NCBI GenBank assembly: GCA_902610585.1
Contig: CACLWE010000006.1
Span: forward strand, 9,378 to 73,377
Source: an uncultured Pelagibacteraceae bacterium
GTDB taxonomy: Bacteria; Pseudomonadota; Alphaproteobacteria; Pelagibacterales; AG-422-B15
DNA length: 64,000 nucleotides
Direction of reading: 5' to 3'
The notes under the pieces are model-generated. The model had not been told where the DNA came from. It saw nothing but the letters and a program-made list of their open reading frames with translations, and ran no database searches. How positions within the stretch are numbered: position 1 is the stretch's first letter; the number at the start of each line of letters is the position of its first letter. Of this stretch, positions 1 through 64,000 are shown one piece after another. A program made the position numbers and the translations under genes.

Positions 1-746
1 GATGCATTACTGAAAATGATAAAGCAGTTGGGGTTGAACTTCACAATGGTGAAAAAATTTATGCAAAAAAAATTATTTCTAATGCAGATCCAAGATCTAC
101 TTATTTTTCCCTTTTAGGAACTGAGAATTTAGATACTGATGTGAAAAGAAGAATCAAACATCACCGATCAAAAGGGAAAGTTGCAAAATTATCATTAAGT
201 CTCAATAAACAACCTGAATTTATTAATTGCGATAAAGATGATTTAGAGAGTAGAATGGTGATCGCGCCGTCAATTGATTATATAGAAGAAGCATTCAATC
301 CAAGTAAATTTGATAAGCTTTCTATGGAACCTATCTTAGAAATGAAACTTAAAAATTCTGACCAGAGTAATCCTGCATTAGATATTCAAGTTCAATATGC
401 TTCCTACGGTGCGCAAGAGGGTTGGGGTAATATTAAAGATAACTATGTAGACGCAGTTATAAAATTAATAGAGAAATATGCACCTGATATTCAAAGCTGT
501 ATAGAGACTAAAGCAATTGTTACTCCTGACGATATAGAAAAAAATTTTCATGTCACAGGTGGACATTGGCATCATGGAGAAATTCAAATTGATCAACTTT
601 TTATGCTCAGACCAATTCCTGGGGCATCACAATATAGAACCCACCTTGATGGACTATATATGTGTGGTGCAGGTACCCATCCAGGTGGAGGCTTAACTGG
701 AATTCCAGGAAGAAATGCAGCTCAAGCTATTTTGGAGGATGCTTAA
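1..746 (+). CDS. FAD/NAD(P)-dependent oxidoreductase, phytoene desaturase (CrtI)/amine-oxidase-like family; C-terminal part, 5' end lies outside the window
   Basis: The frame of ORF 141..746 stays open back to base 3 (CITENDKAVGVELHNGEKIYAKKIISNADP...), so the listed GTG start is an artefact of the window edge. The C-terminal motif MCGAGTHPGGGLTGIPGRNAAQAIL is typical of the CrtI-family FAD-binding C-terminus. Confidence 0.7.
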   Translation, partial: CITENDKAVGVELHNGEKIYAKKIISNADPRSTYFSLLGTENLDTDVKRRIKHHRSKGKVAKLSLSLNKQPEFINCDKDDLESRMVIAPSIDYIEEAFNPSKFDKLSMEPILEMKLKNSDQSNPALDIQVQYASYGAQEGWGNIKDNYVDAVIKLIEKYAPDIQSCIETKAIVTPDDIEKNFHVTGGHWHHGEIQIDQLFMLRPIPGASQYRTHLDGLYMCGAGTHPGGGLTGIPGRNAAQAILEDA

Positions 747-748
747 GT

Positions 749-1948
749 ATGAATAGAGATTTAAGATTTACGGCACTTAAAAAAACTCCTTTTCACTCTA
801 GAACAAGCTTAGCTTCAAGAACAAATAAATATTATAACTGGAACGGTTTTACCGTACCCACAGAATACTCAACAACTGAGTTGGAATATACTGCTGCTAG
901 AAATGGTACTTCAGTTATGGATCTCACGCCTATGTGCAAATACATGATCTATGGCAGCGATGCTAACAGATTTGTTGATTATCTTGTAACAAGAGATTTA
1001 TCACAGATGGAAGACAATACAGTTGCATACATAATATGGTGTAATGAAGATGGTAAAGTGATGGACGATGGTACCATATTTAAATTTTCGAATACAAAAT
1101 TCATGCTTTGCTGTGCAGTAAAGATTTATAATTGGTTACACGACTCTGCTGAAGGTTTTGATGTTTCCTGTGAGGATGCAACAGACACAACTGCTGCATT
1201 AGCAATCCAAGGACCTACTTCTTGTTCAACACTAAAGAACTATGGAGCAGACGACCTTGAATTATTAAAACCATTTGGAATGAAACAATATAATATTAAT
1301 GGATATGATGTTTTAATCTCGCGAACAGGCTTCACAGGTGATTTAGGATACGAATTATGGACTGATCCAGCTAATGCAGAAAACATGTGGGATAGTATTA
1401 TGGAAGCTGGAAAAGAATTAAAGATTAGACCTTTTGGTATGCATGCTCTTGAAATGACAAGGATTGAAGCTGGCTTTATTCAAACCAATACTGATTTTAT
1501 GGCAGCTGAAGATTCCTTAAGACCAGTGAGAATGCGTTCACCGTATGAAATTGGAATGGGTTGGCTGGTTCATCTTAATAAAGAAAGTTACTTTGTCGGT
1601 AAACGCGCTTTAAAGAAAGAAAAAGAGACAGGTAATTCTGAAAGATGTTTAGTTGGACTTGACATAGATGGTGATAAGCCCGCAGTAGGCTCTGTGATCT
1701 ATAATGAAAAAAAAGAAGACATAGGTATTGTTACGGCAGCAATGTGGTCACCTACCATGAAAAGAAACGTTGCGCTCGCATCTCTGAAGCGTCCATATGG
1801 AATTAAGATAAAAGAAAACATTTTTGCAGAAATATATCACCCAGAGGAATTGGAATATAAAAAAATATGGGCAAAGTGTAAGGTTGTAAAAAGACAATTT
1901 TTTAGCCCTGAAAGACGTAACAAAGTACCTGCGGACCTATATGAATAG
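749..1948 (+). CDS. aminomethyltransferase (GcvT/DmdA) family folate-dependent protein
   Basis: The ATG at 749 lies 2 nt after the upstream TAA (744-746). The 662 start would overlap the upstream gene by 85 nt. The protein has GcvT-family features throughout (TPFHSRT..., RTGFTGDLGYELW, RIEAGF) and is about 399 aa. Confidence 0.75.
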   Translation: MNRDLRFTALKKTPFHSRTSLASRTNKYYNWNGFTVPTEYSTTELEYTAARNGTSVMDLTPMCKYMIYGSDANRFVDYLVTRDLSQMEDNTVAYIIWCNEDGKVMDDGTIFKFSNTKFMLCCAVKIYNWLHDSAEGFDVSCEDATDTTAALAIQGPTSCSTLKNYGADDLELLKPFGMKQYNINGYDVLISRTGFTGDLGYELWTDPANAENMWDSIMEAGKELKIRPFGMHALEMTRIEAGFIQTNTDFMAAEDSLRPVRMRSPYEIGMGWLVHLNKESYFVGKRALKKEKETGNSERCLVGLDIDGDKPAVGSVIYNEKKEDIGIVTAAMWSPTMKRNVALASLKRPYGIKIKENIFAEIYHPEELEYKKIWAKCKVVKRQFFSPERRNKVPADLYE

Positions 1949-1979
1949 CCAAAAATGGGGTATTTTTTTAAAATTCAAT

Positions 1980-1999
1980 TATTGAACAGCTGTTCAATA
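1980..1999. promoter_or_regulatory. 20-bp perfect palindrome TATTGAACAGCTGTTCAATA, candidate operator 17 nt upstream of the aminotransferase start codon
   Basis: Read directly from the sequence; it is self-complementary over 20 nt. The half-site TTCAAT/ATTGAA recurs at 1974-1979 and 2010-2015. Confidence 0.35.
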
Positions 2000-2015
2000 T
2001 AAGTTATACTTCAAT

Positions 2016-3413
2016 ATGCCCAAATCAACTCCGATTCCCGAAAAAAAAGATCTCCTTAATGCTCTCGACGACAGAATTCTATACCCATGGCAGTATCTTG
2101 AGTATCGCGGTGAAGACAGCAGGACAATCATTGATAAGTCAAAAGGAATTTATCTTTACGATCAAAGAGGAAGACAGCTTATTGATGGTCCTGGAGGAAT
2201 GTGGAATGTTAACGTGGGACATGGTGTAAAAGAAATTGCTGATGCTGTTTATAATCAGATTACAAAAATGCCATACGCCAGCCCATTTACTGAGTCCACT
2301 GAGATAGCATATAACTATGCTTCACGACTTGTTAAATATGCGCCTGGTGATCTTAAAAGAGTATTTTTTACTTCTGGAGGATCCTCAGCAGTAGACTCTG
2401 CATTAAGATTTGTAATGTTTTATAATAATGTTCGTGGGTTAAGAGATAAGAAACAAATTATCTCGCGTCATGATGCATATCACGGAAGTACATTTTTAGG
2501 GGCTTCATGTTCAGGTAAAGAAAGAGATAAAAACAACTTTGATTTTGCAGATAACTTAGTCCATCATTTGTCTGCGCCAAATCCATTTAAAAAACCAGAT
2601 GACTTAAGCGATGAAGAATTCTGTGATCTAAAAGTTAAAGAGTTAGAAAATAAAATTTTAGAACTTGGTCAAGATAAGGTCGCAGCATTTATTGCAGAGC
2701 CAATCCTAGCATCAGGTGGGGTAATTGTTCCTCCTAAAGGATATCATAAAAAGACAAGAGAAATTTGCACTAAGTACGATGTTATTTATATTTCTGATGA
2801 GATAGTAACCGGCTTTGGAAGATTAGGTCATATATTCGCTTCTGAAAATTATTTTGATTTTGAACCTGATATCATTCTTTTAGCAAAAGGGATTACTTCA
2901 GGATACGTACCTTGTGGTGCAGTTGTTATTTCTGAAAAGCTTATGTCTCAACTTGATAATAAAGAAAAAGTTATATTCTCAAATGGATTTACTGACTCGG
3001 GTCACCCAGTGAGCATGGCAGCAGCAACAGCAACACTTGATTATATTGAAAAAAATAACCTTCTTGAGCATGTACAAGAAGTCGGCCCTTATTTTCAATC
3101 TAAATTAAGTGAATTAATTGATCTCCCGATTGTTGGTGATGTGCGTGGTGAGGGATTAATGGCGGCTGTTGAATGTGTAATCAGTAAAGAAAAAAAAGAT
3201 CCTCTAAATTTACAATACGAGATTGCCTCTCGCATCAATTCACATTGTCAAAATCTTGGTTTAATTGTTAGACCATTATTTAATACGTGTGTCATGTCTC
3301 CTTCTTTGATCATCACTAAGGAACAAATAGATGAGCTCGTCAGTATACTTAGAAAAGGAATTGAGTTAGCTACAGACGACATCAAGAAAGAAGGCCTTTG
3401 GTCTGCATCATAA
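2016..3413 (+). CDS. class-III (omega) aminotransferase, PLP-dependent (SpuC / beta-alanine-pyruvate transaminase-like)
   Basis: 465 aa. Motifs GGMWNVNVGHG, FTSGGSSAVDSALR, DEIVTGFGRLG and a lysine-containing region LLAKGITSG are typical of aminotransferase class III. Confidence 0.85.
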   Translation: MPKSTPIPEKKDLLNALDDRILYPWQYLEYRGEDSRTIIDKSKGIYLYDQRGRQLIDGPGGMWNVNVGHGVKEIADAVYNQITKMPYASPFTESTEIAYNYASRLVKYAPGDLKRVFFTSGGSSAVDSALRFVMFYNNVRGLRDKKQIISRHDAYHGSTFLGASCSGKERDKNNFDFADNLVHHLSAPNPFKKPDDLSDEEFCDLKVKELENKILELGQDKVAAFIAEPILASGGVIVPPKGYHKKTREICTKYDVIYISDEIVTGFGRLGHIFASENYFDFEPDIILLAKGITSGYVPCGAVVISEKLMSQLDNKEKVIFSNGFTDSGHPVSMAAATATLDYIEKNNLLEHVQEVGPYFQSKLSELIDLPIVGDVRGEGLMAAVECVISKEKKDPLNLQYEIASRINSHCQNLGLIVRPLFNTCVMSPSLIITKEQIDELVSILRKGIELATDDIKKEGLWSAS

Positions 3414-3417
3414 ATAA

Positions 3418-4656
3418 ATGCTTGAGCTTAACCATCTGCTAAAAAACTATCAGGAGGGTAAAACTTTACCCCAAGACTTTTATACAAATTCAAATATTTT
3501 TTCCGAGGAGATGAAGCGAATTTATTTCAAGCAGTGGTTAATGGTAGATCACATCAGTCGTATTCCTAATCCAGGTGATTATTTTGTTTTTGATGCCGAA
3601 AAGGAATCCATCATAGTTATTAGAGGAAGAGACAATGAAGTAAGAGCATTTTATAATGTTTGCACTCATCGAGGATCAAGAATCTGTTTAGATGAAGAGG
3701 GTTCAAAAAAACTTTTAGTGTGCCCCTATCATGCTTGGAGTTTTTCAGCAGAAGGTGAACTTAAAGCTGTACGTTTTATGCCGGAGGATTTTAAAAAAGA
3801 AGAGTGGGGTCTTAGAGAGTGTCATCTTAAAATTTATGAAGGATTAATATTTATTAATTTATCTTTAGACGAACCGATGAATTTTGATGAATTCATTGAA
3901 CCCTTAAAAGAAATGATGGAATTTCATCAGACGAGTAAGTCAAAAATTGCAATAAGAAAAAAATATCCAACTCATGCAAATTTTAAATTAGTTCTTGAAA
4001 ATTTTCAGGAGTGTTATCACTGTCCCACAGCACATCCTGAGCTTTGTGCAGTACAGGACAAAGACTGGGTTATCGCAATGGGTGCAGGAATAGGCACTGC
4101 GCCTCAAAAAGAGACTGATGAATATTTAAATAAAATTAAACCTTGGGTCGAGGAATGTAAAAAAAATGGAACTCCGTCTGAGGTTTACCTTGAAACAGAT
4201 GAAGGATTAAAAAAAGGGTTAAACAGATATGTTGATAGAACTCCAATTGGAAACGGAAACTTATCACAAACCAAAGATGGAAAGCCAGCTTCTTCATTAA
4301 TGGGACAATTTAAAGATTTTGATGGAGGACTAACCCAAGTAAGCTTTAATCCATTTGGCTGTTGTTATTTCACAAATGATTTTGGCGTCATGTTTATTTT
4401 TAAACCCATCTCACTTCTAGAGTCTGAAGTAGAACTCATATGGCTTGTAAACGAGGAAGCCGAGGAGAATAAAGACTTTAAGTCTGAGGAAGTAAGCTAT
4501 ATTTGGGATGTTACTACGGCGCATGATACAACAATAATTGAAAATAACCAGAAAGGCCTTCTATCTCAGTCTTTTAAACCAGGAGTTTTATCTGAAAATG
4601 AGTCAGCGGTAACTTATTTTTATAATTGGTATTTTACCAACATGCAGTTACCATAA
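3418..4656 (+). CDS. Rieske [2Fe-2S] non-heme-iron oxygenase alpha subunit (GbcA/CntA/Stc2-like, N-demethylase-type)
   Basis: Rieske ligands CTHRG...CPYHAW are present. The mononuclear-iron motif is E-x3-E-x2-H-x4-H (ENFQECYHCPTAH), with a later conserved Asp (TTAHD). Confidence 0.85.
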   Translation: MLELNHLLKNYQEGKTLPQDFYTNSNIFSEEMKRIYFKQWLMVDHISRIPNPGDYFVFDAEKESIIVIRGRDNEVRAFYNVCTHRGSRICLDEEGSKKLLVCPYHAWSFSAEGELKAVRFMPEDFKKEEWGLRECHLKIYEGLIFINLSLDEPMNFDEFIEPLKEMMEFHQTSKSKIAIRKKYPTHANFKLVLENFQECYHCPTAHPELCAVQDKDWVIAMGAGIGTAPQKETDEYLNKIKPWVEECKKNGTPSEVYLETDEGLKKGLNRYVDRTPIGNGNLSQTKDGKPASSLMGQFKDFDGGLTQVSFNPFGCCYFTNDFGVMFIFKPISLLESEVELIWLVNEEAEENKDFKSEEVSYIWDVTTAHDTTIIENNQKGLLSQSFKPGVLSENESAVTYFYNWYFTNMQLP

Positions 4657-4673
4657 TCTCTGAGCAAGAGAGT

Positions 4674-6029
4674 ATGAAACAACTTTATAACAAAGATATT
4701 TACGACGTTAATAAGCCGGTAAAAAGTTATTGGGAAAAAGTCAGTCAAATAGAACAATATAAATATCCAAAGCTTACCACACATGAAACATGTGATGTTT
4801 GTGTAATAGGAGGGGGCTTTACTGGAATAAGCACAGCTTATCACATTGCAAAAAATTATGGTGGTGATGTGAGATTACTAGAGGCAGGACATTTCGGATT
4901 TGCAAGTAGTGCAAGGAACGCTGGCTTTTGTTGCCTGCCAGCTACTAAACTGTCTGTTAATCAACTAATTAATAAGTTTGGATTAGACGAAACAAAAAAG
5001 TTCTTCGCTTCTCAAATTGAAGGTGTCGAATTATTATCCTCTCTTATTTCTGACAATAATATTGATTGCGAAAAAACAGGTACAGGAAACTTAGATGTTG
5101 CACATCATCCTGATAGCAGTGATGAGTTGAAAAAATGGGGCAATGATTTAAAAAAATATTTTGGCATTAATACAAAGTGGATACCTAAAGAAGAGTTTGA
5201 TGAGGTTGGACATCAGTCTACGGAACAGTTTGGAGCTGTATTTACCGAGGCTGGTTTTGCAATGAATCCAATGGCATTTATGAATGGTTTTGCATCTGCT
5301 ACTGTAGATGCTGGAGCAAAACTTCATAGTTTTTCGAGAGTAAAAAAATGGGAAAGAAATGGATCTCATAAATTAATTACTGATGGCGGCTCCATAACTG
5401 CAAATAAAGTTGTGGTTGCAACTAATGGTTACACAGATGAGTCGCTCCATCCAAGCTTTGCAAACAGAATGATGCCAGTTTTATCTAATATTATTGTAAC
5501 TAGAGAAATGAGTGAGGAAGAATTTAAATTACAAAATTACAAAACCTTAAATCCAATTTGTAATTCAAGAGAGATTTTATATTACTACAGGAGAATGCCT
5601 TCAAATAGAATGTTATTTGGAACTAGAGGTGATACGTACGGTGATGATGCAAGTGCACAAAAAATGAGAGAGTTGATGACACAAAAATTTCGAGGGGTAT
5701 TTCCTAATTGGGATAAAGTAGATATTGACCATTATTGGAGAGGAACAGTTGTTATGACTAGAGATTTTGTTCCCGCATTCGGCGCACTAGATGACGATAA
5801 GTCAGTCCTTTTTTCATATGGCTATCAGGCCAATGGTAATAATACCACAGTTTATTGTGGAAAGAAGTTAGCCGAAATGATTTATGAGTCCAATAGTGGA
5901 GAAACGAATATATCAAAAGTGTATCAAGGGCTTTCTCCAAAAATACCATTAGGCTTTTTAAGATTATGGTATTTAAGACTTTATTTATGGTATTCAAATT
6001 TTACAGATAAAAGTAAAAAAGAAATATAA
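4674..6029 (+). CDS. FAD-dependent oxidoreductase, DAO family (gamma-glutamylamine oxidase PuuB/PauB-like)
   Basis: The ATG at 4674 lies 18 nt after the upstream stop and is preceded by GAGAG. The dinucleotide fold motif VCVIGGGFTGISTAY is present. The 4626 start would overlap the previous gene. Confidence 0.8.
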   Translation: MKQLYNKDIYDVNKPVKSYWEKVSQIEQYKYPKLTTHETCDVCVIGGGFTGISTAYHIAKNYGGDVRLLEAGHFGFASSARNAGFCCLPATKLSVNQLINKFGLDETKKFFASQIEGVELLSSLISDNNIDCEKTGTGNLDVAHHPDSSDELKKWGNDLKKYFGINTKWIPKEEFDEVGHQSTEQFGAVFTEAGFAMNPMAFMNGFASATVDAGAKLHSFSRVKKWERNGSHKLITDGGSITANKVVVATNGYTDESLHPSFANRMMPVLSNIIVTREMSEEEFKLQNYKTLNPICNSREILYYYRRMPSNRMLFGTRGDTYGDDASAQKMRELMTQKFRGVFPNWDKVDIDHYWRGTVVMTRDFVPAFGALDDDKSVLFSYGYQANGNNTTVYCGKKLAEMIYESNSGETNISKVYQGLSPKIPLGFLRLWYLRLYLWYSNFTDKSKKEI

Positions 6030-6065
6030 ATTGCATCTACTATTTTTATAAATTAAAATTTTCTT

Positions 6066-6950
6066 ATGTTGCAAACTTGGAAGGCATTTTACGCAAGGAG
6101 TGATCCTGCTAAAGCTTATTCACTACTATCTCCAGCATTGATCTTAGTCACTTTGGCTATGCTTGTGCCCTTGGGACTAATGTTGAGTTTCAGTTTTTTT
6201 ACTCAAATAAGTTTTACGGAAATCGACTATTCTTTCACAATTCAGAGATACATTGATTTTTTTCAAAAGAATTTACTTGTCTCACTACTTATCAAATCAG
6301 TGAAGATTTCTTTTATTGTAACTTTCGTGACTCTGCTTACTGCTTATCCAGTTTGTTACTACATCGCTTTTTATGTAAAGAAAAATAAAATGTTATGGCT
6401 AGTTCTTTTGACTTTACCTTTCTGGACATCTTACCTTTTACGAGTGTTTTCATGGAAAATTATACTTGGAACTAAGGGAGTTATTAATTCATCTTTAATT
6501 AATGCTGGACTATTAAATGAACCACTCACTTTTCTAATGTATTCAGAGACGGCAGTCATTATTACCCTCACTCATGCATGGGCGGCATTTGCATTATTAC
6601 CCTTATATGTTTCATTAGATAAAATTGATTTTTCCTTAATTGAAGCCGCCAGAGACTTAGGGTTATCAAGATTTGAAACTTTTTGGAAAATCACACTTCC
6701 ATTATCTCTTCCTGGAATAATCGGCGCTATATTGATCATCTTTATTCCAACTGTTGGAGATTATGTCACTCCTGCCTTGCTTGGGGGAACCGATGGAAGA
6801 ATGCTTTCAAACATGATTCAAGCTTACTTTGGCAAAGTTAATAACCTTCCTTTAGGAGCCGCTTCTGCAACCATAATGCTTATAACTGTAGCAATAGTGA
6901 CCATAGTTGTTTCATACACAACAAAAAAACTCACTCAGAGGATTTCATAA
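6066..6950 (+). CDS. ABC transporter permease, spermidine/putrescine (PotB/PotH)-like
   Basis: Polytopic membrane protein with an EAA loop (IEAARDLGLSRFETFWKITLP). Confidence 0.85.
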   Translation: MLQTWKAFYARSDPAKAYSLLSPALILVTLAMLVPLGLMLSFSFFTQISFTEIDYSFTIQRYIDFFQKNLLVSLLIKSVKISFIVTFVTLLTAYPVCYYIAFYVKKNKMLWLVLLTLPFWTSYLLRVFSWKIILGTKGVINSSLINAGLLNEPLTFLMYSETAVIITLTHAWAAFALLPLYVSLDKIDFSLIEAARDLGLSRFETFWKITLPLSLPGIIGAILIIFIPTVGDYVTPALLGGTDGRMLSNMIQAYFGKVNNLPLGAASATIMLITVAIVTIVVSYTTKKLTQRIS

Positions 6951-7766
6951 GTGGAACAAAAGAATAATACATTGTTAATCTATACATTATTGTATTTTGC
7001 ATTTTTATATATTCCCGTTTTATTCTTGCCTATTTTTAGTTTTAACGATGCAAATTACATGTCGTTTCCTCTCTCAGGATTCACAACAGAGCATTATGAA
7101 GAAATGTGGGCAAAAACAAATCTACATAAAGCTCTTTGGGCTAGTATCAAAGTAGGTGTGGTCGCAAGTATCGTCAGTACAACAATTGCACTTTTTGCAG
7201 CCAAAGCCTTTGCACGTTATAAATTTAGGGGACAAAATATTTCATACGGAGCTATTATGATTCCTTTTTTGATTCCTGAAATAATCTTAGCCGTTGCAAT
7301 ACTTGTCATTTGGTTAAGTCTTGGTTTCAAGCTCGGACTAGTACCGGTAACTTTAGGACATATTCTTTTTTGTACTCCATTTGCAATGCTTATTTTAATT
7401 GCTCGCATAGAAGGTTTTGATTTCTCTCTTGAAGAAGCATCAAGAGATCTTGGAGAAAATGCTTGGGGGACATTTTATCGAGTTTCTCTCCCCTTATACT
7501 TGCCAGGTATAATTGCTTCACTTTTGTTGAGTTTTATTATTTCTTTTGATGAATTTGTTCTCGCATTTTTCTTAACAGGAAGCGATGCTACTTTGCCTAT
7601 GTATATGTGGGCTCAAATGAGATTTATTCAGAAACTACCACACGTGTTGGCTTTAGGGGCAGTTATAATTGTATTTACTACTTTTATTGTTTTGTTAGCA
7701 TTCTGGTTAAGAAACCTAGGCCAAGGAAAAGAGAAAGCTGAATTTGGAATAAAAATACATGAATAA
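6951..7766 (+). CDS. ABC transporter permease, PotC/PotI-like
   Basis: GTG start immediately after the upstream TAA. EAA loop present (LEEASRDLGENAWGTFYRVSLP). Confidence 0.85.
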   Translation: MEQKNNTLLIYTLLYFAFLYIPVLFLPIFSFNDANYMSFPLSGFTTEHYEEMWAKTNLHKALWASIKVGVVASIVSTTIALFAAKAFARYKFRGQNISYGAIMIPFLIPEIILAVAILVIWLSLGFKLGLVPVTLGHILFCTPFAMLILIARIEGFDFSLEEASRDLGENAWGTFYRVSLPLYLPGIIASLLLSFIISFDEFVLAFFLTGSDATLPMYMWAQMRFIQKLPHVLALGAVIIVFTTFIVLLAFWLRNLGQGKEKAEFGIKIHE

Positions 7767-8841
7767 TTCTTTCATACAGATAAACGGAATTTCAAAGCAT
7801 TTTGGGAATGTAAAAGCTGTAGATGATGTGTCCTTTGAAATTAAAGAGGGAGAGTTTTTTTCTCTTCTTGGCCCGTCAGGCTGTGGCAAGACAACTTTAC
7901 TGAGATTACTAGCTGGATTCGAATATCCAACCAGTGGGAGCCTATTACTTGATGGTATTGATATTACTGCATTACCTCCCGACAAAAGACCCACAAATAT
8001 GGTTTTTCAGAATTACGCAATTTTTCCACACATCAATGTTGAAAAAAATGTACAGTTTGGTTTAAGAAAACTTGGTCTAACAAACGATGAAATTATCAAA
8101 AGAGTTAAAGACGTTTTGTCGTTGGTTAAACTAGAAGGATATGAGGAACGCTATAGTAGCCAACTATCTGGAGGTCAAAGACAAAGAGTGGCATTGGCGA
8201 GGGCTTTAGTAAGACAACCCAAGGTCTTATTGCTAGATGAACCACTTGGAGCATTAGATAAAAAGTTACGAGATGAAATGCAACTTGAATTAAGAACTCT
8301 GCAAAAAGAGATTGGAATAACATTTGTATTTGTTACACATGATCAGCAAGAAGCCATTAGTATGTCTGATCGAGTCGCGGTGATGAGCGAAGGTAAAATC
8401 CAACAGATGTCATCTCCAAATGAATTATATAAAAACCCACAAAATATTTTTGTGAGTGACTTTATTGGTGAAACTAATTTTCTAAAAGCCAATACAGAGT
8501 TGAAAGATGGCGAGTATATTAATGTAAACATTGAAAATCTTGGCTCCTTTAAAATAAAAAATAATCTCAATATAAGTGAAAATGCTTCGGAGGTTATTTG
8601 CAGTGTTCGTCCTGAGACTATGATGATAGATACAGAAAAATCAGATTGGGATATTTGCTTAGAAGGCAAAATTAAGCAAACATCATATTTGGGAGAAATG
8701 ACTAAATTTTATGTTGAAACCAAAGAGATAGAAAAAATTATAACTGTATCGTCACAATATTTTGACAATCAGTCTTTTCAAGATGGTAAATGCTTTATCA
8801 GCATAAACCTAAACGATATTTCCTTACTGAATAAAAAATAG
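7759..8841 (+). CDS. ABC transporter ATP-binding protein, PotA/PotG-like
   Basis: Walker A GPSGCGKTT, signature LSGGQRQR, Walker B LLLDEP. It overlaps the permease gene by 8 nt. Confidence 0.9.
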   Translation: MNNSFIQINGISKHFGNVKAVDDVSFEIKEGEFFSLLGPSGCGKTTLLRLLAGFEYPTSGSLLLDGIDITALPPDKRPTNMVFQNYAIFPHINVEKNVQFGLRKLGLTNDEIIKRVKDVLSLVKLEGYEERYSSQLSGGQRQRVALARALVRQPKVLLLDEPLGALDKKLRDEMQLELRTLQKEIGITFVFVTHDQQEAISMSDRVAVMSEGKIQQMSSPNELYKNPQNIFVSDFIGETNFLKANTELKDGEYINVNIENLGSFKIKNNLNISENASEVICSVRPETMMIDTEKSDWDICLEGKIKQTSYLGEMTKFYVETKEIEKIITVSSQYFDNQSFQDGKCFISINLNDISLLNKK

Positions 8842-8895
8842 CCTGTCCTCAAGAGAGAACAAGCTATTTTAAATTAGTTAATAATTAGTAGTGTA

Positions 8896-9984
8896 TTAAC
8901 CACCAGCTACCATTTCAGCCCACTGAGCTTCCATGTAGTCTGTCACTTCGTCAGTTGGCATCACCGAGAACATTCCATTATTTAAATGTTCTATAGGATT
9001 TGAAGCAACGCCACGTTCAGCTAATTCGTCAGCTGTAAGTGTGCTAAATCCAGCTTTATTACTGTGTCCATAACCCCACTCACTTAATAAGTAAGCAGAT
9101 GTTTCAGCACTAGTAGCGCCATTTATCATCGCGTATGCTTTATCAAGGTCTGCACCTTTAACAATTGCAAGACCACATGCCCAAGTCATCGTGCCATTAG
9201 GAGGCTGCATCATTTTAGCTCCTGCGCTCCAAGCAATTTCGTTCCAGCCAAGTGCTACGTCTATTTCTTCGTTACCTAGCGCTTCTATCATTGAAGAAGT
9301 ATCTCCAAAGAATGCACGAATTTGTCCATTGTCTCTCATTTCACGGAACTTATCGATACCTTGATCAATAGCAGCTTTAGTTAGTTGATCTTGCTCTCTG
9401 ATATCAATTCCAAGATGGTGCATCATTAAGAACAAAGAGTCAGCTGCAGAGTCTAATATACCGACTTTACCTTTCACTCGAGGATCCTCCATAAGAGCAA
9501 AACTTTCATTAGAAGCATCCATCCAATCAATTCTATCAGCCATGTAAAACAATGTTGTGTCGCCCCAATCTACAGGTGCAAAATAATGCTTTCCATCGAC
9601 TATACCGCTTGGTAGATCTCTAACTTCAGGGAACATATCATCCCAGTTGTCAATTCTAGATGGATCAAGTGGCTCTAAAACGCCAGCTCTTACCCATCTC
9701 TTAATTTCTCCTTGGCATGGCCAGGCTAAATCAACCTCAAAACCAGCTTTTAGTTTTTGTAATCCTTCTTCAGCATCACCGAATATTGAATACTCAGGTG
9801 AACCGTGTTCTTCAGCATATGTACCAAACAGTCCATCATCATCGTAACCTCCCCAAAGGAATACAGACCCAGGCTCATCTGCAAAAACTTTTGTCGTACT
9901 TGTTACGCCTGCAATAAAAACAAACGACAGCATCACGATTACAGTTTTTACAAAGAAATCCTTAATTTCATTGTATCTTTGCAT
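8896..9984 (-). CDS. periplasmic substrate-binding protein of a Pot-type (polyamine/amine) ABC transporter
   Basis: N-terminal signal-like segment (VIVMLSFVFIAGVTSTTKVFA). About 360 aa with an acidic/aromatic PotD/PotF-like composition. Sits adjacent to the ABC genes. Confidence 0.8.
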   Translation of the reverse strand: MQRYNEIKDFFVKTVIVMLSFVFIAGVTSTTKVFADEPGSVFLWGGYDDDGLFGTYAEEHGSPEYSIFGDAEEGLQKLKAGFEVDLAWPCQGEIKRWVRAGVLEPLDPSRIDNWDDMFPEVRDLPSGIVDGKHYFAPVDWGDTTLFYMADRIDWMDASNESFALMEDPRVKGKVGILDSAADSLFLMMHHLGIDIREQDQLTKAAIDQGIDKFREMRDNGQIRAFFGDTSSMIEALGNEEIDVALGWNEIAWSAGAKMMQPPNGTMTWACGLAIVKGADLDKAYAMINGATSAETSAYLLSEWGYGHSNKAGFSTLTADELAERGVASNPIEHLNNGMFSVMPTDEVTDYMEAQWAEMVAGG

Positions 9985-10019
9985 AATTAATTAATCCTTT
10001 TTTTTGTTTAAACGTGAAA

Positions 10020-10049
10020 ATTGTACACCCATTTTGGAAATATGGTCAA
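10020..10049 (-). promoter_or_regulatory. sigma70-like promoter for the substrate-binding protein gene (-35 TTGACC, 18-nt spacer, -10 TACAAT on the minus strand)
   Basis: Plus-strand GGTCAA at 10044-10049 and ATTGTA at 10020-10025. An AAGGA Shine-Dalgarno lies upstream of the ATG at 9984. Confidence 0.4.
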
Positions 10050-10055
10050 TATATA

Positions 10056-11549
10056 TCAGTCTAGAATAGGCCTATTTTTCGCACTATTCAGCCACGGATC
10101 GACCATTTCATAGTTGTACCCTCCTTGAAATACTAATTCATCACAGTAGGAGCGTGAAATAATCTGGATGCCAGTAGGCACTCGGTTTGAACTAAAGCCA
10201 GAGGGTACGGAAAGGACTGGCAGTTTACCCAACATATTGAATGGGTGAGACATGCACCATGCAAAGTCAGCACATTCTTGTTCTTTGCCATTAATAATGA
10301 CGCGGTCATTAACTATATCAATATCTGCTTTGATTGCTGGTAAGGCATTGGTGGGGCAAATAAATAAATCATATTTTTCCAATATTGGACCAATTTCTTC
10401 ATACATTTTTCCAGTCACCATTGCACTTTCTTCAACGCTATAACCCAAGTGAGCACCAATTTGTTCGTGATAAATTTTTTTATTATTTTTTAGGGAGTCA
10501 ATGTGCATTTCAGTAACACCGCTGAACATTTTTGTGTAATCACTCAGCTGTTCTTTTTCAGAATCTGAAAGCTCAGAAATTTCTTTATAAAAAGAATTTG
10601 CATAATGACTGAAGCAAACCGAATTTACTTCATCTTTTTTCCAATTAAGTTTCACCTCTGTGACCTGACATCCAAGACTTTCAAATTTTTTTAACGCTGT
10701 CAGTGTGTTCTGTTCTACTTCTTTATCAATCTCAAAAAATCCCAAGTCCATTGAATAAGCTATTTTCCAATTTTTAATATTTTCGTAATTTAATGGTAAT
10801 GTTTTTTTTGGACGTAAAGATGTTATGTCTTTTTCGTTTGGTCCACACATAATGTTTTGCATCATTGCAGTATCAACTACTGTTCTTGCGAGTGGTCCTG
10901 TTACGCAGTAAGGGTCATGATTGAATGGATAACTTTGTGCATTTCTTCCATGAGGTGGCTTGAATCCGACTACACCACATGCGCCTGCTGGTATTCTTAT
11001 TGAACCTCCAATGTCACTTCCTGTTGTCAACATTGCACAACCTGAAGCTAATGCAGCCGCACTACCTCCACTTGATCCACCAGGTGTCATATCTAAGTTC
11101 CAAGGATTTCTTGTGACGCCATTTAGTTTCGAGTGACAAAAAGAAGTGAGAGAAAATTCTGGATTGGTTGTGCGACCGTGAAGTATCGCGCCAGAATTGA
11201 CTATTGTTTCAACATCAATGTCAGTTTTCTGTGCGATATTATTCTTGAGAAGCAAACAACCATTACGATTTGGTTGTCCTTTTATATTCACCTCATCTTT
11301 TATTGCTAAAGGTAATCCTTCAAGAGGCAGAACATCATCACTATTGAAAAATTTTTTCTCAGACTCTTTTGCCAGTTCTATAGACTTATCAAAATCAAGA
11401 TGATTAAATGCATTTATCTTAGGATTAATTGTTTCTATTCTTTTAATTACAGCCGACAGTACTTCAACTGGAGATAATTTTTTTTCTTTATACTTCTTTA
11501 ATGTATCTGAAGCGGATAAATAACAAATTTCAATATCAGTATCATTCAT
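10056..11549 (-). CDS. amidase-signature family amidase (GatA-like fold)
   Basis: 497 aa. AS-family glycine/serine-rich motif GGSSGGSAAALASG followed by GSDIGGSIRIPA. Confidence 0.85.
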   Translation of the reverse strand: MNDTDIEICYLSASDTLKKYKEKKLSPVEVLSAVIKRIETINPKINAFNHLDFDKSIELAKESEKKFFNSDDVLPLEGLPLAIKDEVNIKGQPNRNGCLLLKNNIAQKTDIDVETIVNSGAILHGRTTNPEFSLTSFCHSKLNGVTRNPWNLDMTPGGSSGGSAAALASGCAMLTTGSDIGGSIRIPAGACGVVGFKPPHGRNAQSYPFNHDPYCVTGPLARTVVDTAMMQNIMCGPNEKDITSLRPKKTLPLNYENIKNWKIAYSMDLGFFEIDKEVEQNTLTALKKFESLGCQVTEVKLNWKKDEVNSVCFSHYANSFYKEISELSDSEKEQLSDYTKMFSGVTEMHIDSLKNNKKIYHEQIGAHLGYSVEESAMVTGKMYEEIGPILEKYDLFICPTNALPAIKADIDIVNDRVIINGKEQECADFAWCMSHPFNMLGKLPVLSVPSGFSSNRVPTGIQIISRSYCDELVFQGGYNYEMVDPWLNSAKNRPILD

Positions 11550-11601
11550 TACGATTTTTTATTTAAATTTAACAATTATTAAAATATATTGAAAATTATT
11601 T

Positions 11602-12696
11602 ATGATAAGTGAAAAAATCAAAAGTTTAATACAAAGCCAAGATCCACACGCGGGAATGGATCAACTTTTCTTTACAAATTCAGAGATATTTCATGCAAGT
11701 TATGATGCAATTTTCAAAAAACAGTGGGTTTTTCTCACCCATCTCTCGTTCTTTAATCAAAACGATATCTTTACATACAACTTAAATAAAGGATTTATAG
11801 AGATAAAAAAAACAGATGATAATCAACTTTCAATTTCCGCATCTGATCCAAATATTAAATGTCATTTAAAAGTGTATGAGAGTTTAGTATTTATCAATTT
11901 ATCAAACTCTCCCCATTCATTTAGTGAATTCATTAAACCACTTGAACCATACATCAAAATACATGGATTGAATGATGGTAAGATTGCTTTTCAAAAAGAT
12001 TTTATTTTTAATGCTTCACATTTAGCTACAATTCATAATTTCAAAGAATGCGCTCATTGCTGGGGAGGCGAATTTACGCACAAAGATTATCTAAGTGTGC
12101 ATGGTGAAGATTATTGCAATTCTTATGGAGCAGGTGTTGGTTCGGGGATTGAGGCCCCTAAACTTACAAAACGTATTAAAGAATGGACAGAACAAACTTT
12201 AAAAAGAGGTTTATTTGTTGGAGAGTTCAGTGAACATGACTCAAAATATTTTAGAATTGCAGAGCGCACACCTTTACCTGAAGGTATTGCATCAGAAACA
12301 ATGGATGGCAGTTATTCTTGTTCAACATTGATGGGAGATTTTAAGGAGATTGGCGCTGACAATGGTTATACTGCAATTGGTTTCAGCCCATTTAACAGCT
12401 TTGTTGCAAATAACGAATTTGTAATACTTTTTTTATTCTCACCAATTAGTCAAAATAAAACAGTAGTGACCCAATATTGGGTAACTCATAAAGATGCGGA
12501 AGTTGATGTTGATAAAATGATTTTTTTGTGGGACCAAACTTCAACTGAAGATTCCCAGTTATGTGAAATGAATCAAAAAGGAATTGAAAGCAGGTCCTAT
12601 CAGCCTGGCAAATATGGGGATTTAGAGACGAGCTTAGTTCAATATCAGAAATTTTACCTTAATCATTTACAGACACACCTGAACGACTTAGTCTAA
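11602..12696 (+). CDS. Rieske-oxygenase alpha-subunit paralog lacking the Rieske cluster ligands (catalytic-domain-like protein)
   Basis: Alignable by eye with the 3418..4656 protein at both ends (FYTNSNIFSEE.../FFTNSEIFHAS...; CHLKIYEGLIFINLS/CHLKVYESLVFINLS; NQKGL/NQKGI). The CxH...CxxH segment is absent. The second iron His is displaced (ECAHCWGGEFTH). Confidence 0.6.
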   Translation: MISEKIKSLIQSQDPHAGMDQLFFTNSEIFHASYDAIFKKQWVFLTHLSFFNQNDIFTYNLNKGFIEIKKTDDNQLSISASDPNIKCHLKVYESLVFINLSNSPHSFSEFIKPLEPYIKIHGLNDGKIAFQKDFIFNASHLATIHNFKECAHCWGGEFTHKDYLSVHGEDYCNSYGAGVGSGIEAPKLTKRIKEWTEQTLKRGLFVGEFSEHDSKYFRIAERTPLPEGIASETMDGSYSCSTLMGDFKEIGADNGYTAIGFSPFNSFVANNEFVILFLFSPISQNKTVVTQYWVTHKDAEVDVDKMIFLWDQTSTEDSQLCEMNQKGIESRSYQPGKYGDLETSLVQYQKFYLNHLQTHLNDLV

Positions 12697-12714
12697 TCTT
12701 AATTCGAAACCTAT

Positions 12715-14085
12715 ATGGAACTTGCGACACAATCAGAATTTGATGAAGTACTTAATAGTCATCATAATATCCAATATGTAGACGCAATATTTACAGACCT
12801 CTGTGGATATGTGAGGGGAAAAAGATTTCCAGTACTAGAGGCAGATAAAATTTTTTCAGATGGTGTATTGTTACCTTTCTCAGCATTTTATTTAGATGTC
12901 CTCGGTGGCGTAACCAACACGATGAATCTTGGTTGGACTGACGGAGATCCAGATGGGGTTTTAATGCCCGTTAAAAATTCCATAAAGCCCGTCCCTTGGG
13001 ATAGTAAGGTTCTTCAAGTACTAATTTCTATGAGAAAAGAACAGGAAAAATGGGGTGTAATAGAAAATCCGGCGGAAGTTGACCCAAGAAATATTTTAGA
13101 AAAAGTAATGAATAAATTCAAAGGCACCGGATTTAATCCAGTAGTGGCTTTTGAATTAGAGTTTTATTTGTTGGATAAGAAAAGAAATGAGGAAGGCAAG
13201 CCAGTTCCTGCATTAGGTGCAAGTAAAACTCATGTATATGGAATTCCTGATCTTGATATGTTTGGGAATTTATTTAATGAAATTAACGAGAACTGTAAAA
13301 TACAAGATATCCCTGCAACAACAGCTTCAAGTGAATTTGCTGCTGGCCAGTACGAAATTAATTTAAAGCATACCGGTGATCTGCTTAAAGCAGCGGATGA
13401 TGCAGCAATGTTAAGAAGAATAATAAAAGAAACAACTGCAAAGCATGGGTTTGAAGCAACATTTATGGCAAAGCCATTTCTTGAGGAGACTGGAAATGGA
13501 ATGCACCTGCATATTTCAGTGTACGATGATGATGAAAAAAATATTTTTGCAACTAAGAATCGTTACGGAAATGATAAGTTAAAAAATGCTTTAGCTGGTT
13601 TTCAAGAAACTTTTTATGACTCATTTCCAATTTTTATTCCAAATAGAAATGGTTATCGAAGAATACAAACCCGAAATTTTGTTCCTGTAAATAAAAGTTG
13701 GTCTTGGAATCGAAGAGATGTTTCATTGAGAATACCCGCTGGATCAGATAGCGCAAAAAGAATTGAACATCGGGTAGCATCAGCTGATGCAAATCCATAT
13801 CTTGTTTTAGCCTGTATCCTTTCTGGACTTCATCATGGACTTACAAAAAAACTGTCACCAACAGGCCAAGTAAGTTTTGATAACACTGAAGGCGCTGATA
13901 AGACTGCTGATCCTGAAATGCCAAAAAATATGGAGTCAGCACTAAATCGTTTTAAAGAGTCAAAACTTTTATCTAAGTATTTAGGTAAAGAATATCTTGA
14001 TTTATACGTATCAGCCAAAGAAGGTGAATTTGAACATATGGATAACAGTTTTATTCCCTCAGAAGAATACGACTTTTATTTATAG
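12715..14085 (+). CDS. glutamine synthetase-like enzyme (gamma-glutamyl-amine synthetase, PuuA/PauA/GmaS-type)
   Basis: 456 aa. GS catalytic-domain motifs are present (FELEFYL, GQYEINL, GNGMHLHIS, NGYRR, RIEHRV..ADANPYL). Confidence 0.8.
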   Translation: MELATQSEFDEVLNSHHNIQYVDAIFTDLCGYVRGKRFPVLEADKIFSDGVLLPFSAFYLDVLGGVTNTMNLGWTDGDPDGVLMPVKNSIKPVPWDSKVLQVLISMRKEQEKWGVIENPAEVDPRNILEKVMNKFKGTGFNPVVAFELEFYLLDKKRNEEGKPVPALGASKTHVYGIPDLDMFGNLFNEINENCKIQDIPATTASSEFAAGQYEINLKHTGDLLKAADDAAMLRRIIKETTAKHGFEATFMAKPFLEETGNGMHLHISVYDDDEKNIFATKNRYGNDKLKNALAGFQETFYDSFPIFIPNRNGYRRIQTRNFVPVNKSWSWNRRDVSLRIPAGSDSAKRIEHRVASADANPYLVLACILSGLHHGLTKKLSPTGQVSFDNTEGADKTADPEMPKNMESALNRFKESKLLSKYLGKEYLDLYVSAKEGEFEHMDNSFIPSEEYDFYL

Positions 14086-14089
14086 ATTT

Positions 14090-14809
14090 ATGACTGACCT
14101 TCTTTTCAATCAAGATAGTTACTTAAAAGAAACAGAAGCCAGTATTATTGGAGTTGAAGAAAATATAATAAAATTTGATAGAACAATTTTTTATGCAGAG
14201 TCAGGTGGACAACCTGGGGATCAAGGCGAGATTGTATTAAAGGACCAAGTTCTCAAAGTTGTAGACACTAAAAAAGGATCAAAGCCGAATGAAATTTTGC
14301 ATATTGTTGATGGTCCCATCGATCAAAGCTTAATTAATCAATCCGCCGAACTTAAGATCAATTGGGAACTTAGATATGCTCATATGAAAATGCACTCGAG
14401 TTGCCATATTTTGTGTAGCTTAGTTGATGCCCTTATAACAGGCGCGTCGGTTGGAAGTGCTAAATCAAGAATAGATTTTGATGTTGATCCATCAATGCTA
14501 AATAAAGAAGAGTTAAATGAGAAGATTAGGGATATTATTAGTAAAGACTATCCCATAATCATAAATCAAATTACAGGAGATGAACTAAAATCAAATCCTC
14601 ACTTAGCTAAAGGGGCTGCTGTTTCACCTCCAGTTATAGATAACAAAGTACAAACAGTTCAAATTGGTGAGGGAGAAAACATTATCGATCTTCAATGTTG
14701 TGGAGGAACACATTGCCAATCTACAAAAGAAATTGGACCACTTGAGATTGGAAAGATTGAAAATAAAGGTAAAAGAAACAGGCGAATTAATATAAGGTTT
14801 AGTTCATGA
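14090..14809 (+). CDS. AlaX-type alanyl-tRNA-synthetase editing-domain (tRNA_SAD) metal-dependent hydrolase
   Basis: The ATG at 14090 lies 4 nt after the GS-like stop. N-terminal FYAESGGQPGD barrel motif. Zinc motifs H-x3-H (HMKMH, then SCH) and CCGGTHC are present. Confidence 0.75.
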   Translation: MTDLLFNQDSYLKETEASIIGVEENIIKFDRTIFYAESGGQPGDQGEIVLKDQVLKVVDTKKGSKPNEILHIVDGPIDQSLINQSAELKINWELRYAHMKMHSSCHILCSLVDALITGASVGSAKSRIDFDVDPSMLNKEELNEKIRDIISKDYPIIINQITGDELKSNPHLAKGAAVSPPVIDNKVQTVQIGEGENIIDLQCCGGTHCQSTKEIGPLEIGKIENKGKRNRRINIRFSS

Positions 14810-15570
14810 CGGATATTTTAGTCAGTAAAGATGATGGACAAGTTGTAACGCTCACTCTTAATGATGCACCAGCAAATTGCCTGACAATGGAGATGATGTC
14901 AGCAATTAAAATGGAGACAGATCGTATAAACCAATCCAAAGATCACAAACTTGTTATATTTGAAAGTTCAAATGAAAAAATCTTTTGTAGCGGACATAGT
15001 TTTAATGAAGTTCAAGAGATGATTAAAAACAATGATAAGAAATCACAAGAACTTTTATTTGCGGAGTGCTCTGAAATGTTAATGAAAATTAGAACAAGTC
15101 CAAAGATTTTTATTGCTAAGGTAAGAGGTATTGCAACCGCTGGCGGACTTGGATTAGTCAGTATAATGGATTGTGTTTTTAGTTCTAAATCAGCAAGATT
15201 TGCGCTTGGTGGTATAAACTTTAATTTTGGCTGTCATCAACCGTCAGTATCTGTAGCCCGTGCAATATCCTCAAAAAATGTTATGGAATTATTAGTGAGC
15301 GGTCAGCCTCTTAGCGCTCAAAGAGCACAAGAAGCTGGACTCATCAACGAATATTTAGAAGACGACGAATTAGATAAAAGGGTCGAACTATTTTCTCAAC
15401 AAGTTTGTGATCATACACCCGCAGTACTCGCGCTCACGAAAGAAACATTATACAAGCAGTCAGCAATGAAAATTTCAGATGCCTACGACTTTGCAAGTAA
15501 AGCAATGGTTGAAAATCTACAAATGCCTGAAACTAAGAAGGGTATAGATACTTTTTTAAATAAAAATTAA
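14806..15570 (+). CDS. enoyl-CoA hydratase/isomerase (crotonase) family protein
   Basis: 254 aa. ATGA overlap with the AlaX-like gene. Crotonase-like pattern (FCSGHSF..., GIATAGGLGL). Confidence 0.75.
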   Translation: MTDILVSKDDGQVVTLTLNDAPANCLTMEMMSAIKMETDRINQSKDHKLVIFESSNEKIFCSGHSFNEVQEMIKNNDKKSQELLFAECSEMLMKIRTSPKIFIAKVRGIATAGGLGLVSIMDCVFSSKSARFALGGINFNFGCHQPSVSVARAISSKNVMELLVSGQPLSAQRAQEAGLINEYLEDDELDKRVELFSQQVCDHTPAVLALTKETLYKQSAMKISDAYDFASKAMVENLQMPETKKGIDTFLNKN

Positions 15571-16505
15571 CGTTGAATTGAAAATTTTTCTGGTTGGATC
15601 TCTTTTTTAAGAGCAGTCTCTCGTCTGAGAATAAATATTGCTGATAATATAATAAATCCAGCACCGACATAAGTATTCCACGCAGGTATCTCATTCCAAA
15701 TCATATAACCAAATATTATTCCATAAATTAAGCTTAGATATTTCAAAGGTGTAACCAAAGAAACTTCAGCATGCTTAAATGCTGAGGTCAGAGCAAGGTT
15801 TCCAATTCCCCCAAAAATTCCAACAGCTGTTAAAATTCCAAAGTCAAACCAAGATACTGGCATTTTCCATCCTCCAAAAGGAATCGTAAATAAAGATGCA
15901 ATGAAACCAAATAAAGTAAAATACCAAGCAATTAAATAGGAAGGTTCGGTCTCACTTAATAAACGGATTGAAATTGACACCATCGCAAAGAATACACAAA
16001 ATAAAATTGGTAATAACATGTAGACACTAAACTCACTGGATGTTGGATTGATTATGATCAAGACTCCAGCAAAACCAATCACAATTGCAATCCATCTTCT
16101 TACTCTTACAAGTTCACCAAGTATAAATATTGACAGGAGTGTGCTAAAAATTGGTGATGCAAACGTGAGACTTACAGTGGTTGCAAGGGGTAAATAATGA
16201 AGACTTGCATAAACACAAAAAAGTGCAGCTGTTCCTGTGAATGCTCGAATAAACATTAAGCCGGGTTTAGTCGTGTGAAAAAAATTATCCCACCTTTCTT
16301 TAGGCACAACTAGAAAAAGAGGGATCAAGCCTCCTATCATACGTGCCGCAATTACCATACCTATTGAATATTCTGCAGTTGTCCATTTTACTGCTATATC
16401 CATGACGCTGAAACCTGTAACAGATATCAGCATATAGAAAGCGCCCAACTTAATATTATTTCTGTTCATATAGATTTTATTAAAATTTAGATTATCATTA
16501 ATCAA
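15567..16505 (-). CDS. DMT-superfamily (EamA-like) transporter
   Basis: About 10 predicted TM segments with a duplicated EamA-like architecture. An alternative start at 16469 (MNRNNIKLGAFYML) is plausible. Confidence 0.8.
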   Translation of the reverse strand: MINDNLNFNKIYMNRNNIKLGAFYMLISVTGFSVMDIAVKWTTAEYSIGMVIAARMIGGLIPLFLVVPKERWDNFFHTTKPGLMFIRAFTGTAALFCVYASLHYLPLATTVSLTFASPIFSTLLSIFILGELVRVRRWIAIVIGFAGVLIIINPTSSEFSVYMLLPILFCVFFAMVSISIRLLSETEPSYLIAWYFTLFGFIASLFTIPFGGWKMPVSWFDFGILTAVGIFGGIGNLALTSAFKHAEVSLVTPLKYLSLIYGIIFGYMIWNEIPAWNTYVGAGFIILSAIFILRRETALKKEIQPEKFSIQR

Positions 16506-16516
16506 ATTCTAAACCT

Positions 16517-17251
16517 ATGAACATTTGGAAATATTTAATCGCAGCCTCTTTGGGAAACATGATAGCGGGACCTTTAGGCGCACTTGCATTTACTGCAGGT
16601 GCATACTTTCTTGGAAAGAAAACAAACTTTAGAAATCCTGGAGCTAACTTTAATAGTAATCAAGGTGTTTATGCTCTAGGGCTTGTTGTGCTCTGTGCAA
16701 AGTTGGCAAAAGCAGATGGAAGAGTCACTGACGACGAAATAAGAAAATTTAAAAAAATATTTAAAATACCTCAAGAAAATATGAAACAGGTTGGGGCAAT
16801 ATGGAAAGAAGCTGCACAAACCAGTGCAGGATTTGAACCTTATGCTCAGCAATTAAGAGATACTTTCTACCGGACTCCACAAATGTTAGAGCAAGTAGTA
16901 TTAGGCCTATTTGAAATTGGATATGCTGATCATGATTTATCGGCTCCAGAACTGAAATATATAAAAAAAGTTAGCCAGATTTTTGGAATTGATCAAACAA
17001 CGTTCAATAGATTAAGAAATTCTCGACCTGAATTTGTAAAAGAAGACCCGTATAAGGTGCTTGGCGTTTCTAAATCTCAAACATCTGCAGAAATAAAAAA
17101 AGTTTACAGATATCTAGCCCGCAAAAATCATCCTGATATCGTTCGGGCAAAAGGTATTACTGATAAAAGCCTTATTCAAAAAGCAAAAGAAAACTTTCAG
17201 AGAATTAATGATGCATACGAACAAATTTTAAAAATTAGAGGTGAAAAGTAG
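16517..17251 (+). CDS. djlA: DjlA-like co-chaperone (N-terminal TM, TerB-like domain, C-terminal J domain)
   Basis: C-terminal J domain (DPYKVLGV...KKVYRYLARKNHPD). The central part resembles tellurite-resistance TerB. Hydrophobic N-terminus. Confidence 0.7.
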   Translation: MNIWKYLIAASLGNMIAGPLGALAFTAGAYFLGKKTNFRNPGANFNSNQGVYALGLVVLCAKLAKADGRVTDDEIRKFKKIFKIPQENMKQVGAIWKEAAQTSAGFEPYAQQLRDTFYRTPQMLEQVVLGLFEIGYADHDLSAPELKYIKKVSQIFGIDQTTFNRLRNSRPEFVKEDPYKVLGVSKSQTSAEIKKVYRYLARKNHPDIVRAKGITDKSLIQKAKENFQRINDAYEQILKIRGEK

Positions 17252-17310
17252 GCAAAATTCCTATTCTTTTTTATCATTTTTAAATGTGCTTTTAGAGCTA
17301 TAATAATATC

Positions 17311-17460
17311 ATGGAATTTTTAACATTCATTGCTGTATGTGTATTAATTTATCTTGTTTATTTAATTCGACAGGACTTTAAAGATCATTCTGTAAGGATT
17401 GAAAGTCAAATGCAGCGTGTTACTGAAGTTGTTATCAAGAATCAAGAAAAGCAAGAATAA
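17311..17460 (+). CDS. possible 49-aa small membrane protein (MEFLTFIAVCVLIYLVYLIRQDFKDHS...)
   Basis: Hand-translated ORF below the ORF-track cutoff, lying in a 389-bp gap. It has one clear TM segment and a charged tail. No homology was recognised. Confidence 0.25.
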   Translation: MEFLTFIAVCVLIYLVYLIRQDFKDHSVRIESQMQRVTEVVIKNQEKQE

Positions 17461-17658
17461 TTACTTCTTTTTACTCCAATTATTACGTTTTCTATTTCTA
17501 ATTAAAGGCGGATACACACCTGTTGATAGATAAATTTTAATGAATCTGAGTTGTAAAAACCAAATTTTTTTTAACACTTCAATCATTATTTTTGATAATG
17601 CATCTCATTCGCTCTTATTTCAATTCAATTTTTTTACAATTTGACTATAAGTAAACTA

Positions 17659-18264
17659 ATGAGCAATGATATTTCTAATTACAACAACTGGTTAGATGCG
17701 TGGAATGATTTTTACGAAAAAGAAAAAGAATTGGTAGAACTCGATCCTAATGCCGCGCTTGTTTCCTCAGTTGATGCGGACGGAAATCCAAACGCACGTG
17801 TTATACTCATAAAAGATGTATCAAAGAAAGGCTTTGTATTTTATACAAACTATCAGTCTCAAAAAGGTAAAGAACTTTTCCATAATAATAAAGGACACCT
17901 CACATGGTATAGCAGAGTACAAGGTGTTTCTATTCGTATTCAAGGTGAAGTACAAAAGATTGATGATTCGATTTCAGATAATTATTTTGCATCTCGAGAT
18001 CGTAATGCTCAAATTTCAGCAAGTATTTCTAAACAATCAGAAGCGGTTGAAAGCAGAGAAGTTCTTGATGCTGAATTTAAAAAATTTGCTACTGATTATG
18101 AAGGTAAAGAAATACCCAGACCTGATCATTGGGGAGGGGTTATAATACATCCTGAAAAAGTAGAAGTTTGGAAAAGTAGAGATGATTATAAAACAAGACT
18201 TCACGATAGGATTATCTTTACATTATCAAATGATCAATGGACTAAATCAAGACTTTATCCCTAA
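17659..18264 (+). CDS. pdxH: pyridoxamine 5'-phosphate oxidase
   Basis: PNPOx family signatures are present, including C-terminal WGG..I.P..VE.W......RLHDR. The ATG at 17659 is preferred over the TTG at 17641. Confidence 0.85.
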   Translation: MSNDISNYNNWLDAWNDFYEKEKELVELDPNAALVSSVDADGNPNARVILIKDVSKKGFVFYTNYQSQKGKELFHNNKGHLTWYSRVQGVSIRIQGEVQKIDDSISDNYFASRDRNAQISASISKQSEAVESREVLDAEFKKFATDYEGKEIPRPDHWGGVIIHPEKVEVWKSRDDYKTRLHDRIIFTLSNDQWTKSRLYP

Positions 18265-19193
18265 TGACTTACGTAAATATTTCTCAAAATGAGTATGGAG
18301 AAAAAATAAAAAAATCTTCTTTGATCACTCTCGGAGTTGTTCTTTTCTTAATTATCATCAAAGCATTTGCGTATTTCGCTACTGGCTCAATTATAATTTT
18401 GTCATTGCTTGCAGATAGTTTTTTTGATCTCATTATCACTCTGACTACATTTATTTTAGTTAGAATATCATTAAGGAAAAATACTAATGAATACCGTTTT
18501 GGTTACGGTAAAGCTGAAGCATTATCTGCTTTTATAGAGGGAATTGTTATTTTACTCATTTCGATATTCATACTTTATATGGCCTACCAAAACTTTATTG
18601 ATCCTGAAATTACAATTATTAATTCCGAAATAGCACTTATTGTTATTGCAATCTCAATATTTGCCACCCTTATGTTGGTGAGGTTTCAAACAAGAATAAT
18701 GAAAGACACGGCTTCATTAAGCGTAGAGTCAGAAAAGCTTCATTACCTTAGTGATTTATTAACTAATATTGCAGCCTTTGTTGGAATTATGCTTGTAATG
18801 TTTGCTGATTTCTCAAGAGCGGATCCATTAATTGCCGCTTTAATTGCGACCTATATGATCTATACAACAATCGCTATTTTTCAAAAATCAATTGCTGTAT
18901 TAATTGACCGTGAAATTGATGATGATCTCAAGTCTGAGATTTTTGACATTGTAAAAAGCCATAATAAAGTTCTTGGATTTCATGATGTTCGTACTCGTCA
19001 AAGTGGATCGAGTAAAGGTAAGTTTTTTATGCAAATGCACATTGAGGTCTCAGAGCATGTAAGCTTGGAAGAATCGCATAATATTGCTGATCAAGTAGAA
19101 GAAAACATAATTAATAAATTTCCGGATGCAGAAATAATTTTACATGTCGATCCAAGTAATGTTATTGAGGAAAAAGAGTTTGTTGATGCGTAA
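18264..19193 (+). CDS. cation diffusion facilitator (CDF) family metal efflux transporter
   Basis: Six TM segments with a DSFFD motif, plus a C-terminal cytoplasmic domain (HDVRTRQSGS...HVDP). TAATG overlap with pdxH. Confidence 0.85.
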   Translation: MTYVNISQNEYGEKIKKSSLITLGVVLFLIIIKAFAYFATGSIIILSLLADSFFDLIITLTTFILVRISLRKNTNEYRFGYGKAEALSAFIEGIVILLISIFILYMAYQNFIDPEITIINSEIALIVIAISIFATLMLVRFQTRIMKDTASLSVESEKLHYLSDLLTNIAAFVGIMLVMFADFSRADPLIAALIATYMIYTTIAIFQKSIAVLIDREIDDDLKSEIFDIVKSHNKVLGFHDVRTRQSGSSKGKFFMQMHIEVSEHVSLEESHNIADQVEENIINKFPDAEIILHVDPSNVIEEKEFVDA

Positions 19194-19671
19194 AATATTG
19201 ATACCAATATTTCTTCTACTTTTTACAACATTATCAACGTCTTCATCTGACCTTCCTGTTCCTCGATGGGTTTCATTAAAAGGTGACGCTAACTTAAGAA
19301 AAGGCCCATTCCCTGAGGCCACAATTATTTATCGTTATCAACTTAAAGGTTATCCAATGGAGATTATTAGGGATATTGAAGGTTGGCGACAGGTGCGTGA
19401 CCCAAAAGATGGAGTAACTGGTTGGATGTCTCATATTCTTTTTTCAGGTAAAAGATATGCGCTTACGTCAAAAGAACCTTTCAGTTATGGATATGATAAA
19501 CCAAACAAAAACAAGATACTTGCTAAAATAGATCCTTTTGTTCATGCAAAAATTAATAAGTGTGACTCGAGTTGGTGTAGGATTACAATCATAGATGATG
19601 AGAAGGAAATTAAAGTCTGGATTGAAAAAAATAATTTACTAGGAGTATACCCTCACGAAATTATCAATTAA
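19186..19671 (+). CDS. secreted bacterial SH3-like domain protein (DUF1058-like)
   Basis: The ATG at 19186 gives a signal peptide (MRKILIPIFLLLFTTLSTSSS). The PRWVSLKGD.NLR.GP....I motif is typical of alphaproteobacterial SH3-like proteins. Confidence 0.6.
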   Translation: MRKILIPIFLLLFTTLSTSSSDLPVPRWVSLKGDANLRKGPFPEATIIYRYQLKGYPMEIIRDIEGWRQVRDPKDGVTGWMSHILFSGKRYALTSKEPFSYGYDKPNKNKILAKIDPFVHAKINKCDSSWCRITIIDDEKEIKVWIEKNNLLGVYPHEIIN

Positions 19672-19680
19672 TATTTATTA

Positions 19681-20082
19681 ATGATAAGAATTTTCTCTGT
19701 TCTAATTTTATTTATCTCTAATTCATTTGCAGATATAGAAATAAGAAAACAAAATGACCTGTTTTGTTACGATGGCGATACATGCTATGTAATATATGAA
19801 GGAAAGAAAGATAAAGTTAGACTGCTTGATCTAGATACTCCTGAAATTTCAAATCCTAAATGTGAAAAAGAGTATATACTTGGGATTGAAGCTCGTGACT
19901 ATATTAACCAATTAATTTCAGAAGGGAAAAGAATTGAATTTGAAACCGAATACAATAGAGACTTTTTTGGTAGAATCTTATCTTATATAATTGTAGATGG
20001 AGAAAATGTTTCAAAATTGATGGTCTCACACAGTTTAGGAGTCGTGTATGATAAAAATAATAAGAAAGACTGGTGTGAATGA
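19681..20082 (+). CDS. secreted thermonuclease (staphylococcal nuclease, SNase) family protein
   Basis: Signal peptide present. SNase active-site pattern DGDT...RLLDLDTPE...FGRILSY. Confidence 0.75.
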   Translation: MIRIFSVLILFISNSFADIEIRKQNDLFCYDGDTCYVIYEGKKDKVRLLDLDTPEISNPKCEKEYILGIEARDYINQLISEGKRIEFETEYNRDFFGRILSYIIVDGENVSKLMVSHSLGVVYDKNNKKDWCE

Positions 20083-20360
20083 GTGAGGATAATAACCTAG
20101 AGCAAGATATAGGAAAACTCAGTTATCTGTTAAATCAAATCAAAGAGCCAATTGTTTGCGTTAAGTGTTCTGATGAATTTATGACTGGCCAGACAGATGC
20201 AAAATCACTTAAGGATTACTCAAGAATCGATGTAGGTTTTACTGAGAGAGGCATTCAATTATGGTGTCAAAGACACCAAATAAATATTTGTCATATAAAT
20301 TTTAATGGTCAGAAACCAGAGGTTGATTTTAGATGCTTGGAAAAGAAGGAAATTAAATGA
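20079..20360 (+). CDS. hypothetical Cys/His-rich small protein (93 aa)
   Basis: ATGA overlaps at both ends. Contains CVKC...WCQRH...ICH, a possible zinc site. No family was recognised. Confidence 0.5.
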   Translation: MSEDNNLEQDIGKLSYLLNQIKEPIVCVKCSDEFMTGQTDAKSLKDYSRIDVGFTERGIQLWCQRHQINICHINFNGQKPEVDFRCLEKKEIK

Positions 20361-21781
20361 AATATATTTTCTGGGATCTCGAAACATCAACGTTGAATGC
20401 TGCTTATGGATCAATAATACAAGCAGCCGCAATTTGTACTGACGAAGATTTCAATATTTTGGACCAATTTGATTTAAGAGGTCGGATGAAGAAGGAATAT
20501 CCAGTTCCTTCAGCAAAAGCATTATTAGTAAATGGGGTTTCCATAGATCAATTAAAAAATCATGAAAACTCTAATTTTAGTTTGATTTCCCAAATGCAAA
20601 GTAAATTTCTCTCCTGGGGCGAATCGTTATTTATCGGATACAATTCAATATCGTTCGATGACATGCACTTAAGACAATCTCTTTATCAATCAGCGCTTCC
20701 ACCTTATATCACAAATACAAATGGAAATAAAAGAGGTGATGCTATGAAACTGCTTCATTCCGCTGCTGCCGTTTATCCAAATGCTTTTGTAAGACCACTT
20801 GATGATGAAACAGGAAAAATAACTTTTAGACTTGAAAAATTTGCTGCAGCAAACGGCATAGAACACTCTAAAGCTCACGATGCTCTTTCAGATGTTGAAG
20901 CTACACTTGGTGTGTGTAAGCTTGTTAAAGAAAAATGTAATGATGTTTGGGAGAGTGCTCTTCAAACAGCTTCAAAGCAAGATGTGTATGCATATGTGAA
21001 TCAAGATAAAGTATTTTGCGCAAGTCGATTTTTCAGAGGAAGGGAATATACGCATGGTCTTGTCTTTTTAACAAAAGATCCATCTTATGAAAACCATGTC
21101 TATTGTTATGATTTAACTGTCGATCCTGATTATATTTTTGATCTAGAACGATCAGAACTAAAAAAATTATTTAAAGGAAAAAACAAGTGTTTTCATATGA
21201 TCAAAGCAAATGAGCAACCGATACTTTTAAATGAAGAATATTTATATCGATCGGAAAACTATAAAGAACTTACGCCAGAAATTGTAAATGAGAGAATGAA
21301 AAAAGTTAGGGGCAATAAGAATTTTATTGAGAAATTTACAAATTTACTCCTTGATAGAGGAGAAGACAGAGAATTAACCCAAGATCAAACCGAAAAGCCA
21401 GTTGAAGAGCAGATATACAATGGTTTTCCCAGTTCCAAAGACAATTATTTGATGTCAGATTTTCACGCGGCAGAATGGGAAAAAAAATACGAAATCGCAG
21501 AAAAAATTACAGATATTAGATCAAAAGAATTCGCAAAAAGGGTAATTTACAATGAAAAACCGGAATATTTACCAAAAAAAGAAATTCAAAAAAGAGATAA
21601 GGAAGTAGCTGAAAAAATATTATCAATGGATAAATGTACATGGAATACTATTCCAGCGGCAATGACAGAAATTGATGATTTAAGAGAAAGTGATGATGAA
21701 ATTGATATGAATCGTTTAGAAGAAATAGATACCTACATTCAGGAACTAGATGAATATCATAGAGGTAAACTAGATGGATAG
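20357..21781 (+). CDS. sbcB: exodeoxyribonuclease I
   Basis: 474 aa. DEDDh exonuclease motifs (FWDLETS, NSISFDD, HDALSDVEAT) and a length typical of ExoI. Confidence 0.8.
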   Translation: MKYIFWDLETSTLNAAYGSIIQAAAICTDEDFNILDQFDLRGRMKKEYPVPSAKALLVNGVSIDQLKNHENSNFSLISQMQSKFLSWGESLFIGYNSISFDDMHLRQSLYQSALPPYITNTNGNKRGDAMKLLHSAAAVYPNAFVRPLDDETGKITFRLEKFAAANGIEHSKAHDALSDVEATLGVCKLVKEKCNDVWESALQTASKQDVYAYVNQDKVFCASRFFRGREYTHGLVFLTKDPSYENHVYCYDLTVDPDYIFDLERSELKKLFKGKNKCFHMIKANEQPILLNEEYLYRSENYKELTPEIVNERMKKVRGNKNFIEKFTNLLLDRGEDRELTQDQTEKPVEEQIYNGFPSSKDNYLMSDFHAAEWEKKYEIAEKITDIRSKEFAKRVIYNEKPEYLPKKEIQKRDKEVAEKILSMDKCTWNTIPAAMTEIDDLRESDDEIDMNRLEEIDTYIQELDEYHRGKLDG

Positions 21782-22769
21782 TATTACTACAATCTTAATA
21801 TTTGTAATCGGGGCAGTAATTGGTGGATTAACTGTTCATTTATTTAAAAGAAATTCGAATAATATCGAAGAAAGTGAGAGTTTAAACGATGTAAAAGATC
21901 TAGTTAAAGATCTAAGTGATAAAATTTCTCTTAAAGAAGGTAAAGATGAAGAACGTTATGAGATGGTCAATAGATTAACTTCTGCATTCACAGGTGGAAC
22001 AAAAAAACAAGGCGCAGCTGGTGAAATTTTATTGATTAATATTTTGCAACAATCAGGGTTAAGAGAAGGAAAGGATTTTGAAGTACAAAAAAAGTTTGAT
22101 GATGAGGTGAATGGTGAATTGAAAAGAAAATATCCAGATATTATTTTACATTTACCAGACAGCAGGGACATAATAATTGACTCAAAAGTCTCACTCAGTG
22201 CTTGGCAAGAATATTGCAATTCTGAAGATCAATTAATAAAAAAAGATGCTCATATGAGGCATATTCAATCGATACGTAGTCACTTAAAAAAACTCAGTGA
22301 AGCTAATTATCAAAAGATATATGAAATTAAAACATTAGATGCAGTTATAATGTTTATGCCGTATGAGAGTGCTTTTGACTCAATGCTAGATAAAACTGAG
22401 GAAATCATTCTTGAGGCAAATAAATATAAGATAATTTTAGCAAGCCCATCTACTTTGATATCTGTGCTAAAAATAATTGATAACATGTGGTCAATTAACG
22501 AAAGAAACAAGAATGCAGATCTAATAGCAGGCACAGCTCTTGAAATTTATTCTCAGGTTGAAAAGGTATACAGTGCTTTTGAAAATGCTGGATATGAACT
22601 AAGTAAATCAATGGGATCAATTGAAACTGCAAAGAATAGATTAAAAGATGGGAAAGGAAGCTTGGTATCGCGAGTAAAAAAAATGATTAAACTGGGGGGT
22701 TTAAAACCTGATAAAGAAATCCCACAAACAGAAGAAATTTCGTCCACAAAAATAAAAAAAATCAAATAA
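21774..22769 (+). CDS. rmuC: DNA recombination protein RmuC (short form)
   Basis: N-terminal TM segment, a coiled-coil region, and an RmuC nuclease-like core (PDIILHLPD...IIDSKVSL..., FMPYESAF). Confidence 0.8.
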   Translation: MDSITTILIFVIGAVIGGLTVHLFKRNSNNIEESESLNDVKDLVKDLSDKISLKEGKDEERYEMVNRLTSAFTGGTKKQGAAGEILLINILQQSGLREGKDFEVQKKFDDEVNGELKRKYPDIILHLPDSRDIIIDSKVSLSAWQEYCNSEDQLIKKDAHMRHIQSIRSHLKKLSEANYQKIYEIKTLDAVIMFMPYESAFDSMLDKTEEIILEANKYKIILASPSTLISVLKIIDNMWSINERNKNADLIAGTALEIYSQVEKVYSAFENAGYELSKSMGSIETAKNRLKDGKGSLVSRVKKMIKLGGLKPDKEIPQTEEISSTKIKKIK

Positions 22770-22807
22770 TATCAGCTATTTAGGAAAAAATTATCTTGTA
22801 TTTAGCC

Positions 22808-22836
22808 TTGACTTTGGCCCCCCTCATACATAAATT
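22808..22836 (+). promoter_or_regulatory. sigma70-like promoter upstream of trxA (-35 TTGACT, 17-nt spacer, -10 TAAATT)
   Basis: Read directly from the sequence. A GGAAGGA ribosome-binding site lies at 22851-22857, 6 nt before the ATG. Confidence 0.35.
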
Positions 22837-22863
22837 ACAGACAACTCTAGGGAAGGAATCACT

Positions 22864-23187
22864 ATGGCAACTATTAATGTAACAGACGCATCTTTTGAAG
22901 AAGAAGTATTGAAATCAGATAAGCCTGTTGTGCTTGATTTTTGGGCACCTTGGTGTGGACCTTGTAAACAAATTGGCCCATCTCTTGAAGAGATATCAGA
23001 TGAAATGGCTGATAAAATCACCGTTGCTAAAATTAATATTGATGAAAACCCTAATACACCCACACAGTTTGGTGTTAGAGGAATCCCAACTATGTTAGTT
23101 TTTAAGAATGGTGAGGCTGCTGCAACGAAAGTTGGAGCAGTATCTAAAACCGCAATCGTTGAGTGGATTGAAGACTCAATCGCTTAA
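22864..23187 (+). CDS. trxA: thioredoxin
   Basis: 107 aa with the WAPWCGPCK active site. Confidence 0.95.
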   Translation: MATINVTDASFEEEVLKSDKPVVLDFWAPWCGPCKQIGPSLEEISDEMADKITVAKINIDENPNTPTQFGVRGIPTMLVFKNGEAAATKVGAVSKTAIVEWIEDSIA

Positions 23188-24470
23188 TTCATTTCTAAAA
23201 CTTTTCCGGCTAAATATAAAGATCCACATATTAGGATACGTGCATCTTGGTAATTATTATTTAAATTAGCTAATGCTTCCTGAATTGAGTCGGCTCTATT
23301 TACATTTTCATAATACTTTTTAAGACCAGCATATAATTCATTTGAGTCAATTGCACTCTCTTCATTTGGTATTGTAATAACAGTTAGAGCATCAATTTTA
23401 TCAAACTTGTTTAAATAACTAATCGGATCTTTTGTATTGATCATTCCTAAAATTATACACAACTTTTTAGTTGCAAGCTGATTAATTGTTTCATTTAAAT
23501 TACTCGCAGCGTCCTCATTATGAGAACCATCTAAATACAATTCATTTGTTGAAGCTATAGTAGATCCTAATTTGCCATCAGATATCTTTTCCATTCTTCC
23601 TGGAAAGTAAGTTTTATTGTGGAGATTTTTAGAGACAAAAGACTTGATATCAATATTGGTTAGTTTTGAAGCTGCAGCCAATGCAAGTCCAAGGTTCTTT
23701 TTTTGAAATAGATTATGTATATATAGGTTATCAAATTCAATTTTATTTTGGTTATCTTCATATATTAACTTGTCATTATGTTCCGTTAAGTTCCAGTGAA
23801 TTCCATGGGCAAATATCGTAGCTTTTTTATAATCCGCCTGATCTATAAGTATTTCTCTAGCTTCTGGGTAAGGCTGATAACCAATAATAGCTGGGATATC
23901 ACTTTTAATAATTCCAGACTTTTCAAATGCTATCATCTCAATGCTATCTCCTAAAAAATCCTGATGATCTCTAGAAATTGAGGTAATGACCGAGATTGCA
24001 GGAGTTATTACATTGCTGCTATCCAGTCTTCCACCTAAACCGACTTCAAGAAGTGTATAATCAGCCGGGCTATTTGAGGCCGCTTCAAAAAAAGCGGAAC
24101 TAGTTATTTCAAAGAAAGTAATCGGATCGCTATGATTAAAATCTTTCACTTTATTTAAGACGGAATACAGCTTCTCATTTGATATTTCTTTATCCATAAG
24201 CTGAAACCTCTCATTAAATCTTATTAGGTGAGGCGAGATATAGGCATTCGTCGATTTACTATTACTTTTTAAGATATCCTGAATAAATTTCAGTGTAGAA
24301 AATTTTCCATTAGTTCCAGCAATATGAACAATATTATTTATTTTATTTTGAGGGTTATCTAATTTTTCTAATAGATTACAAACTCTATCAAGTGATAAAT
24401 CTATTCTTTTTGGATGAAGTTCAAGAAGCTCGTCTAAAAGCTTATCAATTTGTTCATTTGATATTTTCAA
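23184..24470 (-). CDS. folC: bifunctional folylpolyglutamate synthase / dihydrofolate synthase
   Basis: Mur-ligase-like P-loop (HIAGTNGK). Conserved alphaproteobacterial accD-folC synteny. Confidence 0.85.
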   Translation of the reverse strand: MKISNEQIDKLLDELLELHPKRIDLSLDRVCNLLEKLDNPQNKINNIVHIAGTNGKFSTLKFIQDILKSNSKSTNAYISPHLIRFNERFQLMDKEISNEKLYSVLNKVKDFNHSDPITFFEITSSAFFEAASNSPADYTLLEVGLGGRLDSSNVITPAISVITSISRDHQDFLGDSIEMIAFEKSGIIKSDIPAIIGYQPYPEAREILIDQADYKKATIFAHGIHWNLTEHNDKLIYEDNQNKIEFDNLYIHNLFQKKNLGLALAAASKLTNIDIKSFVSKNLHNKTYFPGRMEKISDGKLGSTIASTNELYLDGSHNEDAASNLNETINQLATKKLCIILGMINTKDPISYLNKFDKIDALTVITIPNEESAIDSNELYAGLKKYYENVNRADSIQEALANLNNNYQDARILICGSLYLAGKVLEMN

Positions 24471-25325
24471 TTAGGCTACTCTTTTAAGTAATAATGAAAT
24501 TATTTGAGATAATTTATCTTTAAGTTCTTTTCTGTGAACTACTTGATCTATAAATCCATGTTCTAATAGATATTCTGATCTTTGGAACCCATCAGGCAGA
24601 GTCTCACCTACAGTATTTGAAATTACCCTAGGGCCTGCAAAACAAATTAATGCATTTGGTTCAGCCAATGTAATTGATCCCAACGATCCAAAAGATGCAG
24701 ACACACCTCCACTTGTTGGATTTGTATTAACAACTATATAAGGCAACTTAGCATCCTTGACTATTTGACAAGCTATTGTTGTTTTTGGAAGTGATTGAAG
24801 AGAATGCTGATTTTCATCCATTCTTGCCCCTCCCGAACAAGTGAATACAATTAATGGAGTATGGTTTTTGACCGAGTGTTCTGCTGCTTTAATCATTGCC
24901 TCTGCAGCTGAAGCCCCCACAGAACCTCCCATGAAATGAAAATTTTGAGCAGCAATAGTTACATTGATATTATTAATTTGTCCATAACCAATAAGAAAAC
25001 AGTCATCCATATCTGTTTTTTGGCGAGCATCATTAAATCGCTCTTTGTAAGTTTTTAATGCTTTAAAATTAAGTGGATCAGTAAATCCAGAGGGGTATTC
25101 TATTTCTTCAAATACTCCACCATCAAATAGATTTTTAAATCTAATACGAGGATGAATTTGCAAGTGTTCATCACAATTAGGGCATACAAAAAGAGTTTTT
25201 TCTAGATCACTCGAATAGAGCATTGTTTGGCATTGAGAGCATTTAATCCAAGCATTTTCTGCGACATCTAAACTTTTTTTCTTTCTAGGAAATACTTTTG
25301 AAATAGTTCTTGTTAACCAATTCAT
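24471..25325 (-). CDS. accD: acetyl-CoA carboxylase carboxyltransferase beta subunit
   Basis: N-terminal Zn ribbon (CSQC...CPNC) and a carboxyltransferase domain (MGGSVG). Confidence 0.9.
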   Translation of the reverse strand: MNWLTRTISKVFPRKKKSLDVAENAWIKCSQCQTMLYSSDLEKTLFVCPNCDEHLQIHPRIRFKNLFDGGVFEEIEYPSGFTDPLNFKALKTYKERFNDARQKTDMDDCFLIGYGQINNINVTIAAQNFHFMGGSVGASAAEAMIKAAEHSVKNHTPLIVFTCSGGARMDENQHSLQSLPKTTIACQIVKDAKLPYIVVNTNPTSGGVSASFGSLGSITLAEPNALICFAGPRVISNTVGETLPDGFQRSEYLLEHGFIDQVVHRKELKDKLSQIISLLLKRVA

Positions 25326-26128
25326 GAGCTTAGCTTTTGTTTTAAATCACCTACCATATTGCCTACATTTGTGGCAGGATTAAGTTTTTCATCAATTGAC
25401 CTTGTTATTTCTCTGCATAAAGCCGAACCTACAACGCATGCATCAGTATCCTTAAAATCATTTATTGTATCTGCTGTAATTCCAAAGCCAATTATACATT
25501 TTTTATCAGGTGATATCTTTTTAATTAAATTAAATCTTTTCTTAATTTCATCTGAACTTACCTTTAATTTTTGACCTGTAGTTGAAAGCATTGAAATATA
25601 GTAAACAACCTCATGAGCATCATTTAATATACTTTTTAGACGGTCTTCATTTGTTGTAGGGCATAGCAATTGTATGAATACAATACTATTTTCTTTACAT
25701 TTTTTTGCAAAATCAAGATTGAGTGGCCATGGCCAATCAACACATATTATTCCTGAAACTTTACTACTGACACATTTCTCTAGAAAATCTTCCTCCCCGT
25801 AAGCCATAATTTTATTCTGGTATGTCATTATGATAACATCTGTTTTATAATCTTTTTTGAAATCTTCAATAATTTCAAAAATATCATCTGTTTTAATCCC
25901 ACCAGATAGTGCTCTGTAAGTACTATCTTGAATTGCGCCACCATCACCAATATTTGCTCCGTGTCCCAGTCCACATTCAATGATATCAGCACCTGACTCT
26001 GCAATGGATTTAAATATATTAAGTGAAGTTTTTTTATCTGGATCTCCTCCAACTGTATAAGTTAACAGCGCAGCTCTATTATCTTCTTTTGCTCGTTCAA
26101 AAGATTTAATTAAAGTAGACAATGTCAT
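25322..26128 (-). CDS. trpA: tryptophan synthase alpha chain
   Basis: TrpA-like TIM-barrel sequence, placed downstream of trpB with a 4-nt overlap. Confidence 0.85.
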   Translation of the reverse strand: MTLSTLIKSFERAKEDNRAALLTYTVGGDPDKKTSLNIFKSIAESGADIIECGLGHGANIGDGGAIQDSTYRALSGGIKTDDIFEIIEDFKKDYKTDVIIMTYQNKIMAYGEEDFLEKCVSSKVSGIICVDWPWPLNLDFAKKCKENSIVFIQLLCPTTNEDRLKSILNDAHEVVYYISMLSTTGQKLKVSSDEIKKRFNLIKKISPDKKCIIGFGITADTINDFKDTDACVVGSALCREITRSIDEKLNPATNVGNMVGDLKQKLSS

Positions 26129-27354
26129 ATTTTGTAACCAAGTCTCTCAGCAATAATTTTTGAATCTTTTGCAGAGTCTCCGCAAGAATCTACAACAATA
26201 ATTGTATCTTTACTCAATTTAGGTGCAATTTTGATTGCTTCTGCGAATGCATGAGAAGGCTCAAGTGAGGGACTTACAAAACCCTCATTTTTACTGACTA
26301 ATTGAAATGCTTCTATGGCTTCTTCGTCACTCGCAGAAGTGTATCTTGCTCTCCCAGTTTCTTTTAAAAAACAATGAAGCGGGCTTACACCTGGATAATC
26401 AAGTCCAGCACTAATTGATTCTGTTTCCTCAATTTCTCCCTGGTCGTCTTGAATAACATATTGAGTTGCTCCGTGAAGAACCCCGATAGGCGAGTCATTT
26501 GTCAAGGGCGCAGCATGTTTTGAAGACTTTTCTGGTCCTCCAGCCTCTACCCCTATTAGTTCAACATTATCATAATCAATCCATTCATTCCAAAAACCTG
26601 CAGCTGATGATCCTCCACCAACACAATTAATTAATTTCATATCTTTTGGAACTTCACCAAATTCATCTATTACTTGTTTTTTCATTTCTCTGGATATCTG
26701 AGCGGTAGACCATGCACATATTTTGACAAAAATAGTAGGTCCAACCGTGCTTCCAACACACATATGTGCTTCCTCATTTTCACTTGTCCACCATCTCATA
26801 CATTCTGATACAGCATCAACCAAAGTTTGTGAGCCAGAGTTTACAGGTACGACTTCAGCACCATAACTTCGCATGGAAAATACATTTATAGACTGTCTTT
26901 CTAGATCCTTCGCGCCCATGAATATTTTACATTTTAAATTAAATTTAGCCGCTGCCATACTTAGCATCTTTCCCGCATATCCAGCGCCAGTGTCACCACC
27001 TATGTAAGTTTTTCCTAATCGCTTACATATTAAGCTGTGAACTACTGCATTATAAGCTTTGTGTGCCCCACCTGTTGCTTTAGAAACTAGTTTGCAATAA
27101 ATTTGAGCTCCACCAAGATGTTTTGTAAGGTTCTCTAATTTTATAAATGGAGTTGGTGCTCCAACAAAATTTTTAAAATAATAATCTCTCTCAGCAATAA
27201 ATGTCTTATCATTTCTTAATTTTTCAAATTCACGAGTTAATTCCTCAATCGGATAATTAAGACTTTCAGCTATTTGGTTTCCACCAAATTTACCGCCCCA
27301 ATATCCATTTTCATCGTGTTGATCAATGAGAGGAGTCCCTTTTTCTAGTTTCAT
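26125..27354 (-). CDS. trpB: tryptophan synthase beta chain
   Basis: PLP-lysine region (GGAHKAYNAV) and GGGSSAAG motif. 409 aa. Confidence 0.93.
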   Translation of the reverse strand: MKLEKGTPLIDQHDENGYWGGKFGGNQIAESLNYPIEELTREFEKLRNDKTFIAERDYYFKNFVGAPTPFIKLENLTKHLGGAQIYCKLVSKATGGAHKAYNAVVHSLICKRLGKTYIGGDTGAGYAGKMLSMAAAKFNLKCKIFMGAKDLERQSINVFSMRSYGAEVVPVNSGSQTLVDAVSECMRWWTSENEEAHMCVGSTVGPTIFVKICAWSTAQISREMKKQVIDEFGEVPKDMKLINCVGGGSSAAGFWNEWIDYDNVELIGVEAGGPEKSSKHAAPLTNDSPIGVLHGATQYVIQDDQGEIEETESISAGLDYPGVSPLHCFLKETGRARYTSASDEEAIEAFQLVSKNEGFVSPSLEPSHAFAEAIKIAPKLSKDTIIVVDSCGDSAKDSKIIAERLGYKI

Positions 27355-27992
27355 TTTTGCGCTTTGTTTGCCTTTGATATGAATTCAGATATTAATTTTT
27401 CATCTTTTATACCCTCTGAATTCTCAACACCAGAACTAACATCAAAATATTTCGTTTTTTTTAAATTTAATGCATCTGAAATATTAGTAGTGTTGAGCCC
27501 CCCTGATAGAAAAAAAGACTTATTTGGGGAAAAATTTCTGATAATTTTCCAATCAAATGTCTGGCCCGTTCCTCCAGGCATATCTTTCCTTTGTTCTGAA
27601 TCTAATAGAATATAGTCAATGTAAGGACAATATTCTTTTATTTTATCTAAATCAGACTCTGTAGATATGCTAAATGATTTTATTATTTTTAGATTATAAG
27701 CTTCATTAATTTTTCTTACCTCATTTAAACTCTCATTTCCGTGTAATTGAAGATGAGTAAACTTCATTTCTGAGTAAGTCTCTAAATCACTTTTAGTTGG
27801 ATTAACAGTTACTGCAACAGTACTCACTTCGCCATTTATTTCATCTAAAATTCTCGTGCATTTACTGATTGATATATTTCTGCTTGAATTTTCAAAAAAA
27901 ACAAAGCCTAAAAAAGATGCACCACAATTGATTGCATGTTTAGCAATTTTAATATCTTTTACTCCACAAATTTTAATGAACGCTTTACTCAC
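27351..27992 (-). CDS. trpF: phosphoribosylanthranilate isomerase
   Basis: IKICG... start, 213 aa, in trpF-trpB-trpA order. Confidence 0.85.
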   Translation of the reverse strand: MSKAFIKICGVKDIKIAKHAINCGASFLGFVFFENSSRNISISKCTRILDEINGEVSTVAVTVNPTKSDLETYSEMKFTHLQLHGNESLNEVRKINEAYNLKIIKSFSISTESDLDKIKEYCPYIDYILLDSEQRKDMPGGTGQTFDWKIIRNFSPNKSFFLSGGLNTTNISDALNLKKTKYFDVSSGVENSEGIKDEKLISEFISKANKAQK

Positions 27993-28681
27993 TTTATGCT
28001 TTGATGAAAAATTTCAGCTGCATTTTCTGGTGAGTCAGCAGAAGTTATTGGCCTTCCCACTACAATGATATCTGCACCTAACTCAATTGCTTTCTTAGCT
28101 GAAAGAGTTCTTTTTTGATCATTAGCAATGTCTGTTTGATTTCTTATTCCAGGCACAACAACTTTTAATTTAGATCCAAATGTTTCTTTGACTTTTCTTA
28201 TCTCCATTGGACTACAAACAACCCCATCCATTCCACAATTTAGTGCAAGTGTAGATAAATTTTCTACATTCTTATCAACTGATCCAATAAAGCCAATTTC
28301 ATTTGCAATAATGTCATCAAAGCTCGTAAGCATTGTAACACCAATTAGATTTGTATTACTATTTAATTGATTTTTTAAATTGACACATTCCTTCAGCATC
28401 TCCGAACCTCCCGTGAGATGAAGTGTTGTGTATGTTGGATTGAAGGATAGAATATTTTTTAGTGACTTTTTTACTGTATTTGGAATATCGTAGAGTTTTA
28501 GGTCAAGGAATAATGGAATTCCAAGTTTAGAGACTTTTTCAATTCCGATGATGCCACATGAGGTAAAGAATTCTAAGCCCAATTTTACTCCACCTACATG
28601 AGGAGAAATTTCTTTGATAAGTGTCAATGCATTCTCAATGCTACTTGTATCAATTGCACAATAGATAGGATTCTTGGTCAA
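27989..28681 (-). CDS. pyrF: orotidine 5'-phosphate decarboxylase
   Basis: Motifs FLDLKLYDIPNT and VVVPGIR...Q.R. Confidence 0.85.
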   Translation of the reverse strand: MTKNPIYCAIDTSSIENALTLIKEISPHVGGVKLGLEFFTSCGIIGIEKVSKLGIPLFLDLKLYDIPNTVKKSLKNILSFNPTYTTLHLTGGSEMLKECVNLKNQLNSNTNLIGVTMLTSFDDIIANEIGFIGSVDKNVENLSTLALNCGMDGVVCSPMEIRKVKETFGSKLKVVVPGIRNQTDIANDQKRTLSAKKAIELGADIIVVGRPITSADSPENAAEIFHQSIK

Positions 28682-28710
28682 ATTATTGTTTTAAAAATAT
28701 CTCACTAATT

Positions 28711-29010
28711 TTAGTCAGTATTATTTTTTTTATTTAGTCTTAATCTCAGTTCTTTTCCTGTCTTAAAGCGGGGTATAAATTTTTCTTCAACATTAACAGC
28801 CTCGCCAGTTCTTGGATTTCTTCCAGTGCGTTGTTTTCGATGCTGTACCGAGAACGCTCCAAAACCTCTTAATTCTACTCTTTTTCCGTTAGCTAATGAT
28901 TGTGTAATTTCGTTGAAAATTGTATTAACTATTCTTTCTACGTCTCTCACAAAAAGATGAGGGTTAGCTTCAGTAATATTTTGAATAAGTTTCGATTTTA
29001 TTAAACTCAT
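28711..29010 (-). CDS. ihfB: integration host factor beta subunit
   Basis: HU/IHF fold ([19 protein letters not shown]). Positioned next to rpsA as in other proteobacteria. Confidence 0.85.
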
Positions 29011-29065
29011 ATAATTAATTATATGGTATTAGTTTGTATTGTAAATAATTGATTGTAATAGATAT

Positions 29066-30772
29066 TTAATCTTCTTTTTTGTCTCTACCTAAAGCTTTTC
29101 CTAGTATTGCTCCAAGTGAGGCACCCGAGTCTTTTGATCCATATTTTTCCATAGCTTCTTTTTCAATTGCTTCTTCCATAGCCCTTATAGACAAACTCAC
29201 TTTATAATTAGAGGCATCAATATTTGTTATTGAGGCATCTAACTTATCGTTTTTTGCCCATCGATCCGGTCTAGCATCAGATTTTCTAAGTGCTAGATCT
29301 GATTTTTTTATTAATGTAACGGGTCCTTTGTCACCAATCTTAACTTTCACACCATAGTCCCCAGTTTCAAGCACACTACAGGTTACAACGTCACCTTTAA
29401 CTTTTTCTCTAATTTCGTCATACGGGTTTCCATTAACTTCTCTTACAGAAAGGGCAACCTTTTCATTTTCATGCGAAATAATTTTAACCTTAACCTTATC
29501 CCCAATTTTATATTTCTTGACTTCTTCTTTTTGATCGGCATCCCAAGATAAGTCTTTACTAAAAATTGCACCATCAATTTCACCATCTAAATTACAAAAA
29601 AGTATACCATCTTTAATATTTGAGATTGTGGTATCCACAACCTTACCAATCGGATTCTCTTCACTAAATTTTTGCCAAGGATTCGGAAGTAATTGTTTTA
29701 TTCCCAAACTTAATCTTCTTTTTTCGTGGTCAATTTCAAGAATTTGACAATCTACAGACTGGGATCTCGCATATAAATTGCCAGGCTTTGAGTTTTGCTT
29801 ATTGCTCCAAGTAAGCATGTCTTTGTGACAAAGACCTTCTACACCATTCTCAATTTCAATAAAGATTCCATAGTCAGTCACATTTGTTACAACGCCTGTG
29901 ACCTTATCATTAACATTAAACTTATCTTTAACTTTATTCCATGGATCATCTTCGAGCTGTTTCATTCCAACAGATACTCGATTCTTCTCAGGATCTACTT
30001 TTATAATTTTTACTCTAACTTTTTGATCTATCTTTAAAACTTCTGAAGGATGGCCAATTCTTTTGTATGTAATATCACTGCTATGGAGCAAAGAATCATA
30101 ACTACCTAAGTCCACAAATGCACCATAATCAGTAATTGCTTTTATTTTACCATCGACAACATCACCTAATTTGAGTTGTAAAAACCGTTCCTCCCTGACT
30201 TCTTTGTGCATTTCTTCAAGTACAGCTCTTCTACTTACTACGATATTGTTTCTTTTGAGGTCCATTTTTAGAATTTTAAATTTTTGAGGGACGTCAATTA
30301 GATGACTTATATCTCTTACAGGTCTTGTATCAATTTGACTACCGGGTAAAAAAGCTGTGACCCCTATTTCACAAGATAATCCTCCTTTTACTTTACCAGT
30401 AATAACACCTTCAACAAGTTCTCCAGCTTCGAATGATTTTTCAATTTCTCCCCAGATCTCTTTTGATTTTGCCTTTGATCTAGATAAAATACATTCTCCA
30501 TTATGATTTTCTATTTTATCTAAGTAAACATCAATGGTATCACCCACTAATAGCTCTTTTTGATCTTTTTGGAATGCAAATTCTCTTTTGGAAATTCTTC
30601 CTTCCACTTTTGCTCCAATATCAACTATTATCGCATCATCTTCAATTTCAGCTATCTTACCTTTTATAATCGTACCTTCTTTAAGTTTTGAATTGTTTAT
30701 GGATTCAGCTAGTAATGAGTCAAATTCTTTTGAGCTTAAATTCTCTATGGACTCTTGTTTCATATTATTCAT
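29066..30772 (-). CDS. rpsA: 30S ribosomal protein S1
   Basis: 568 aa with six S1 repeats (G.V..I...G.FV.L). Confidence 0.95.
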   Translation of the reverse strand: MNNMKQESIENLSSKEFDSLLAESINNSKLKEGTIIKGKIAEIEDDAIIVDIGAKVEGRISKREFAFQKDQKELLVGDTIDVYLDKIENHNGECILSRSKAKSKEIWGEIEKSFEAGELVEGVITGKVKGGLSCEIGVTAFLPGSQIDTRPVRDISHLIDVPQKFKILKMDLKRNNIVVSRRAVLEEMHKEVREERFLQLKLGDVVDGKIKAITDYGAFVDLGSYDSLLHSSDITYKRIGHPSEVLKIDQKVRVKIIKVDPEKNRVSVGMKQLEDDPWNKVKDKFNVNDKVTGVVTNVTDYGIFIEIENGVEGLCHKDMLTWSNKQNSKPGNLYARSQSVDCQILEIDHEKRRLSLGIKQLLPNPWQKFSEENPIGKVVDTTISNIKDGILFCNLDGEIDGAIFSKDLSWDADQKEEVKKYKIGDKVKVKIISHENEKVALSVREVNGNPYDEIREKVKGDVVTCSVLETGDYGVKVKIGDKGPVTLIKKSDLALRKSDARPDRWAKNDKLDASITNIDASNYKVSLSIRAMEEAIEKEAMEKYGSKDSGASLGAILGKALGRDKKED

Positions 30773-31401
30773 CTTTTCAATAAATTCTTAATAACACCAA
30801 AAGCTTGTTCTATATCAAGATAACTTGTATCTAGCAATACTGAATTTGCAGCGGGTTTAAGTGGCGCAATTATTCTATTTAAATCCATATAATCTCGAGC
30901 AATTATTTTACTATATATTTGTTTTAACTGCGCTTTTTCGCCTTTTTTTATAATTTGTTCATACCGTCTTTTTGCTCTAATTTTTGCATCAGCCCAGAGA
31001 AAAATTTTATATTTAGCATTTGGAAATATTTCTGTTCCTATGTCCCTACCCTCAATTATTGCAAATTTCTTACCGCTCGCATACTTTTCGGGAAATTTTT
31101 TTTGATAGATACCAAGTACATCTCTTAGATATTTCCTCACAGATATCTTAGAAGCTATACTATCAATTTCGTGAGAAAATAATTTTTTAGAATTTAAGTC
31201 ATCAGCAGTTAACAGCTTAGCGGCCTTTATAATATTTTTTCTATCATTAATATTTATTTTTTTATCTTTTATTTGTAATGCAATCGCACGATATAGTCTT
31301 CCACTATTTAGCAATGGAGATTTATAATATTTTGAAATTCTTTTTGCTAATGTAGATTTGCCTACCGATGCCGGTCCATCAATTGTGATAATCTCGACCA
31401 T
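30769..31401 (-). CDS. cmk: cytidylate kinase
   Basis: P-loop IDGPASVGKST. cmk-rpsA synteny. Confidence 0.9.
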   Translation of the reverse strand: MVEIITIDGPASVGKSTLAKRISKYYKSPLLNSGRLYRAIALQIKDKKININDRKNIIKAAKLLTADDLNSKKLFSHEIDSIASKISVRKYLRDVLGIYQKKFPEKYASGKKFAIIEGRDIGTEIFPNAKYKIFLWADAKIRAKRRYEQIIKKGEKAQLKQIYSKIIARDYMDLNRIIAPLKPAANSVLLDTSYLDIEQAFGVIKNLLKR

Positions 31402-31407
31402 ATTCTC

Positions 31408-32688
31408 TTATAATAAATAATTTAGATGTTTTTCAAAATCAGGATAGCTAATACTTATACATTTTTTATTATCAATTATTAATTTATTTTCGTAAAGAAC
31501 ATTAAGAATAGATAATGACATTGCAATTCTATGATCATCAAAAGTTTTCACTTTTATATTTCGTTTTACCTGATTTTTTTTTCCACTAATCAATACATTA
31601 TTGTTTTCCTCTTTTATATCTATGCCTAATTTCTTTAAATTATATACGATACTATTGATCCTATCACTTTCCTTGTATCTCAGTTCTTCTAAACCATACA
31701 TAACTGTTTTTCCTCTGGCTTGAGACGCTGCGATAGATAATATTGGATATTCATCAATTAAAAATGCAGATTGAGAAGAAGGAATATTTACTCCTTTTAA
31801 ATTACTATATTCTACTGAAATATTTCCTATAGTTTCTCCACATAGTTTTTTTGTTTTTTTGACCTTTATCTTTCCCCCCATACTCTTCAGTATTTTTATA
31901 AATGCAATTCTTGAAGTGTTTAACATAACGTTTTTTAGTTTAATTTTAGATTTAGGCAAAATTAATGCACCAACAATAAAAAATGAGGCACTCGATGGGT
32001 CTCCTGCAACTTCGATATTTTTGGATTTAATTTCGTAAGGCCCATTCAATTCAATTTGTGTTAGCTTGTTTTTTGTTTTTTTTATTTTAAATTTTACGTT
32101 TAAATATTTTAAAAGTCTTTCGGTATGATCTCTTGTAGGAATACTTTCAACAATTTTGGTCTTTCCATGAATGTTTAGCCCTGCAAGTATTAAAGAAGAT
32201 TTGATTTGTGCAGAAGCTTTCTGAATTTTATGACTTATTGGTATTAATTTGTCGCTTCCTGTAATAATTAGCGGCAAGTAGTCTTTTTTAGTTAAGTGAA
32301 CAATTGCTCCAATTTTTTCTAAGTGCTGTGTTACTCTTGACATTGACCTTTTACTTAATGATTTGTCACCTATAAAAGTACAATTGATTGGATTAGAAGA
32401 TACAGCGCCTATCATAAGACGAGCAGTCGTACCACTGTTGCCACAGTCAAGAAATTCATTTGGCTCTATGAAACCGTTAGTTCCGTTACCGTAAACTAGC
32501 CAAGTATCCTGTTCTTTAATAATTTTGATGCCCAATTCTTTTAAAATGTTTAAAGTTCTCATAACATCATCAGACTCTAACAAATTTGTAATTTTTGTCT
32601 TACCTGTAGACATTGCCGATAATATTAAGGCTCTATGTGAAATAGATTTATCGCCTGAAATCTTTAATGTACCTTTAAAACGTAGCAC
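31408..32688 (-). CDS. aroA: 3-phosphoshikimate 1-carboxyvinyltransferase (EPSP synthase)
   Basis: LKISGDKSISHRALIL start and GNSGTTARL motif. 426 aa. Confidence 0.9.
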   Translation of the reverse strand: MLRFKGTLKISGDKSISHRALILSAMSTGKTKITNLLESDDVMRTLNILKELGIKIIKEQDTWLVYGNGTNGFIEPNEFLDCGNSGTTARLMIGAVSSNPINCTFIGDKSLSKRSMSRVTQHLEKIGAIVHLTKKDYLPLIITGSDKLIPISHKIQKASAQIKSSLILAGLNIHGKTKIVESIPTRDHTERLLKYLNVKFKIKKTKNKLTQIELNGPYEIKSKNIEVAGDPSSASFFIVGALILPKSKIKLKNVMLNTSRIAFIKILKSMGGKIKVKKTKKLCGETIGNISVEYSNLKGVNIPSSQSAFLIDEYPILSIAASQARGKTVMYGLEELRYKESDRINSIVYNLKKLGIDIKEENNNVLISGKKNQVKRNIKVKTFDDHRIAMSLSILNVLYENKLIIDNKKCISISYPDFEKHLNYLL

Positions 32689-32781
32689 TTTTTATATTGT
32701 CAATTTATTTTGTTAGTCTAAAGTTATATATTATTTATTTGATTTGTATCAAAATTTTATACCGTAAAAATTAGGGGATTA

Positions 32782-33153
32782 ATGATGCCAAAAGTGGAGT
32801 GGGGGAAGAAAGTAGTTTGTTTAAATTGTGAAACTAAATTCTATGACTTGAACAGAAAACCAGCAATTTGCCCCAACTGTGGAACTGAGTACAATGATGC
32901 TTCTATTGATTTGGTTGCTTCGAAAGCTAAACAGGTTTTTACAGATGAAGTAGATACAACAACTGATGACAATTTAGTTGGAAGTGATGCTTCCGAGTCT
33001 ATTGCTGAAGTTGAAGACATAGAAATTGAAGACGCAATTGATGATGACACAATAAGTCTAGAAGACTCTGAAAATGATGTCCAAGTGATTTCTGATGAAG
33101 TAGATGATCTTGATATTGTTGAAAGCAATCCAGAAAATATTGAAGAACAATAG
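32782..33153 (+). CDS. TIGR02300 (FYDLN_acid) family zinc-ribbon protein with an acidic tail
   Basis: CLNCETKFYDLNRKPAICPNCG motif followed by a D/E-rich C-terminus. Confidence 0.7.
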   Translation: MMPKVEWGKKVVCLNCETKFYDLNRKPAICPNCGTEYNDASIDLVASKAKQVFTDEVDTTTDDNLVGSDASESIAEVEDIEIEDAIDDDTISLEDSENDVQVISDEVDDLDIVESNPENIEEQ

Positions 33154-33155
33154 TT

Positions 33156-33231
33156 GGGGCTATAGCTCATCAGGGAGAGCGCGTCGCTGGCAGTGACGAG
33201 GTGGTCGGTTCAAGTCCGACTAGCTCCACCA
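33156..33231 (+). tRNA. tRNA-Ala (anticodon GGC)
   Basis: Hand-folded cloverleaf. Acceptor GGGGCTA/TAGCTCC includes the G3:U70 alanine identity pair. Anticodon loop CTGGCAG. T-arm GTCGG-TTCAAGT-CCGAC. Encoded CCA. Confidence 0.9.
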
Positions 33232-33984
33232 TTAATATTTAAATGAGTCTCCCAGATAAAATTTACGAGCATCCTCGTTGCCAAGTATTTTATCGCTTTC
33301 ACCTTCAGCAATTATTTCACCAGAGTGCATTACATATGAATAGTCACATATATCTAATACCTCTCTTACATTATGGTCAGTAATTAAGACACCAATGTTT
33401 TTATTCATTAACTGTTTTATCAAAATTTTTATGTCGTCTATCCCTATGGGATCAACACCCGCAGTCGGTTCGTCCATTAATATTATGCTTGGATTAGAGC
33501 AGAGACACCTGGCAATTTCAGTCCTTCTTCTCTCTCCACCACTTAACATATGAGGCATTGCCCTTCGAAGATGTGTGAGTGAAAACTCAGTAAGCAACTC
33601 CTCTAATATATTTTGTTTTTGATCTTTTGGATGATTTTGAGTTTCGAGTATTGATAATAAATTATTTTCGACCGACATTCCTCTAAAGATGGAAGGCTGC
33701 TGGGGTAAAAATCCGATTCCTAATCTTGCCCTTTTATACATTGGTAAAGATGTAAGATGTTTATCATCAAGTAAAATTTCACCTCCGTCACAATCAATCA
33801 AGCCCATGATCATATAGAATGTTGTTGTTTTACCGGCACCATTCGGGCCTAGTAGTCCAATGGTCTTACCTCTCTGGAGCTTTAAACTTACATCTCTCAC
33901 TATTTGCTTTTGAGACAAAGTTTTTCTAAGGTTATTAACTACAAGACCATTTTTTGATGAGACTAGCTTTGGTTTCAATGTCAT
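33232..33984 (-). CDS. lptB: LPS export ABC transporter ATP-binding protein
   Basis: Walker A GPNGAGKTT, signature LSGGERRR, Walker B ILMDEP. lptC-lptA-lptB synteny. Confidence 0.9.
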   Translation of the reverse strand: MTLKPKLVSSKNGLVVNNLRKTLSQKQIVRDVSLKLQRGKTIGLLGPNGAGKTTTFYMIMGLIDCDGGEILLDDKHLTSLPMYKRARLGIGFLPQQPSIFRGMSVENNLLSILETQNHPKDQKQNILEELLTEFSLTHLRRAMPHMLSGGERRRTEIARCLCSNPSIILMDEPTAGVDPIGIDDIKILIKQLMNKNIGVLITDHNVREVLDICDYSYVMHSGEIIAEGESDKILGNEDARKFYLGDSFKY

Positions 33985-33993
33985 TTTTACTAT

Positions 33994-34443
33994 CTAATTA
34001 TTTTCTATAAAAGCCTTCACTCTTTCAGACGAATTGCTTTTCATTATACTTATTGAGTTTTTAATATCCAGGAATAGTTCATCGCATTTAACATAATTGT
34101 TATTTTCTATAACTTCTACATTACCATACATATTAAGTGTATCTGTATTTGGGTTATATATACCTATTTCTCCTATTGCAGTTATTCCCTCGTTTATAAT
34201 CTTAACTTTGTTTTCAGCATTTATTACTTCAATTTCGTTTCCATCATTGTAAAATTTAACAATTAAACTTTCAGACCATATGTCAATATCTTCATTATAA
34301 GCATGTACATTTCCTGTAAAAATTGAAATATTATTATTACGATCAATCTCTAGCTTTTCAGAATTTATATTTAATTCATTTGCGTATGCATTACAAAAAA
34401 TAATTGAATTTAAATAACAGAGATACAATAGATGCTTGAACAT
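33994..34443 (-). CDS. lptA: LPS transport periplasmic protein LptA (OstA-like)
   Basis: Signal peptide, 149 aa, repetitive beta-strand N/I/E-rich sequence. Position between lptC and lptB. Confidence 0.65.
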   Translation of the reverse strand: MFKHLLYLCYLNSIIFCNAYANELNINSEKLEIDRNNNISIFTGNVHAYNEDIDIWSESLIVKFYNDGNEIEVINAENKVKIINEGITAIGEIGIYNPNTDTLNMYGNVEVIENNNYVKCDELFLDIKNSISIMKSNSSERVKAFIENN

Positions 34444-34956
34444 TTAATTTACTCTTTTTATTATTGATTTTACATTTCCTAAATAGAGTATTTTATTAAA
34501 GTTATTTGAAACTACTGAGGTATCCGAAAGTACCAGCCCTTTGGTATTTTCATGGCTAACGTTTTCATTAAATTTAATTATGTCTTTATTCATGTCGAAT
34601 GTTGCGTGGTTCGAACTAATTTTTTCACCATCATCAGTATAAAAAATAATATTATCTTCTAACTCTATATGATTATTTGTTTGTGAAAAATTTCCCTTAT
34701 CTGCCTCTAAATAGATCCATTTTCCATCATTTCCAGTTTTAAATTTTCCCTCTACAGTAACAAGTTTCAGTTCATTCTCTGATTTAAACCCTTTGATAGC
34801 TTTGATTTCGTAGATTTTATCGTTAAGTCCTTTTTCAGAAAACTTTGGATTATCTATTTCAATGATTAATTCATTACAGATGGTGTTAGATATTGATATT
34901 AAAAAAAAAATAGTTATTAAAATAAAGTTCTTCAAATTTAATTTATTAGTTAACAT
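34444..34956 (-). CDS. lptC: LPS export system protein LptC
   Basis: N-terminal TM anchor, 170 aa. Position between kdsD and lptA. Confidence 0.6.
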   Translation of the reverse strand: MLTNKLNLKNFILITIFFLISISNTICNELIIEIDNPKFSEKGLNDKIYEIKAIKGFKSENELKLVTVEGKFKTGNDGKWIYLEADKGNFSQTNNHIELEDNIIFYTDDGEKISSNHATFDMNKDIIKFNENVSHENTKGLVLSDTSVVSNNFNKILYLGNVKSIIKRVN

Positions 34957-35911
34957 ATCTTAAGCAATCATGAATATGAATTATGCCAATAGGACACTTA
35001 TCTTTTTCTTTTTTGATTACAAATAAACAGGTAATTTTATTTTTATTCATAATATTTAGTGCATCAACAACAAGAACTTCTTTCTCAACAAGTTTAGGCA
35101 TAGATGTCATTATTTGTTTAGCTTTACATTGGAAAAAATGTTTATCGATATTTCTCCTCAAATCACCGTCAGTAATTATTCCAATTAATTGACCTTTTTT
35201 ATTCTTTACACCTACATGGCCAAAAGATTTTTTTGTCATTTCAATAATTACAGATTTCATACTTGCATTTTCCAAGACTATTGGCATTTCATTTTTAGAA
35301 TGCATAATTTCTTTAACTTGAAGCATTCTTAGCCCAAGTGAACCACCAGGATGCAATTTTTTATAGTCTGAAACCTTAAATTTCTTTAATTTCATAAGTG
35401 AAACACTCAAAGCATCCCCTACAATGAGGGACATTGTTGTTGACGTTGTAGGTGCTAATCCAATAGAACATGCCTCAGCGGCATTTGGCAATATTAGGCT
35501 AATATCTGAAGCTTTGATCAGATCACTTTCAGCGTTAGATGATATTCCTATTATTGAGATTGAATATTCTTTAGCAAAATGTAGCAGATTTTTTAATTCG
35601 TTACTGTTTCCTGAATTAGATATAACAATCAGAGCGTCTTTTTTTGAAATTACGCCCAAGTCGCCATGACTCATATCTGTTGGTGAACAGTATTGCGAGG
35701 GAGTTCCAGTAGAGCTCAGTGTGCTTGATATTTTGCTTGCAACATGACCAGATTTTCCAACTCCTGTAACTATAACTCTGCCTTTGACCTTTGAAAGAGC
35801 TCTAACAGCCTTGTCAAAATTTTTATCAATCGTCTTAATGAGTTTATTAATGCCTTTTAACTCTGTACGAATTACTTCTTTTCCATTTTTTATTATCGTG
35901 CTTCTATTCAT
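34946..35911 (-). CDS. kdsD: arabinose-5-phosphate isomerase (KpsF/GutQ family; SIS plus tandem CBS domains)
   Basis: SIS motif VTGVGKSGHV. The C-terminal part has two CBS-like repeats. Confidence 0.85.
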   Translation of the reverse strand: MNRSTIIKNGKEVIRTELKGINKLIKTIDKNFDKAVRALSKVKGRVIVTGVGKSGHVASKISSTLSSTGTPSQYCSPTDMSHGDLGVISKKDALIVISNSGNSNELKNLLHFAKEYSISIIGISSNAESDLIKASDISLILPNAAEACSIGLAPTTSTTMSLIVGDALSVSLMKLKKFKVSDYKKLHPGGSLGLRMLQVKEIMHSKNEMPIVLENASMKSVIIEMTKKSFGHVGVKNKKGQLIGIITDGDLRRNIDKHFFQCKAKQIMTSMPKLVEKEVLVVDALNIMNKNKITCLFVIKKEKDKCPIGIIHIHDCLRYVN

Positions 35912-35914
35912 TTC

Positions 35915-36526
35915 TTAACTGGAATGTGAAAATATATCATTACTCCAGCCTCTCAAATCTAATTCTACTCGTGTTGGCAAAAATTCTAGGCATGATTGGA
36001 CAAGTTGTTTTCTATTTTGTCTTTCAAGGATCTCGTCTAATTTTTCCATTATATTATGTAAATACATAACGTCTGTTGCAGCATAATTAATTTGTTCCTT
36101 AGTTAAATTCGGATTTGACCAGTCACTTGATTGTAGTTTTTTTGAAATATCTACGTTTAACAATTCTTTACATAAATCTCTATAACCATGTCCTTGGGAG
36201 TAAGTTCTTGCTATCTTTGAGCTAATTTTGGTGCAATAAACATTTCTGATCATAATGTTTAAATCATGTTTAATAGCTGCCAGATCGTGTCGAGCATAAT
36301 GAAAAATAAATTTTTTATCACTACCTAATAGTCGTTTAAGATTTGGAGCATCAAAGTTTTGGTCAATAAACTGTACGAGATGACAATCGCCGCTTCCATC
36401 AAAAAGTTGAATTAAGCAAAGAGGATCTCTATTTGGTTGAAGTCCCATCATTTCGCAATCTGCAGCTACAATATTTGAAAAATCAATGCCATCACTCAAA
36501 TCATTTTTGTGTAAAATAGTTTGCAT
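35915..36526 (-). CDS. 3'-5' exonuclease, short ribonuclease D-like (DEDDy domain only)
   Basis: Motifs ADCEMMGL, HYARHDL and YAATDVMYL. Confidence 0.7.
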   Translation of the reverse strand: MQTILHKNDLSDGIDFSNIVAADCEMMGLQPNRDPLCLIQLFDGSGDCHLVQFIDQNFDAPNLKRLLGSDKKFIFHYARHDLAAIKHDLNIMIRNVYCTKISSKIARTYSQGHGYRDLCKELLNVDISKKLQSSDWSNPNLTKEQINYAATDVMYLHNIMEKLDEILERQNRKQLVQSCLEFLPTRVELDLRGWSNDIFSHSS

Positions 36527-36578
36527 TGTATAAGATTTACTCTATTTCATTTCAGTACATAAGGTATATTTAAAAAAT

Positions 36579-37481
36579 ATGAAGAAAAAAACGATCACAT
36601 TAATTGGTGGATCTGGGTTTTTGGCTAAATATTGTATTTCCGAACTTCTTAAAGAGGGTCACAATTTAAAAATTGTATGCAGAAATCCTCATTTGGCTGG
36701 TCACTTGAGAATAATGGCGCCAATAGAGCAGTTAGATATTGTAAAAGGCAATATTATGCTTAAGCACACAATTGAGCCACATATAAAAAACTCTAATGTT
36801 GTCATTAATTTTGTAGGTGTTTTAAATGATAGTTCTGGTGGTCAATCTTTCGTAAATTGCCATTCTTTAGGGCCAAAAAATATCGCAGATTTATGTGCAA
36901 AATATAAGGTTGAGAAATTTATACATTTTTCATCAATTGGAGCTGATATTGAAAGCGATTCAAAATATCAACAATCAAAAGGCTTGGGAGAGCAAAAAAT
37001 TCAAAAGATTTATCCCAACACAATCATAATAAGACCATCAATAGTTTTTGGACCTGGTGATGGTTTCTTTTCAGTTCAAGCCAAATTATTAAAAAGTTTA
37101 CCAGTTGTACCATTGTTTGCTAATAACAAATACCAATGTGTTTATGTTAAAGATATTGCCAAAGCTATAAATAGACTTCTTTTGGACGACAAATATAATG
37201 GAAAGATTTTTGAATTTGGTGGACCGGAAAAAATGAGCTTAAAAGAAATATACCAATTAATTTTAGATACTTTAAAAATTAAAAGACTAATAGTTCCAGT
37301 TCCATTGTCTTTTGCGAACTTTATTGCGTTTATGATGCTGCCCTTACCCTCTCCACTAATAACTTTTGATCAAGTAAAACTTCTAAGAAAAGATAATGTC
37401 ATCTCTGAAACTGAATTTAATTTAGAAAAATTAGGAATTGAACCAAGTTCGCCAAGAAGTATTATAAGTACATATATTTGA
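36579..37481 (+). CDS. NAD(P)-binding SDR/epimerase-fold protein, complex I NDUFA9-like family
   Basis: Rossmann motif GGSGFLAKY. About 300 aa, of the type common in alphaproteobacteria. Confidence 0.65.
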   Translation: MKKKTITLIGGSGFLAKYCISELLKEGHNLKIVCRNPHLAGHLRIMAPIEQLDIVKGNIMLKHTIEPHIKNSNVVINFVGVLNDSSGGQSFVNCHSLGPKNIADLCAKYKVEKFIHFSSIGADIESDSKYQQSKGLGEQKIQKIYPNTIIIRPSIVFGPGDGFFSVQAKLLKSLPVVPLFANNKYQCVYVKDIAKAINRLLLDDKYNGKIFEFGGPEKMSLKEIYQLILDTLKIKRLIVPVPLSFANFIAFMMLPLPSPLITFDQVKLLRKDNVISETEFNLEKLGIEPSSPRSIISTYI

Positions 37482-37485
37482 TTGT

Positions 37486-38283
37486 TTAAGTGAAATAAAT
37501 CAAAATTATCGATCCAAGTATTATTCGATAAATTACAAATGGTATCATCGAATTATTTTTTACCCAATTCAACAATATACTTATTGATAAGTATGCAGTA
37601 ATGAAAGAAATAATAAAACCGATAAATAAATACAAAAAATTTATTGCAATTGAGTCATTTGCTATTTCAATAGCAGGAATTGAGGCTGATATTAGTATTA
37701 CAGGTATTGATAAGAGCATTGAAAATTTTGCAGCCTCGACTCTATTTAAACCGACTATTCTTGAACCCGTATAAACAACACCTGCTCTTGAAGCACCTGG
37801 AATAATCGCGAAAATTTGAAAAAAACCAACAACAAGAGATTTCTTATAAGATAGATTATCCACTTTAAGACTTTCGTCATTAGATCTGATATCCGCAAAA
37901 TAAAGCGCTAAACCAAAGACTATAGTTGATAGACCTATAAAATGTAGATCTCTGAAGATTTCAGCAAAACCAGACATATAAGCTAGGCCACCAATAAAAA
38001 TTATAGGTAATGATGCAACGATCAAATTTTGATTTATCTTTGTTTTAGATATTTTGTTCGACGAAAAGAAAGGCATTATGAATTTAAAGAAGTTAAGTGC
38101 CTCGGTTCTAAAATAGATCAATACAGCCATCAAAGTGCCTAAATGAAGGCTTATATCAAGAGATAAATTTTCTCTTATATTCATCATTTCTGCAGTAATA
38201 AGCAAGTGAGCGGAACTTGAAATTGGTAGGAATTCAGTAATTCCTTGAATAATTGCTAAAATAATTACAGGAAAAATATGCAT
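37486..38283 (-). CDS. uppP: undecaprenyl-diphosphate phosphatase
   Basis: BacA family motifs (QGITEFLPISSSAHL; PGASRAG). Confidence 0.9.
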   Translation of the reverse strand: MHIFPVIILAIIQGITEFLPISSSAHLLITAEMMNIRENLSLDISLHLGTLMAVLIYFRTEALNFFKFIMPFFSSNKISKTKINQNLIVASLPIIFIGGLAYMSGFAEIFRDLHFIGLSTIVFGLALYFADIRSNDESLKVDNLSYKKSLVVGFFQIFAIIPGASRAGVVYTGSRIVGLNRVEAAKFSMLLSIPVILISASIPAIEIANDSIAINFLYLFIGFIISFITAYLSISILLNWVKNNSMIPFVIYRIILGSIILIYFT

Positions 38284-38337
38284 AACAGATATGAAAAAAT
38301 AGAGTTTTACGCCAAATAGGCAAGCAAAAGTTCTATT

Positions 38338-38434
38338 TATGTCATAATGTATGACTATTAATATATTATTAGACTGATATAAAACTACTCAAATTATTAA
38401 TGAGATTCTATATATGTCAATAATTATGACATAA
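38338..38434. promoter_or_regulatory. candidate operator pair upstream of gltD: identical 11-mer TTATGTCATAA in inverted orientation, each copy inside a local palindrome
   Basis: TTATGTCATAA at 38338-38348 (+) and its exact reverse complement at 38424-38434. Local palindromes are GTCATA-N3-TATGAC (38341-38355) and TATGTCA-N7-TGACATA (38413-38433). The second ends 10 nt before the gltD ATG. Confidence 0.3.
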
Positions 38435-38443
38435 TTAAAAATT

Positions 38444-39883
38444 ATGCTTAAATTTACTGATCTAAATCAAGAGTATCCTGATAAGAGATTATCAAAAGAT
38501 AGAAAAAAAGACTTTCGAGAAATCTATGATAATTTCATTAAAAATAGTGCAAAAGATCAGTCTAGCAGATGCTCTCAATGTGGCGTTCCATATTGCACAG
38601 TTCACTGTCCACTTCATAACCATATACCTGATTGGCTAAAGCTTGCCGCAGAGGACAGGCTGGAAGAGGCTTATGAAATTTCATCAAGTACAAATAATAT
38701 GCCTGAGATATGTGGCAGGATATGTCCACAAGATAGATTATGTGAAGGTAATTGCGTAATCGAGCAATCAGGACATGGATCCGTAACAATTGGCTCAGTA
38801 GAGAAATATTTAACAGATAATGCATTTGAGAATGGATGGATTACTCCTCTCAAGGTTGAAAAGAGCATAGAAAAAGAAAATAGCATAGGTGTAATTGGTG
38901 CAGGACCAGCAGGACTAGCAGCGGCAGAAGAACTTAGAAAAAAAGGTTACAAGGTTCATGTTTACGATCGTTACGACAGAGCCGGTGGATTATTAATTTA
39001 CGGTATTCCAAATTTTAAATTAGAAAAAGATATCGTTCAAAGGAGAATGCAATATTTAAAAGATTCTGGAATTAATATTCATCTTAATGTTGAAATTGGA
39101 AAAGATATAAAATTTGAAGACCTTCAAAAAAAACATGATGCAGTTTTAATAGCCACAGGTGTTTATAAAGCTAAAGAAATTAACCTTGGTGAAAGTACAA
39201 GTAACATAATTCCAGCATTAGAATACTTAACCGCATCTAATCGAAAAGGACTTGGAGATGAAGTTAAGAAATTTGATGAAGGTGAGTTGGATGCAAAAGG
39301 TAAAGACATTGTGGTTATTGGTGGCGGTGACACTGCAATGGACTGTGTACGAACTGCTGTAAGACAAAAAGCTAAATCTGTGAAATGTTTATACCGTAGA
39401 GATAAAGAAAATATGCCTGGTTCTGCAAGAGAGGTAAATAATGCTGAAGAGGAAGGCGTCGAATTCATGTGGCAATCTCTCCCAATTAATATGAATGTTT
39501 CAAAAAATGATTACCAAATTGAATGTGTTAAAATGAGATTGAGTGAGCCTGATGCTGATGGAAGAAGAACACCGCAACAAATTGAAGGATCTGATTTTAA
39601 TTTGAAGGCTGATATGGTCATAGCTGCTCTAGGTTTTTCTCCTGAAAATTTACCCACACTTTTTAATGTTAAAGACTTACCAGTGACAAAGTGGGGCACA
39701 GTAAGAGTTGGTTTTAATACTATGATGACTGATATTGATGGAGTCTTTGCTGCAGGAGATATCGTTAGAGGGGCTTCATTAGTAGTTTGGGGAATAAGGG
39801 ATGGTCGAGATGTGGCTAATTCAATACACAGTTATATTGAAGCTAAAAAACTGGCAGAGGTTAGTAAGGTTAGAGCATCATGA
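38444..39883 (+). CDS. gltD: glutamate synthase (NADPH) small subunit
   Basis: N-terminal Fe-S cysteines (CSQCGVPYC..HCP; CGRICP...CEGNC). Two dinucleotide folds (GAGPAGLAAA, VIGGGDTAMDC). Confidence 0.9.
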   Translation: MLKFTDLNQEYPDKRLSKDRKKDFREIYDNFIKNSAKDQSSRCSQCGVPYCTVHCPLHNHIPDWLKLAAEDRLEEAYEISSSTNNMPEICGRICPQDRLCEGNCVIEQSGHGSVTIGSVEKYLTDNAFENGWITPLKVEKSIEKENSIGVIGAGPAGLAAAEELRKKGYKVHVYDRYDRAGGLLIYGIPNFKLEKDIVQRRMQYLKDSGINIHLNVEIGKDIKFEDLQKKHDAVLIATGVYKAKEINLGESTSNIIPALEYLTASNRKGLGDEVKKFDEGELDAKGKDIVVIGGGDTAMDCVRTAVRQKAKSVKCLYRRDKENMPGSAREVNNAEEEGVEFMWQSLPINMNVSKNDYQIECVKMRLSEPDADGRRTPQQIEGSDFNLKADMVIAALGFSPENLPTLFNVKDLPVTKWGTVRVGFNTMMTDIDGVFAAGDIVRGASLVVWGIRDGRDVANSIHSYIEAKKLAEVSKVRAS

Positions 39884-42800
39884 GTTTAGATTTAAATAGA
39901 TACAGAAAAAATAAGCAAGTCTTGGAAGAAGGGCACCTTTATAGTCCTAAACAAGAGCACGATGCATGCGGTGTTGGCTTTGTAGCATCAGTTGATGGTA
40001 AGCAAAGAAGAGAAGTTGTAGAAGGTGGTATCGATGCGCTAAAAGCTGTGTGGCACAGAGGTGCTGTTGATGCTGATGGTAAGACAGGGGATGGTGCCGG
40101 CATACTTACTCAAATACCTATAAACTTCTTTGATGACGAAATTGCTAAAACAGGCCATGAAAAAAGAGACGAGCCTCTAGGCATTGGTATGATGTTTTTG
40201 CCAAGAAACGACTATGCAGCATTAGAAAAATGTCGAACAATAATTGAGTCTGAACTTCTTGATCATGGATACTATATATATGGCTGGAGACAAGTGCCTA
40301 TTAATAACAGTGTTATTGGTGAAAAAGCTAATTCAACTAGACCTGAGATTGAGCAGGTTATGTTTGTTAATAACATTGAAAGAGAAAGTAATTTTGATTA
40401 TTCAAAAGAATTATATCTAGTAAGACGTCGACTTGAAAAGAGAATAGCAAAACAGCAAATTAATGGATTTTATGTATGCTCTCTAAGTTTTGAGTCAATC
40501 ATTTACAAGGGACTATTTTTAGCTGAACAACTTTCCATATTCTATCCTGATTTAGCTAATAATAATTTTGTTTCTTCTTATGCGGTGTTTCATCAAAGAT
40601 ATTCTACAAATACCTTTCCATCCTGGGGTTTGGCGCAACCATTTAGAATGTTGGCTCACAATGGGGAGATAAATACAATTTCCGGAAATACAAACTGGAT
40701 GAGAAATCATCAAACAAGAATTACATCAGAAATTTTTGGTGATGATAGTGAACAAGTTAAACCAATTATAGAAAAAAATGTTTCTGACTCTGCTGCCTTA
40801 GATGCCGCATTTGAATTATATGTTAGAGCTGGAAGATCAGTTCCTCTTGTTAAAACTCTTCTAATACCAGAGGCATGGTCAAAAAGAAGTGAACTAATGC
40901 CAATTGAGCATAGAAATATGTATGAGTTTTCTAATGCTATTGTAGAACCATGGGATGGACCCGCAGCAATAGCTGCAGTTGACGGAAATTGGATTATTGG
41001 TGGTATGGATCGAAATGGCTTAAGGCCAATGCGGTACTCTGTATCAAATGACAACATAATATATGTTGGTTCTGAGACAGGAATGGTCAGGGTAGATGAG
41101 TCAAAGATAGTTGAAAAAGGCAGACTGGGCCCTGGAGATATAATTGGAATAAATTTGAAGGAAGGAAAAATTTATCGTAACTCTGATTTAAAAGACTATC
41201 TTGCGAAAGAAGCTCCTTATGAAGAGTATGTCAAAAAAATAATTCGATTAGATAAAAGAGTAACAGTTTCAAGAGAGTCGACAGTTATAGAAACTGAAAA
41301 ATTAAGAAAAAGAATGATCGCGGCTGGTTTCACAATGGAAGAACTAGAACTTATTCTTCATCCAATGGTGAGTGATGCCAAGGAATCTACTGGAAGCATG
41401 GGTGATGATACTCCTGTTGCAGTATTATCGGACAAGTATCGGCCATTATCTCATTTTTTTAGACAAAAGTTTAGTCAGGTAACAAATCCTCCAATTGATA
41501 GTCTAAGAGAGCAAAGCAGAATGAGTTTAAAAACTCGATTTGGAAATTTACAAGATATTCTATCTCCTAATCCTTATGAAGAAAATGTTTTTGTAATTGA
41601 TAGTCCATTTATAACAAATGGGTTGTTCAAAAAGATTTCTGCTCGGGGACAAGAGTCTACAACTGTAATTGATTGTACAGTTCATAAGGATAATTTTAAT
41701 TTAAAAGAGGAAATAAAGCGTATTCAATTCGAGTCTGAGACTGCAGTTTTAAGCGGAAAGTCTCATATCGTACTGTCTGATATTAGTGCGGACCACGACA
41801 AATTATCTTTACCAATGATATTGATCACCGCTGCAGTTCACACAGATTTGACACGTAAAGGTATAAGATCTTTTGTATCATTGCACGTAAGGTCTGCAGA
41901 GTGTCTGGATACTCATTACTTTGCTGTACTTATTGGTGTTGGCGCCACGACCGTAAACCCTTACTTAGCATTAGACTGTATTTATGAAAGACAACAAAAA
42001 GGACTCTTTGGAAATCTATCTTACGAGGAATGTGTTGAGCGATATAAAAAAGCTGTAGACCAAGGCTTACTCAAGGTTATGTCTAAGCTTGGAATTTCAG
42101 TTATCAGTGCTTACAGGGGCGGATTTAATTTTGAAGCTGTTGGCTTAAGCCGTTCAATGGTTAATGAATATTTCCTGGGTGTACAAAGTCGTATGTCTGG
42201 CATTGGTTTATCTGGAATTGAAAAAAAACTAACCGATCTTCATAATTATGCGTATTCGGATAGCGTACAAACATTGCCAATTGGTGGTATATATCGGTAC
42301 AGAAACGGTGGTGAAACTCATGCTTATGAAGGGAAGTTGATACACCTTCTACAAACAGCAGTGGCAGATGACTCTTATGAGATGTTTAAAAAATATTCAA
42401 ACTCGATGAGCAACTTTGCTCCAATCAATATTAGAGATTTGCTCGAGTTTAAAGAAAGTGAAAGTTCAATTGAATTAAGCGAAGTAGAATCAATAACGTC
42501 TATCAGAAAGCGCTTCGGTACAGGTAGTATGTCACATGGAGCACTTTCAAAGGAGGCCCATGAAACACTAGCAATAGCAATGAACCGGATCGGAGGTGCT
42601 TCTTGTTCAGGCGAAGGCGGTGAATCGATTGAAAGGTCGAAGCCTCTCAATAATGGAGACAGTGCTAACTCAAGAGTAAAACAAGTAGCTTCCGCAAGGT
42701 TTGGTGTAACAACTGAATATTTAAATAACTGTGAGGAAATAGAAATTAAAATAGCACAAGGAGCTAAGCCAGGTGAGGGCGGTCAGCTTCCTGGATTTAA

Positions 42801-44400
42801 AGTAACTGCTGAGATAGCCAAGCTTCGTCACTCAACAGAAGGTGTTACACTAATCAGCCCTCCACCACATCACGATATTTATTCAATAGAAGATCTTGCT
42901 CAACTTATTTATGATCTTAAACAGGCAAACCCAGATGCCAGAGTTTGTGTAAAGCTTGTAGCGTCATCTGGAATTGGAACAATAGCGGCAGGTGTTGCGA
43001 AGGCTAAAGCTGACGTCATTTTAATTTCAGGACATAATGGCGGAACTGGAGCAAGTCCTCAAACAAGTATTAAATACGCGGGTATCCCGTGGGAAATGGG
43101 CTTAACAGAAGTGAATCAAGTTTTGACACTTAACGGCTTAAGGCAAAACGTTGTGCTTAGAACTGATGGAGGTATCAAAACAGGTCGTGATGTTGTAATT
43201 GCTGCAATTATGGGTGCCGAGGAGTTTGGTGTTGGCACAACTTCACTGGTTGCGATGGGCTGTATAATGGTAAGGCAATGTCACTCAAACACATGTCCAG
43301 TTGGAGTTTGTACTCAAGATGAGGACTTAAGAGCGAGATTTTCAGGTAGTCCTGAAAAAGTGGTTAACCTTTTTAGTTATATAGCTGAAGAGGTAAGAGA
43401 AATCTTAGCAAAACTTGGATTCAAAAGCCTAAACGAAATCATTGGAAGAACTGACCTTTTGTATCAAATATCAAGGGGATCAACTCATTTAGATGACTTA
43501 GACCTTAATTCATTGCTCATTCAAGCGGAAAAGGATCCAAACGTAGAATACTTTAGCCACTCCATTATCAATGACGTTGGGTCAACACTTGACCAAAAAA
43601 TTATTGAGGATGCATCTAAATTTTTACAAACAGGTCAAAAAACTGAACTAAACTATCCCATTAAAAATACCGATAGAGCTGTTGGTACAAGATTATCGTC
43701 AACTATATACAGAACTTTCAAAGATAAAGAAGTTAATAAAGAACATCTGACTATTAATCTGACTGGGTCAGCGGGTCAGTCGCTAGGAGCTTTTGCTATT
43801 AAAGGACTAAAAATAAATCTTTATGGAGACTCAAATGATTATGTTGGTAAAGGTTTATCTGGTGCAACTATTTCAATTCGACCTCATAAGAATAGTAATT
43901 TAGTTACAAATGAAAATACAATAATCGGAAATACAGTTCTTTACGGTGCTACCTCAGGAGAGTTATATGCTGCTGGGCAAGCAGGCGAGCGGTTTGCTGT
44001 AAGGAATTCAGGGGCGATTACAGTTGTAGAAGGATGTGGCTCTAACGGCTGTGAGTACATGACTGGTGGCACTGTTGTTGTGCTTGGAAAAACTGGAGAT
44101 AATTTCGGAGCGGGAATGACAGGAGGTATGGCTTTTATTTATGATGAGGATAAAAAATTTAATCAGAGAGTTAACACTGAAACTCTAATTTTTGATACTA
44201 TAGCATCTGAATATTGGACAAATGAACTTAACCAAATTATTCTTTCACATTATCAAAATACGGGAAGTCTTCACGCGAAGAGCATATTAGACAATTGGCA
44301 AACTGAAATACAAAAATTTATACACGTATGTCCAAAAGAGATAGTAAACATTCTTCCTCAGCCATTAGGCTTCAAAGATCAGTTGAAGAAAGTCAACTAG
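39880..44400 (+). CDS. gltB: glutamate synthase (NADPH) large subunit
   Basis: 1506 aa. Ntn-amidotransferase Cys after the propeptide (EHDACGVGF), FMN/3Fe-4S domain, and a C-terminal GXGXG beta-helix domain. ATGA overlap with gltD. Confidence 0.95.
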   Translation: MSLDLNRYRKNKQVLEEGHLYSPKQEHDACGVGFVASVDGKQRREVVEGGIDALKAVWHRGAVDADGKTGDGAGILTQIPINFFDDEIAKTGHEKRDEPLGIGMMFLPRNDYAALEKCRTIIESELLDHGYYIYGWRQVPINNSVIGEKANSTRPEIEQVMFVNNIERESNFDYSKELYLVRRRLEKRIAKQQINGFYVCSLSFESIIYKGLFLAEQLSIFYPDLANNNFVSSYAVFHQRYSTNTFPSWGLAQPFRMLAHNGEINTISGNTNWMRNHQTRITSEIFGDDSEQVKPIIEKNVSDSAALDAAFELYVRAGRSVPLVKTLLIPEAWSKRSELMPIEHRNMYEFSNAIVEPWDGPAAIAAVDGNWIIGGMDRNGLRPMRYSVSNDNIIYVGSETGMVRVDESKIVEKGRLGPGDIIGINLKEGKIYRNSDLKDYLAKEAPYEEYVKKIIRLDKRVTVSRESTVIETEKLRKRMIAAGFTMEELELILHPMVSDAKESTGSMGDDTPVAVLSDKYRPLSHFFRQKFSQVTNPPIDSLREQSRMSLKTRFGNLQDILSPNPYEENVFVIDSPFITNGLFKKISARGQESTTVIDCTVHKDNFNLKEEIKRIQFESETAVLSGKSHIVLSDISADHDKLSLPMILITAAVHTDLTRKGIRSFVSLHVRSAECLDTHYFAVLIGVGATTVNPYLALDCIYERQQKGLFGNLSYEECVERYKKAVDQGLLKVMSKLGISVISAYRGGFNFEAVGLSRSMVNEYFLGVQSRMSGIGLSGIEKKLTDLHNYAYSDSVQTLPIGGIYRYRNGGETHAYEGKLIHLLQTAVADDSYEMFKKYSNSMSNFAPINIRDLLEFKESESSIELSEVESITSIRKRFGTGSMSHGALSKEAHETLAIAMNRIGGASCSGEGGESIERSKPLNNGDSANSRVKQVASARFGVTTEYLNNCEEIEIKIAQGAKPGEGGQLPGFKVTAEIAKLRHSTEGVTLISPPPHHDIYSIEDLAQLIYDLKQANPDARVCVKLVASSGIGTIAAGVAKAKADVILISGHNGGTGASPQTSIKYAGIPWEMGLTEVNQVLTLNGLRQNVVLRTDGGIKTGRDVVIAAIMGAEEFGVGTTSLVAMGCIMVRQCHSNTCPVGVCTQDEDLRARFSGSPEKVVNLFSYIAEEVREILAKLGFKSLNEIIGRTDLLYQISRGSTHLDDLDLNSLLIQAEKDPNVEYFSHSIINDVGSTLDQKIIEDASKFLQTGQKTELNYPIKNTDRAVGTRLSSTIYRTFKDKEVNKEHLTINLTGSAGQSLGAFAIKGLKINLYGDSNDYVGKGLSGATISIRPHKNSNLVTNENTIIGNTVLYGATSGELYAAGQAGERFAVRNSGAITVVEGCGSNGCEYMTGGTVVVLGKTGDNFGAGMTGGMAFIYDEDKKFNQRVNTETLIFDTIASEYWTNELNQIILSHYQNTGSLHAKSILDNWQTEIQKFIHVCPKEIVNILPQPLGFKDQLKKVN

Positions 44401-45503
44401 ATAAAAGTAATGAACTAAAAAAATTAATAGAGCAGCATGGTTTTGATACTTTTGGTGTTGTAGATATAAACCCGAACTTGGATTTTAAAAAAGAACTAGA
44501 TGAGTTCTTGGAAAAAAATCATCATGGTGAAATGGCATGGATGGAGAAAAGATCTAATTGTAGATCAAATCCAAATGTTTTGTGGGATGAAGCTCAGTCA
44601 ATAATTGTTCTTGGGATCAACTATCACTTTGAATGTAATTCGCTTGAGTTATTATCTGAAAAAAATAAGGGTATAATTTCTGTTTATTCAAGAAATTCTG
44701 ATTATCATAAAATTATTAAAAAAAAATTGAAAAGTCTTTCATTTGAAATTTCAAAGTTGTTTAATTGTAGTTTTAAATACTTTGTGGATACAGCTCCTGT
44801 TATGGAAAAGCCTATTTCTATGAAAGGTGGCATTGGTTGGCAAGGCAAGCATACAAATCTAGTTTCAAAAGACTTTGGATCATGGTTATTTCTTTCATCA
44901 ATTTTTGTTGATATTAAAATAAATAATACTCATCCAGAAATTGATCATTGTGGTTCATGTACAAACTGTATTGATATATGCCCAACTAATGCAATTGTTG
45001 AGCCTTACAAATTAGATGCTACTAAATGTATTTCATATCTCACAATAGAACATAAAGGAATTATAGATAAAAATATGAGAAAACTAATTGGAAATAGAAT
45101 TTATGGTTGTGATGATTGTTTAGCAGTTTGCCCCTGGAATAAATTTGCAAAAAAATCTAAAGAAATTAGTTTTTATCCGAGAGATGATCTTATCAAGCCT
45201 GATTTAAGTAGTTTTTTAAGTTTAACAGATGAAGATTTCAGAAAAAAGTTTTCTAAATCCAGCATCAAAAGGATTGGTAGAGATAGATTTTTAAGAAATG
45301 TATTGATCGCAGTTGGAAATAGTAAAGAAAAAAAATATAAGACAGATATTGAGGCACTTTTAGAAGATGAATCTTCTACTGTAAGAGCAATGGCCGTTTG
45401 GTCATTAAAGCAAGTGATCGATAGTAATCATATTGAAAGTTATAAAAAAAAATATTTCGCTCTTGAAAAAAATAAAAGTGTCCAAGAAGAATGGTTAAAT
45501 TAA
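44328..45503 (+). CDS. queG: tRNA epoxyqueuosine(34) reductase
   Basis: Two 4Fe-4S ferredoxin motifs (CGSCTNCIDICP; CDDCLAVCPWN) and a C-terminal HEAT-like part. The only in-frame ATG is 44328, which overlaps gltB by 73 nt, so the start is uncertain. Confidence 0.8.
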   Translation: MSKRDSKHSSSAIRLQRSVEESQLDKSNELKKLIEQHGFDTFGVVDINPNLDFKKELDEFLEKNHHGEMAWMEKRSNCRSNPNVLWDEAQSIIVLGINYHFECNSLELLSEKNKGIISVYSRNSDYHKIIKKKLKSLSFEISKLFNCSFKYFVDTAPVMEKPISMKGGIGWQGKHTNLVSKDFGSWLFLSSIFVDIKINNTHPEIDHCGSCTNCIDICPTNAIVEPYKLDATKCISYLTIEHKGIIDKNMRKLIGNRIYGCDDCLAVCPWNKFAKKSKEISFYPRDDLIKPDLSSFLSLTDEDFRKKFSKSSIKRIGRDRFLRNVLIAVGNSKEKKYKTDIEALLEDESSTVRAMAVWSLKQVIDSNHIESYKKKYFALEKNKSVQEEWLN

Positions 45504-45507
45504 ACTT

Positions 45508-46356
45508 ATGATTTTTATATTTGGTTATGGATATACAGCCAAACATCTTGCAAGCAAGGTAAGTGATAAAGAAATTTTTGCCACTTCTCGAAGTCTAAAT
45601 AGTTTACAAATTAATCAAAAAAACAATCGAATTATTGACCCTTCGAAGACCCCAAATATTCTCGAAAAATATAAAAATGAAATAACTCATTTAGTTATAT
45701 CTGTGCCACCAGATCAAAGTGGTGATATTTTTTTAAAAAATATAAATTTTAATTTACATGAATTAATTAATCTTAAATGGATTGGCTACTTATCTGCTAC
45801 CAGTGTTTATGGCGATCATGATGGTCAATTTGTGAGTGAAACCTCAAGATTACTTACTAAGTCTAAAAGAGGAATTAGCCGCAAGCTTGCAGAGGATCAG
45901 TGGATTCAGTTATCTAAAAAATATAATCTACCCTTACATATTTTTAGAATTGCTGGCATATATGGACCAGAAAGAAATATTCTTGGGAGAATTCAATCTC
46001 GAAATTTCACAAGAATAATAAAAAAGGGACATTATTTTTCAAGAATATACATCAATGATTTAACAAATATTATTTTAGCTTCAATGAACAAACCGAATCC
46101 TATTTCTATATACAATATTGCTGACGAATGTCCGTCGACTCTAGATGATGTGATTGACTATATTTCAAAAAAGATTTCAATTATTATGCCAAATGAAGTT
46201 CTTTATGAAACGTTAAGTAAAAAAGAACAAATAGAAAGTTTTTTTTCTGAAAATAAAAAAGTGAGCAACAGGCTTATCAAAGAAGAACTTGGTATTGTTT
46301 TAAAATACCCCTCATATAAAGAAGGTTATAATCAAATCATTAATTTAAATAATTAA
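45508..46356 (+). CDS. NAD-dependent epimerase/dehydratase-fold (SDR family) protein
   Basis: N-terminal FGYGYTAKHLA Rossmann-like motif. 282 aa. Confidence 0.55.
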   Translation: MIFIFGYGYTAKHLASKVSDKEIFATSRSLNSLQINQKNNRIIDPSKTPNILEKYKNEITHLVISVPPDQSGDIFLKNINFNLHELINLKWIGYLSATSVYGDHDGQFVSETSRLLTKSKRGISRKLAEDQWIQLSKKYNLPLHIFRIAGIYGPERNILGRIQSRNFTRIIKKGHYFSRIYINDLTNIILASMNKPNPISIYNIADECPSTLDDVIDYISKKISIIMPNEVLYETLSKKEQIESFFSENKKVSNRLIKEELGIVLKYPSYKEGYNQIINLNN

Positions 46357-47243
46357 ATTCCTGTATTCGACTCAACTTGTAATCTACTAATTGCGATCCC
46401 AACTACTACAAGTATAACACCAATTAATAATGAAAATTTCAGTTGTTCATTCATTAATGCCCAGCCATAAAATATACCAAATACAGGAATTAAATATGCC
46501 ACCTGCATCATGAAAGTAGTTCCCGCAGTTCTAATCAATATTTGTCTCAGACTAAATGCTAGGCCAGTTGGAATTATACCTAAATAAAATAATGCAGATA
46601 TCGCTGTAAGATTCATTTGATAATTTATTGGTTCAGCAAATAATAGCATCAATGGAATAAGCCATATACTTCCCCATGCGAGCGTATTCATCGTAACCAT
46701 ATCGGAAGGCAAGTTTGAAACTTTTCGAATAATTAAATTTGATACCACATATGAACAACCTGCTAAATAAATCGCTAGAGCGCCGATAAAACTTGATATA
46801 TCAGTTACAAAAACTTGCACGCCAACCGCGAACACAACTCCAGAAAAACCAATTATAGTTCCTATCATTTTTCTAAGGTTTAATTTTTCATCATCTGTAA
46901 AATAATGTGCCAATATCAATGCAAGAAATGGGTTGGCTGACATTATAATAACACCTATGTTGCTAGGCAGTGTTAATAATCCGTAGGGGATCAAAGTGAA
47001 AGGGATTGCGGCGTTAAATAATCCAATGATTGCGTAAGTAAATGTATTTTCTTTAAAAAGCTGAAGGTTTCCTGCTCTATATAGAACTGCTAAAAGAAGA
47101 AAAATCGCCCCAATAAATGTTCTAAAAAACCCTATTTCAATTGGATTAAACATAAAGTTGCAAAACTTTATTGCTACAAAAGAGGCTCCCCAAACAGCAC
47201 CAAGAAATACCAAAAGTGAATAATTATTAAGAGTGGAATTCAT
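46353..47243 (-). CDS. DMT-superfamily (EamA-like) transporter
   Basis: Ten hydrophobic segments, 296 aa. Confidence 0.75.
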   Translation of the reverse strand: MNSTLNNYSLLVFLGAVWGASFVAIKFCNFMFNPIEIGFFRTFIGAIFLLLAVLYRAGNLQLFKENTFTYAIIGLFNAAIPFTLIPYGLLTLPSNIGVIIMSANPFLALILAHYFTDDEKLNLRKMIGTIIGFSGVVFAVGVQVFVTDISSFIGALAIYLAGCSYVVSNLIIRKVSNLPSDMVTMNTLAWGSIWLIPLMLLFAEPINYQMNLTAISALFYLGIIPTGLAFSLRQILIRTAGTTFMMQVAYLIPVFGIFYGWALMNEQLKFSLLIGVILVVVGIAISRLQVESNTGI

Positions 47244-47989
47244 TACAATAATTCTTCGATATTTTTGTATAAAGTATTTAGATCAGTTTCTCTTGAAAGA
47301 CTATGATCTCCATCTTCAATAATTGTCAGTTTTTTATTTTTACTTTCTAATAATTCAATAATTTTCTCAGAGGTTTTAAAACTTACCACCTGATCTTTCC
47401 TTCCATGAAGAAGCCTTACAGGACAAGAGATATTTATTGGCTTTGTTAAGAGCATATTTTTTTTTCCATCTTCAAGAAATTTATAAGTTATGGTGTAATC
47501 TTCAGCATACTTATCCCAATTAATTATAATTTTACCTTCAGACTTAATTTGTTTTTTTTGTTCAACACTTAGCCTATTCCATTCACCTACAACAAAATCT
47601 GGTGCTGATGCTATACCTACTAGACCATGCACATAATTTGATCTTTGCTTAGATACGATCAAAGAAATCCATCCACCCATACTCGAACCAATAATAATAT
47701 TTTTATTTGATTTAAATTTTTCAAATATTTCACTCGCTTCTATTGACCACTTACTAATTCCGCCATCTTCAAATTTACCCTTTGACACGCCATGACCAGA
47801 ATAGTCAAATCTCAAAAAATTCAGTTTATTTTCAATGCACCATTTACTCAAAGCAGTTGCCTTAGTTCCATCCATGCTTGAGCTATATCCTCCAAAAAAG
47901 AAAATTGTTGTTTGCGATTTAAGATCATCTTTTGAATAAGCGATTTGTTCATCAAAAGAAGAATTAATGTAACTAATTTTATTTTGCAT
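47243..47989 (-). CDS. alpha/beta-fold hydrolase
   Basis: Nucleophile elbow GSSMGG and a C-terminal GDH catalytic His region. 248 aa. Confidence 0.7.
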   Translation of the reverse strand: MQNKISYINSSFDEQIAYSKDDLKSQTTIFFFGGYSSSMDGTKATALSKWCIENKLNFLRFDYSGHGVSKGKFEDGGISKWSIEASEIFEKFKSNKNIIIGSSMGGWISLIVSKQRSNYVHGLVGIASAPDFVVGEWNRLSVEQKKQIKSEGKIIINWDKYAEDYTITYKFLEDGKKNMLLTKPINISCPVRLLHGRKDQVVSFKTSEKIIELLESKNKKLTIIEDGDHSLSRETDLNTLYKNIEELL

Positions 47990-48029
47990 AATGATTTACT
48001 ATTCATCATTTAACTATTAGAAATACTAT

Positions 48030-49169
48030 ATGCAATCAAAAATTTGCGTATTACAAGTAATACCTAATCTTGATGTAAGTGGTGCTTCTCAAGGATGTGT
48101 AGATGTTGCAAATTTTTTGTCAGAGAAGAACTATAATTCTTATATTCTAACGCATTCAGGGCCTAAAACATCAGAAGTAAAAGACTACAATGAAAAAGTT
48201 TTCTATGCTTCTGTTAACTCTAAAAATCCAATCAAAATCTTTTTTAATATAATTAAAATTATAAAACTTATCAAAAAACTAAATATTACAATTGTTCACG
48301 CTAGAAGTAGAGCGCCTGCATGGAGCTCATACTTTGCATGCGCTGTAACTGGCACAAAATTTATTACTACATTTCATGGTACATACAATTTTAGTAATCC
48401 ACTAAAAAAGTACTATAACTCCATTATGTTAAAAACAAATGGAACAATAGCAATTTCAGAGTTTATTAATGATCACATAAATAATTGTTACCCAACTAAA
48501 AATTATAATATTAGAACTATTGCCAGAGGCATAGACCTCAATTTTTTTGATCCAAATAACGTTAAAGCTCAGCAGGTACAATTAATTATAAATGAACTCA
48601 ATATTGATTATGATGCAATTAAGATCCTTCTTGCCGGAAGAATAACGGAGTGGAAGGGACATAAACTTCTTCTTCAAGCGATTTCTAATATTATTAAACA
48701 AACAAATTATAAATTCGAGGTAATTTTTGTTGGTCCTGATGAAAATTATAAACTAAAGAATTCATTAAAAAATTTTGCAAATGAACACAACCTCGCAAAA
48801 TCTCTACATTTTGTGGGTTCAAGAACTGATCTGAATAATTTTTATAGTTTGGCTGATTTAGTAATATCTGCGTCAACAGATCCAGAAGCTTTTGGTAGAA
48901 TTTCTGTCGAGGCCCAAGCAATGGGTAAATTTGTAATAGCGTCAAATCATGGAGGATCAGTCGAGACAGTGAATGACGGCGAAACAGGCTACTTATTTGA
49001 AAATAATAACGCTGAGGATCTATGCAAAAAAATTATTAATGCAATTTCTAATGAAAAATATAAATCAGAAAAGACTTCAGAAGCATGCATTTCACATGTT
49101 AGAGAAAAATATTCAAAAATTAAAATGTGTGAGGAGACAATAAATTTTTACAAAGAAGTTATAAATTAA
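48030..49169 (+). CDS. glycosyltransferase family 4 (GT-B, group 1)
   Basis: E-x7-E region (EAFGRISVEAQAMGKFVIASNHGGSVE). Confidence 0.75.
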   Translation: MQSKICVLQVIPNLDVSGASQGCVDVANFLSEKNYNSYILTHSGPKTSEVKDYNEKVFYASVNSKNPIKIFFNIIKIIKLIKKLNITIVHARSRAPAWSSYFACAVTGTKFITTFHGTYNFSNPLKKYYNSIMLKTNGTIAISEFINDHINNCYPTKNYNIRTIARGIDLNFFDPNNVKAQQVQLIINELNIDYDAIKILLAGRITEWKGHKLLLQAISNIIKQTNYKFEVIFVGPDENYKLKNSLKNFANEHNLAKSLHFVGSRTDLNNFYSLADLVISASTDPEAFGRISVEAQAMGKFVIASNHGGSVETVNDGETGYLFENNNAEDLCKKIINAISNEKYKSEKTSEACISHVREKYSKIKMCEETINFYKEVIN

Positions 49170-50093
49170 ATGGTTAAGAATATTTTGGTAATTAAGCACG
49201 GTTCTTTTGGAGATATTATTCAAATAAATGGATGTTTGAAAGATATTCGAGAGCATTACTCAAAACATAAAATATATATCTTAACTACACCGGCATTTAA
49301 TAATTATTTTGGTAAGTGCCCTTTTATTGATGAAGTAATTTTAGATAAGAGGAAGTCTCGATGGAATTTAATCTACCTATATCAATTGAAGAAATTTTTC
49401 ACCAAATATAAATTTGAAAGAATTTTTGATTTACAAAATTCCCATCGAACTGAATTTTATCGAAAGTATCTATCTTCTTCTGAATGGATCTCTTCAAGGA
49501 CAATGTTAAGACTTAACGAAACAAAAGAAGAATTTGACAAAAAAAGTATTTTAGAAAGATTTAAATTACAATTATCAAGATCAAAAATAGATACGCAGTT
49601 CGCAGAAAAACCCCAAGTTTCTTGGATGATAGATGATGATTTTCATATTTCTTCTGAAATTAAAAAAAATTACATAGTTTTATTTCCTTTTTGTTCTCCA
49701 AAACATAATCAAAAAATCTGGCCTTATTATGAAGAGCTCATTTCAAAGCTTAAATCAAAGTTATTTGAAATGGATATTGTTATTGCTCCAGGACCAGGAG
49801 AAATAAATGCAGCAAGAAAATATAATGTTAAGTTATGTTTACATAACAATCAGCCAACAAATTTTTTTCAATTAGCGAAATTACTTATTGGCGCAAAATA
49901 TGTAATTTCAAATGATACAGGACCTGCACACTTAGCTGCTCACTTAGGATGCAGAGGTTTAGCATTATTTGGTGGTCACACTACACCAGAGAAAGTAAGT
50001 ATTGAAACAGGCAGTTTTTTATCAATTTCTTCCAAAAATATAAGAAATATTAGTATGGAAGAAGTCTTCGATAAAATAGATTCTCATTTATAG
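49170..50093 (+). CDS. glycosyltransferase family 9 (heptosyltransferase-like)
   Basis: IKHGSFGDII near the N-terminus and the NDTGPAHLAA motif. Confidence 0.7.
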   Translation: MVKNILVIKHGSFGDIIQINGCLKDIREHYSKHKIYILTTPAFNNYFGKCPFIDEVILDKRKSRWNLIYLYQLKKFFTKYKFERIFDLQNSHRTEFYRKYLSSSEWISSRTMLRLNETKEEFDKKSILERFKLQLSRSKIDTQFAEKPQVSWMIDDDFHISSEIKKNYIVLFPFCSPKHNQKIWPYYEELISKLKSKLFEMDIVIAPGPGEINAARKYNVKLCLHNNQPTNFFQLAKLLIGAKYVISNDTGPAHLAAHLGCRGLALFGGHTTPEKVSIETGSFLSISSKNIRNISMEEVFDKIDSHL

Positions 50094-50118
50094 ATAGATG
50101 ATATAATACTTAATCCTT

Positions 50119-51858
50119 ATGAGTAACGACGAACCATTTATAAATACTTTAAGACATGATACTGCCCATGTTTTAGCTATGGCTGTACAGGAGTTGTTTC
50201 CTGATACGCAAGTTACGATTGGTCCAGTAATTGAAAATGGTTTTTATTATGATTTTGATAGAAAAGAGCCGTTTACCGAAAAAGATCTTGGAACTATTGA
50301 AAAGAAAATGAAAGAGATTGTTAATCGTGACGAAAAGACTTCATTCAAAGTAATGAGCAGGGAAGATGCGATTAAGCTATTTTCTGATAAGGGAGAGAAC
50401 TATAAGGTAGAGATTATTAAGGACTTACCTGAGAGTGAAGAACTTAAAGTATACTATCACGGTGACTGGTTTGATCTTTGCAAGGGGCCTCATCTAGAAT
50501 CAACAGGTAAAATTGGAAAAGCATTTAAATTGACTAAAGTAGCAGGTGCTTATTGGCGTGGAGATTCAAACAACCCTATGCTTCAAAGAATTTATGGAAC
50601 TGCTTGGGAGTCTCAGGAAGAACTAGATAATCATTTAAACATACTTAAAGAAGCTGAAAAAAGAGACCACAGGAAACTTGGAAGAGAATTAGATTTATTT
50701 CATTTTCAAGAGGAAGCTCAAGGTTCAGTTTTCTGGCATAACAATGGTTGGACTTTGTTTAGGACACTTATTGATTATATGCGTCAGCGACAAGAAGAGG
50801 CTGGGTATGAAGAAATTAATACACCAGATATAATGGATAAGTCCTTATGGGTAAAATCAGGGCATCTCGAAAAATTTGGTGACAATATGTTTACTACTGA
50901 ACCAAGAGAAGATCGAGTATATGCTCTGAAGCCAATGAATTGTCCTGGAGGGGTACAAGTTTATAAACAAGGACTTAAAAGTTACAGAGATCTTCCCTTG
51001 AGAGTTGCTGAGTTTGGAAAAGTTCACAGATATGAGCCATCGGGTGCTCTTCATGGTTTAATGAGAGTCAGGGCATTTACACAAGATGATGCACATATAT
51101 TTTGTACTGAAGACCAAATTACCGAAGAAAGCAAAAAGGTATGCGATCTAGTTTTAAGTATTTATAAAGATTTCGGATTTGAAAATGTATCAATTAAATT
51201 TTCTGACCGTCCTGAAAAAAGAGTCGGCAATGATGATGTATGGGACAAATCTGAGGCTGCTCTTCGTGAGGCAATGGAAGCCACAGGGTTAGAATATACT
51301 TTAAATCCAGGTGAAGGAGCATTTTATGGTCCGAAACTAGAATTTATTCTCAAAGATGCAATTGGAAGAGAATGGCAGTGTGGAACGTTGCAAGTTGATC
51401 TAAATTTACCTGAAAGACTTGATGCTACTTATGTAGGCGAAGACGGTTTAAAGCACAATCCGGTTATGTTACACAGAGCATTATTTGGATCTTTAGAGCG
51501 TTTTATTGGAATTTTAATAGAGCATTACGCTGGTAATTTACCAATTTGGTTGTCACCAGTTCAGGCTGTGGTAGCGCCGATTACTTCTGACATAAACGAA
51601 TATGCAGAGAGTGTTTTTTCATCTCTTAAAAATAATGGTATTAGAGTTGAAAAGGACTTAAGAAATGAGAAGATAAGCTATAAAATTAGAGAAAATTCTC
51701 TAAAAAAAATACCTTATCAATTGATCCTAGGTAAGAATGAAATGGAAGACAATACTGTAACATTGAGGGAGTTTGGTAATGACAAGCAAGAAAAAATTAA
51801 ATTTGAAAAATTAAATGATTTTTTTCAAAAAAAATGTATGATGCCGTCTCATCAATAG
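50119..51858 (+). CDS. thrS: threonine--tRNA ligase lacking the N-terminal TGS domain
   Basis: Starts at the editing (N2) domain ([13 protein letters not shown]). Class-II motifs and an anticodon-binding domain are present. 579 aa, against roughly 640 aa for canonical bacterial ThrRS. Confidence 0.9.
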
Positions 51859-51873
51859 ACAAAGGAGATTAAA

Positions 51874-52422
51874 ATAGCACTTCAAAGAAAAAATAATAGA
51901 GCCCAGCTATCTACTAAAGGTCCAAAGTTTCGTATAAACGAATTTATAACTTCTTCCACTGTAAGATTAATTGATGAAAAAGGTAACAACTTAGGGGTTG
52001 TTAATACTGATGAGGCGATGCTAAAAGCTTCAGATGCAGGCCTTGATTTAGTTGAAGTATCACCACAAGTTGACCCCCCTGTGTGCAAAATTCTTGATTT
52101 TGGTAAATTTAAATATGAGGCTCAAAAAAAAGCTAGTACCTCCAAGAAAAAACAAAAAGAAATTACAATTAAAGAAATTAAGATGAGACCGGGAATTGAT
52201 GTTCACGATTACGACTTCAAGGTAAAGGCTGCTCAAAAATTTATCGCTGCAGGCGATAAAGTAAAATTCACTATCCGATTTAAAGGTAGAGAGTTCGAAC
52301 ATCATGATATTGCTGAAAATTTGATGGAAAGAATTCGAGAAACAATGGGTACGACAAGTAAAATCGAGCAAGAGCCAAAACTTGAAGGTCGCCAATTTAC
52401 CATGATTTTCACTGCAAATTAG
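51874..52422 (+). CDS. infC: translation initiation factor IF-3 with a non-AUG start (ATA 51874 favoured, ATT 51868 alternative)
   Basis: The frame is open from the thrS stop (TAG 51856-51858). The upstream residues ...GPKFRINEFITSSTVRLIDEKGNNLGVV... form the conserved IF3 N-domain, and there is no in-frame ATG/GTG/TTG before 52018. AAGGAG at 51862-51867 lies 6 nt from the ATA. Confidence 0.85.
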   Translation: MALQRKNNRAQLSTKGPKFRINEFITSSTVRLIDEKGNNLGVVNTDEAMLKASDAGLDLVEVSPQVDPPVCKILDFGKFKYEAQKKASTSKKKQKEITIKEIKMRPGIDVHDYDFKVKAAQKFIAAGDKVKFTIRFKGREFEHHDIAENLMERIRETMGTTSKIEQEPKLEGRQFTMIFTAN

Positions 52423-52500
52423 CAGCAGTAATTAATTCTTATCATTAATAAAAAACTTTTGATTTTTTCTTACCTAGGGTCTATAAACCGTTCATTCAAT

Positions 52501-52698
52501 ATGAGTAAATTAAAAACAAAAAAAGGCGCTAATAAGAGATTTAGGCTTACAGCTTCAGGTAAAGTTAAATCATATCAAAGTGGAAAAAGACACGGTATGA
52601 TTAAAAGAACGAATAATCAGATAAGAAATCAAAGAGGTTCTACAATTTTATCTGACCAAGATGCCCGAATAGTTAAAAAGTTTTTACCCTACGCTTAA
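52501..52698 (+). CDS. rpmI: 50S ribosomal protein L35
   Basis: [23 protein letters not shown]...; 65 aa. The TTG start at 52459 is an over-extension. Confidence 0.9.
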
Positions 52699-52714
52699 TA
52701 AATAGGAAAATATA

Positions 52715-53071
52715 ATGGCAAGAGTTAAAAGAGGAGTTACTGCACACGCAAGACATAAAAAAGTAATTAAGCAAGCCAAAGGATATAGAGGCAGAAGAAA
52801 GAATACTTTTAAAGTCGCAAAGCAAGCTGTAGAAAAATCAATGCAGTATGCCTATCGTGATCGAAGAGTAAAAAAAAGAGAGTTTAGATCACTTTGGACC
52901 CAAAGGATAAATGCTGGAGCTAGATTACATGGAATTTCTTATTCAGTTTTCATGAATGGTCTAAAAAAATTAAACATCGAATTAGATCGTAAAATTTTAG
53001 CTGATCTCGCCATGAATGAACCTACTTCTTTTGAGCATTTAGCAAAACAGGTTCAGTCCTCAGCCAAATAA
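52715..53071 (+). CDS. rplT: 50S ribosomal protein L20
   Basis: [16 protein letters not shown]... start, 118 aa. Confidence 0.95.
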
Positions 53072-53142
53072 TTCAGTTGGTATCATATTCTCAAGCATAT
53101 TATTATTACAGAAAAAACTAAATCTGATATTGTTGTTCTACG

Positions 53143-54213
53143 ATGAAAGATTTTAGAGAGTTAGAAACTGAAATTAAAAAAGCTTCAGATAAATTTACAA
53201 ATATCGAAAGCATAAATGAATTTAGAATAAAATTTCTTGGTAAGAAAGGTATTATTTCTCTCGAAATGAAAGGGCTAGCCAGTCTTTCTGGAGATGAAAG
53301 AAAGCAGCATGCTGAAAAATTAAATAAAATTAAAGACACTGTTCTTGAAATAATAGCTTCAAAGACTGAAGAGTTAAATAGCGAGGAATTAGAAAAAAAA
53401 CTTAACTCTGAAACTTTAGATATCACTCTATCTACTTCAAAGTCATACGGAACTATTCACCCAATCAGTCAGGTTATAGAGGAAGTTATAACTATATTTG
53501 GCGATTTAAATTTTTTTGTTGCTGAAGGACCTGAAGTTGAAACTGATTACAATAATTTTACTGCTTTAAATACTTCTGAACACCACCCTGCACGACAAAT
53601 GCATGATACTTTTTATGTTGAAACTGAGACTGACGGAATGCCAAATGTTCTGCGAACTCATACCTCGCCAGTTCAAATAAGAAGTATGTTAAAGCAAAAA
53701 CCACCAATTCGATTAATTGCTCCCGGAAAAACGTTTAGATGTGATAATGATCAAACGCACTCTCCTATGTTCCATCAAGTTGAGGGTTTAGTAATAGATC
53801 AAGAAAGCAACATGAGCCACCTCAAAGGATGTTTAGAAATATTCCTCAAGACTTTTTTTGAGACTGATAAATTAAATATGAGATTTCGACCTAGTCATTT
53901 CCCCTTTACTGAACCATCTGCAGAAGTTGATATTGGATACACTAAGAAAGGAAATCAAATAATTATTGGAGAGGGTGAGGATTGGTTGGAAATTTTAGGG
54001 TGTGGAATGGTTCATCCAAACGTGCTTGAAAATGTAAATATCAATTCAAATGAATATCAAGGTTATGCATTTGGTATGGGTATAGAGAGGCTTGCAATGC
54101 TCAAATACGGAATTAGTGATTTAAGAACTTTCTTTGATAGTGATCTTAGATGGAATAAGCATTATGGCTTTTCACCTTTGAACATACCTTCGATCATAGG
54201 AGACTTAAGCTAG
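53143..54213 (+). CDS. pheS: phenylalanine--tRNA ligase alpha subunit
   Basis: Class-II motifs (HPARQMHDTFY, FRCDNDQTHSPMFHQVEG, GFAFGMGIERLAML). Confidence 0.95.
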   Translation: MKDFRELETEIKKASDKFTNIESINEFRIKFLGKKGIISLEMKGLASLSGDERKQHAEKLNKIKDTVLEIIASKTEELNSEELEKKLNSETLDITLSTSKSYGTIHPISQVIEEVITIFGDLNFFVAEGPEVETDYNNFTALNTSEHHPARQMHDTFYVETETDGMPNVLRTHTSPVQIRSMLKQKPPIRLIAPGKTFRCDNDQTHSPMFHQVEGLVIDQESNMSHLKGCLEIFLKTFFETDKLNMRFRPSHFPFTEPSAEVDIGYTKKGNQIIIGEGEDWLEILGCGMVHPNVLENVNINSNEYQGYAFGMGIERLAMLKYGISDLRTFFDSDLRWNKHYGFSPLNIPSIIGDLS

Positions 54214-56601
54214 ATGAGATTTAGTTATTCGTGGTTAACTGAGCATCTTAAGACAAATGCTAATTTCGAAGAAATTGAAAAGAAACTCACTTCAATCGGT
54301 CTTGAAGTTGAAGATATTCAAGACACGGGAAAAGCATATCAGGATTTTATTGTTGGACAGGTGCTTGAAGAAAAAAAACACCCAAATGCGGATAAATTAA
54401 AACTATGCAAAGTTGACATTGGCAAGGAAAAAGTTGATGTAGTTTGTGGTGCGCCAAATGTAGAGAAAGGCATGAAGGTGGTTTATGCGCCAGTTGGTTC
54501 AACTATTCCGGTTAATCAAATGAAAATTAAAGCTGCCAAGATTAGAGGAGTAGAATCCTATGGAATGATGTGTTCAGAATATGAACTTGGTATTTCAAAT
54601 GAGCATGATGGAATAATTCGACTTGAGGAAAAAGAAACTATTGGAAGATCTTTTTCAGAGATTTATGGCCTTAATGATATTGTAATAGAAATTGGTATCA
54701 CTCCAAATCGACAAGATTGTCTTGGTGTAAAAGGAATAGCTCGAGATCTTGCTTCAGCTGGCATGGGGGAATTGTTAGAGAGAAAAATATCTGGAGAAAA
54801 AGGCTCCTTTAAATCACCAATTAAAATTGAAATACAAGATAATAAAATATGCTCAGCCTTTGCTGGAAGATATTTTAGAAATGTAAAGAATACTGAAAGC
54901 CCGGAATGGCTTAAAAATAAACTTAAGTCAATAGGTTTAAGGCCAATATCTGCGTTGGTAGATATAACTAATTTTGTAATGTATGACGAGAACCGGCCAC
55001 TTCACGTTTACGATGCAGACAAAATAGATGGCAAAATTATAGTACGCTCAGCAAATGATGGAGAAAGTTTCCTAGCGCTAGATGAAAAAGATTATCACCT
55101 AAAAAATGGTATGTGCGTAATAGCTGATGAAAAAAAAGTACTAGGCTTAGGGGGGATCATGGGAGGCGAAAGTACAGGTTGCAGCACTGAGACAAAGAAC
55201 GTTTTACTTGAGTCAGCCTTATTTGATGAGATTAATACAGCCAAGACGGGTAGAAACTTGTCAATTCTCAGTGATGCAAGATATCGTTTTGAAAGAGGCA
55301 TTGATCCAAATTCAACTTTAAAAGGGATAGACCTAGCAACACAATTAATTCTTGAAATATGTGGCGGTGAGTGCAGTGAGGTTGAGCTGGCTGGAAATAT
55401 AAAAGAAAATAAAAATGAAGTGTCAACTTCTAGTGGTTATATTTCAAGAAGACTAGGTTTTGAAGTGTCTGACAAAGAATTGATATCAATACTTAGTTCT
55501 TTAGGAATTGAAACGAGCCAAACAGGTGATGTTATTAAATGTTTAATACCTTCTTGGAGACAAGATATTCACGGAGAAGCTGACATAAGCGAAGAAGTTA
55601 TTCGTATTAAAGGATATGAAAATATTCCGACAAGTAATATTAGACTAAAAAGTAAAATTAATAAAAATATCTTAAATTACGCACAAAAGAAGTTGATGAA
55701 AGCTAGACACTTCATTGCTTCAATTGAATATGATGAATTAGTAACATTTTCATTCACAGACTCAAAAAATTGTGAAGTATTTGGCGATATAAATAAATTA
55801 AAAATTGTAAATCCAATATCAGAGGATCTTGATATATTAAGACCTAATCTTCTACCTAATCTTCTTCAAGCAATTAAAAAAAACAAGAATAGAAACTTTG
55901 ACTCATTCTCGATCTTTGAGATAGGTAGTCAGTACAGATCAACATCTCCCGAGGATCAATTGAACGTTGCATGTGGAATTAAATCTGGAATTAAGACAGA
56001 AAAGTCTTGGAAGAATATACAGACGGAATTTGATATATATGACGTTAAACAGGATTTGACTTCCTTAATTGACTATTTAATGCCAGGTAACAAAAAAATA
56101 TCTGTCTCTAATGACTGTCCTTCCTGGTATCATCCTGGAAGATCTGGTTCGATAAAAATTAATAATTCGGTAATTGCTGGATATTTTGGAGAGTTGCATC
56201 CAAGAGTTGCAAGTCAATTTAAGATTAAAAATAAAATAAATATATTTGAGTTATACCTTGATGAACTGCCAAATACAGAAAAGAAAACTACCAACAAGCC
56301 TGTACTTAACTTAAGTGATTTTCAGATTGTCACAAGAGACTTTGCCTTTGTTATTGATAAAAAAGTAAAAAGCGAAGAAATTGTTACTTCGGCCTTTAAG
56401 GTAGATAAGGAATTAATTAGAAATGTTGAAATCTTTGATTTATTTGAAGATGATAATCTGGGAAAAGATAAAAAGTCTATTGCTATTAAGGTTACATTAC
56501 AATCTAACGAAAAAACTCTTGCCGAAAATGACATTTCTGAAATAAGTTCAAAAATAATTGAGTCTGTGGAAAAGTCTACTTCCGGAACTGTTAGATCCTA
56601 A
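54214..56601 (+). CDS. pheT: phenylalanine--tRNA ligase beta subunit
   Basis: 795 aa. MRFSYSWL start, tRNA-binding domain (KHPNADKLKLCKVD), and B3/4, B5 and FDX-ACB domains. Confidence 0.95.
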   Translation: MRFSYSWLTEHLKTNANFEEIEKKLTSIGLEVEDIQDTGKAYQDFIVGQVLEEKKHPNADKLKLCKVDIGKEKVDVVCGAPNVEKGMKVVYAPVGSTIPVNQMKIKAAKIRGVESYGMMCSEYELGISNEHDGIIRLEEKETIGRSFSEIYGLNDIVIEIGITPNRQDCLGVKGIARDLASAGMGELLERKISGEKGSFKSPIKIEIQDNKICSAFAGRYFRNVKNTESPEWLKNKLKSIGLRPISALVDITNFVMYDENRPLHVYDADKIDGKIIVRSANDGESFLALDEKDYHLKNGMCVIADEKKVLGLGGIMGGESTGCSTETKNVLLESALFDEINTAKTGRNLSILSDARYRFERGIDPNSTLKGIDLATQLILEICGGECSEVELAGNIKENKNEVSTSSGYISRRLGFEVSDKELISILSSLGIETSQTGDVIKCLIPSWRQDIHGEADISEEVIRIKGYENIPTSNIRLKSKINKNILNYAQKKLMKARHFIASIEYDELVTFSFTDSKNCEVFGDINKLKIVNPISEDLDILRPNLLPNLLQAIKKNKNRNFDSFSIFEIGSQYRSTSPEDQLNVACGIKSGIKTEKSWKNIQTEFDIYDVKQDLTSLIDYLMPGNKKISVSNDCPSWYHPGRSGSIKINNSVIAGYFGELHPRVASQFKIKNKINIFELYLDELPNTEKKTTNKPVLNLSDFQIVTRDFAFVIDKKVKSEEIVTSAFKVDKELIRNVEIFDLFEDDNLGKDKKSIAIKVTLQSNEKTLAENDISEISSKIIESVEKSTSGTVRS

Positions 56602-56613
56602 ATTAAAAATATT

Positions 56614-58413
56614 ATGACTGGCACTAAAAACATAAGAAATTTTTCTATTATCGCTCATATTGATCATGGTAAATCTACTTTAGCTGACAGATTGATTCAA
56701 TTTTGTGGAGGGCTTTCTGAAAGAGAAATGAAAGCACAGGTACTTGACTCAATGGATATTGAAAGAGAACGTGGAATAACAATCAAGGCTCAAACTGTAC
56801 AATTAAAATACAAAGCAAAAAATGGTGAAACGTACACACTTAATATTATTGATACGCCTGGCCATGTTGACTTCAGTTATGAAGTTAACAGATCATTATC
56901 TGCTTGTGAGGGATCGCTATTGGTTGTTGATGCAAGTCAGGGTGTTGAAGCTCAAACATTAGCTAATTTATATCAAGCAGTAGAAAATGATCATGTAATT
57001 ATACCCGTTTTAAATAAAATAGATTTACCAGCAGCGGATCCCGAGAGAGTAAAAAAACAGATAGAAGATATTTTAGGTATTGATACCAGTAATGTAATTG
57101 AAATTTCTGCTAAATCAGGCCTCGGCATTGAAGAAGTCTTAGAAAATATTGTAAACGAATTACCATCTCCTGTAGGTGATGAAAGTAAACAATTAAAAGC
57201 AATGCTAGTAGATAGTTGGTATGATGCCTACCTGGGTGTTGTGATATTGGTTCGTGTGATAGATGGAGTTCTAAAAAAGGGTATGGAGGTTCGTTTTCAT
57301 CAAACTAATACAAAACATTTAATAGAGAGAATTGGTTGTTTTACACCAAAAATGGTAGATAACGAGCTTATCAATGCTGGTGAATTAGGTTTTATAACAG
57401 CTGCAATTAAAGAAGTAGCTCAAACTAAGGTTGGGGATACAATACTACTAGCTAACGATAAACAAACAGAGCCTTTACCTGGCTTCAAGCCAAGTCAGCC
57501 GGTAGTATTTTGTGGATTATTTCCAACAAATGCTGCTGATTTTAAATTCTTAAAAGATGCATTAGCCAAGTTAAAGCTTAACGACTCTAGTTTTCATTTC
57601 GAACAAGAAACCTCAGCGGCTCTTGGAATGGGTTTTAGATGTGGTTTTCTTGGATTATTACATTTAGAAATTATTGTTGAAAGACTTGATAGAGAGTTCA
57701 ATTTAGATCTTATAACTACAGCTCCAAGTGTTATTTATAATTTAGTATTAAATGATGGAAGCTCACTTGAATTACATAACCCAGCAGATATGCCTGAGGT
57801 TATGAAAATTAAAAGTATTTCTGAACCTTGGATTAAAGCAACAATTATTTGTCCTGATGAATATTTAGGTAGCATCATATCTCTCTGTGAAGATAAGAGA
57901 GGAATGCAAACAGAATTATCTTATTCTGGATCAAGAGTAATTTTAAATTATAAGTTACCTCTAAATGAAATTGTTTTTGATTTTTATGATCGCTTAAAGT
58001 CAATTTCTAGTGGATATGCAAGTTTTGATTATGAAATTGATGAGTATATTGAAAGTGATTTGGTAAGACTTAGTATATTAGTAAATGATGAGTCAGTAGA
58101 TGCTCTGTCAATTATTGTTCACAGAAGTTTTTCTGAAAAAAAAGGTCGCGCTGTTTGCGAAAAACTAAAAGAATTAATTCCTCGTCATCAATTCCATATT
58201 CCAATTCAAGCAGCAATTGGCGGAAAAATTATTGCCCGCGAAACTGTCAGAGGATATCGAAAAAATGTTATTGAAAGAATACATGGTGGCGGTGCTACTG
58301 ATAGAAAAAGAAAATTACTTGATAAGCAGAAAAAAGGAAAACAGAGACTTAGAACTTACGGTAAGGTCGATATCCCACAAGAAGCCTTTATCGCTGCTTT
58401 AAAAGTTGAATAA
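56614..58413 (+). CDS. lepA: translation elongation factor 4
   Basis: [24 protein letters not shown] and NKIDLP motifs, plus a LepA C-terminal domain. 599 aa. Confidence 0.95.
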
Positions 58414-58503
58414 GGAAAGGTGGCCGAGTGGTTGAAGGCGCACGCTTGGAAAGCGTGTATGCGGGTGACCGTATCGTGGGTTCGAATCCCATCCTTTCCG
58501 CCA
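58414..58503 (+). tRNA. tRNA-Ser (anticodon GGA)
   Basis: Hand-folded. Acceptor GGAAAGG/CCTTTCC. Anticodon stem CACGC/GCGTG with loop TTGGAAA. Long variable arm. T-arm GTGGG-TTCGAAT-CCCAT. Encoded CCA. It starts on the base after the lepA TAA. Confidence 0.9.
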
Positions 58504-58543
58504 TTTTAAATCTATTTTCATTGAAAAATTTTTATATAATCTG

Positions 58544-59566
58544 ATGGCTATGAATTTAGATAAATTTGAGAAATATCCACTTACTTATGGACCGACTCCA
58601 ATTGAGTATCTGCCGCGTTTGACTGAAGCGATAGGCGCTGATGTTGAGATATATGCAAAGAGAGATGACTGTAATTCAGGTTTGGCTATGGGTGGAAATA
58701 AACTAAGAAAACTAGAATATATTGTTCCAGATGCTATTGCCTCTGGAGCTGACACATTAGTTTCTATTGGCGGTGTTCAATCTAACCATACTAGAATGGT
58801 AGCTGCAACTGCTGCAAAAATTGGAATGAAGTGTGTAGTTGTTCAAGAAAGTTGGGTTCCTCATGAAGATGCAGTTTACGATCGTGTTGGTAATATTTTA
58901 ATGACGCGTTTGATGGGAGCAGATAGCAGGTTAGTACCTGACGGTTTTGATATTGGGATTAGAAAAAGTTGGGAAGACGCAATTCAATCAGTGAAAGATA
59001 GTGGTGGTAAGCCTTATGCAATTCCAGCCGGGGCATCTGTGCATAAATATGGTGGACTGGGATACGTAGGATTTGCTGAAGAAGTTCGAATGCAAGAAAA
59101 AGAGTTGTCATTAAAATTTGATTACATCATTGTGTGTGTAGTTACTGGTTCAACTCAGGCAGGGATGATCGTTGGGTTCGCAGAAGATGACCGTGCACAC
59201 AGAGTCATAGGTATTGATGGATCGGGTACACCAGATAAATTAGTCAAGCAAGTAAGAGAAATTGTAGATAATACAGTTGATTTAGTTGAACTTGGAAGAA
59301 CAATTAGAGATGATGAAATAATAATAATTCCTGACTATGCATATCCAGCATACGGAGTTCCGAGTGAAGAAACTAATGAGGCTATTCGTATGGCAGCAAA
59401 AACTGAAGCCATGATTACCGATCCTGTTTATGAGGGCAAATCTATGCAAGGAATGATTGATTTAGCCAGGAAAGGTTACTTTAAAAAAGGATCTAAAATA
59501 CTCTATGCTCATCTTGGCGGAGTTCCAGCTATTAATGGCTACTCATATACCTACCGTAATGGATAA
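58544..59566 (+). CDS. acdS: 1-aminocyclopropane-1-carboxylate deaminase / D-cysteine desulfhydrase family PLP enzyme (ACC-deaminase-like)
   Basis: It matches the AcdS sequence as I recall it along the whole length ([65 protein letters not shown]). The true start may be the ATG at 58550. Confidence 0.8.
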
Positions 59567-59572
59567 ATACAT

Positions 59573-59629
59573 CTAAAGTCCACCGGTAATTAGACTTATC
59601 ATTCCAAGTACAAGCCATAAGACAACCAT
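59573..59629 (-). other. 18-codon mini-ORF (MVVLWLVLGMISLITGGL), a duplicated 3' end of the small membrane-protein gene at 61472..61636
   Basis: Hand translation. It matches the C-terminus MLILWLVLGMVGLITGGL of the 54-aa ORF. Six consecutive codons differ only synonymously. An in-frame TAA lies 2 codons upstream of the ATG. Confidence 0.3.
59600..59622. repeat. direct repeat copy A (CATTCCAAGTACAAGCCATAAGA), downstream flank of ggt
   Basis: 23/23 identical to 61499..61521. Weaker similarity extends to about 59573-59636. Confidence 0.85.
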
Positions 59630-59639
59630 TGTTTTTTAG

Positions 59640-61430
59640 TTAATTGCCCAGTGCAATTCCCTCACGTCTTGGGTCTGAGCCTCCATAAATTTCAGTATCA
59701 ATATATATTCCATTTAGGCCTGAATAGTATTTTCTTATTTTAGTATCGTATCCCATGGCCTTTAGAGAATTTTCAAGATTTGAAGAGTAAAGAGATTCTT
59801 CTATTTCAAATTTCCCCCATCTATTAATAGCGTGAGGATGAGAGACTGCCTCTTGAATATTCATATCCCATTCGAGTAATGCGATTATCGAATTGACTAC
59901 AAAGCTGATAATATTACTGCCACCTGGAGAGCCGATAATAATGATAGGCCTTCCATCTTTTAGCACTATTGTTGGTGCCATTGATGATCTTGGCCTTTTC
60001 CCGGGCTCTAATCTATTTGCTATCAGCTTGCCATCAATTCTTTCATTAAATGAAAAATCAGTAAGTTGATTATTAAGTAAAAAACCACTTTCCGTCATCA
60101 ATCTTGATCCGAATGCATTCTCAATTGACGATGTCATCGAGAGTGCGTTTCCATACTGATCATAAATTGAAATATGCGTTGTAGATTGCAGCTCTAATGA
60201 CTTGTCTATTCCGTAATTGTAAACAAAGTCGTTAGACGGTTTACCTGAGGTTACATTTTCAGTTTTCGTTCCAACTTTAATTTTATTTGACCTTTCAATC
60301 AGATAATTGTCATTTAAAAGACCAGACAAAGGTACACTGACATAATCACTATCTGCCAAGTATCGATCGCGATCAGCAAATGCAAGACGAGTCGCATCTC
60401 CAATTATTTGCCATGTTATAGGATTTGAATAGCCCAGAGACTGAAGATCATAAGGCTCTAAAATTTTCAATATTTGCGCGACTGCTACTCCTCCAGACGA
60501 TGGTGGGCCCATGCCACATATTTTGTATACCTTATAGTTTACACAAACTGGATCTCTTTCTATTACATTGTAGTTGCCCAAATCTTCAGCTTCTAGAAAG
60601 CCAGGATTTTTGGTGTGATTTTTTACTGTGCTAATAATGTCCTGCGCAATTGATCCTTTATAGAAATCTTCAATGTTATTGTTAGCAATGTTTTGCATTG
60701 TGCTTGCATAAGCATAATTCTTCAATACCTGCTTGTGCTTTAAACTATTCCCATTTGGTAAAAAATATTCTTTCGTTTTATCTATTTTGCTAAGTCTATC
60801 TTTATCTCTTTCAATTGATGAGGATAATTTTTTTGAAACTTTAAAACCATTTTTACTTAGGAAAATTGCATCATCAAAGAGGTTTTCCCACTTTTGATTA
60901 CCCCATTTCTTTTGAGCATCAAACATTAATGCAAGAGTTCCAGGTGTACCAACCGATAGACCACCTATGACAGCATCAAAAAACTTCATTTTAGTTCCAT
61001 CACTTTTTAGAAATTGATTTGTAGTTGAGTTTTGTGGTGCAGTCTCACGACCATCTAAAGTAACTATTTTACCCGTTACACCGTCATACCATAACAAGAA
61101 ACTACCCCCACCAATTCCTGATGACTCAGGCTCGACTAAGCCTAACATAGATTGAGCTGCAACCATTGCATCTGCTGCTGTACCTCCAGATTGTAATATT
61201 TTTGCACCAGCAGCTGAAGCATAGGCGTTTGCCGTGACAATCATCCAGTTTTTACTTGAAACAGATTTTCCATTTTCTTTGAGATTGAGTGACTCTTGAA
61301 TTTCTAATCTATCAAGCTCTACTGAGACACCTTCAAATATTTCTGGAGAATTATCCTTAATATTATTGTCAGAATATGAATTTTTTAGTGAGAAAAATAA
61401 TATTAAAAATACAAGTAAAATTTTTTGCAT
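59640..61430 (-). CDS. ggt: gamma-glutamyltransferase (periplasmic, Ntn-hydrolase)
   Basis: Start taken at 61430 (MQKILLVFLILFFSLKNSYS signal peptide). Autoprocessing/nucleophile motif STTHISIYD. GSPGGSNII motif. Confidence 0.85.
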   Translation of the reverse strand: MQKILLVFLILFFSLKNSYSDNNIKDNSPEIFEGVSVELDRLEIQESLNLKENGKSVSSKNWMIVTANAYASAAGAKILQSGGTAADAMVAAQSMLGLVEPESSGIGGGSFLLWYDGVTGKIVTLDGRETAPQNSTTNQFLKSDGTKMKFFDAVIGGLSVGTPGTLALMFDAQKKWGNQKWENLFDDAIFLSKNGFKVSKKLSSSIERDKDRLSKIDKTKEYFLPNGNSLKHKQVLKNYAYASTMQNIANNNIEDFYKGSIAQDIISTVKNHTKNPGFLEAEDLGNYNVIERDPVCVNYKVYKICGMGPPSSGGVAVAQILKILEPYDLQSLGYSNPITWQIIGDATRLAFADRDRYLADSDYVSVPLSGLLNDNYLIERSNKIKVGTKTENVTSGKPSNDFVYNYGIDKSLELQSTTHISIYDQYGNALSMTSSIENAFGSRLMTESGFLLNNQLTDFSFNERIDGKLIANRLEPGKRPRSSMAPTIVLKDGRPIIIIGSPGGSNIISFVVNSIIALLEWDMNIQEAVSHPHAINRWGKFEIEESLYSSNLENSLKAMGYDTKIRKYYSGLNGIYIDTEIYGGSDPRREGIALGN

Positions 61431-61471
61431 AAAAACCAGATCATCATACCAGTGCAATAAATGTTTAGGTG

Positions 61472-61636
61472 TTATAAGCCTCCAGTGATGAGACCAACCA
61501 TTCCAAGTACAAGCCATAAGATTAACATTGTTCTTTCATTAAATGCTCTTGTACTCTCAATTTTCTTCGCCTGCTTATAAATCACCATAGATAAAAGCAT
61601 TACCAAGACCAGAAGGTATATAATTGTAAATATCAT
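61472..61636 (-). CDS. possible 54-aa two-TM small membrane protein (MIFTIIYLLVLVMLLSMVIYKQAKKIESTRAFNERTMLILWLVLGMVGLITGGL)
   Basis: Hand-translated ORF 41 nt upstream of ggt. Its 3' end is duplicated downstream of ggt with peptide-conserving substitutions, which argues that the reading frame is real. Confidence 0.45.
   Translation of the reverse strand: MIFTIIYLLVLVMLLSMVIYKQAKKIESTRAFNERTMLILWLVLGMVGLITGGL
61499..61521. repeat. direct repeat copy B (CATTCCAAGTACAAGCCATAAGA), upstream flank of ggt
   Basis: 23/23 identical to 59600..59622, 1899 bp away in the same orientation. Confidence 0.85.
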
Positions 61637-61682
61637 GTGATTTATAGTATCAATTCGACGTTGGAAGTATATAAATTAAAAC

Positions 61683-62885
61683 ATGCAGTTATTTAGACAT
61701 TCTTATTCAACATTAGTGATTATTGGAGGCTGCATACTCTTGCTTGTCTCATTCGGTATAAGGCATTCTTCTGGACTTTATTTGATCCCAATTTCTGAAC
61801 ATATACAAACTGGTAGAGAAGTATTTGGGTTTGCCATTGCAATACAATTTCTTATGATTGGCATCGGATCACCAATTTTTGGCGCTATAGCAGATAAATA
61901 TAGTTCATCGGTAGCGGGCCTATTAGGAGTAATTTTCTTTTTAATCGGACTTTACTTAATGTCACTTGTTGAAGGTTCAATACTTCTTATCGTTTCACAA
62001 ATAATTTTTGGATTTGGATGCGCTGGATGTGGTACTGCTGTAATATTAGGGGCTGTTGGTAAAGCTGTAACAGGTAAATATCAAACATTATCTCTAGGTG
62101 TTGTAATGGCTGCAGGTTCGCTGGGTCAATTTTTAATTGTTCCTCTTACAGGCTTCTTAATAGAAATGAGTGATTGGCAAAGATCAATCTTATATCTTTG
62201 TTTTATTTCACTTATCATGATTTTATTCTCACTAGTATTAACAAAGTATTCATCCAAAAGTGGAATAAATGATGAAGTTAATAGAACTTTAGCATCTGTT
62301 TTAAATGAAGCCTTTGCAAATAAGAGCTATGTCTTACTGACAATTGGTTTTTTTGTTTGTGGTTTTCATATTTCTTTTATAGCAACTCATCTACCCGCAT
62401 ACCTCGATGATTTATCTTTGCCCATGTGGATCGGTTCCTGGTCTTTAGCACTAATCGGATTATTTAATGTAATAGGCACACTTGTTTTTGGTCATTTAGG
62501 TGACCTAAGGTCTAAAAAAAATCTGTTGGTAATATTGTATACTCTACGTGCCCTACTGTTTTTAATTTTTATCTTTTTGCCAAAAACTGAAATAACAGTT
62601 TTAATTTTTGCATCACTTCTTGGAATTCTATGGCTATCTACAGTGCCTCTTACCAGTGGAATAATATCAGTTATTTTTGGATCAAAATATATGTCTATGC
62701 TGTATGGTTTTACTTTCTTATCTCACCAAGTCGGTTCGTTTGTTGGATCATGGTTTGGAGGCAGGTTTTATGATTATTATGGTTCTTATGATATTATGTG
62801 GTGGGCTTGTGTGATTTTAGGGTTTGCTTCTGCAGTAGTTCATTTTCCAATTAAAGAAACACCACTAGTCAAAATGGCAAATTAA
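61683..62885 (+). CDS. MFS transporter
   Basis: 400 aa with about 12 hydrophobic segments and a central loop. MFS-like GxxxDKxxxR-type loop (GAIADKYSS). Confidence 0.8.
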   Translation: MQLFRHSYSTLVIIGGCILLLVSFGIRHSSGLYLIPISEHIQTGREVFGFAIAIQFLMIGIGSPIFGAIADKYSSSVAGLLGVIFFLIGLYLMSLVEGSILLIVSQIIFGFGCAGCGTAVILGAVGKAVTGKYQTLSLGVVMAAGSLGQFLIVPLTGFLIEMSDWQRSILYLCFISLIMILFSLVLTKYSSKSGINDEVNRTLASVLNEAFANKSYVLLTIGFFVCGFHISFIATHLPAYLDDLSLPMWIGSWSLALIGLFNVIGTLVFGHLGDLRSKKNLLVILYTLRALLFLIFIFLPKTEITVLIFASLLGILWLSTVPLTSGIISVIFGSKYMSMLYGFTFLSHQVGSFVGSWFGGRFYDYYGSYDIMWWACVILGFASAVVHFPIKETPLVKMAN

Positions 62886-62953
62886 ATCAGTAGTTTAATT
62901 GTTTGAACAAATATAAAAAAACTTATATTTGAATTGTTTTTTTAGATAACTAA

Positions 62954-63187
62954 TTGAATATTGTGCCTAAGAGTTCAAAAAAAAGATCATTGGTAAAAGC
63001 CCTTACCTGGAGAGTAACTGCAACAGCAGACACATTCTTAATCAGTTACCTAGTAATTTTAAAATCAGATTTTTCAGTTCTTGAAACTGCTGGTTTAATT
63101 GCTGCACTGGAAGTAATTACAAAGGTAACTATTTATTATTTTCATGAAAGAATATGGAATTCTTTATCTTGGGGTATAGAATCTTAA
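62954..63187 (+). CDS. DUF2061-like small membrane protein
   Basis: KALTWRVTATADTFLISYLV... pattern and two TM segments. The TTG start is uncertain; the GTG at 62963 is an alternative. Confidence 0.55.
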   Translation: MNIVPKSSKKRSLVKALTWRVTATADTFLISYLVILKSDFSVLETAGLIAALEVITKVTIYYFHERIWNSLSWGIES

Positions 63188-63231
63188 TTAAGTATTTTTA
63201 ATTATATACTGATTCTTATAGTAAAAACTAT

Positions 63232-63248
63232 TTATCCACTTATCCACA
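63232..63248 (+). promoter_or_regulatory. two overlapping tandem DnaA-box-like 9-mers (TTATCCACT, TTATCCACA)
   Basis: The sequence TTATCCACTTATCCACA was read directly. The second 9-mer equals the E. coli-type consensus TTATCCACA. Confidence 0.3.
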
Positions 63249-63315
63249 TCGTATAAGGAGTTTTTTTTATAAAACTTATTTAAAATATTTTTTCTATTTG
63301 CTATCCTTTTCATAT

Positions 63316-63422
63316 CGGACGAACAAAGAACGAAAGCCCTTCGGGGAGTTTGTCGGCGGGAGGCCGAGTTTCGGGGCGGAATGGAGACCTTTAGGGGTTT
63401 GTGTTGCGCCCCGTTTTTTTTT
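63316..63422 (+). ncRNA. GC-rich structured element (candidate riboswitch, attenuator leader or sRNA) ending in an intrinsic terminator, upstream of the LysE-family gene
   Basis: By hand count about 60 of 98 nt are G+C, in a roughly 30 percent GC context. Hairpin CCC-UUCG-GGG (63337-63346) is enclosed by ACAAA/UUUGU (63323-27/63349-53). Hairpin CCGA-GUU-UCGG spans 63364-63374. Three GGGG runs compete for a single CCCC. Confidence 0.5.
63373..63422 (+). terminator. intrinsic terminator-like structure: GGGGCG (63373-63378) pairs with CGCCCC (63407-63412), followed by nine U (63414-63422)
   Basis: Read directly. The 6-bp G/C stem has a large (28-nt) loop, and a shorter alternative stem uses GGGG at 63394-63397. 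The U9 tract lies 29 nt before the downstream ATG. Confidence 0.5.
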
Positions 63423-63450
63423 GCTCCCTTAAATACTACTGCTCGTTCTT

Positions 63451-64000
63451 ATGATCTTTGATTTCTCATTACTTTACTTTTTCATACCAGTTTTTTTCAT
63501 AATATCCATTACTCCAGGTTTATGCATGACACTTGCTTTAACAATGGGAATTACAATAGGTGTAAAAAATACAATGAAAATGATGGTTGGAGAATTAATA
63601 GGAGTTTTAATTGTAGCAGGTACAGCGGTGGTAGGAGGTGGAGCGATCATCTCATCTTTTCCAATTGCATTTGCAGTTTTCAAATATGGAGGAGGTCTTT
63701 ATTTGATGTTTGTTGGTTATCAGATGATTAACTCAAGAGGATCGCTAGCATTAAATTTGGATGGTTCACATTCATTTGAAATAAATTTTTTTAAGTTAGC
63801 AATGCAAGGTTTTATAACTGCTGTTGCGAATCCAAAAGGTTGGGCATTTTTTATTGCCATGGTACCTGCATTTATTAATTACGATGCAAATTTAATTCCA
63901 CAAATGTCAGCACTCGTAATAATTATTCTTATAATTGAGTTTATTTCACTTATGATTTACGCAACTGGAGGTCAAGCTTTAGGTATTGTGTTAAAAAAAC
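63451..64000 (+). CDS. LysE/RhtB-family amino-acid exporter (3' end outside the window)
   Basis: Hand translation from the ATG at 63451: MIFDFSLLYFFIPVFFIISITPGLCMTLALTMG...AVANPKGWAFF... matches LysE-family signatures. The frame is open to the window end, which is why it is absent from the ORF track. Confidence 0.8.
   Translation, partial: MIFDFSLLYFFIPVFFIISITPGLCMTLALTMGITIGVKNTMKMMVGELIGVLIVAGTAVVGGGAIISSFPIAFAVFKYGGGLYLMFVGYQMINSRGSLALNLDGSHSFEINFFKLAMQGFITAVANPKGWAFFIAMVPAFINYDANLIPQMSALVIIILIIEFISLMIYATGGQALGIVLKK

Follow-up and report, generated by a model that had tools for sequence, protein, structure and literature searches.

A regulated two-module island in one SAR11 family that may import and degrade a methylated amine

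SAR11 bacteria are the dominant group of the surface ocean, and which dissolved nitrogen and carbon compounds they take out of it is largely determined by the few catabolic islands that they carry. Several described systems for amine breakdown are relevant to the island presented here. Quaternary amines are demethylated by Rieske monooxygenases, such as GbcA (glycine betaine), Stc2 (stachydrine) and CntA (carnitine), while the flavoprotein N-demethylases linked to tetrahydrofolate include the dimethylglycine and sarcosine dehydrogenases, heterotetrameric sarcosine oxidase and N-methylglutamate dehydrogenase. The bet genes are controlled by BetI, a choline-responsive TetR repressor. Further points of comparison are the Puu (E. 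coli PuuA-PuuB-PuuC-PuuD) and Pau systems, in which polyamines are broken down by way of gamma-glutamylation, and two systems in which an amine is first gamma-glutamylated and then oxygenated, namely aniline dioxygenase (TdnQ/AtdA1 type) and the isopropylamine (Ipu) pathway, the latter of which uses a P450.

The island lies at the start of a 64,000-nucleotide stretch of DNA (the window) from an uncultured Pelagibacteraceae bacterium (SAR11; GCA_902610585.1, contig CACLWE010000006.1, positions 9,378-73,377, forward strand) and continues upstream of it. A sequence-only reading had assigned 14 adjacent genes to families, and profile-HMM annotation of each protein with Pfam and NCBIfam bore out every one of these calls; among the NCBIfam models matched by island enzymes, only a generic aminotransferase model had its equivalog cut-off passed. 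The same reading had suggested an imported, possibly methylated, amine or osmolyte as the substrate, which fits the BetI-like repressor, the GbcA/Stc2-like Rieske protein, the GcvT-like protein and the single-carboxylate binding pocket described below. We favour, with a probability of roughly 0.55, the explanation that the island is a regulated two-module unit for the import and degradation of an amine with a single positive charge, probably N-methylated or quaternary (choline- or betaine-like). No close characterised homolog that assigns the genes to described pathways was found, nor did a literature search find a described pathway matching the island. Its features are the following, with L004 numbers covering also the DNA upstream of the window:

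L004:1234-1998: PuuD-like Peptidase_C26 gene, 35% identical to PuuD
L004:6238-6903, minus strand: BetI-like TetR gene (PF00440 and PF13977), divergent from the flavoprotein operon
L004:6932-6947: putative TetR operator, copy 1, at the TetR/CrtI intergenic site
L004:6984-8612: CrtI-like flavoprotein paralog, 542 aa, upstream of the window
1..746 (coding 3-746), plus strand: C-terminal half of a second CrtI-like (COG1233-type) FAD flavoprotein; full gene L004:8612-10123, 503 aa
749..1948, plus strand: stand-alone GcvT-like folate-binding aminomethyltransferase (PF01571, 199 bits; PF08669)
1982..1997: putative TetR operator, copy 2, palindrome TTGAACAGCTGTTCAA, upstream of the aminotransferase operon
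2016..3413, plus strand: class-III (omega) aminotransferase (PF00202, 289 bits), at the head of the second operon with an operator in front
3418..4656, plus strand: alpha subunit of a Rieske non-haem-iron oxygenase, GbcA/Stc2 branch (Pfam Rieske and Ring_hydroxyl_A)
4674..6029, plus strand: DAO-family FAD amine oxidase/dehydrogenase (PF01266, 182 bits)
6066..8841, plus strand: PotB-, PotC- and PotA-like ABC permeases and ATPase (Pfam/NCBIfam)
8896..9984, minus strand: periplasmic binding protein of the PotD/PotF family; aromatic cage, one acidic ligand residue
10056..11549, minus strand: amidase-signature amidase (PF01425, 288 bits; GGSSGGS motif), accessory
11602..12696, plus strand: oxygenase alpha-subunit paralog that lacks the Rieske domain (Ring_hydroxyl_A)
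12715..14085, plus strand: glutamine-synthetase-family (GS-like) ligase (PF00120, 295 bits)
14090..14809, plus strand: AlaX-like (AlaXM-like) metal hydrolase, accessory
14806..15570, plus strand: crotonase-family enzyme (PF00378, 114 bits)

The island is composed of two modules. Module A holds the TetR gene, the two CrtI-like flavoproteins, the GcvT-like protein, the aminotransferase, the Pot-type ABC importer and, sometimes, the Rieske protein, while module B holds the amidase, the Rieske-less oxygenase paralog, the PuuA-like ligase, the AlaX-like protein and the crotonase. The clustering is conserved, as the same gene order is found in 40 species-level SAR11 loci, and lineages at 60-66% identity also keep the order of A and B. 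Two marker genes follow one pattern, both being present in 25 of the 27 genomes of the island's SAR11 family and in 0 of 173 in its sister family, which is the family that holds complete, closed genomes. As it is nearly universal in the one family and was not found in those 173 genomes, the island may point to a substrate niche that sets the lineages apart.

Outside this family, module A recurs in 10 distant alphaproteobacterial genomes (CrtI1 55-63% identical), and modules A and B never occur together. TetR, CrtI2 and GcvT are present in all 10 of these loci, with the two flavoproteins and the GcvT-like protein adjacent as a trio. The Pot-type ABC importer adjoins the trio in eight of them (orthologs 48-54% identical) and class-III aminotransferase orthologs (48-50% identity) do so in three; the Rieske protein occurs in 2/10 and the DAO protein in 0/10. 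A module-A core is thus common to the SAR11 family and distant Alphaproteobacteria, and no description of a core made of a CrtI-like pair, a folate protein and a BetI-like repressor was found in the literature search. The initial proposal of one composite pathway was overstated, because only the part comprising TetR, the flavoprotein pair, GcvT, the aminotransferase and the importer stays together elsewhere.

This distribution could also be read as showing no single pathway at all, but small operons that are independent of one another and serve different nitrogen compounds, packed in a streamlined genome and co-inherited by linkage only. The restriction of clustering to module A outside the family is what such operons would leave, and several lineage differences agree with it: the amidase and AlaX-like genes are variably present (both are missing in one SAR11 lineage, L045/L046), a block of C26, ACAD and aminotransferase genes is found in some lineages on the island's other flank, and the ABC cassette has been swapped separately, with binding proteins 40-99% identical where the enzymes are 97-99% identical. 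By contrast, linkage of unrelated operons does not sit well with an A-B order that is kept in all 40 loci and down to 60% protein identity, with the shared presence and absence of both markers, or with the position of the binding-protein gene, which lies in the divergent promoter region of module B and thereby interleaves the modules. The Rieske-less paralog of module B is, moreover, modelled to need the Rieske protein of module A. Although the putative operator precedes only two of the promoters, as independent operons would have it, we regard this explanation as improbable.

The regulator had been thought to be missing, but this was an artefact of the window edge, which cut off a TetR/BetI-like gene located 2.5 kb before position 1; one operator copy is inside the window. 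Like BetI, the TetR protein has an N-terminal HTH, a BetI-type C-terminal domain (PF13977), a divergent position and a palindrome in the shared promoter. Unlike BetI, it scores below both cut-offs for that family (NCBIfam TIGR03384, 107 against 201.3 bits; PRK00767, 105.9 against 118), and the genes under it are not betA/betB. The copy at 1982-1997 overlaps a -35-like hexamer within a promoter-like site (1982-2010), and the gaps of at most 36 nt between the genes of 2016-8841 indicate an operon structure downstream of it. A degenerate form of the operator pattern was found in 36 related loci at the aminotransferase site, in 36 at the TetR/CrtI site and almost nowhere else, with symmetric variants of the palindrome kept across related loci, while the same pattern scan found none before the binding-protein, amidase or 11602-15570 units. 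Judging from these patterns, TetR most likely binds the 16-bp palindrome at the two promoters, through which it would repress module A.

The importer bears on the choice between a methylated amine and a polyamine. In a polyamine catabolic island, Pot-type uptake of putrescine, spermidine, norspermidine or a related compound would be followed by gamma-glutamylation by the PuuA-like ligase, oxidation or transamination of the free amino end by the DAO protein and the aminotransferases, and cleavage of internal C-N bonds by the Rieske oxygenases; a PuuD-like hydrolase or the amidase would finally free glutamate. The assignment of the importer to the Pot-type family was confirmed, and the top-scoring models for its PotA-, PotB- and PotC-like proteins are those for polyamines, but a polyamine ligand is made less plausible by the residues of the binding site. 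In a sequence alignment that also covered the acids of PotD (E36, D168, E171 and D257), the positions of PotF W37, S38, D39, E185, W244, D247, F276, D278 and Y314 are occupied in the island protein by W, G, G, D, W, I, W, C and Y. An aromatic cage (W, W, W, Y) is therefore kept together with one of the four PotF acids (D39, E185, D247 and D278), namely an Asp at E185/E171, the remaining PotF/PotD acid positions being G, I/T/S and C. None of the residues with which PotF (D39, D247 and D278) and PotD (E36, D168 and D257) bind the second and third amino groups of polyamines has an equivalent here. This signature is common to SAR11 alleles only 40% identical and to the trio-linked binding proteins from outside SAR11. 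As the cage is kept with a single PotF acid, the aligned pocket speaks for a methylated amine with one positive charge rather than for a polyamine, and the ABC importer would bring such a compound in by way of this cage and its one carboxylate. Additionally, the Pot label is unreliable in SAR11, since in strain HTCC1062 glycine betaine and DMSP have been demonstrated as ligands of a 'PotD' (PMC11485210).

N-methyl groups are suggested by the GcvT-like protein and by the kinship of the Rieske protein with GbcA and Stc2; both, like the BetI-like character of the regulator, run counter to a polyamine substrate. Two FAD flavoproteins of the Amino_oxidase/CrtI type, only 29% identical to each other and adjacent also in the 10 non-SAR11 genomes, are directly followed by the PF01571 and PF08669 gene. 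The 3-746 fragment has no Pfam match and only partial matches to the NCBIfam CrtO/CrtI models, whereas the full gene matches Pfam Amino_oxidase. The GcvT-like gene probably starts at ATG 749, with a GGAGG motif in front, and its best NCBIfam match, at 267 bits and under the cut-off, is to TMAO demethylase, in the C-terminal part of that model. As in the tetrahydrofolate-linked N-demethylases, an FAD amine-oxidising component is thus combined with a GcvT-fold, folate-binding one; unlike in them, the flavoproteins are of the CrtI/COG1233 type rather than the DAO type, and the GcvT-like protein is a separate polypeptide. From this gene content, the two flavoproteins and the GcvT-like protein may move the remaining N-methyl groups of the substrate onto tetrahydrofolate. 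An extra Amino_oxidase gene within the distant module-A loci would, for its part, suit a polyamine.

The N-methyl or N-alkyl group that such flavoproteins cannot attack would be taken off by the Rieske monooxygenase encoded at 3418-4656. Its nearest solved structures are 3n0q (1e-71), Stc2 (3vca/4qup, 5e-68) and CntA (3e-40), of which the stachydrine demethylase Stc2 comes first among those whose function has a name, and it reaches 294.6 bits against the NCBIfam GbcA equivalog (cut-off 670). Like GbcA, Stc2 and CntA, it has a Rieske CxH...CxxH motif, here intact (C82, H84, C102 and H105), and a 2-His-1-carboxylate iron site (H201/H206/D370), and is alpha-only, with no beta-subunit gene nearby; the Pfam calls include no oxygenase beta-subunit or reductase family for any island ORF. 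A reductase gene of the GbcB/CntB type, which the GbcA and CntA systems have, did not turn up in any of 41 SAR11 genomes. The absence of a reductase from the window thus extends to the host and 40 relatives, as the two marker domains searched for, PF00175 and PF14759, were each found in 0/41 of these genomes. Completeness is 90% or higher for 19 of the 41. The electrons for the oxygenases would have to come from a general donor.

To our knowledge, the pairing of such an oxygenase with a Rieske-less paralog does not occur in the GbcA, Stc2 or CntA systems. In an alignment to the 3418-4656 product, the paralog lacks a block of about 54 residues that carries the cluster ligands, while the residues of the iron site (E149, H152, H160 and D317) are kept; at 60% identity or above, its family is found in SAR11 only. 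The 11602-12696 product is modelled against the Rieske loops, and thus the Rieske cluster, of the full-length 3418-4656 product. There is the possibility, which we hold only tentatively, that the paralog is a working catalytic subunit rather than a dead copy and that it borrows the [2Fe-2S] cluster of its partner in a mixed oligomer with two different active sites, a non-dedicated electron donor and a gamma-glutamylated or methylated amine as substrate. The question is thereby raised of how a Rieske oxygenase works where neither of the two reductase marker domains searched for was found and its partner subunit is without a cluster of its own.

Once demethylated, the compound would lose its resulting primary amino group to the omega-aminotransferase (2016-3413; 646 bits with NCBIfam PRK07036, whose cut-off is 618), to the DAO flavoprotein or to both. 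The description of the latter as a PuuB-like oxidase was not supported, as it is only 29% identical to E. coli PuuB and a better homolog (39.5%) lies elsewhere in the genome, at G000:C8:23500-24786. The aldehyde dehydrogenase is indeed absent from the contig: no PF00171 match was found on contig C6, and the five of the genome are on other contigs. The best PuuC homolog is 49% identical (C8:809-2269). Both best homologs are placed among housekeeping genes, which speaks against a polyamine pathway in the island.

Gamma-glutamylation would be the province of module B, a branch specific to the SAR11 family which, with a PuuD-like hydrolase linked nearby, probably gamma-glutamylates, oxygenates and hydrolyses an amine, judging from adjacency only. 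Over its full length the GS-like ligase shares 38.8% identity with E. coli PuuA, and it is the best PuuA homolog of the genome (NCBIfam GGputSyn, 179 bits against a cut-off of 650), and the C26 gene (PRK11366, 136 bits against 266) is the only PuuD homolog of the genome and is linked to the island, on either side, in five of five genomes. In these two genes the island resembles PuuA-PuuB-PuuC-PuuD, which it also approaches in its DAO flavoprotein, class-III aminotransferases and Pot-family importer, and the two count in favour of a polyamine. So does a second association in other SAR11 DNA, where a homologous Rieske-DAO-GS-like set adjoins agmatine-deiminase-like and N-carbamoylputrescine-amidase-like genes (L047/L048); in L048, a DAO homolog 45% identical to that of the island is again next to a Rieske gene. 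However, the island differs from Puu and Pau in having no aldehyde dehydrogenase, a DAO protein that matches PuuB poorly and few of the polyamine-binding acids, and neither Rieske nor GcvT components belong to Puu. Taken with the pocket, this leads us to consider a polyamine unlikely and to retain the methylated amine as the favoured substrate.

By analogy, module B probably works in the manner of Ipu and aniline dioxygenase, since its GS-like ligase gene likewise adjoins an oxygenase subunit, with amide hydrolases nearby. Aniline dioxygenase of the TdnQ-TdnT-TdnA1A2B type has alpha and beta oxygenase subunits and a reductase encoded together with GS-like and amidotransferase-like genes, whereas the island has neither beta subunit nor reductase. 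Unlike in aniline dioxygenase, the adjacent oxygenase has no Rieske cluster of its own, and its lineage is GbcA/Stc2-like rather than aromatic-ring-hydroxylating. The free-standing tRNA-editing AlaX proteins are marked by HxxxH and CxxxH zinc motifs; the AlaX-like protein carries HMKMH at residue 98 and CGGTH at 204 and scores 187 bits with NF040865 (AlaXM), against a cut-off of 300. In L045, where its gene is missing, the crotonase gene comes directly after the GS-like gene.

The gene cluster of window 1-15570, together with the flavoprotein and TetR genes lying upstream of the window, is a real, conserved and regulated amine catabolic island. It had been described, from the sequence alone, as a composite pathway for an imported, possibly methylated, amine or polyamine-like osmolyte; the amine island itself was borne out, but it proved to be more modular and less polyamine-like than proposed. 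The 14 genes, each with the family originally named, were confirmed by the ORF list and by Pfam and NCBIfam scans. ORF 3-746, the first, encodes the C-terminal half of a CrtI-like flavoprotein of 503 aa, and the likely true starts of three other genes are ATG 749 (GcvT-like), ATG 4674 (DAO) and ATG 14090 (AlaX-like). Only one island protein passed an NCBIfam cut-off, against a generic aminotransferase model, and no close characterised homolog was found among the solved structures searched with the island proteins; among these structures, the Rieske protein (3418-4656) comes closest to 3n0q, the stachydrine demethylase Stc2 and the carnitine oxygenase CntA. A literature search on the gene combination found no paper on such a cluster, and the matches of the binding protein (8896-9984) and of the Rieske-less oxygenase paralog (11602-12696) in a large protein collection had no informative names.

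The sequence-only reading had also reported no transcription factor. This is a window-edge artefact: the window spans positions 9378-73377 of contig C6, and a BetI-like TetR gene was found in the 9.4 kb of contig DNA upstream of it (locus L004), where the following genes are encoded.

L004, within 9.4 kb upstream of the window, outermost of the genes listed: PdxA and LysE
L004, after LysE going towards the window, minus strand: PuuD-like Peptidase_C26
L004, after Peptidase_C26 going towards the window: acyl-CoA dehydrogenase (ACAD), then a second class-III aminotransferase
L004, in this order towards the window, all minus strand: GNAT acetyltransferase, MFS transporter, BetI-like TetR regulator (TetR gene at L004:6238-6903)
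L004:6984-8612, divergent from the TetR gene: 542-aa CrtI-like flavoprotein (CrtI1), then the flavoprotein gene cut by the window edge (CrtI2)

CrtI1 is unusually conserved, with 100% protein identity across many species-level genomes, and stays at 93-94% identity where the Rieske protein is down to 78%.

The gene-neighbourhood check showed that the cluster order is kept across SAR11 loci. As far as their DNA extends, 40 species-level loci share one gene order between the upstream aminotransferase and the AlaX-like gene. A lineage at 60% identity (Rieske-less protein) keeps the order without the amidase and AlaX-like genes, while one at 66% identity keeps all genes and has the PdxA-LysE-C26-ACAD-aminotransferase block on the opposite side of the island, where it also lies in locus L024. 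When genomes of 80% completeness or more are considered, the genes for the Rieske-less protein and CrtI1 are each present in 25 of the 27 members of the own SAR11 family, and each in none of the 173 genomes of the sister family.

Beyond SAR11, CrtI1 orthologs (55-63% identity) were found in ten sampled genomes, which belong to alphaproteobacterial families outside SAR11 and to one further class. The TetR gene, both flavoprotein genes and the GcvT-like gene are adjacent in all ten, accompanied by a Pot-type ABC system in eight, the aminotransferase (48-50% identity) in three and a Rieske gene in two, whereas the 20 kb examined at these loci contain no GS-like, DAO, amidase, Rieske-less, AlaX-like or crotonase gene. 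As the flavoprotein-GcvT trio and its regulator are thus conserved without the second gene set, the island is a widely conserved module A (TetR, both flavoproteins, GcvT-like protein, aminotransferase, Pot-type ABC and sometimes Rieske) that is joined only in the own SAR11 family to a module B (amidase, Rieske-less paralog, PuuA-like GS-like ligase, AlaX-like protein and crotonase). Extra neighbours at the distant loci include an amine oxidase, an amino-acid permease and an Oxidored_FMN/Pyr_redox_2 protein.

Two rearrangements were observed within SAR11. The PdxA-to-aminotransferase block lies upstream of the island in L004 and downstream of PdxH in the L097, L098 and L024 lineages; therefore, the island and EamA-DjlA-PdxH have moved together with respect to the block. 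The ABC cassette (window 6066-9984) is a mosaic when compared with related loci L005-L042 (permeases 65-100% identical, binding protein 40-99%), even where the flanking enzymes are 97-99% identical to those of the window (e.g., locus L006, binding protein 41%). Recombination seems to have exchanged the cassette separately from the enzymes, with its binding-site signature retained nonetheless.

With regard to regulation, an exact palindrome, TTGAATAATCATTCAA, is located in the TetR-CrtI intergenic region (L004:6932-6947), and a variant, TTGAACAGCTGTTCAA, upstream of the aminotransferase gene (window 1982-1997), where it overlaps a -35-like hexamer. These are the only two matches to the degenerate operator pattern in ~29 kb of own sequence; each position likewise has a match in 36 related SAR11 loci, with hardly any matches elsewhere, and changes to the pattern stay symmetric (e.g., TTGAATAGCTATTCAA). 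The genes of 2016-8841, for their part, are separated by gaps of at most 36 nt. Taken together, this means that the repressor probably controls two operons, CrtI1-CrtI2-GcvT and aminotransferase-Rieske-DAO-PotBCA. A promoter and terminator scan gave a result not above chance, and no TetR-type palindrome was found in front of the 11602-15570 unit or of the genes for the amidase and the binding protein. Window 11549-11602, the 53 bp of divergent promoter shared by the amidase and Rieske-less genes, is strongly conserved across lineages. It contains a different, likewise conserved AT-rich sequence, which reads TTTAACAATTATTAAA in the own sequence and forms a perfect palindrome, TTTATTAATTAATAAA, in a lineage at 80% identity; it could be a second operator or simply promoter sequence.

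The binding protein was aligned with E. coli PotF and PotD at what we take to be their ligand positions, where both proteins carry the expected letters. Aromatic residues are kept and the acidic ligand residues are down to one, a pocket signature common to SAR11 alleles only 40% identical overall and to distant trio-linked binding proteins. Throughout the family, distant non-SAR11 members included, two cysteines replace PotD S83 and D257 (PotF D278); they may line the pocket or form a disulfide. A Pot label need not mean polyamines in SAR11, as the "PotD" of strain HTCC1062 binds glycine betaine and DMSP (Clifton et al., PMC11485210). At the level of sequence, the pocket residues, the BetI-like regulator, the GbcA/Stc2-like Rieske protein and the GcvT-like protein together favour a mono-cationic methylated amine as the substrate. 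A polyamine substrate has some support, as no other protein of the genome matches PuuA as well as the island ligase does (38.8% identity), the single PuuD homolog is island-linked, and agmatine-deiminase-like genes elsewhere in SAR11 have a homologous Rieske-DAO-GS-like set as their neighbour; however, at 29% identity the island DAO protein matches PuuB poorly, and the best PuuB and PuuC homologs are encoded elsewhere.

That second SAR11 cluster type (L047:8596-14002 and L048:5589-9572) comprises a DAO, a full-length Rieske protein, a GS-like protein and a second DAO, and adjoins agmatine-deiminase-like and CN-hydrolase genes. Its Rieske protein is 48% identical to that of 3418-4656 and 35-39% to the Rieske-less paralog.

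In this paralog, the block with the cluster ligands is cleanly deleted (alignment A1), while the bridging Glu, both His (spacing now H-x7-H) and the Asp are kept and are invariant in 11 family members. Its predicted complex with the full-length Rieske protein reached an ipSAE of 0.78 (best of three controls, 0.00), a mark attained by 58 of 80 solved complexes and 2 of 110 mismatched pairs, although these counts are only roughly applicable here because own alignments were used. The three runs share at least 98% of contacts, with partner pLDDT of at least 90, and the modelled interface places the Rieske ligand loops (79-88, 101-106) against the paralog iron-site region (151-158, 320-341). Solved Rieske oxygenase alpha trimers use a head-to-tail contact of the same kind, so the prediction may reflect likeness to known structures and is not a demonstration of binding.

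The earlier statement that no reductase is present was correct and can be extended, as neither PF00175 (FNR-type) nor PF14759 (ferredoxin-reductase C-terminal) had a match in any of the 41 SAR11 genomes searched. These are the own genome, which is 77% complete, and 40 relatives, of which 19 reach a completeness of at least 90%. A plant-type ferredoxin of 133 aa is encoded on contig C3 of the own genome.

A second genomic Rieske oxygenase (contig C4, L049:7913-13369, 28% identical) was set aside for its unrelated context; its neighbours are an M20 peptidase, a creatinase/M24-like protein and a divergent DUF3604 protein, and the locus may be a separate small catabolic unit. Two more Pot-type ABC systems are present in the own genome, on contigs C11 (143-6192) and C5 (L051:12477-17922), with binding proteins at most 25% identical to that of the island. 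One adjoins an aldehyde dehydrogenase and the other has a TAT-signal binding protein; the osmolyte importer characterised in SAR11 could correspond to either system.

Follow-up and report, generated by a model that had tools for sequence, protein, structure and literature searches.

Bacteria of the SAR11 group carry almost no mobile elements, yet their gene content is highly variable, and the way in which single genes enter and leave their genomes is only partly understood. Rodriguez-Valera et al. (2016) is reportedly a source on SAR11 flexible genomic islands, Nobusato et al. (2000) is said to be one on insertion with long target duplication, and Hackl et al. (2023) is said to deal with tycheposon-like, integrase-less cassettes at tRNA genes. 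The flexible islands of SAR11 are for the most part tiny and in many cases hold a single gene; they contain no mobile-element genes, and partial tRNA repeats are present in some of them (PMC11796062). In insertion with long target duplication, the inserted gene segment is short and has no mobility genes, the direct repeats around it are longer than 30 bp, and the target, which is single-copy in related genomes, often overlaps the 3' end of a gene (Furuta et al. 2010, PMC2853133). Homology-facilitated illegitimate recombination (de Vries and Wackernagel 2002), as cited in PMC8116780, is additive and recombinase-free, combines one homologous anchor with one microhomology joint, and has been shown experimentally in naturally transformable bacteria.

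Here, we describe a locus in a 64,000-nucleotide stretch of DNA (the window) from an uncultured Pelagibacteraceae bacterium. The part of it that runs from small54, a short membrane-protein gene, to tRNA-Ser(GGA) forms a small, flexible genomic island in a population of Pelagibacteraceae (SAR11). From LysE to lepA, the gene order is LysE, DUF2061, MFS, small54, ggt, PALP, and tRNA-Ser, and the features of the variable part are the following:

58414..58503, plus strand: tRNA-Ser(GGA), found by ARAGORN and Rfam; conserved right border of the variable locus
58544..59566, plus strand: acdS-like gene for a PLP-dependent enzyme (ACC deaminase / D-cysteine desulfhydrase family; Pfam PALP, E = 2e-47)
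59567..59572, no strand assigned: spacer of 6 nt between the remnant stop and the acdS stop, equal in length to the small54-acdS spacer of empty sites
59573..59639, minus strand: remnant (pseudogene fragment) of the acdS-linked ('A-type') small54 allele, 5'-truncated, comprising the mini-ORF and 10 nt upstream of it
59573..59629, minus strand: 18-codon mini-ORF, reading MVVLWLVLGMISLITGGL
59600..59622, no strand assigned: downstream copy of the 23-mer, within the remnant
59640..59649, minus strand: putative junction microhomology, GGGCAATTAA (last ggt codons and stop) against GGGCATTTAA (codons 30-33 of the empty-site small54)
59640..61430, minus strand: ggt, gamma-glutamyltranspeptidase, 596 aa from the ATG at 61430 (Pfam PF01019, E = 1e-146)
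61472..61636, minus strand: small54, intact 54-codon gene for a two-helix membrane protein; ggt-linked ('C-type') allele
61499..61521, no strand assigned: upstream copy of the 23-mer, encoding (I)LWLVLGM of small54

We consider it very likely that this island is an additive haplotype, produced by illegitimate joining of small54(C)-ggt to small54(A)-acdS, and that the small54 fragment behind ggt is a recombination scar.

The small54 ORF of the window ends in ...MLILWLVLGMVGLITGGL. Its relatives were found in 37 loci, and conservation is limited to one Pelagibacteraceae subclade, in which the proteins form 15 clusters at 73-98% identity, nearly all 54 aa long; variation in the last 18 codons is mostly synonymous. 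A Pfam scan of small54 gave no match above the cut-off, and the 'YsdA/DUF1294' label that JGI attaches to two of the clusters received no support from it. The ggt product has a signal-like segment at its N-terminus. At the other end of the island, the 3' part of tRNA-Ser recurs in several relatives as additional 58-nt copies that flank single-gene inserts. No integrase or recombinase gene was found among the ORFs and Pfam matches from LysE to lepA, in line with what had been reported from the window earlier, and scans for promoters and terminators, together with Rfam, found nothing in and near the remnant.

An earlier note on this DNA had pointed out a 23-bp direct repeat around ggt and its relation to the small54 end, and its description proved accurate. 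The window contains just two exact copies of the 23-mer CATTCCAAGTACAAGCCATAAGA, at 59600-59622 and 61499-61521, on the same strand and 1899 bp apart; the expectation from 100 shuffles of the window is zero, and no extra copy was found in the window with up to 3 mismatches allowed. One copy lies in the end of the 54-codon ORF and the other in the 18-codon ORF, with ggt (Pfam G_glu_transpept) as the sole gene between them. The 57-nt ends of the mini-ORF and small54, said to be about 75 percent identical, share 43 of 57 positions (75%). Codon comparison likewise bore out that the final six sense codons differ only synonymously (small54/mini-ORF: CTC/CTA, ATC/ATT, ACT/ACC, GGA/GGT, GGC/GGA, and TTA/CTT). 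The likeness extends ~23 nt 5' of the mini-ORF ATG, where it reaches the last codons of ggt, and the full repeated stretch measures ~67-80 nt.

The related loci were compared for synteny in 24 species-representative genomes, 13 metagenome contigs, and L027. A long-read metagenome assembly, L001, was left out, since its many frameshifts make it too error-prone as evidence; it shows a tandem second small54 copy and the 5' end of ggt. Across 37 loci, the interval from small54 to tRNA-Ser takes at least five configurations. The search for empty sites in relatives that had been suggested for this locus succeeded: five loci (L015, L020, L022, L023, and L027) have a single small54 copy that abuts acdS, with 6 nt between the two stops and no ggt. 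A further group (L003, L005, L010, L019, and L024) is of the ggt-only kind, small54-ggt-tRNA-Ser; acdS, which in the window is convergent toward the remnant, is missing from these loci, and the mini-ORF is missing from every ggt locus without acdS. The window-type order, small54-ggt-mini-acdS, is found in L006, L007, L009, L011, L012, L013, L021, L025, L029, L030, L031, and L028, the last of which has undergone a secondary deletion that took away most of the remnant. As eight independent single-cell genomes show the same structure, and so do four metagenome contigs (including one from Sanger-sequenced GOS data), it is not an assembly artefact.

Allele comparison reveals where the mini-ORF came from. 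The consensus of nine mini copies is identical to the empty-site allele at 52 of 57 positions, compared with 43 of 57 for the full copy in its own genome. At ten diagnostic sites, the mini copy carries nine A-type and zero C-type states, and the full copy of the window carries zero A-type and nine C-type states, each copy keeping to its type on both sides of the 23-mer. The upstream small54 copy is a distinct allele over its entire length, and its 5' part is the allele of ggt-only genomes, not the A allele. On this sequence evidence, the mini-ORF can be recognized as the 5'-truncated end of the empty-site (A) allele, still contiguous with acdS across the 6-nt spacer.

The same sites bear on site-specific integration, by which a ggt cassette would have entered the 3' end of small54 through crossover in the 23-bp core, bringing its own gene end along. 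The layout seen here, a full gene followed by cargo and a displaced end, with an exact 23-bp repeat, speaks for this process, as do the empty sites and the adjoining tRNA-Ser with classic partial-copy repeats in relatives. However, to the left and right of the core, each copy belongs to a single allele, and therefore no exchange took place in it; indeed, the diagnostic sites show no crossover inside the 23-mer. In addition, the 23-mer is found in empty-site and ggt-only loci as well, no more than 5 of the 13 window-type structures (12 related loci and the window itself) have two perfect copies of it, and the duplication boundary is at the ggt stop, 37 nt upstream of the core. No integrase was found between MFS and lepA, the 23-mer was not found in viral contigs, and a second remnant, in L032 (see below), uses a different junction. 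Of the marks of an attachment core, neither a flank swap nor a junction shared among insertions nor a linked integrase was seen at the small54 repeat. We regard site-specific integration as extremely unlikely, and the proposal that the 23-mer served as an integration core fails on the absence of crossover and on the occurrence of the 23-mer in loci of the empty and ggt-only kinds. It is the most conserved coding stretch of small54, not an attachment core. A longer, 625-aa ggt frame that starts inside the 23-mer was also considered as the cause of its conservation; a 1-nt deletion in L009 disrupts this frame, which is therefore not coding, and the idea was dropped.

The duplication boundary itself offers a better candidate for the point of joining. 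Here, the end of ggt matches the A allele in register at 9 of 10 positions (chance ~7e-5). Loci that have the remnant and loci that lack it share one native ggt 3' end, ...GGGCAAT TAA. The 6 nt past the ggt stop (CTAAAG) agree with the A allele (TGAGAG) at three of six positions, so the breakpoint is uncertain by ~10 nt and the microhomology may be partly fortuitous. On the 9/10 microhomology, the true junction evidently lies at the ggt stop codon, and it is common to all window-type loci. A second event is seen in L032, which holds an independent remnant of a different allele that begins at codon ~24, 15 nt past a divergent ggt, and contains two stops. Since the window-type remnant starts at codon ~31, at the ggt stop, the L032 junction differs in both partners. 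The two independent remnants both lie directly after ggt, and this shared place may point to a property of the ggt module itself.

An integrase acting in trans, as in a tycheposon-like cassette system, might use the sequence GGGCAnTTAA at this true junction as its core. The 9/10 match of the junction partners and the partial tRNA-Ser copies within the same island agree with such an activity, but the putative core consists of the last ggt codons and varies with ggt divergence (GGAAATTAA, GGAAATTAG, and GGCGATTAA), and no conserved arm sequences lie beside ggt. Moreover, the full copy has, in its 5' part, the allele of ggt-only genomes and not the A allele of the recipient, and the L032 junction is located elsewhere in both partners. 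An integrase in trans is thus an improbable explanation.

Direct repeats also arise by duplication and can mediate deletion. The small54 end could have undergone intragenomic tandem duplication and then diverged, or the empty sites could be secondary ggt deletions between the repeats, and the full-length small54 of L027, which has a remnant-type 3' end, speaks for such processes. A duplicate, however, is expected to be identical to the allele of its own genome and then to drift neutrally, whereas the mini copy shows the synonymous differences typical of a different allele that still exists. Empty-site alleles, for their part, are A-type from end to end, the 5' part and the VG residues included, and are therefore not the chimeras of a C-type 5' part and a remnant 3' part that deletion would yield. 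We judge duplication or deletion to be very improbable. The substitutions V>I and G>S are common to all remnants and are absent from all 26 full-length alleles compared. L027 is the sole exception, and the best interpretation of this locus is an A x B recombinant or an assembly chimera. Campbell-type single-crossover integration of a circularised fragment was likewise ruled out, because it too predicts swapped allele flanks.

The fate of the fragment after joining can be followed in its variants. The nine mini copies hold 14 nonsynonymous and 4 synonymous variants against a neutral expectation of 2.95:1, and the counterpart codons of the full gene, in the identical nine genomes, hold 1 nonsynonymous and 8 synonymous variants. 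A tryptophan codon has become a stop in L013, the ATG is lost in L011 and L013, and the radical changes G>R and G>E occur in L007, L025, and L031; no purifying selection that keeps start and frame was detected on the mini-ORF. The remnant has evidently evolved as a pseudogene since the junction formed, as judged by these substitutions. The earlier note had offered, as one option, that selection maintains the hydrophobic peptide of 18 residues on both sides of ggt, which would make it a functional mini-protein. Its frame is open and begins with ATG, it encodes a hydrophobic helix, and in the window its last six codons differ only synonymously, but the ratio of 14:4 fits neutrality and contrasts with 1:8 in the full gene, and the L013 stop, the start losses, and the glycine replacements also count against it. 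The fragment is mostly deleted in L028, and it is absent wherever the ggt locus lacks acdS. Descent from the A allele accounts for the codon pattern, which is inherited divergence between alleles and not peptide selection, since the fragment once belonged to a functional full-length allele. Maintenance of the peptide by selection is refuted by these data, and a functional mini-protein is hardly credible.

Under the additive joining that we favor, one parental haplotype would have had small54(A) with the convergent acdS immediately next to it, and the other small54(C)-ggt with tRNA-Ser immediately next to it. Once DNA had passed between lineages that live together, small54(C)-ggt would have been fused at the ggt stop to a segment that runs from ~codon 31 of small54(A) into acdS, through the 10-nt microhomology of GGGCAATTAA and GGGCATTTAA. 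This joint would represent illegitimate recombination, the other side would probably have been closed by ordinary homologous exchange in the conserved flank, and the whole might be termed homology-facilitated illegitimate recombination or insertion with long target duplication. Later homologous recombination may have spread the joined haplotype and shuffled its alleles. Flank identities by configuration and the gene trees of acdS and ggt, scrambled by recombination, show the haplotypes intermixed and not separated; the event may have brought ggt into an acdS genome or acdS into a ggt genome, and its mechanism is one that we infer. To our knowledge, natural transformation has never been demonstrated in SAR11.

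The joined unit is ggt together with a complete foreign small54 allele or, equivalently, acdS together with a piece of its small54 allele. The view that ggt arrived as a single-gene cassette has to be given up for this reason. The microhomology-mediated insertion proposed alongside it came close to the truth, given the empty sites, the microhomology at the ggt/remnant junction, and the lack of an integrase from LysE to lepA; it erred in that ggt was not the sole segment joined. The scar is a further example of a known route of gene gain, ordinary for such bacteria. A wider reading, in which the small54 end is a recurrent recombinase-free landing zone and the island grows additively through repeated one-sided homologous and one-sided microhomology joins, is tentative and, in our estimation, rather unlikely. 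Candidate scars of such growth are the two independent small54 remnants after ggt, a possible third fragment of 31 nt (L008), and, at the tRNA end, an insert bounded by the 5-nt sequence TGGCG.

The small54-ggt-acdS locus makes one integrase-free additive event visible at base resolution, and natural populations retain both parental haplotypes, the joined product, its decay, a secondary deletion, and a recombinant back-product. It also counsels caution on two counts: a synonymous-only, peptide-conserving duplication may reflect divergence that the alleles inherited, without selection for a mini-protein, and an exact repeat need not be an attachment site when it lies within a conserved coding stretch. 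If the landing-zone reading were general, the history of integrase-free gene gain in the most abundant bacterium of the ocean could be read from gene-end scars.

When set against the known systems, the locus resembles insertion with long target duplication in that relatives with an empty site carry one copy (L015, L020, L022, L023, and L027), the repeat is ~67-80 nt long, and the insert is ggt only, without mobility genes. In contrast, the published repeats are near-identical to the target, and the upstream copy here is a different, complete allele that is 75% identical to the downstream one; the two repeats are not equally close to the target, as the downstream copy matches the target allele at 52/57 positions and the upstream copy matches the downstream one at 43/57. 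The published cargo is a restriction-modification system, whereas here it is a metabolic gene. With homology-facilitated illegitimate recombination, the locus shares an illegitimate joint on a short microhomology (GGGCAATTAA against GGGCATTTAA), although the microhomology is longer (9/10) and the anchor side is one that we infer. The tRNA-Ser(GGA) border and the series of full gene, cargo, and displaced 3' end recall tycheposon-like cassettes; these, however, have exact attachment cores, conserved arms, and recurring junctions, whereas the small54 repeat shows varying junctions and no core crossover. Finally, like SAR11 flexible islands, the locus has a fixed chromosomal position, alternative contents of one or a few genes between conserved flanks, no canonical mobile elements, and a tRNA border with partial tRNA repeats. 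Unlike the islands of PMC11796062, for which only partial tRNA repeats were reported, it holds the remnant of a protein gene with a microhomology junction at base level.

The window (64 kb) contains two exact copies of the 23-mer CATTCCAAGTACAAGCCATAAGA, on the same strand, at 59600-59622 and 61499-61521; no extra copies were found in the window at ≤3 mismatches, with none expected by chance. The copies lie in a small membrane-protein gene (small54) and in a short ORF (mini-ORF) on either side of ggt.

Features of the locus.
61636..61472, minus strand: small54, 54 codons, two predicted helices
61430..59640, minus strand: ggt (Pfam G_glu_transpept, E = 1e-146)
59629..59573, minus strand: mini-ORF, 18 codons
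58544-59566, plus strand: acdS-like PLP enzyme gene (acdS)
58414-58503, plus strand: tRNA-Ser(GGA)
beyond tRNA-Ser(GGA), plus strand: lepA, in the conserved flank

The peptide ends of small54 and the mini-ORF are MLILWLVLGMVGLITGGL and MVVLWLVLGMISLITGGL, respectively. Their 57-nt ends share 43/57 nt, the final six codons differ only synonymously, and similarity between the copies reaches ~23 nt 5' of the mini-ORF ATG, into the final codons of ggt. An earlier note on this DNA described the repeat, gene order, and synonymous codons accurately, as confirmed by rechecking the coordinates, the 43/57 identity, and the six codons. The ggt frame is also open upstream to an ATG within the 23-mer (61431-61517, minus strand), giving a 625-aa ORF that overlaps small54. 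This extension was rejected because a 1-nt deletion breaks it in the spacer of L009, a related locus, and the true ggt start is therefore the ATG at 61430.

A protein search with small54 returned 15 clusters, with members from Pelagibacteraceae genomes and marine metagenomes; identities were 73-98%, almost every cluster was exactly 54 aa long, and no Pfam family matched small54. Variation in its last 18 codons is mainly synonymous across 26 full-length copies, which indicates that small54 is a real gene under purifying selection. It is an orphan gene confined to one Pelagibacteraceae subclade, and it is divergent from the MFS transporter gene, with 46 nt between the start codons (61637-61682).

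For comparison, we used 24 Pelagibacteraceae loci from a scan of species-representative genomes (mostly single-cell genomes), 13 further loci from a metagenome scan, and L027, added via look-up by identity. Their flanks are conserved (LysE-DUF2061-MFS-small54 on one side and tRNA-Ser-lepA on the other), and the contents between them vary.

Configurations among the related loci (L numbers).
Type A, empty, small54 converging directly on acdS with 6 nt between stops: L015, L020, L022, L023, L027
Type B, as in the window, small54-ggt-mini-ORF-acdS: L006, L007, L009, L011, L012, L013, L021, L025, L029, L030, L031
Type B with a secondary deletion: L028
Type C, small54-ggt then directly tRNA-Ser, without acdS or mini-ORF: L003, L005, L010, L019, L024
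Other cargo: L002/L040, L004, L008, L014, L016, L017, L018, L026, L032, L033, L035, L037

Empty sites, which the earlier note had proposed seeking in relatives, thus exist in five loci. Among the compared loci, the mini-ORF coincides exactly with the co-occurrence of ggt and acdS. The acdS-like gene (58544-59566 in the window) is itself a presence/absence polymorphism: empty-site loci have it and ggt-only loci lack it. L001, a 1.34-Mb contig assembled from long metagenome reads, has small54 plus the ggt 5' end twice in tandem (7965-8295 and 8815-10458), with ~520 bp of unrelated sequence in between and many frameshifts and deletions in ggt and acdS; errors in assembling or polishing reads from a mixed population are the probable cause.

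Two small54 alleles can be told apart, one linked to acdS at empty sites (A type) and one linked to ggt (C type). The mini-ORF consensus matches the A-type 3' end at 52/57 nt and the full copy of its own genome at only 43/57. Ten positions, lying left and right of the 23-mer, distinguish the A from the C type: the mini-ORF consensus agrees with A at 9 and with C at none, and the full copy in the window agrees with C at 9 and with A at none. Downstream of the mini-ORF, the 6-nt spacer and the end of acdS are those of the empty sites. Given this allele match and shared downstream sequence, the mini-ORF is an uninterrupted stretch of the acdS-linked small54 allele that lacks the 5' part. The six synonymous differences represent the divergence of two functional alleles under purifying selection, predating their joining; the synonymous-only pattern noted earlier is real, and allele divergence explains it in place of selection on the fragment.

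The earlier note had also proposed the 23-mer as an integration core. Each copy, however, belongs to one allele on both sides, with no flank exchange across the 23-mer at the diagnostic sites. Empty-site loci (L020 and L022), ggt-only loci, and loci with other cargo also have the exact 23-mer, and both copies are exact in only 5 of the 13 window-type structures (window counted). An attachment core was therefore rejected. The 23-mer encodes LWLVLGM, where small54 varies least, and was not found in a viral contig collection.

The junction lies at the ggt stop. In window-type loci, ggt-only loci, and L008 (other cargo), ggt ends in ...GGA ATT GCA CTG GGC AAT TAA; the divergent ggt of L004, L014, L018, and L032 has variant ends such as GGAAATTAA and GGCGATTAA. 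After the stop, ggt-only loci have 10-15 nt and then the tRNA, and window-type loci have CTAAAGAACAATG..., whose counterpart in the A allele is TGAGAGAACAATG. The 10 nt preceding that A-allele stretch (GGGCATTTAA) match ggt in the same register (GGGCAATTAA) at 9/10 positions, for which the chance at fixed register is ~7e-5 at local base composition. The microhomology route, offered as an option in the earlier note, thus comes close to what is seen at the ggt/remnant joint. The junction is common to every window-type locus and therefore arose a single time.

A second remnant, in L032, derives from another allele (L002 type), starts at ~codon 24, and lies 15 nt past the stop of a divergent ggt, with an acyltransferase-like gene next in place of acdS. 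It is independent of the window-type event, and its breakpoints differ in both partners, which argues against a site-specific process. In L008 (11995-12640), the spacer after ggt leads into TGGCG, which is the first 5 nt of the tRNA end, and then into a 31-nt fragment like small54 codons 13-23 (26/31 identical, z = 7.2 vs shuffles). A 184-aa opposite-strand gene comes next, and a second TGGCG opens a partial tRNA copy; the arrangement may be a third illegitimate-insertion scar.

Single-base variants among nine copies of the mini-ORF number 14 nonsynonymous and 4 synonymous, where site counts predict 2.95:1 under neutrality; in the corresponding 18 codons of the full gene, these nine genomes show 1 and 8. 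TGG>TAG occurs in the mini-ORF of L013, which, like that of L011, has also lost its ATG; L007, L025, and L031 carry G>R and G>E replacements, and the L032 remnant carries two stops. The 14:4 ratio, the internal stop, and the ATG losses speak against the alternative that the mini-peptide is kept by selection. V>I and G>S are common to all window-type remnants and occur in 0/26 full-length alleles, a shared pattern consistent with one truncation and a later relaxation of selection.

The only full-length gene with V>I and G>S is in L027, an empty-site contig whose small54 (310-474) is A-type in its 5' part and remnant-type at its 3' end (…LRMISLITGRL); this end matches the L031 remnant exactly, both G>R changes included. 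L027 represents either a chimeric assembly or recombination between A and window-type haplotypes, a functional allele with a pseudogene fragment. In neither case does it show the state from which the other empty sites derive, because these are A-type throughout with conserved VG residues. In L028, a secondary deletion of ~90 nt removed most of the fragment and shortened acdS by 13 codons at its end; the remnant stops after ATGGTTGTC, where it joins the truncated acdS at residue 327/340 (3320-3345).

In the simplest reading, the window-type arrangement arose by joining two haplotypes, small54(A)-acdS and small54(C)-ggt; we infer that this would have involved an illegitimate joint at microhomology on one side and homologous exchange within the conserved flank on the other. 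Flank identities and the acdS and ggt trees reveal haplotypes scrambled by recombination and do not distinguish the recipient partner.

A 2025 study described 61 flexible islands in SAR11 populations, with a median of 1.4 kb, a single gene in 47.5%, and no canonical mobile elements; seven adjoin tRNAs, four of them with partial tRNA repeats marking cassette insertion (PMC11796062). The stretch from small54 to tRNA-Ser is an island of this sort. Several relatives carry 58-nt copies of the tRNA-Ser(GGA) 3' part followed by a ~40-nt conserved arm (TTCATGAGTCCAAGATTAGAGGATAATTTTT...): L008 (12641-13992), L009 (13133-13909), L011 (5350-6562), L016 (10993-12106), L018 (14263-15709), and L025 (13135-14265). 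Each holds a different single gene of 139 to 270 aa ahead of the intact tRNA, and these units look like integrase-less cassettes at the other border of the island; none was found in the window.

Specific to this locus are a protein-gene scar, a resolved microhomology junction, and the survival of both parental haplotypes. The locus thereby adds a clean case to a known kind; the mechanism itself is not new. The proposed event resembles homology-facilitated illegitimate recombination, reportedly described by de Vries and Wackernagel in 2002 (cited in PMC8116780). It likewise resembles "insertion with long target duplication" (PMC2853133).

Follow-up and report, generated by a model that had tools for sequence, protein, structure and literature searches.

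Does the GC-rich segment that lies in front of a LysE-family exporter gene in a marine SAR11 genome regulate that gene, or is it a gene in its own right? No bacterial lineage in the surface ocean outnumbers SAR11, a group that combines few protein regulators and transcription factors with heavy RNA-based control. The window analyzed in this study is a stretch of 64,000 nucleotides from an uncultured member of the Pelagibacteraceae. Its initial annotation had read the segment as a riboswitch for the substrate of the exporter and had kept a stand-alone sRNA as a fallback. Analysis of base composition revealed 61% G+C at positions 63316-63413, in agreement with the 60% estimated earlier, and 55% over the complete element (63314-63422), against 19% in the 126-nt spacer ahead of it (63188-63313) and 34% in the whole window. 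The spacer from the DUF2061 ORF (62954-63187) to the LysE-family ATG at 63451 measures 263 nt, and this ATG lies 28 nt past the U-tract. Assignment of the downstream ORF to the LysE/RhtB family was confirmed by a match of the full-length ortholog L003 to Pfam PF01810 (E = 7e-21). The features identified at the locus are listed in Table 1.

Table 1. Features of the element and its surroundings, with positions in the window.
Feature	Position	Strand	Remarks
Tandem DnaA-box-like repeat TTATCCACTTATCCACA = TTATCCAC-T-TATCCACA	63232-63248	+	Candidate site; -81 to -66, centred at about -73 from the predicted start
-35-like hexamer TTTAAA	63279-63284	+	17 nt ahead of the -10-like hexamer
TG and -10-like hexamer TATCCT	63299-63307 (hexamer 63302-63307)	+	
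Structured RNA	63314-63422	+	About 109 nt: 5' hairpin domain, UUU linker, terminator hairpin with U9
5' domain	63314-63368	+	P1: UCGG (63315-63318) with CCGA (63364-63367)
5' apical module	63331-63352	+	CGAA-AG-CCC-UUCG-GGG-AG-UUUG, conserved
Group-1-specific local hairpin CGGC-GGGAG-GCCG	63354-63366	+	Competes with P1 for CCG
Intrinsic terminator	63372-63422	+	7-bp G+C stem, covarying middle stem, conserved top GAGACCUUUAGGGG, U9
LysE/RhtB-family exporter ORF	63451-64000	+	Cut by the window end; behind the RNA in groups 1-3 only

The element proved to be a genuine RNA with two hairpins that is conserved in marine SAR11, within certain lineages of the Pelagibacteraceae only. A total of 68 copies belonging to five sequence groups were identified in SAR11 genomes and metagenomes; comparison of upstream regions, proposed at the outset as a check, thus revealed 68 conserved loci with covariation in both hairpins. 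The genome scan with a LysE fragment returned 64 loci, in 41 of which, from Pelagibacteraceae, the element precedes the ATG by 27-35 nt. The gene-blind metagenome scan with the query AAAGCCNNNNGGGGAGTTTGT returned mostly chance matches, along with 19 true copies that included two new groups, group 4 and group 5, the latter represented there by L154. Look-ups of SelO and MFS homologs added further members to group 5 (L165, L166), group 2 (L171-L174) and group 4 (L169). The covariance model R1 detected a single copy in the window (119 bits, E = 9e-27) and one copy per locus, with no second copy in the window or in the loci with divergent LysE genes. The RNA was not found with LysE orthologs at 66-83% identity, with the 85% identical ortholog L029, with gamma-proteobacterial LysE orthologs or with the MFS and SelO orthologs of other lineages, and the scan of viral contigs gave no matches. 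Among the intergenic regions listed for strain HTCC1062, none is both long enough and GC-rich enough to accommodate tRNA-Ser, box and RNA together, which makes absence of the RNA from this strain probable.

Search of Rfam 15 with the whole window at the gathering threshold returned two tRNAs only; search of 63150-63520 at E<10 returned only chance matches to snR62 and BSR0602, and search with the variants of groups 2-5 returned tRNAs only. Membership in an Rfam family, including the guanidine-I, guanidine-II, guanidine-III and glutamine riboswitches, was therefore rejected, as none of their models matched the element at the gathering threshold. The earlier failure to match the element to a riboswitch consensus agrees with these cmscan results. 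The partial resemblance to guanidine and glutamine riboswitches did not hold, since nothing relevant appeared at E<10 and GGACGA is not conserved. In a search of openly accessible literature, the RNA family is uncatalogued as far as Rfam 15 and two surveys of SAR11 noncoding RNAs show. A leader peptide was also rejected: neither the 44-aa ORF starting with TTG nor the AUG at GGAAUGG is conserved, and many copies have AUA.

The single-sequence fold energy of the element is not significant alone (z = -1.45), so that comparison across sequences has to carry the argument for a genuine RNA. Conservation in the upstream alignment begins sharply at A63314. The helices with support from covariation are those of a long interrupted 5' hairpin and of the terminator hairpin. 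Pair counts for the long 5' hairpin, taken after hand realignment of the linker, gave 80-85% standard pairs in the register i+j=57, against 25-53% with a slid partner strand, and changes on both sides were found in eight of its ten pairs (among them 5/52, where G-C changes to A-U, and 9/48 and 10/47, where A-U changes to G-C). The minimum free energy folds of groups 2-5 share this long interrupted hairpin, which runs from the 5' end to just short of the UUU linker, and across groups it is closed by P1, the pairing of CCGR with the 5' UCGG. Its apical module is near-invariant (CGAA-AG-CCY-NNNN-GGG-AG-UUUG), with compatible changes (C-G/U-G, G-U/A-U).

Comparison of these results with the hairpins drawn in the initial annotation gave mixed agreement. 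The CCC-UUCG-GGG hairpin is present at 63337-63346. The ACAAA/UUUGU helix placed around it has a pair probability of 0.001, against 0.85 for CGAA (63331-63334) with UUUG, and the R-U compatible changes in the other groups fit the CGAA/UUUG pairing and not ACAAA/UUUGU. The proposed second hairpin, CCGA-GUU-UCGG, has a pair probability of 0.001 in the full RNA, its CCGR strand being paired with the 5' UCGG across groups. Group 1, to which the window belongs, has the long 5' hairpin without its middle part. Here the local CGGC/GCCG hairpin is predicted at -16.0 kcal/mol, against -14.2 kcal/mol with P1 enforced, and its pair probability is 0.82-0.92, against 0.07-0.16 for P1. This local hairpin is not formed in the other groups, for which the predicted folds give the long hairpin.

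The terminator with its run of nine U residues was borne out. CGGGGCG (63372-63378) pairs with CGCCCCG (63407-63413) at a probability of 0.99, directly ahead of U9 (63414-63422). Across the alignment 97% of the cells in the terminator helix are paired, five pairs are changed on both sides (among them columns 67/96, with G-C replaced by C-G, and columns 69/94, with A-U replaced by U-A), and none of 500 shuffles reached the observed score. A simple terminator scanner missed this hairpin because its loop is larger than the 3-8 nt to which the scanner is limited. The top of the terminator hairpin has the same architecture as the 5' module, and in group 5 also the same sequence: both hairpins carry nearly the same apical module, in which a 4-bp stem (xRRA/UUUG) is followed by a 2x2 loop of purines, a second stem (CCY/GGG) and a tetraloop that varies. 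The G-U pairs identify the plus strand as the RNA strand.

Analysis of 57 distinct upstream sequences suggests that a sigma-70-like promoter is phased to the first conserved base of the RNA. Base counts at positions -35 to -30 are T48, T54, T45, A43, A44 and A47; in the -10 region T occurs at -12 in 48, A at -11 in 51 and T at -7 in 52 of the 57 sequences. The A of AUCGGA stands at +1 in all but one of them (56/57). The pattern TTTAAA-N17-TAnnAT puts +1 at A63314, and in group 1 TGC occurs immediately ahead of the -10-like hexamer.

Farther upstream, the tandem repeat contains a perfect TTATCCACA at 63240-63248 and a copy with one mismatch at 63232-63240. TTATCCACA is the textbook consensus 9-mer of the DnaA box. 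The perfect copy is unique within the window; nine of the ten sources checked have one perfect copy each, always at this site, and the tenth (L154) has a variant only. In 57 of 61 copies the box keeps a fixed distance of 84 +/- 1-2 nt from the AAAGCC downstream of it; of the four copies off the pattern, two have a variant box and one lies on a cut contig. It is conserved in groups 1-4. The 65 nt between the box and the RNA (approximately 90% A+T) vary freely, and the distance stays constant. The repeat is a candidate binding site for a DNA-binding regulator, for which the DnaA-box label is taken from the textbook consensus. A replication origin was rejected: a single perfect box per locus, the lack of a box cluster and the lack of a GC-skew turn in the window argue against it.

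Comparison of gene order between groups revealed that the upstream anchor of the RNA is kept and that its downstream partner is not. The order in the window is pheT, lepA, tRNA-Ser, PALP enzyme, GGT (minus strand), MFS, DUF2061, box, RNA and LysE. Group 5 has lepA, tRNA-Ser, box (10 nt past the tRNA), RNA, SelO and EamA, the EamA gene behind SelO being found in L166. Group 4 has lepA, MFS, box and RNA, followed by convergent genes; on its seven contigs, L169 included, the stop codon of a convergent ORF lies in the U-tract, and in the six contigs from the metagenome scan this ORF has 87-99 aa and its stop is the CUA inside the interrupted U-tract. The upstream synteny pheT-lepA-tRNA-Ser(-MFS) is retained, with MFS usual and not constant. 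Among the 68 copies, LysE follows in 57 and SelO in three, seven have a convergent ORF only, and one lies at a contig end. Of the properties usually looked for in riboswitches, a conserved structured domain with covariation is present, and placement before functionally related genes is not. Judged from sequence comparison, conservation of the RNA is independent of its flanking genes, extending over three downstream contexts.

These contexts bear directly on the proposal of a riboswitch dedicated to the LysE substrate, which is not supported by our analysis. The RNA is conserved, with compensatory changes, on the seven group 4 contigs that have no co-directional gene behind it, and it precedes SelO in group 5. 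Within one genome, AH-287-F15 (contig CACNXQ010000008.1), the RNA (L169, 5302-5410) stands after the MFS gene, 5.4 kb from the LysE ortholog (L040, 3001-3627); this ortholog, 83% identical, starts after a 6-nt gap behind a 263-aa ORF and has no RNA in front. LysE orthologs at 66-83% identity, and L029, do without the RNA, and no conserved antiterminator was seen. Four changes separate two orphan copies of group 4, L069 and L099, and jointly make four new pairs in the 5' hairpin, which indicates that the structure is still under selection without a target in cis.

The former fallback, a stand-alone sRNA ending at 63422, is the best-fitting reading. We give about an even chance to an independently transcribed gene for a structured sRNA of approximately 109 nt, with its own promoter and terminator and possibly protein-binding. 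A promoter-like region, an upstream site, a terminator and a structure that is conserved without a following gene fit a stand-alone RNA best. Transcription would start at A63314 from a sigma-70-type promoter, the tandem DnaA-box-like site upstream probably recruiting a DNA-binding regulator, and would end at the strong intrinsic terminator at 63422. The RNA folds into two long imperfect hairpins with a duplicated apical module. Conservation of both helix strands leaves almost no single-stranded seed, and from this we infer that the RNA acts in trans through binding of a protein, which may be a dimer, rather than through seed pairing. The confinement of nearly all conserved bases to helices with symmetric purine loops, together with the duplicated module, leans the same way, to a protein-binding RNA. 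The downstream gene (LysE in the window) has no room for a promoter of its own and probably receives transcription that runs past the terminator; such read-through would be a by-product and not a ligand switch, the terminator gating whichever gene follows.

The strongest competitor of the free-standing sRNA is a leader acting in cis, either a riboswitch or a factor-dependent attenuator, in which a ligand or protein bound by the 5' hairpin, or by the conserved top of the terminator hairpin as a 'terminator-embedded' or tandem aptamer, controls the extent of read-through. Read-through would enter an efflux or stress gene (LysE; SelO-EamA) or, in group 4, run antisense into the convergent gene. 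We consider this possible but clearly the less probable of the two. The RNA looks like a leader or attenuator in that 60 of the 68 copies have a co-directional gene, lacking an obvious promoter, that starts 13-35 nt past the U-tract, and this counts against the sRNA reading. So do the two 5' folds of group 1, which lie within 1.8 kcal/mol and resemble a switch. Exporter genes recur downstream (LysE, and EamA behind SelO in L166), the 3' strand of P1 (CCGR) can pair with the 5' UCGG or with the UCGG of the terminator, and the terminator hairpin shows more conservation in its interior than termination calls for. The HMP-PP riboswitch, with its terminator-embedded aptamer, offers a precedent (PMC6478431).

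Evidence against a leader is, however, found in both its genes and its structure. The downstream genes are functionally unrelated, and none is present on seven contigs; one genome has its LysE gene apart from the RNA; and the LysE and SelO orthologs outside the RNA-bearing lineages lack the RNA. The three GGGG runs noted earlier are indeed present, and the repeated CGG/CCG, GGGG/CCC and UUUG motifs permit many alternative pairings. The candidate antiterminator, CCGR with either UCGG, is nonetheless only 3-4 bp long, with a pair probability of 0.001 in the window, whereas the G+C stem that it would have to displace has 7 bp and prolongs a hairpin of 15 bp. Truncated folds vary by group, and comparison across groups of folds ending before the 3' strand of the terminator revealed no common antiterminator. 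Conservation is found in helices and symmetric purine loops, with no multi-helix junction. Because the RNA keeps its position and shape while the downstream gene changes, a free-standing sRNA is more likely than a LysE riboswitch. Read-through in group 4 would yield antisense RNA to the convergent gene, which leaves some room for a role in cis there.

Action as a classical base-pairing sRNA, antisense to mRNAs through the 5' AUCGG, the AAA internal loop or the linker, is doubtful. An own promoter, a terminator with a long U-tail and conservation independent of the neighbours are the usual anatomy of an sRNA gene, and the invariant 5' end AUCGG recalls seeds at 5' ends. Against this, the conserved bases are nearly all paired, and the loops are variable and only 4 nt long. 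Within the 64-kb window, no enrichment was seen for the complement of CAAACTCCCC, the stretch with the highest conservation (four matches, one of them the element itself, against 2.2 expected), nor for the complement of GGGGAGUUUG, which gave no hint of targets in trans. A further proposal, which we regard as unlikely, is that in the streamlined genomes of SAR11 the replication initiator DnaA drives this clade-specific two-hairpin RNA from the tandem box, and that the RNA either titrates a protein by means of its duplicated stem-loop module or constitutes a new tandem, terminator-embedded aptamer gating efflux and stress genes (LysE, SelO-EamA). If true, a DnaA-driven RNA would tie a post-transcriptional circuit, or one of attenuation, to the state of replication or of nutrients. 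Least probable by far is that the locus has no RNA function and is a GC-rich palindrome serving as a strong, perhaps bidirectional, terminator or insulator, or else a site that works as DNA, for instance an element of a replication origin: a very stable terminator between converging or tandem genes and a DnaA-box-like repeat followed by A+T-rich sequence would suit it, but the 5' domain is conserved like the terminator and covaries with G-U pairs possible on one strand only, the promoter signals are phased to the first base of the RNA, and one perfect box without a cluster or GC-skew turn does not make an origin.

An RNA motif upstream of an exporter of this type has been described in SAR11. 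Meyer et al. 2009 (BMC Genomics 10:268, PMC2704228) reported the 'rhtB motif' of Pelagibacter ubique, a candidate RNA between a hypothetical gene and rhtB (LysE-type translocator), with 6-9 U after the hairpin in about half of the cases, and weighed regulation or a termination signal as its role. Its consensus (supplement 8) is a single bulged hairpin, GAUAGUCCUn-YYUAGCCAUC-UUUAGCUCCC-GGUUUU-AGGACUAUC. Like the element, it occurs in SAR11 directly upstream of a LysE/RhtB gene and contains a conserved hairpin, and by our own reading many rows of its alignment have a TGCTATAT-like -10 ahead at a similar distance. Unlike the two hairpins and 109 nt of the element, it forms one bulged hairpin (GAUAGUCCU...AGGACUAUC) of approximately 60 nt, and sequence and fold are unrelated. 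Identity with the rhtB motif was rejected, as no match occurred in the window (three mismatches or fewer) or in the 64 loci, and none of the 12 supplements of that paper contains strings of the element.

The second survey, Stav et al. 2019 (PMC6429828), placed a SAR11 'sRNA-1' between phosphoglucomutase/tRNA and Ap4A hydrolase/TauE, and its table of HIMB5 motifs contains none flanked by MFS or LysE genes. The element shares with stand-alone sRNA genes, sRNA-1 included, a promoter, a length of approximately 100 nt, a U-rich terminator, independence of the neighbours and restriction to a clade; it differs in being far more base-paired than typical seed-pairing sRNAs, and sRNA-1 lies at a different locus. 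Termination riboswitches (HMP-PP/thiS, guanidine-II) likewise have a GC-rich leader in an AT-rich genome, a terminator just before the gene, a conserved interior of the terminator hairpin and two similar hairpins in series. The element differs from them in having no Rfam match, no apparent conserved antiterminator and downstream genes that are unrelated or absent, and guanidine-II needs ACGR loops whereas the loops of the element are variable. No mention of the locus occurs in the excerpted text of a paper on Red Sea mdRNA-Seq (PMC5069720), and literature on SAR11 sRNAs, psRNAs and DnaA boxes yielded nothing relevant.

This study contributes an uncatalogued RNA gene with a promoter-like region, a candidate regulator site, a covariation-supported structure and a covariance model, and the element is a concrete target for metatranscriptome mining and biochemistry. 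Correction of the LysE-riboswitch call saves an effort of ligand screening on LysE-exported amino acids. Demonstration of a DnaA link or of ligand sensing would raise the interest of the RNA above moderate.

Several minor observations were made at these loci. The SAR11_0636 motif in supplement 11 of PMC2704228 contains UGUGGAUAA, which is TTATCCACA on the opposite strand, together with tandem GAAUCAAAA repeats; from its sequence, this 'RNA motif' may be a DNA-level site for DnaA or another protein rather than an RNA. The LysE leaders of group 3 (L024-L039, 35 nt from U-tract to ATG) contain a hairpin UUUGUGUC/GAUACAAA that ends 9 nt before the AUG and a AAUCGGAUACAAA resembling the 5' end of the RNA itself, and these could mark either a second start site or an element that acts separately on translation. 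The LysE frame of L041 (3001-3550) is broken after residue 16, by a frameshift or an error in single-cell genome (SAG) sequencing, and the RNA upstream of it is intact save for one base in the terminator top. Gamma-proteobacterial (Pseudomonadales/K189A) LysE orthologs (L052, L055-L058), 71% identical to the SAR11 protein, have a GC-rich 5' leader of their own at approximately 2830-3000, with hairpins GCCGCC-AUU-GGCGGC and CCCAAG...CUUGGG; these leaders gave no Rfam match, and their consensus fold, from five sequences, is weak. The second tRNA gene of the window (33156-33228, 55.8 bits to Rfam tRNA) is unrelated to the RNA. The genes at 58544-62885 of the window have a thiol/amino-acid flavour, comprising the PALP enzyme (of the ACC-deaminase/D-cysteine-desulfhydrase type), gamma-glutamyltranspeptidase, the MFS transporter and DUF2061, and SelO and EamA in group 5 match it. 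The lepA stop codon abuts the tRNA-Ser of the window (58413-58500) with no spacer, and the same tRNA-Ser occurs in group 5 (L166, 2703-2789) 10 nt before the box and RNA, so that it serves as a synteny anchor.
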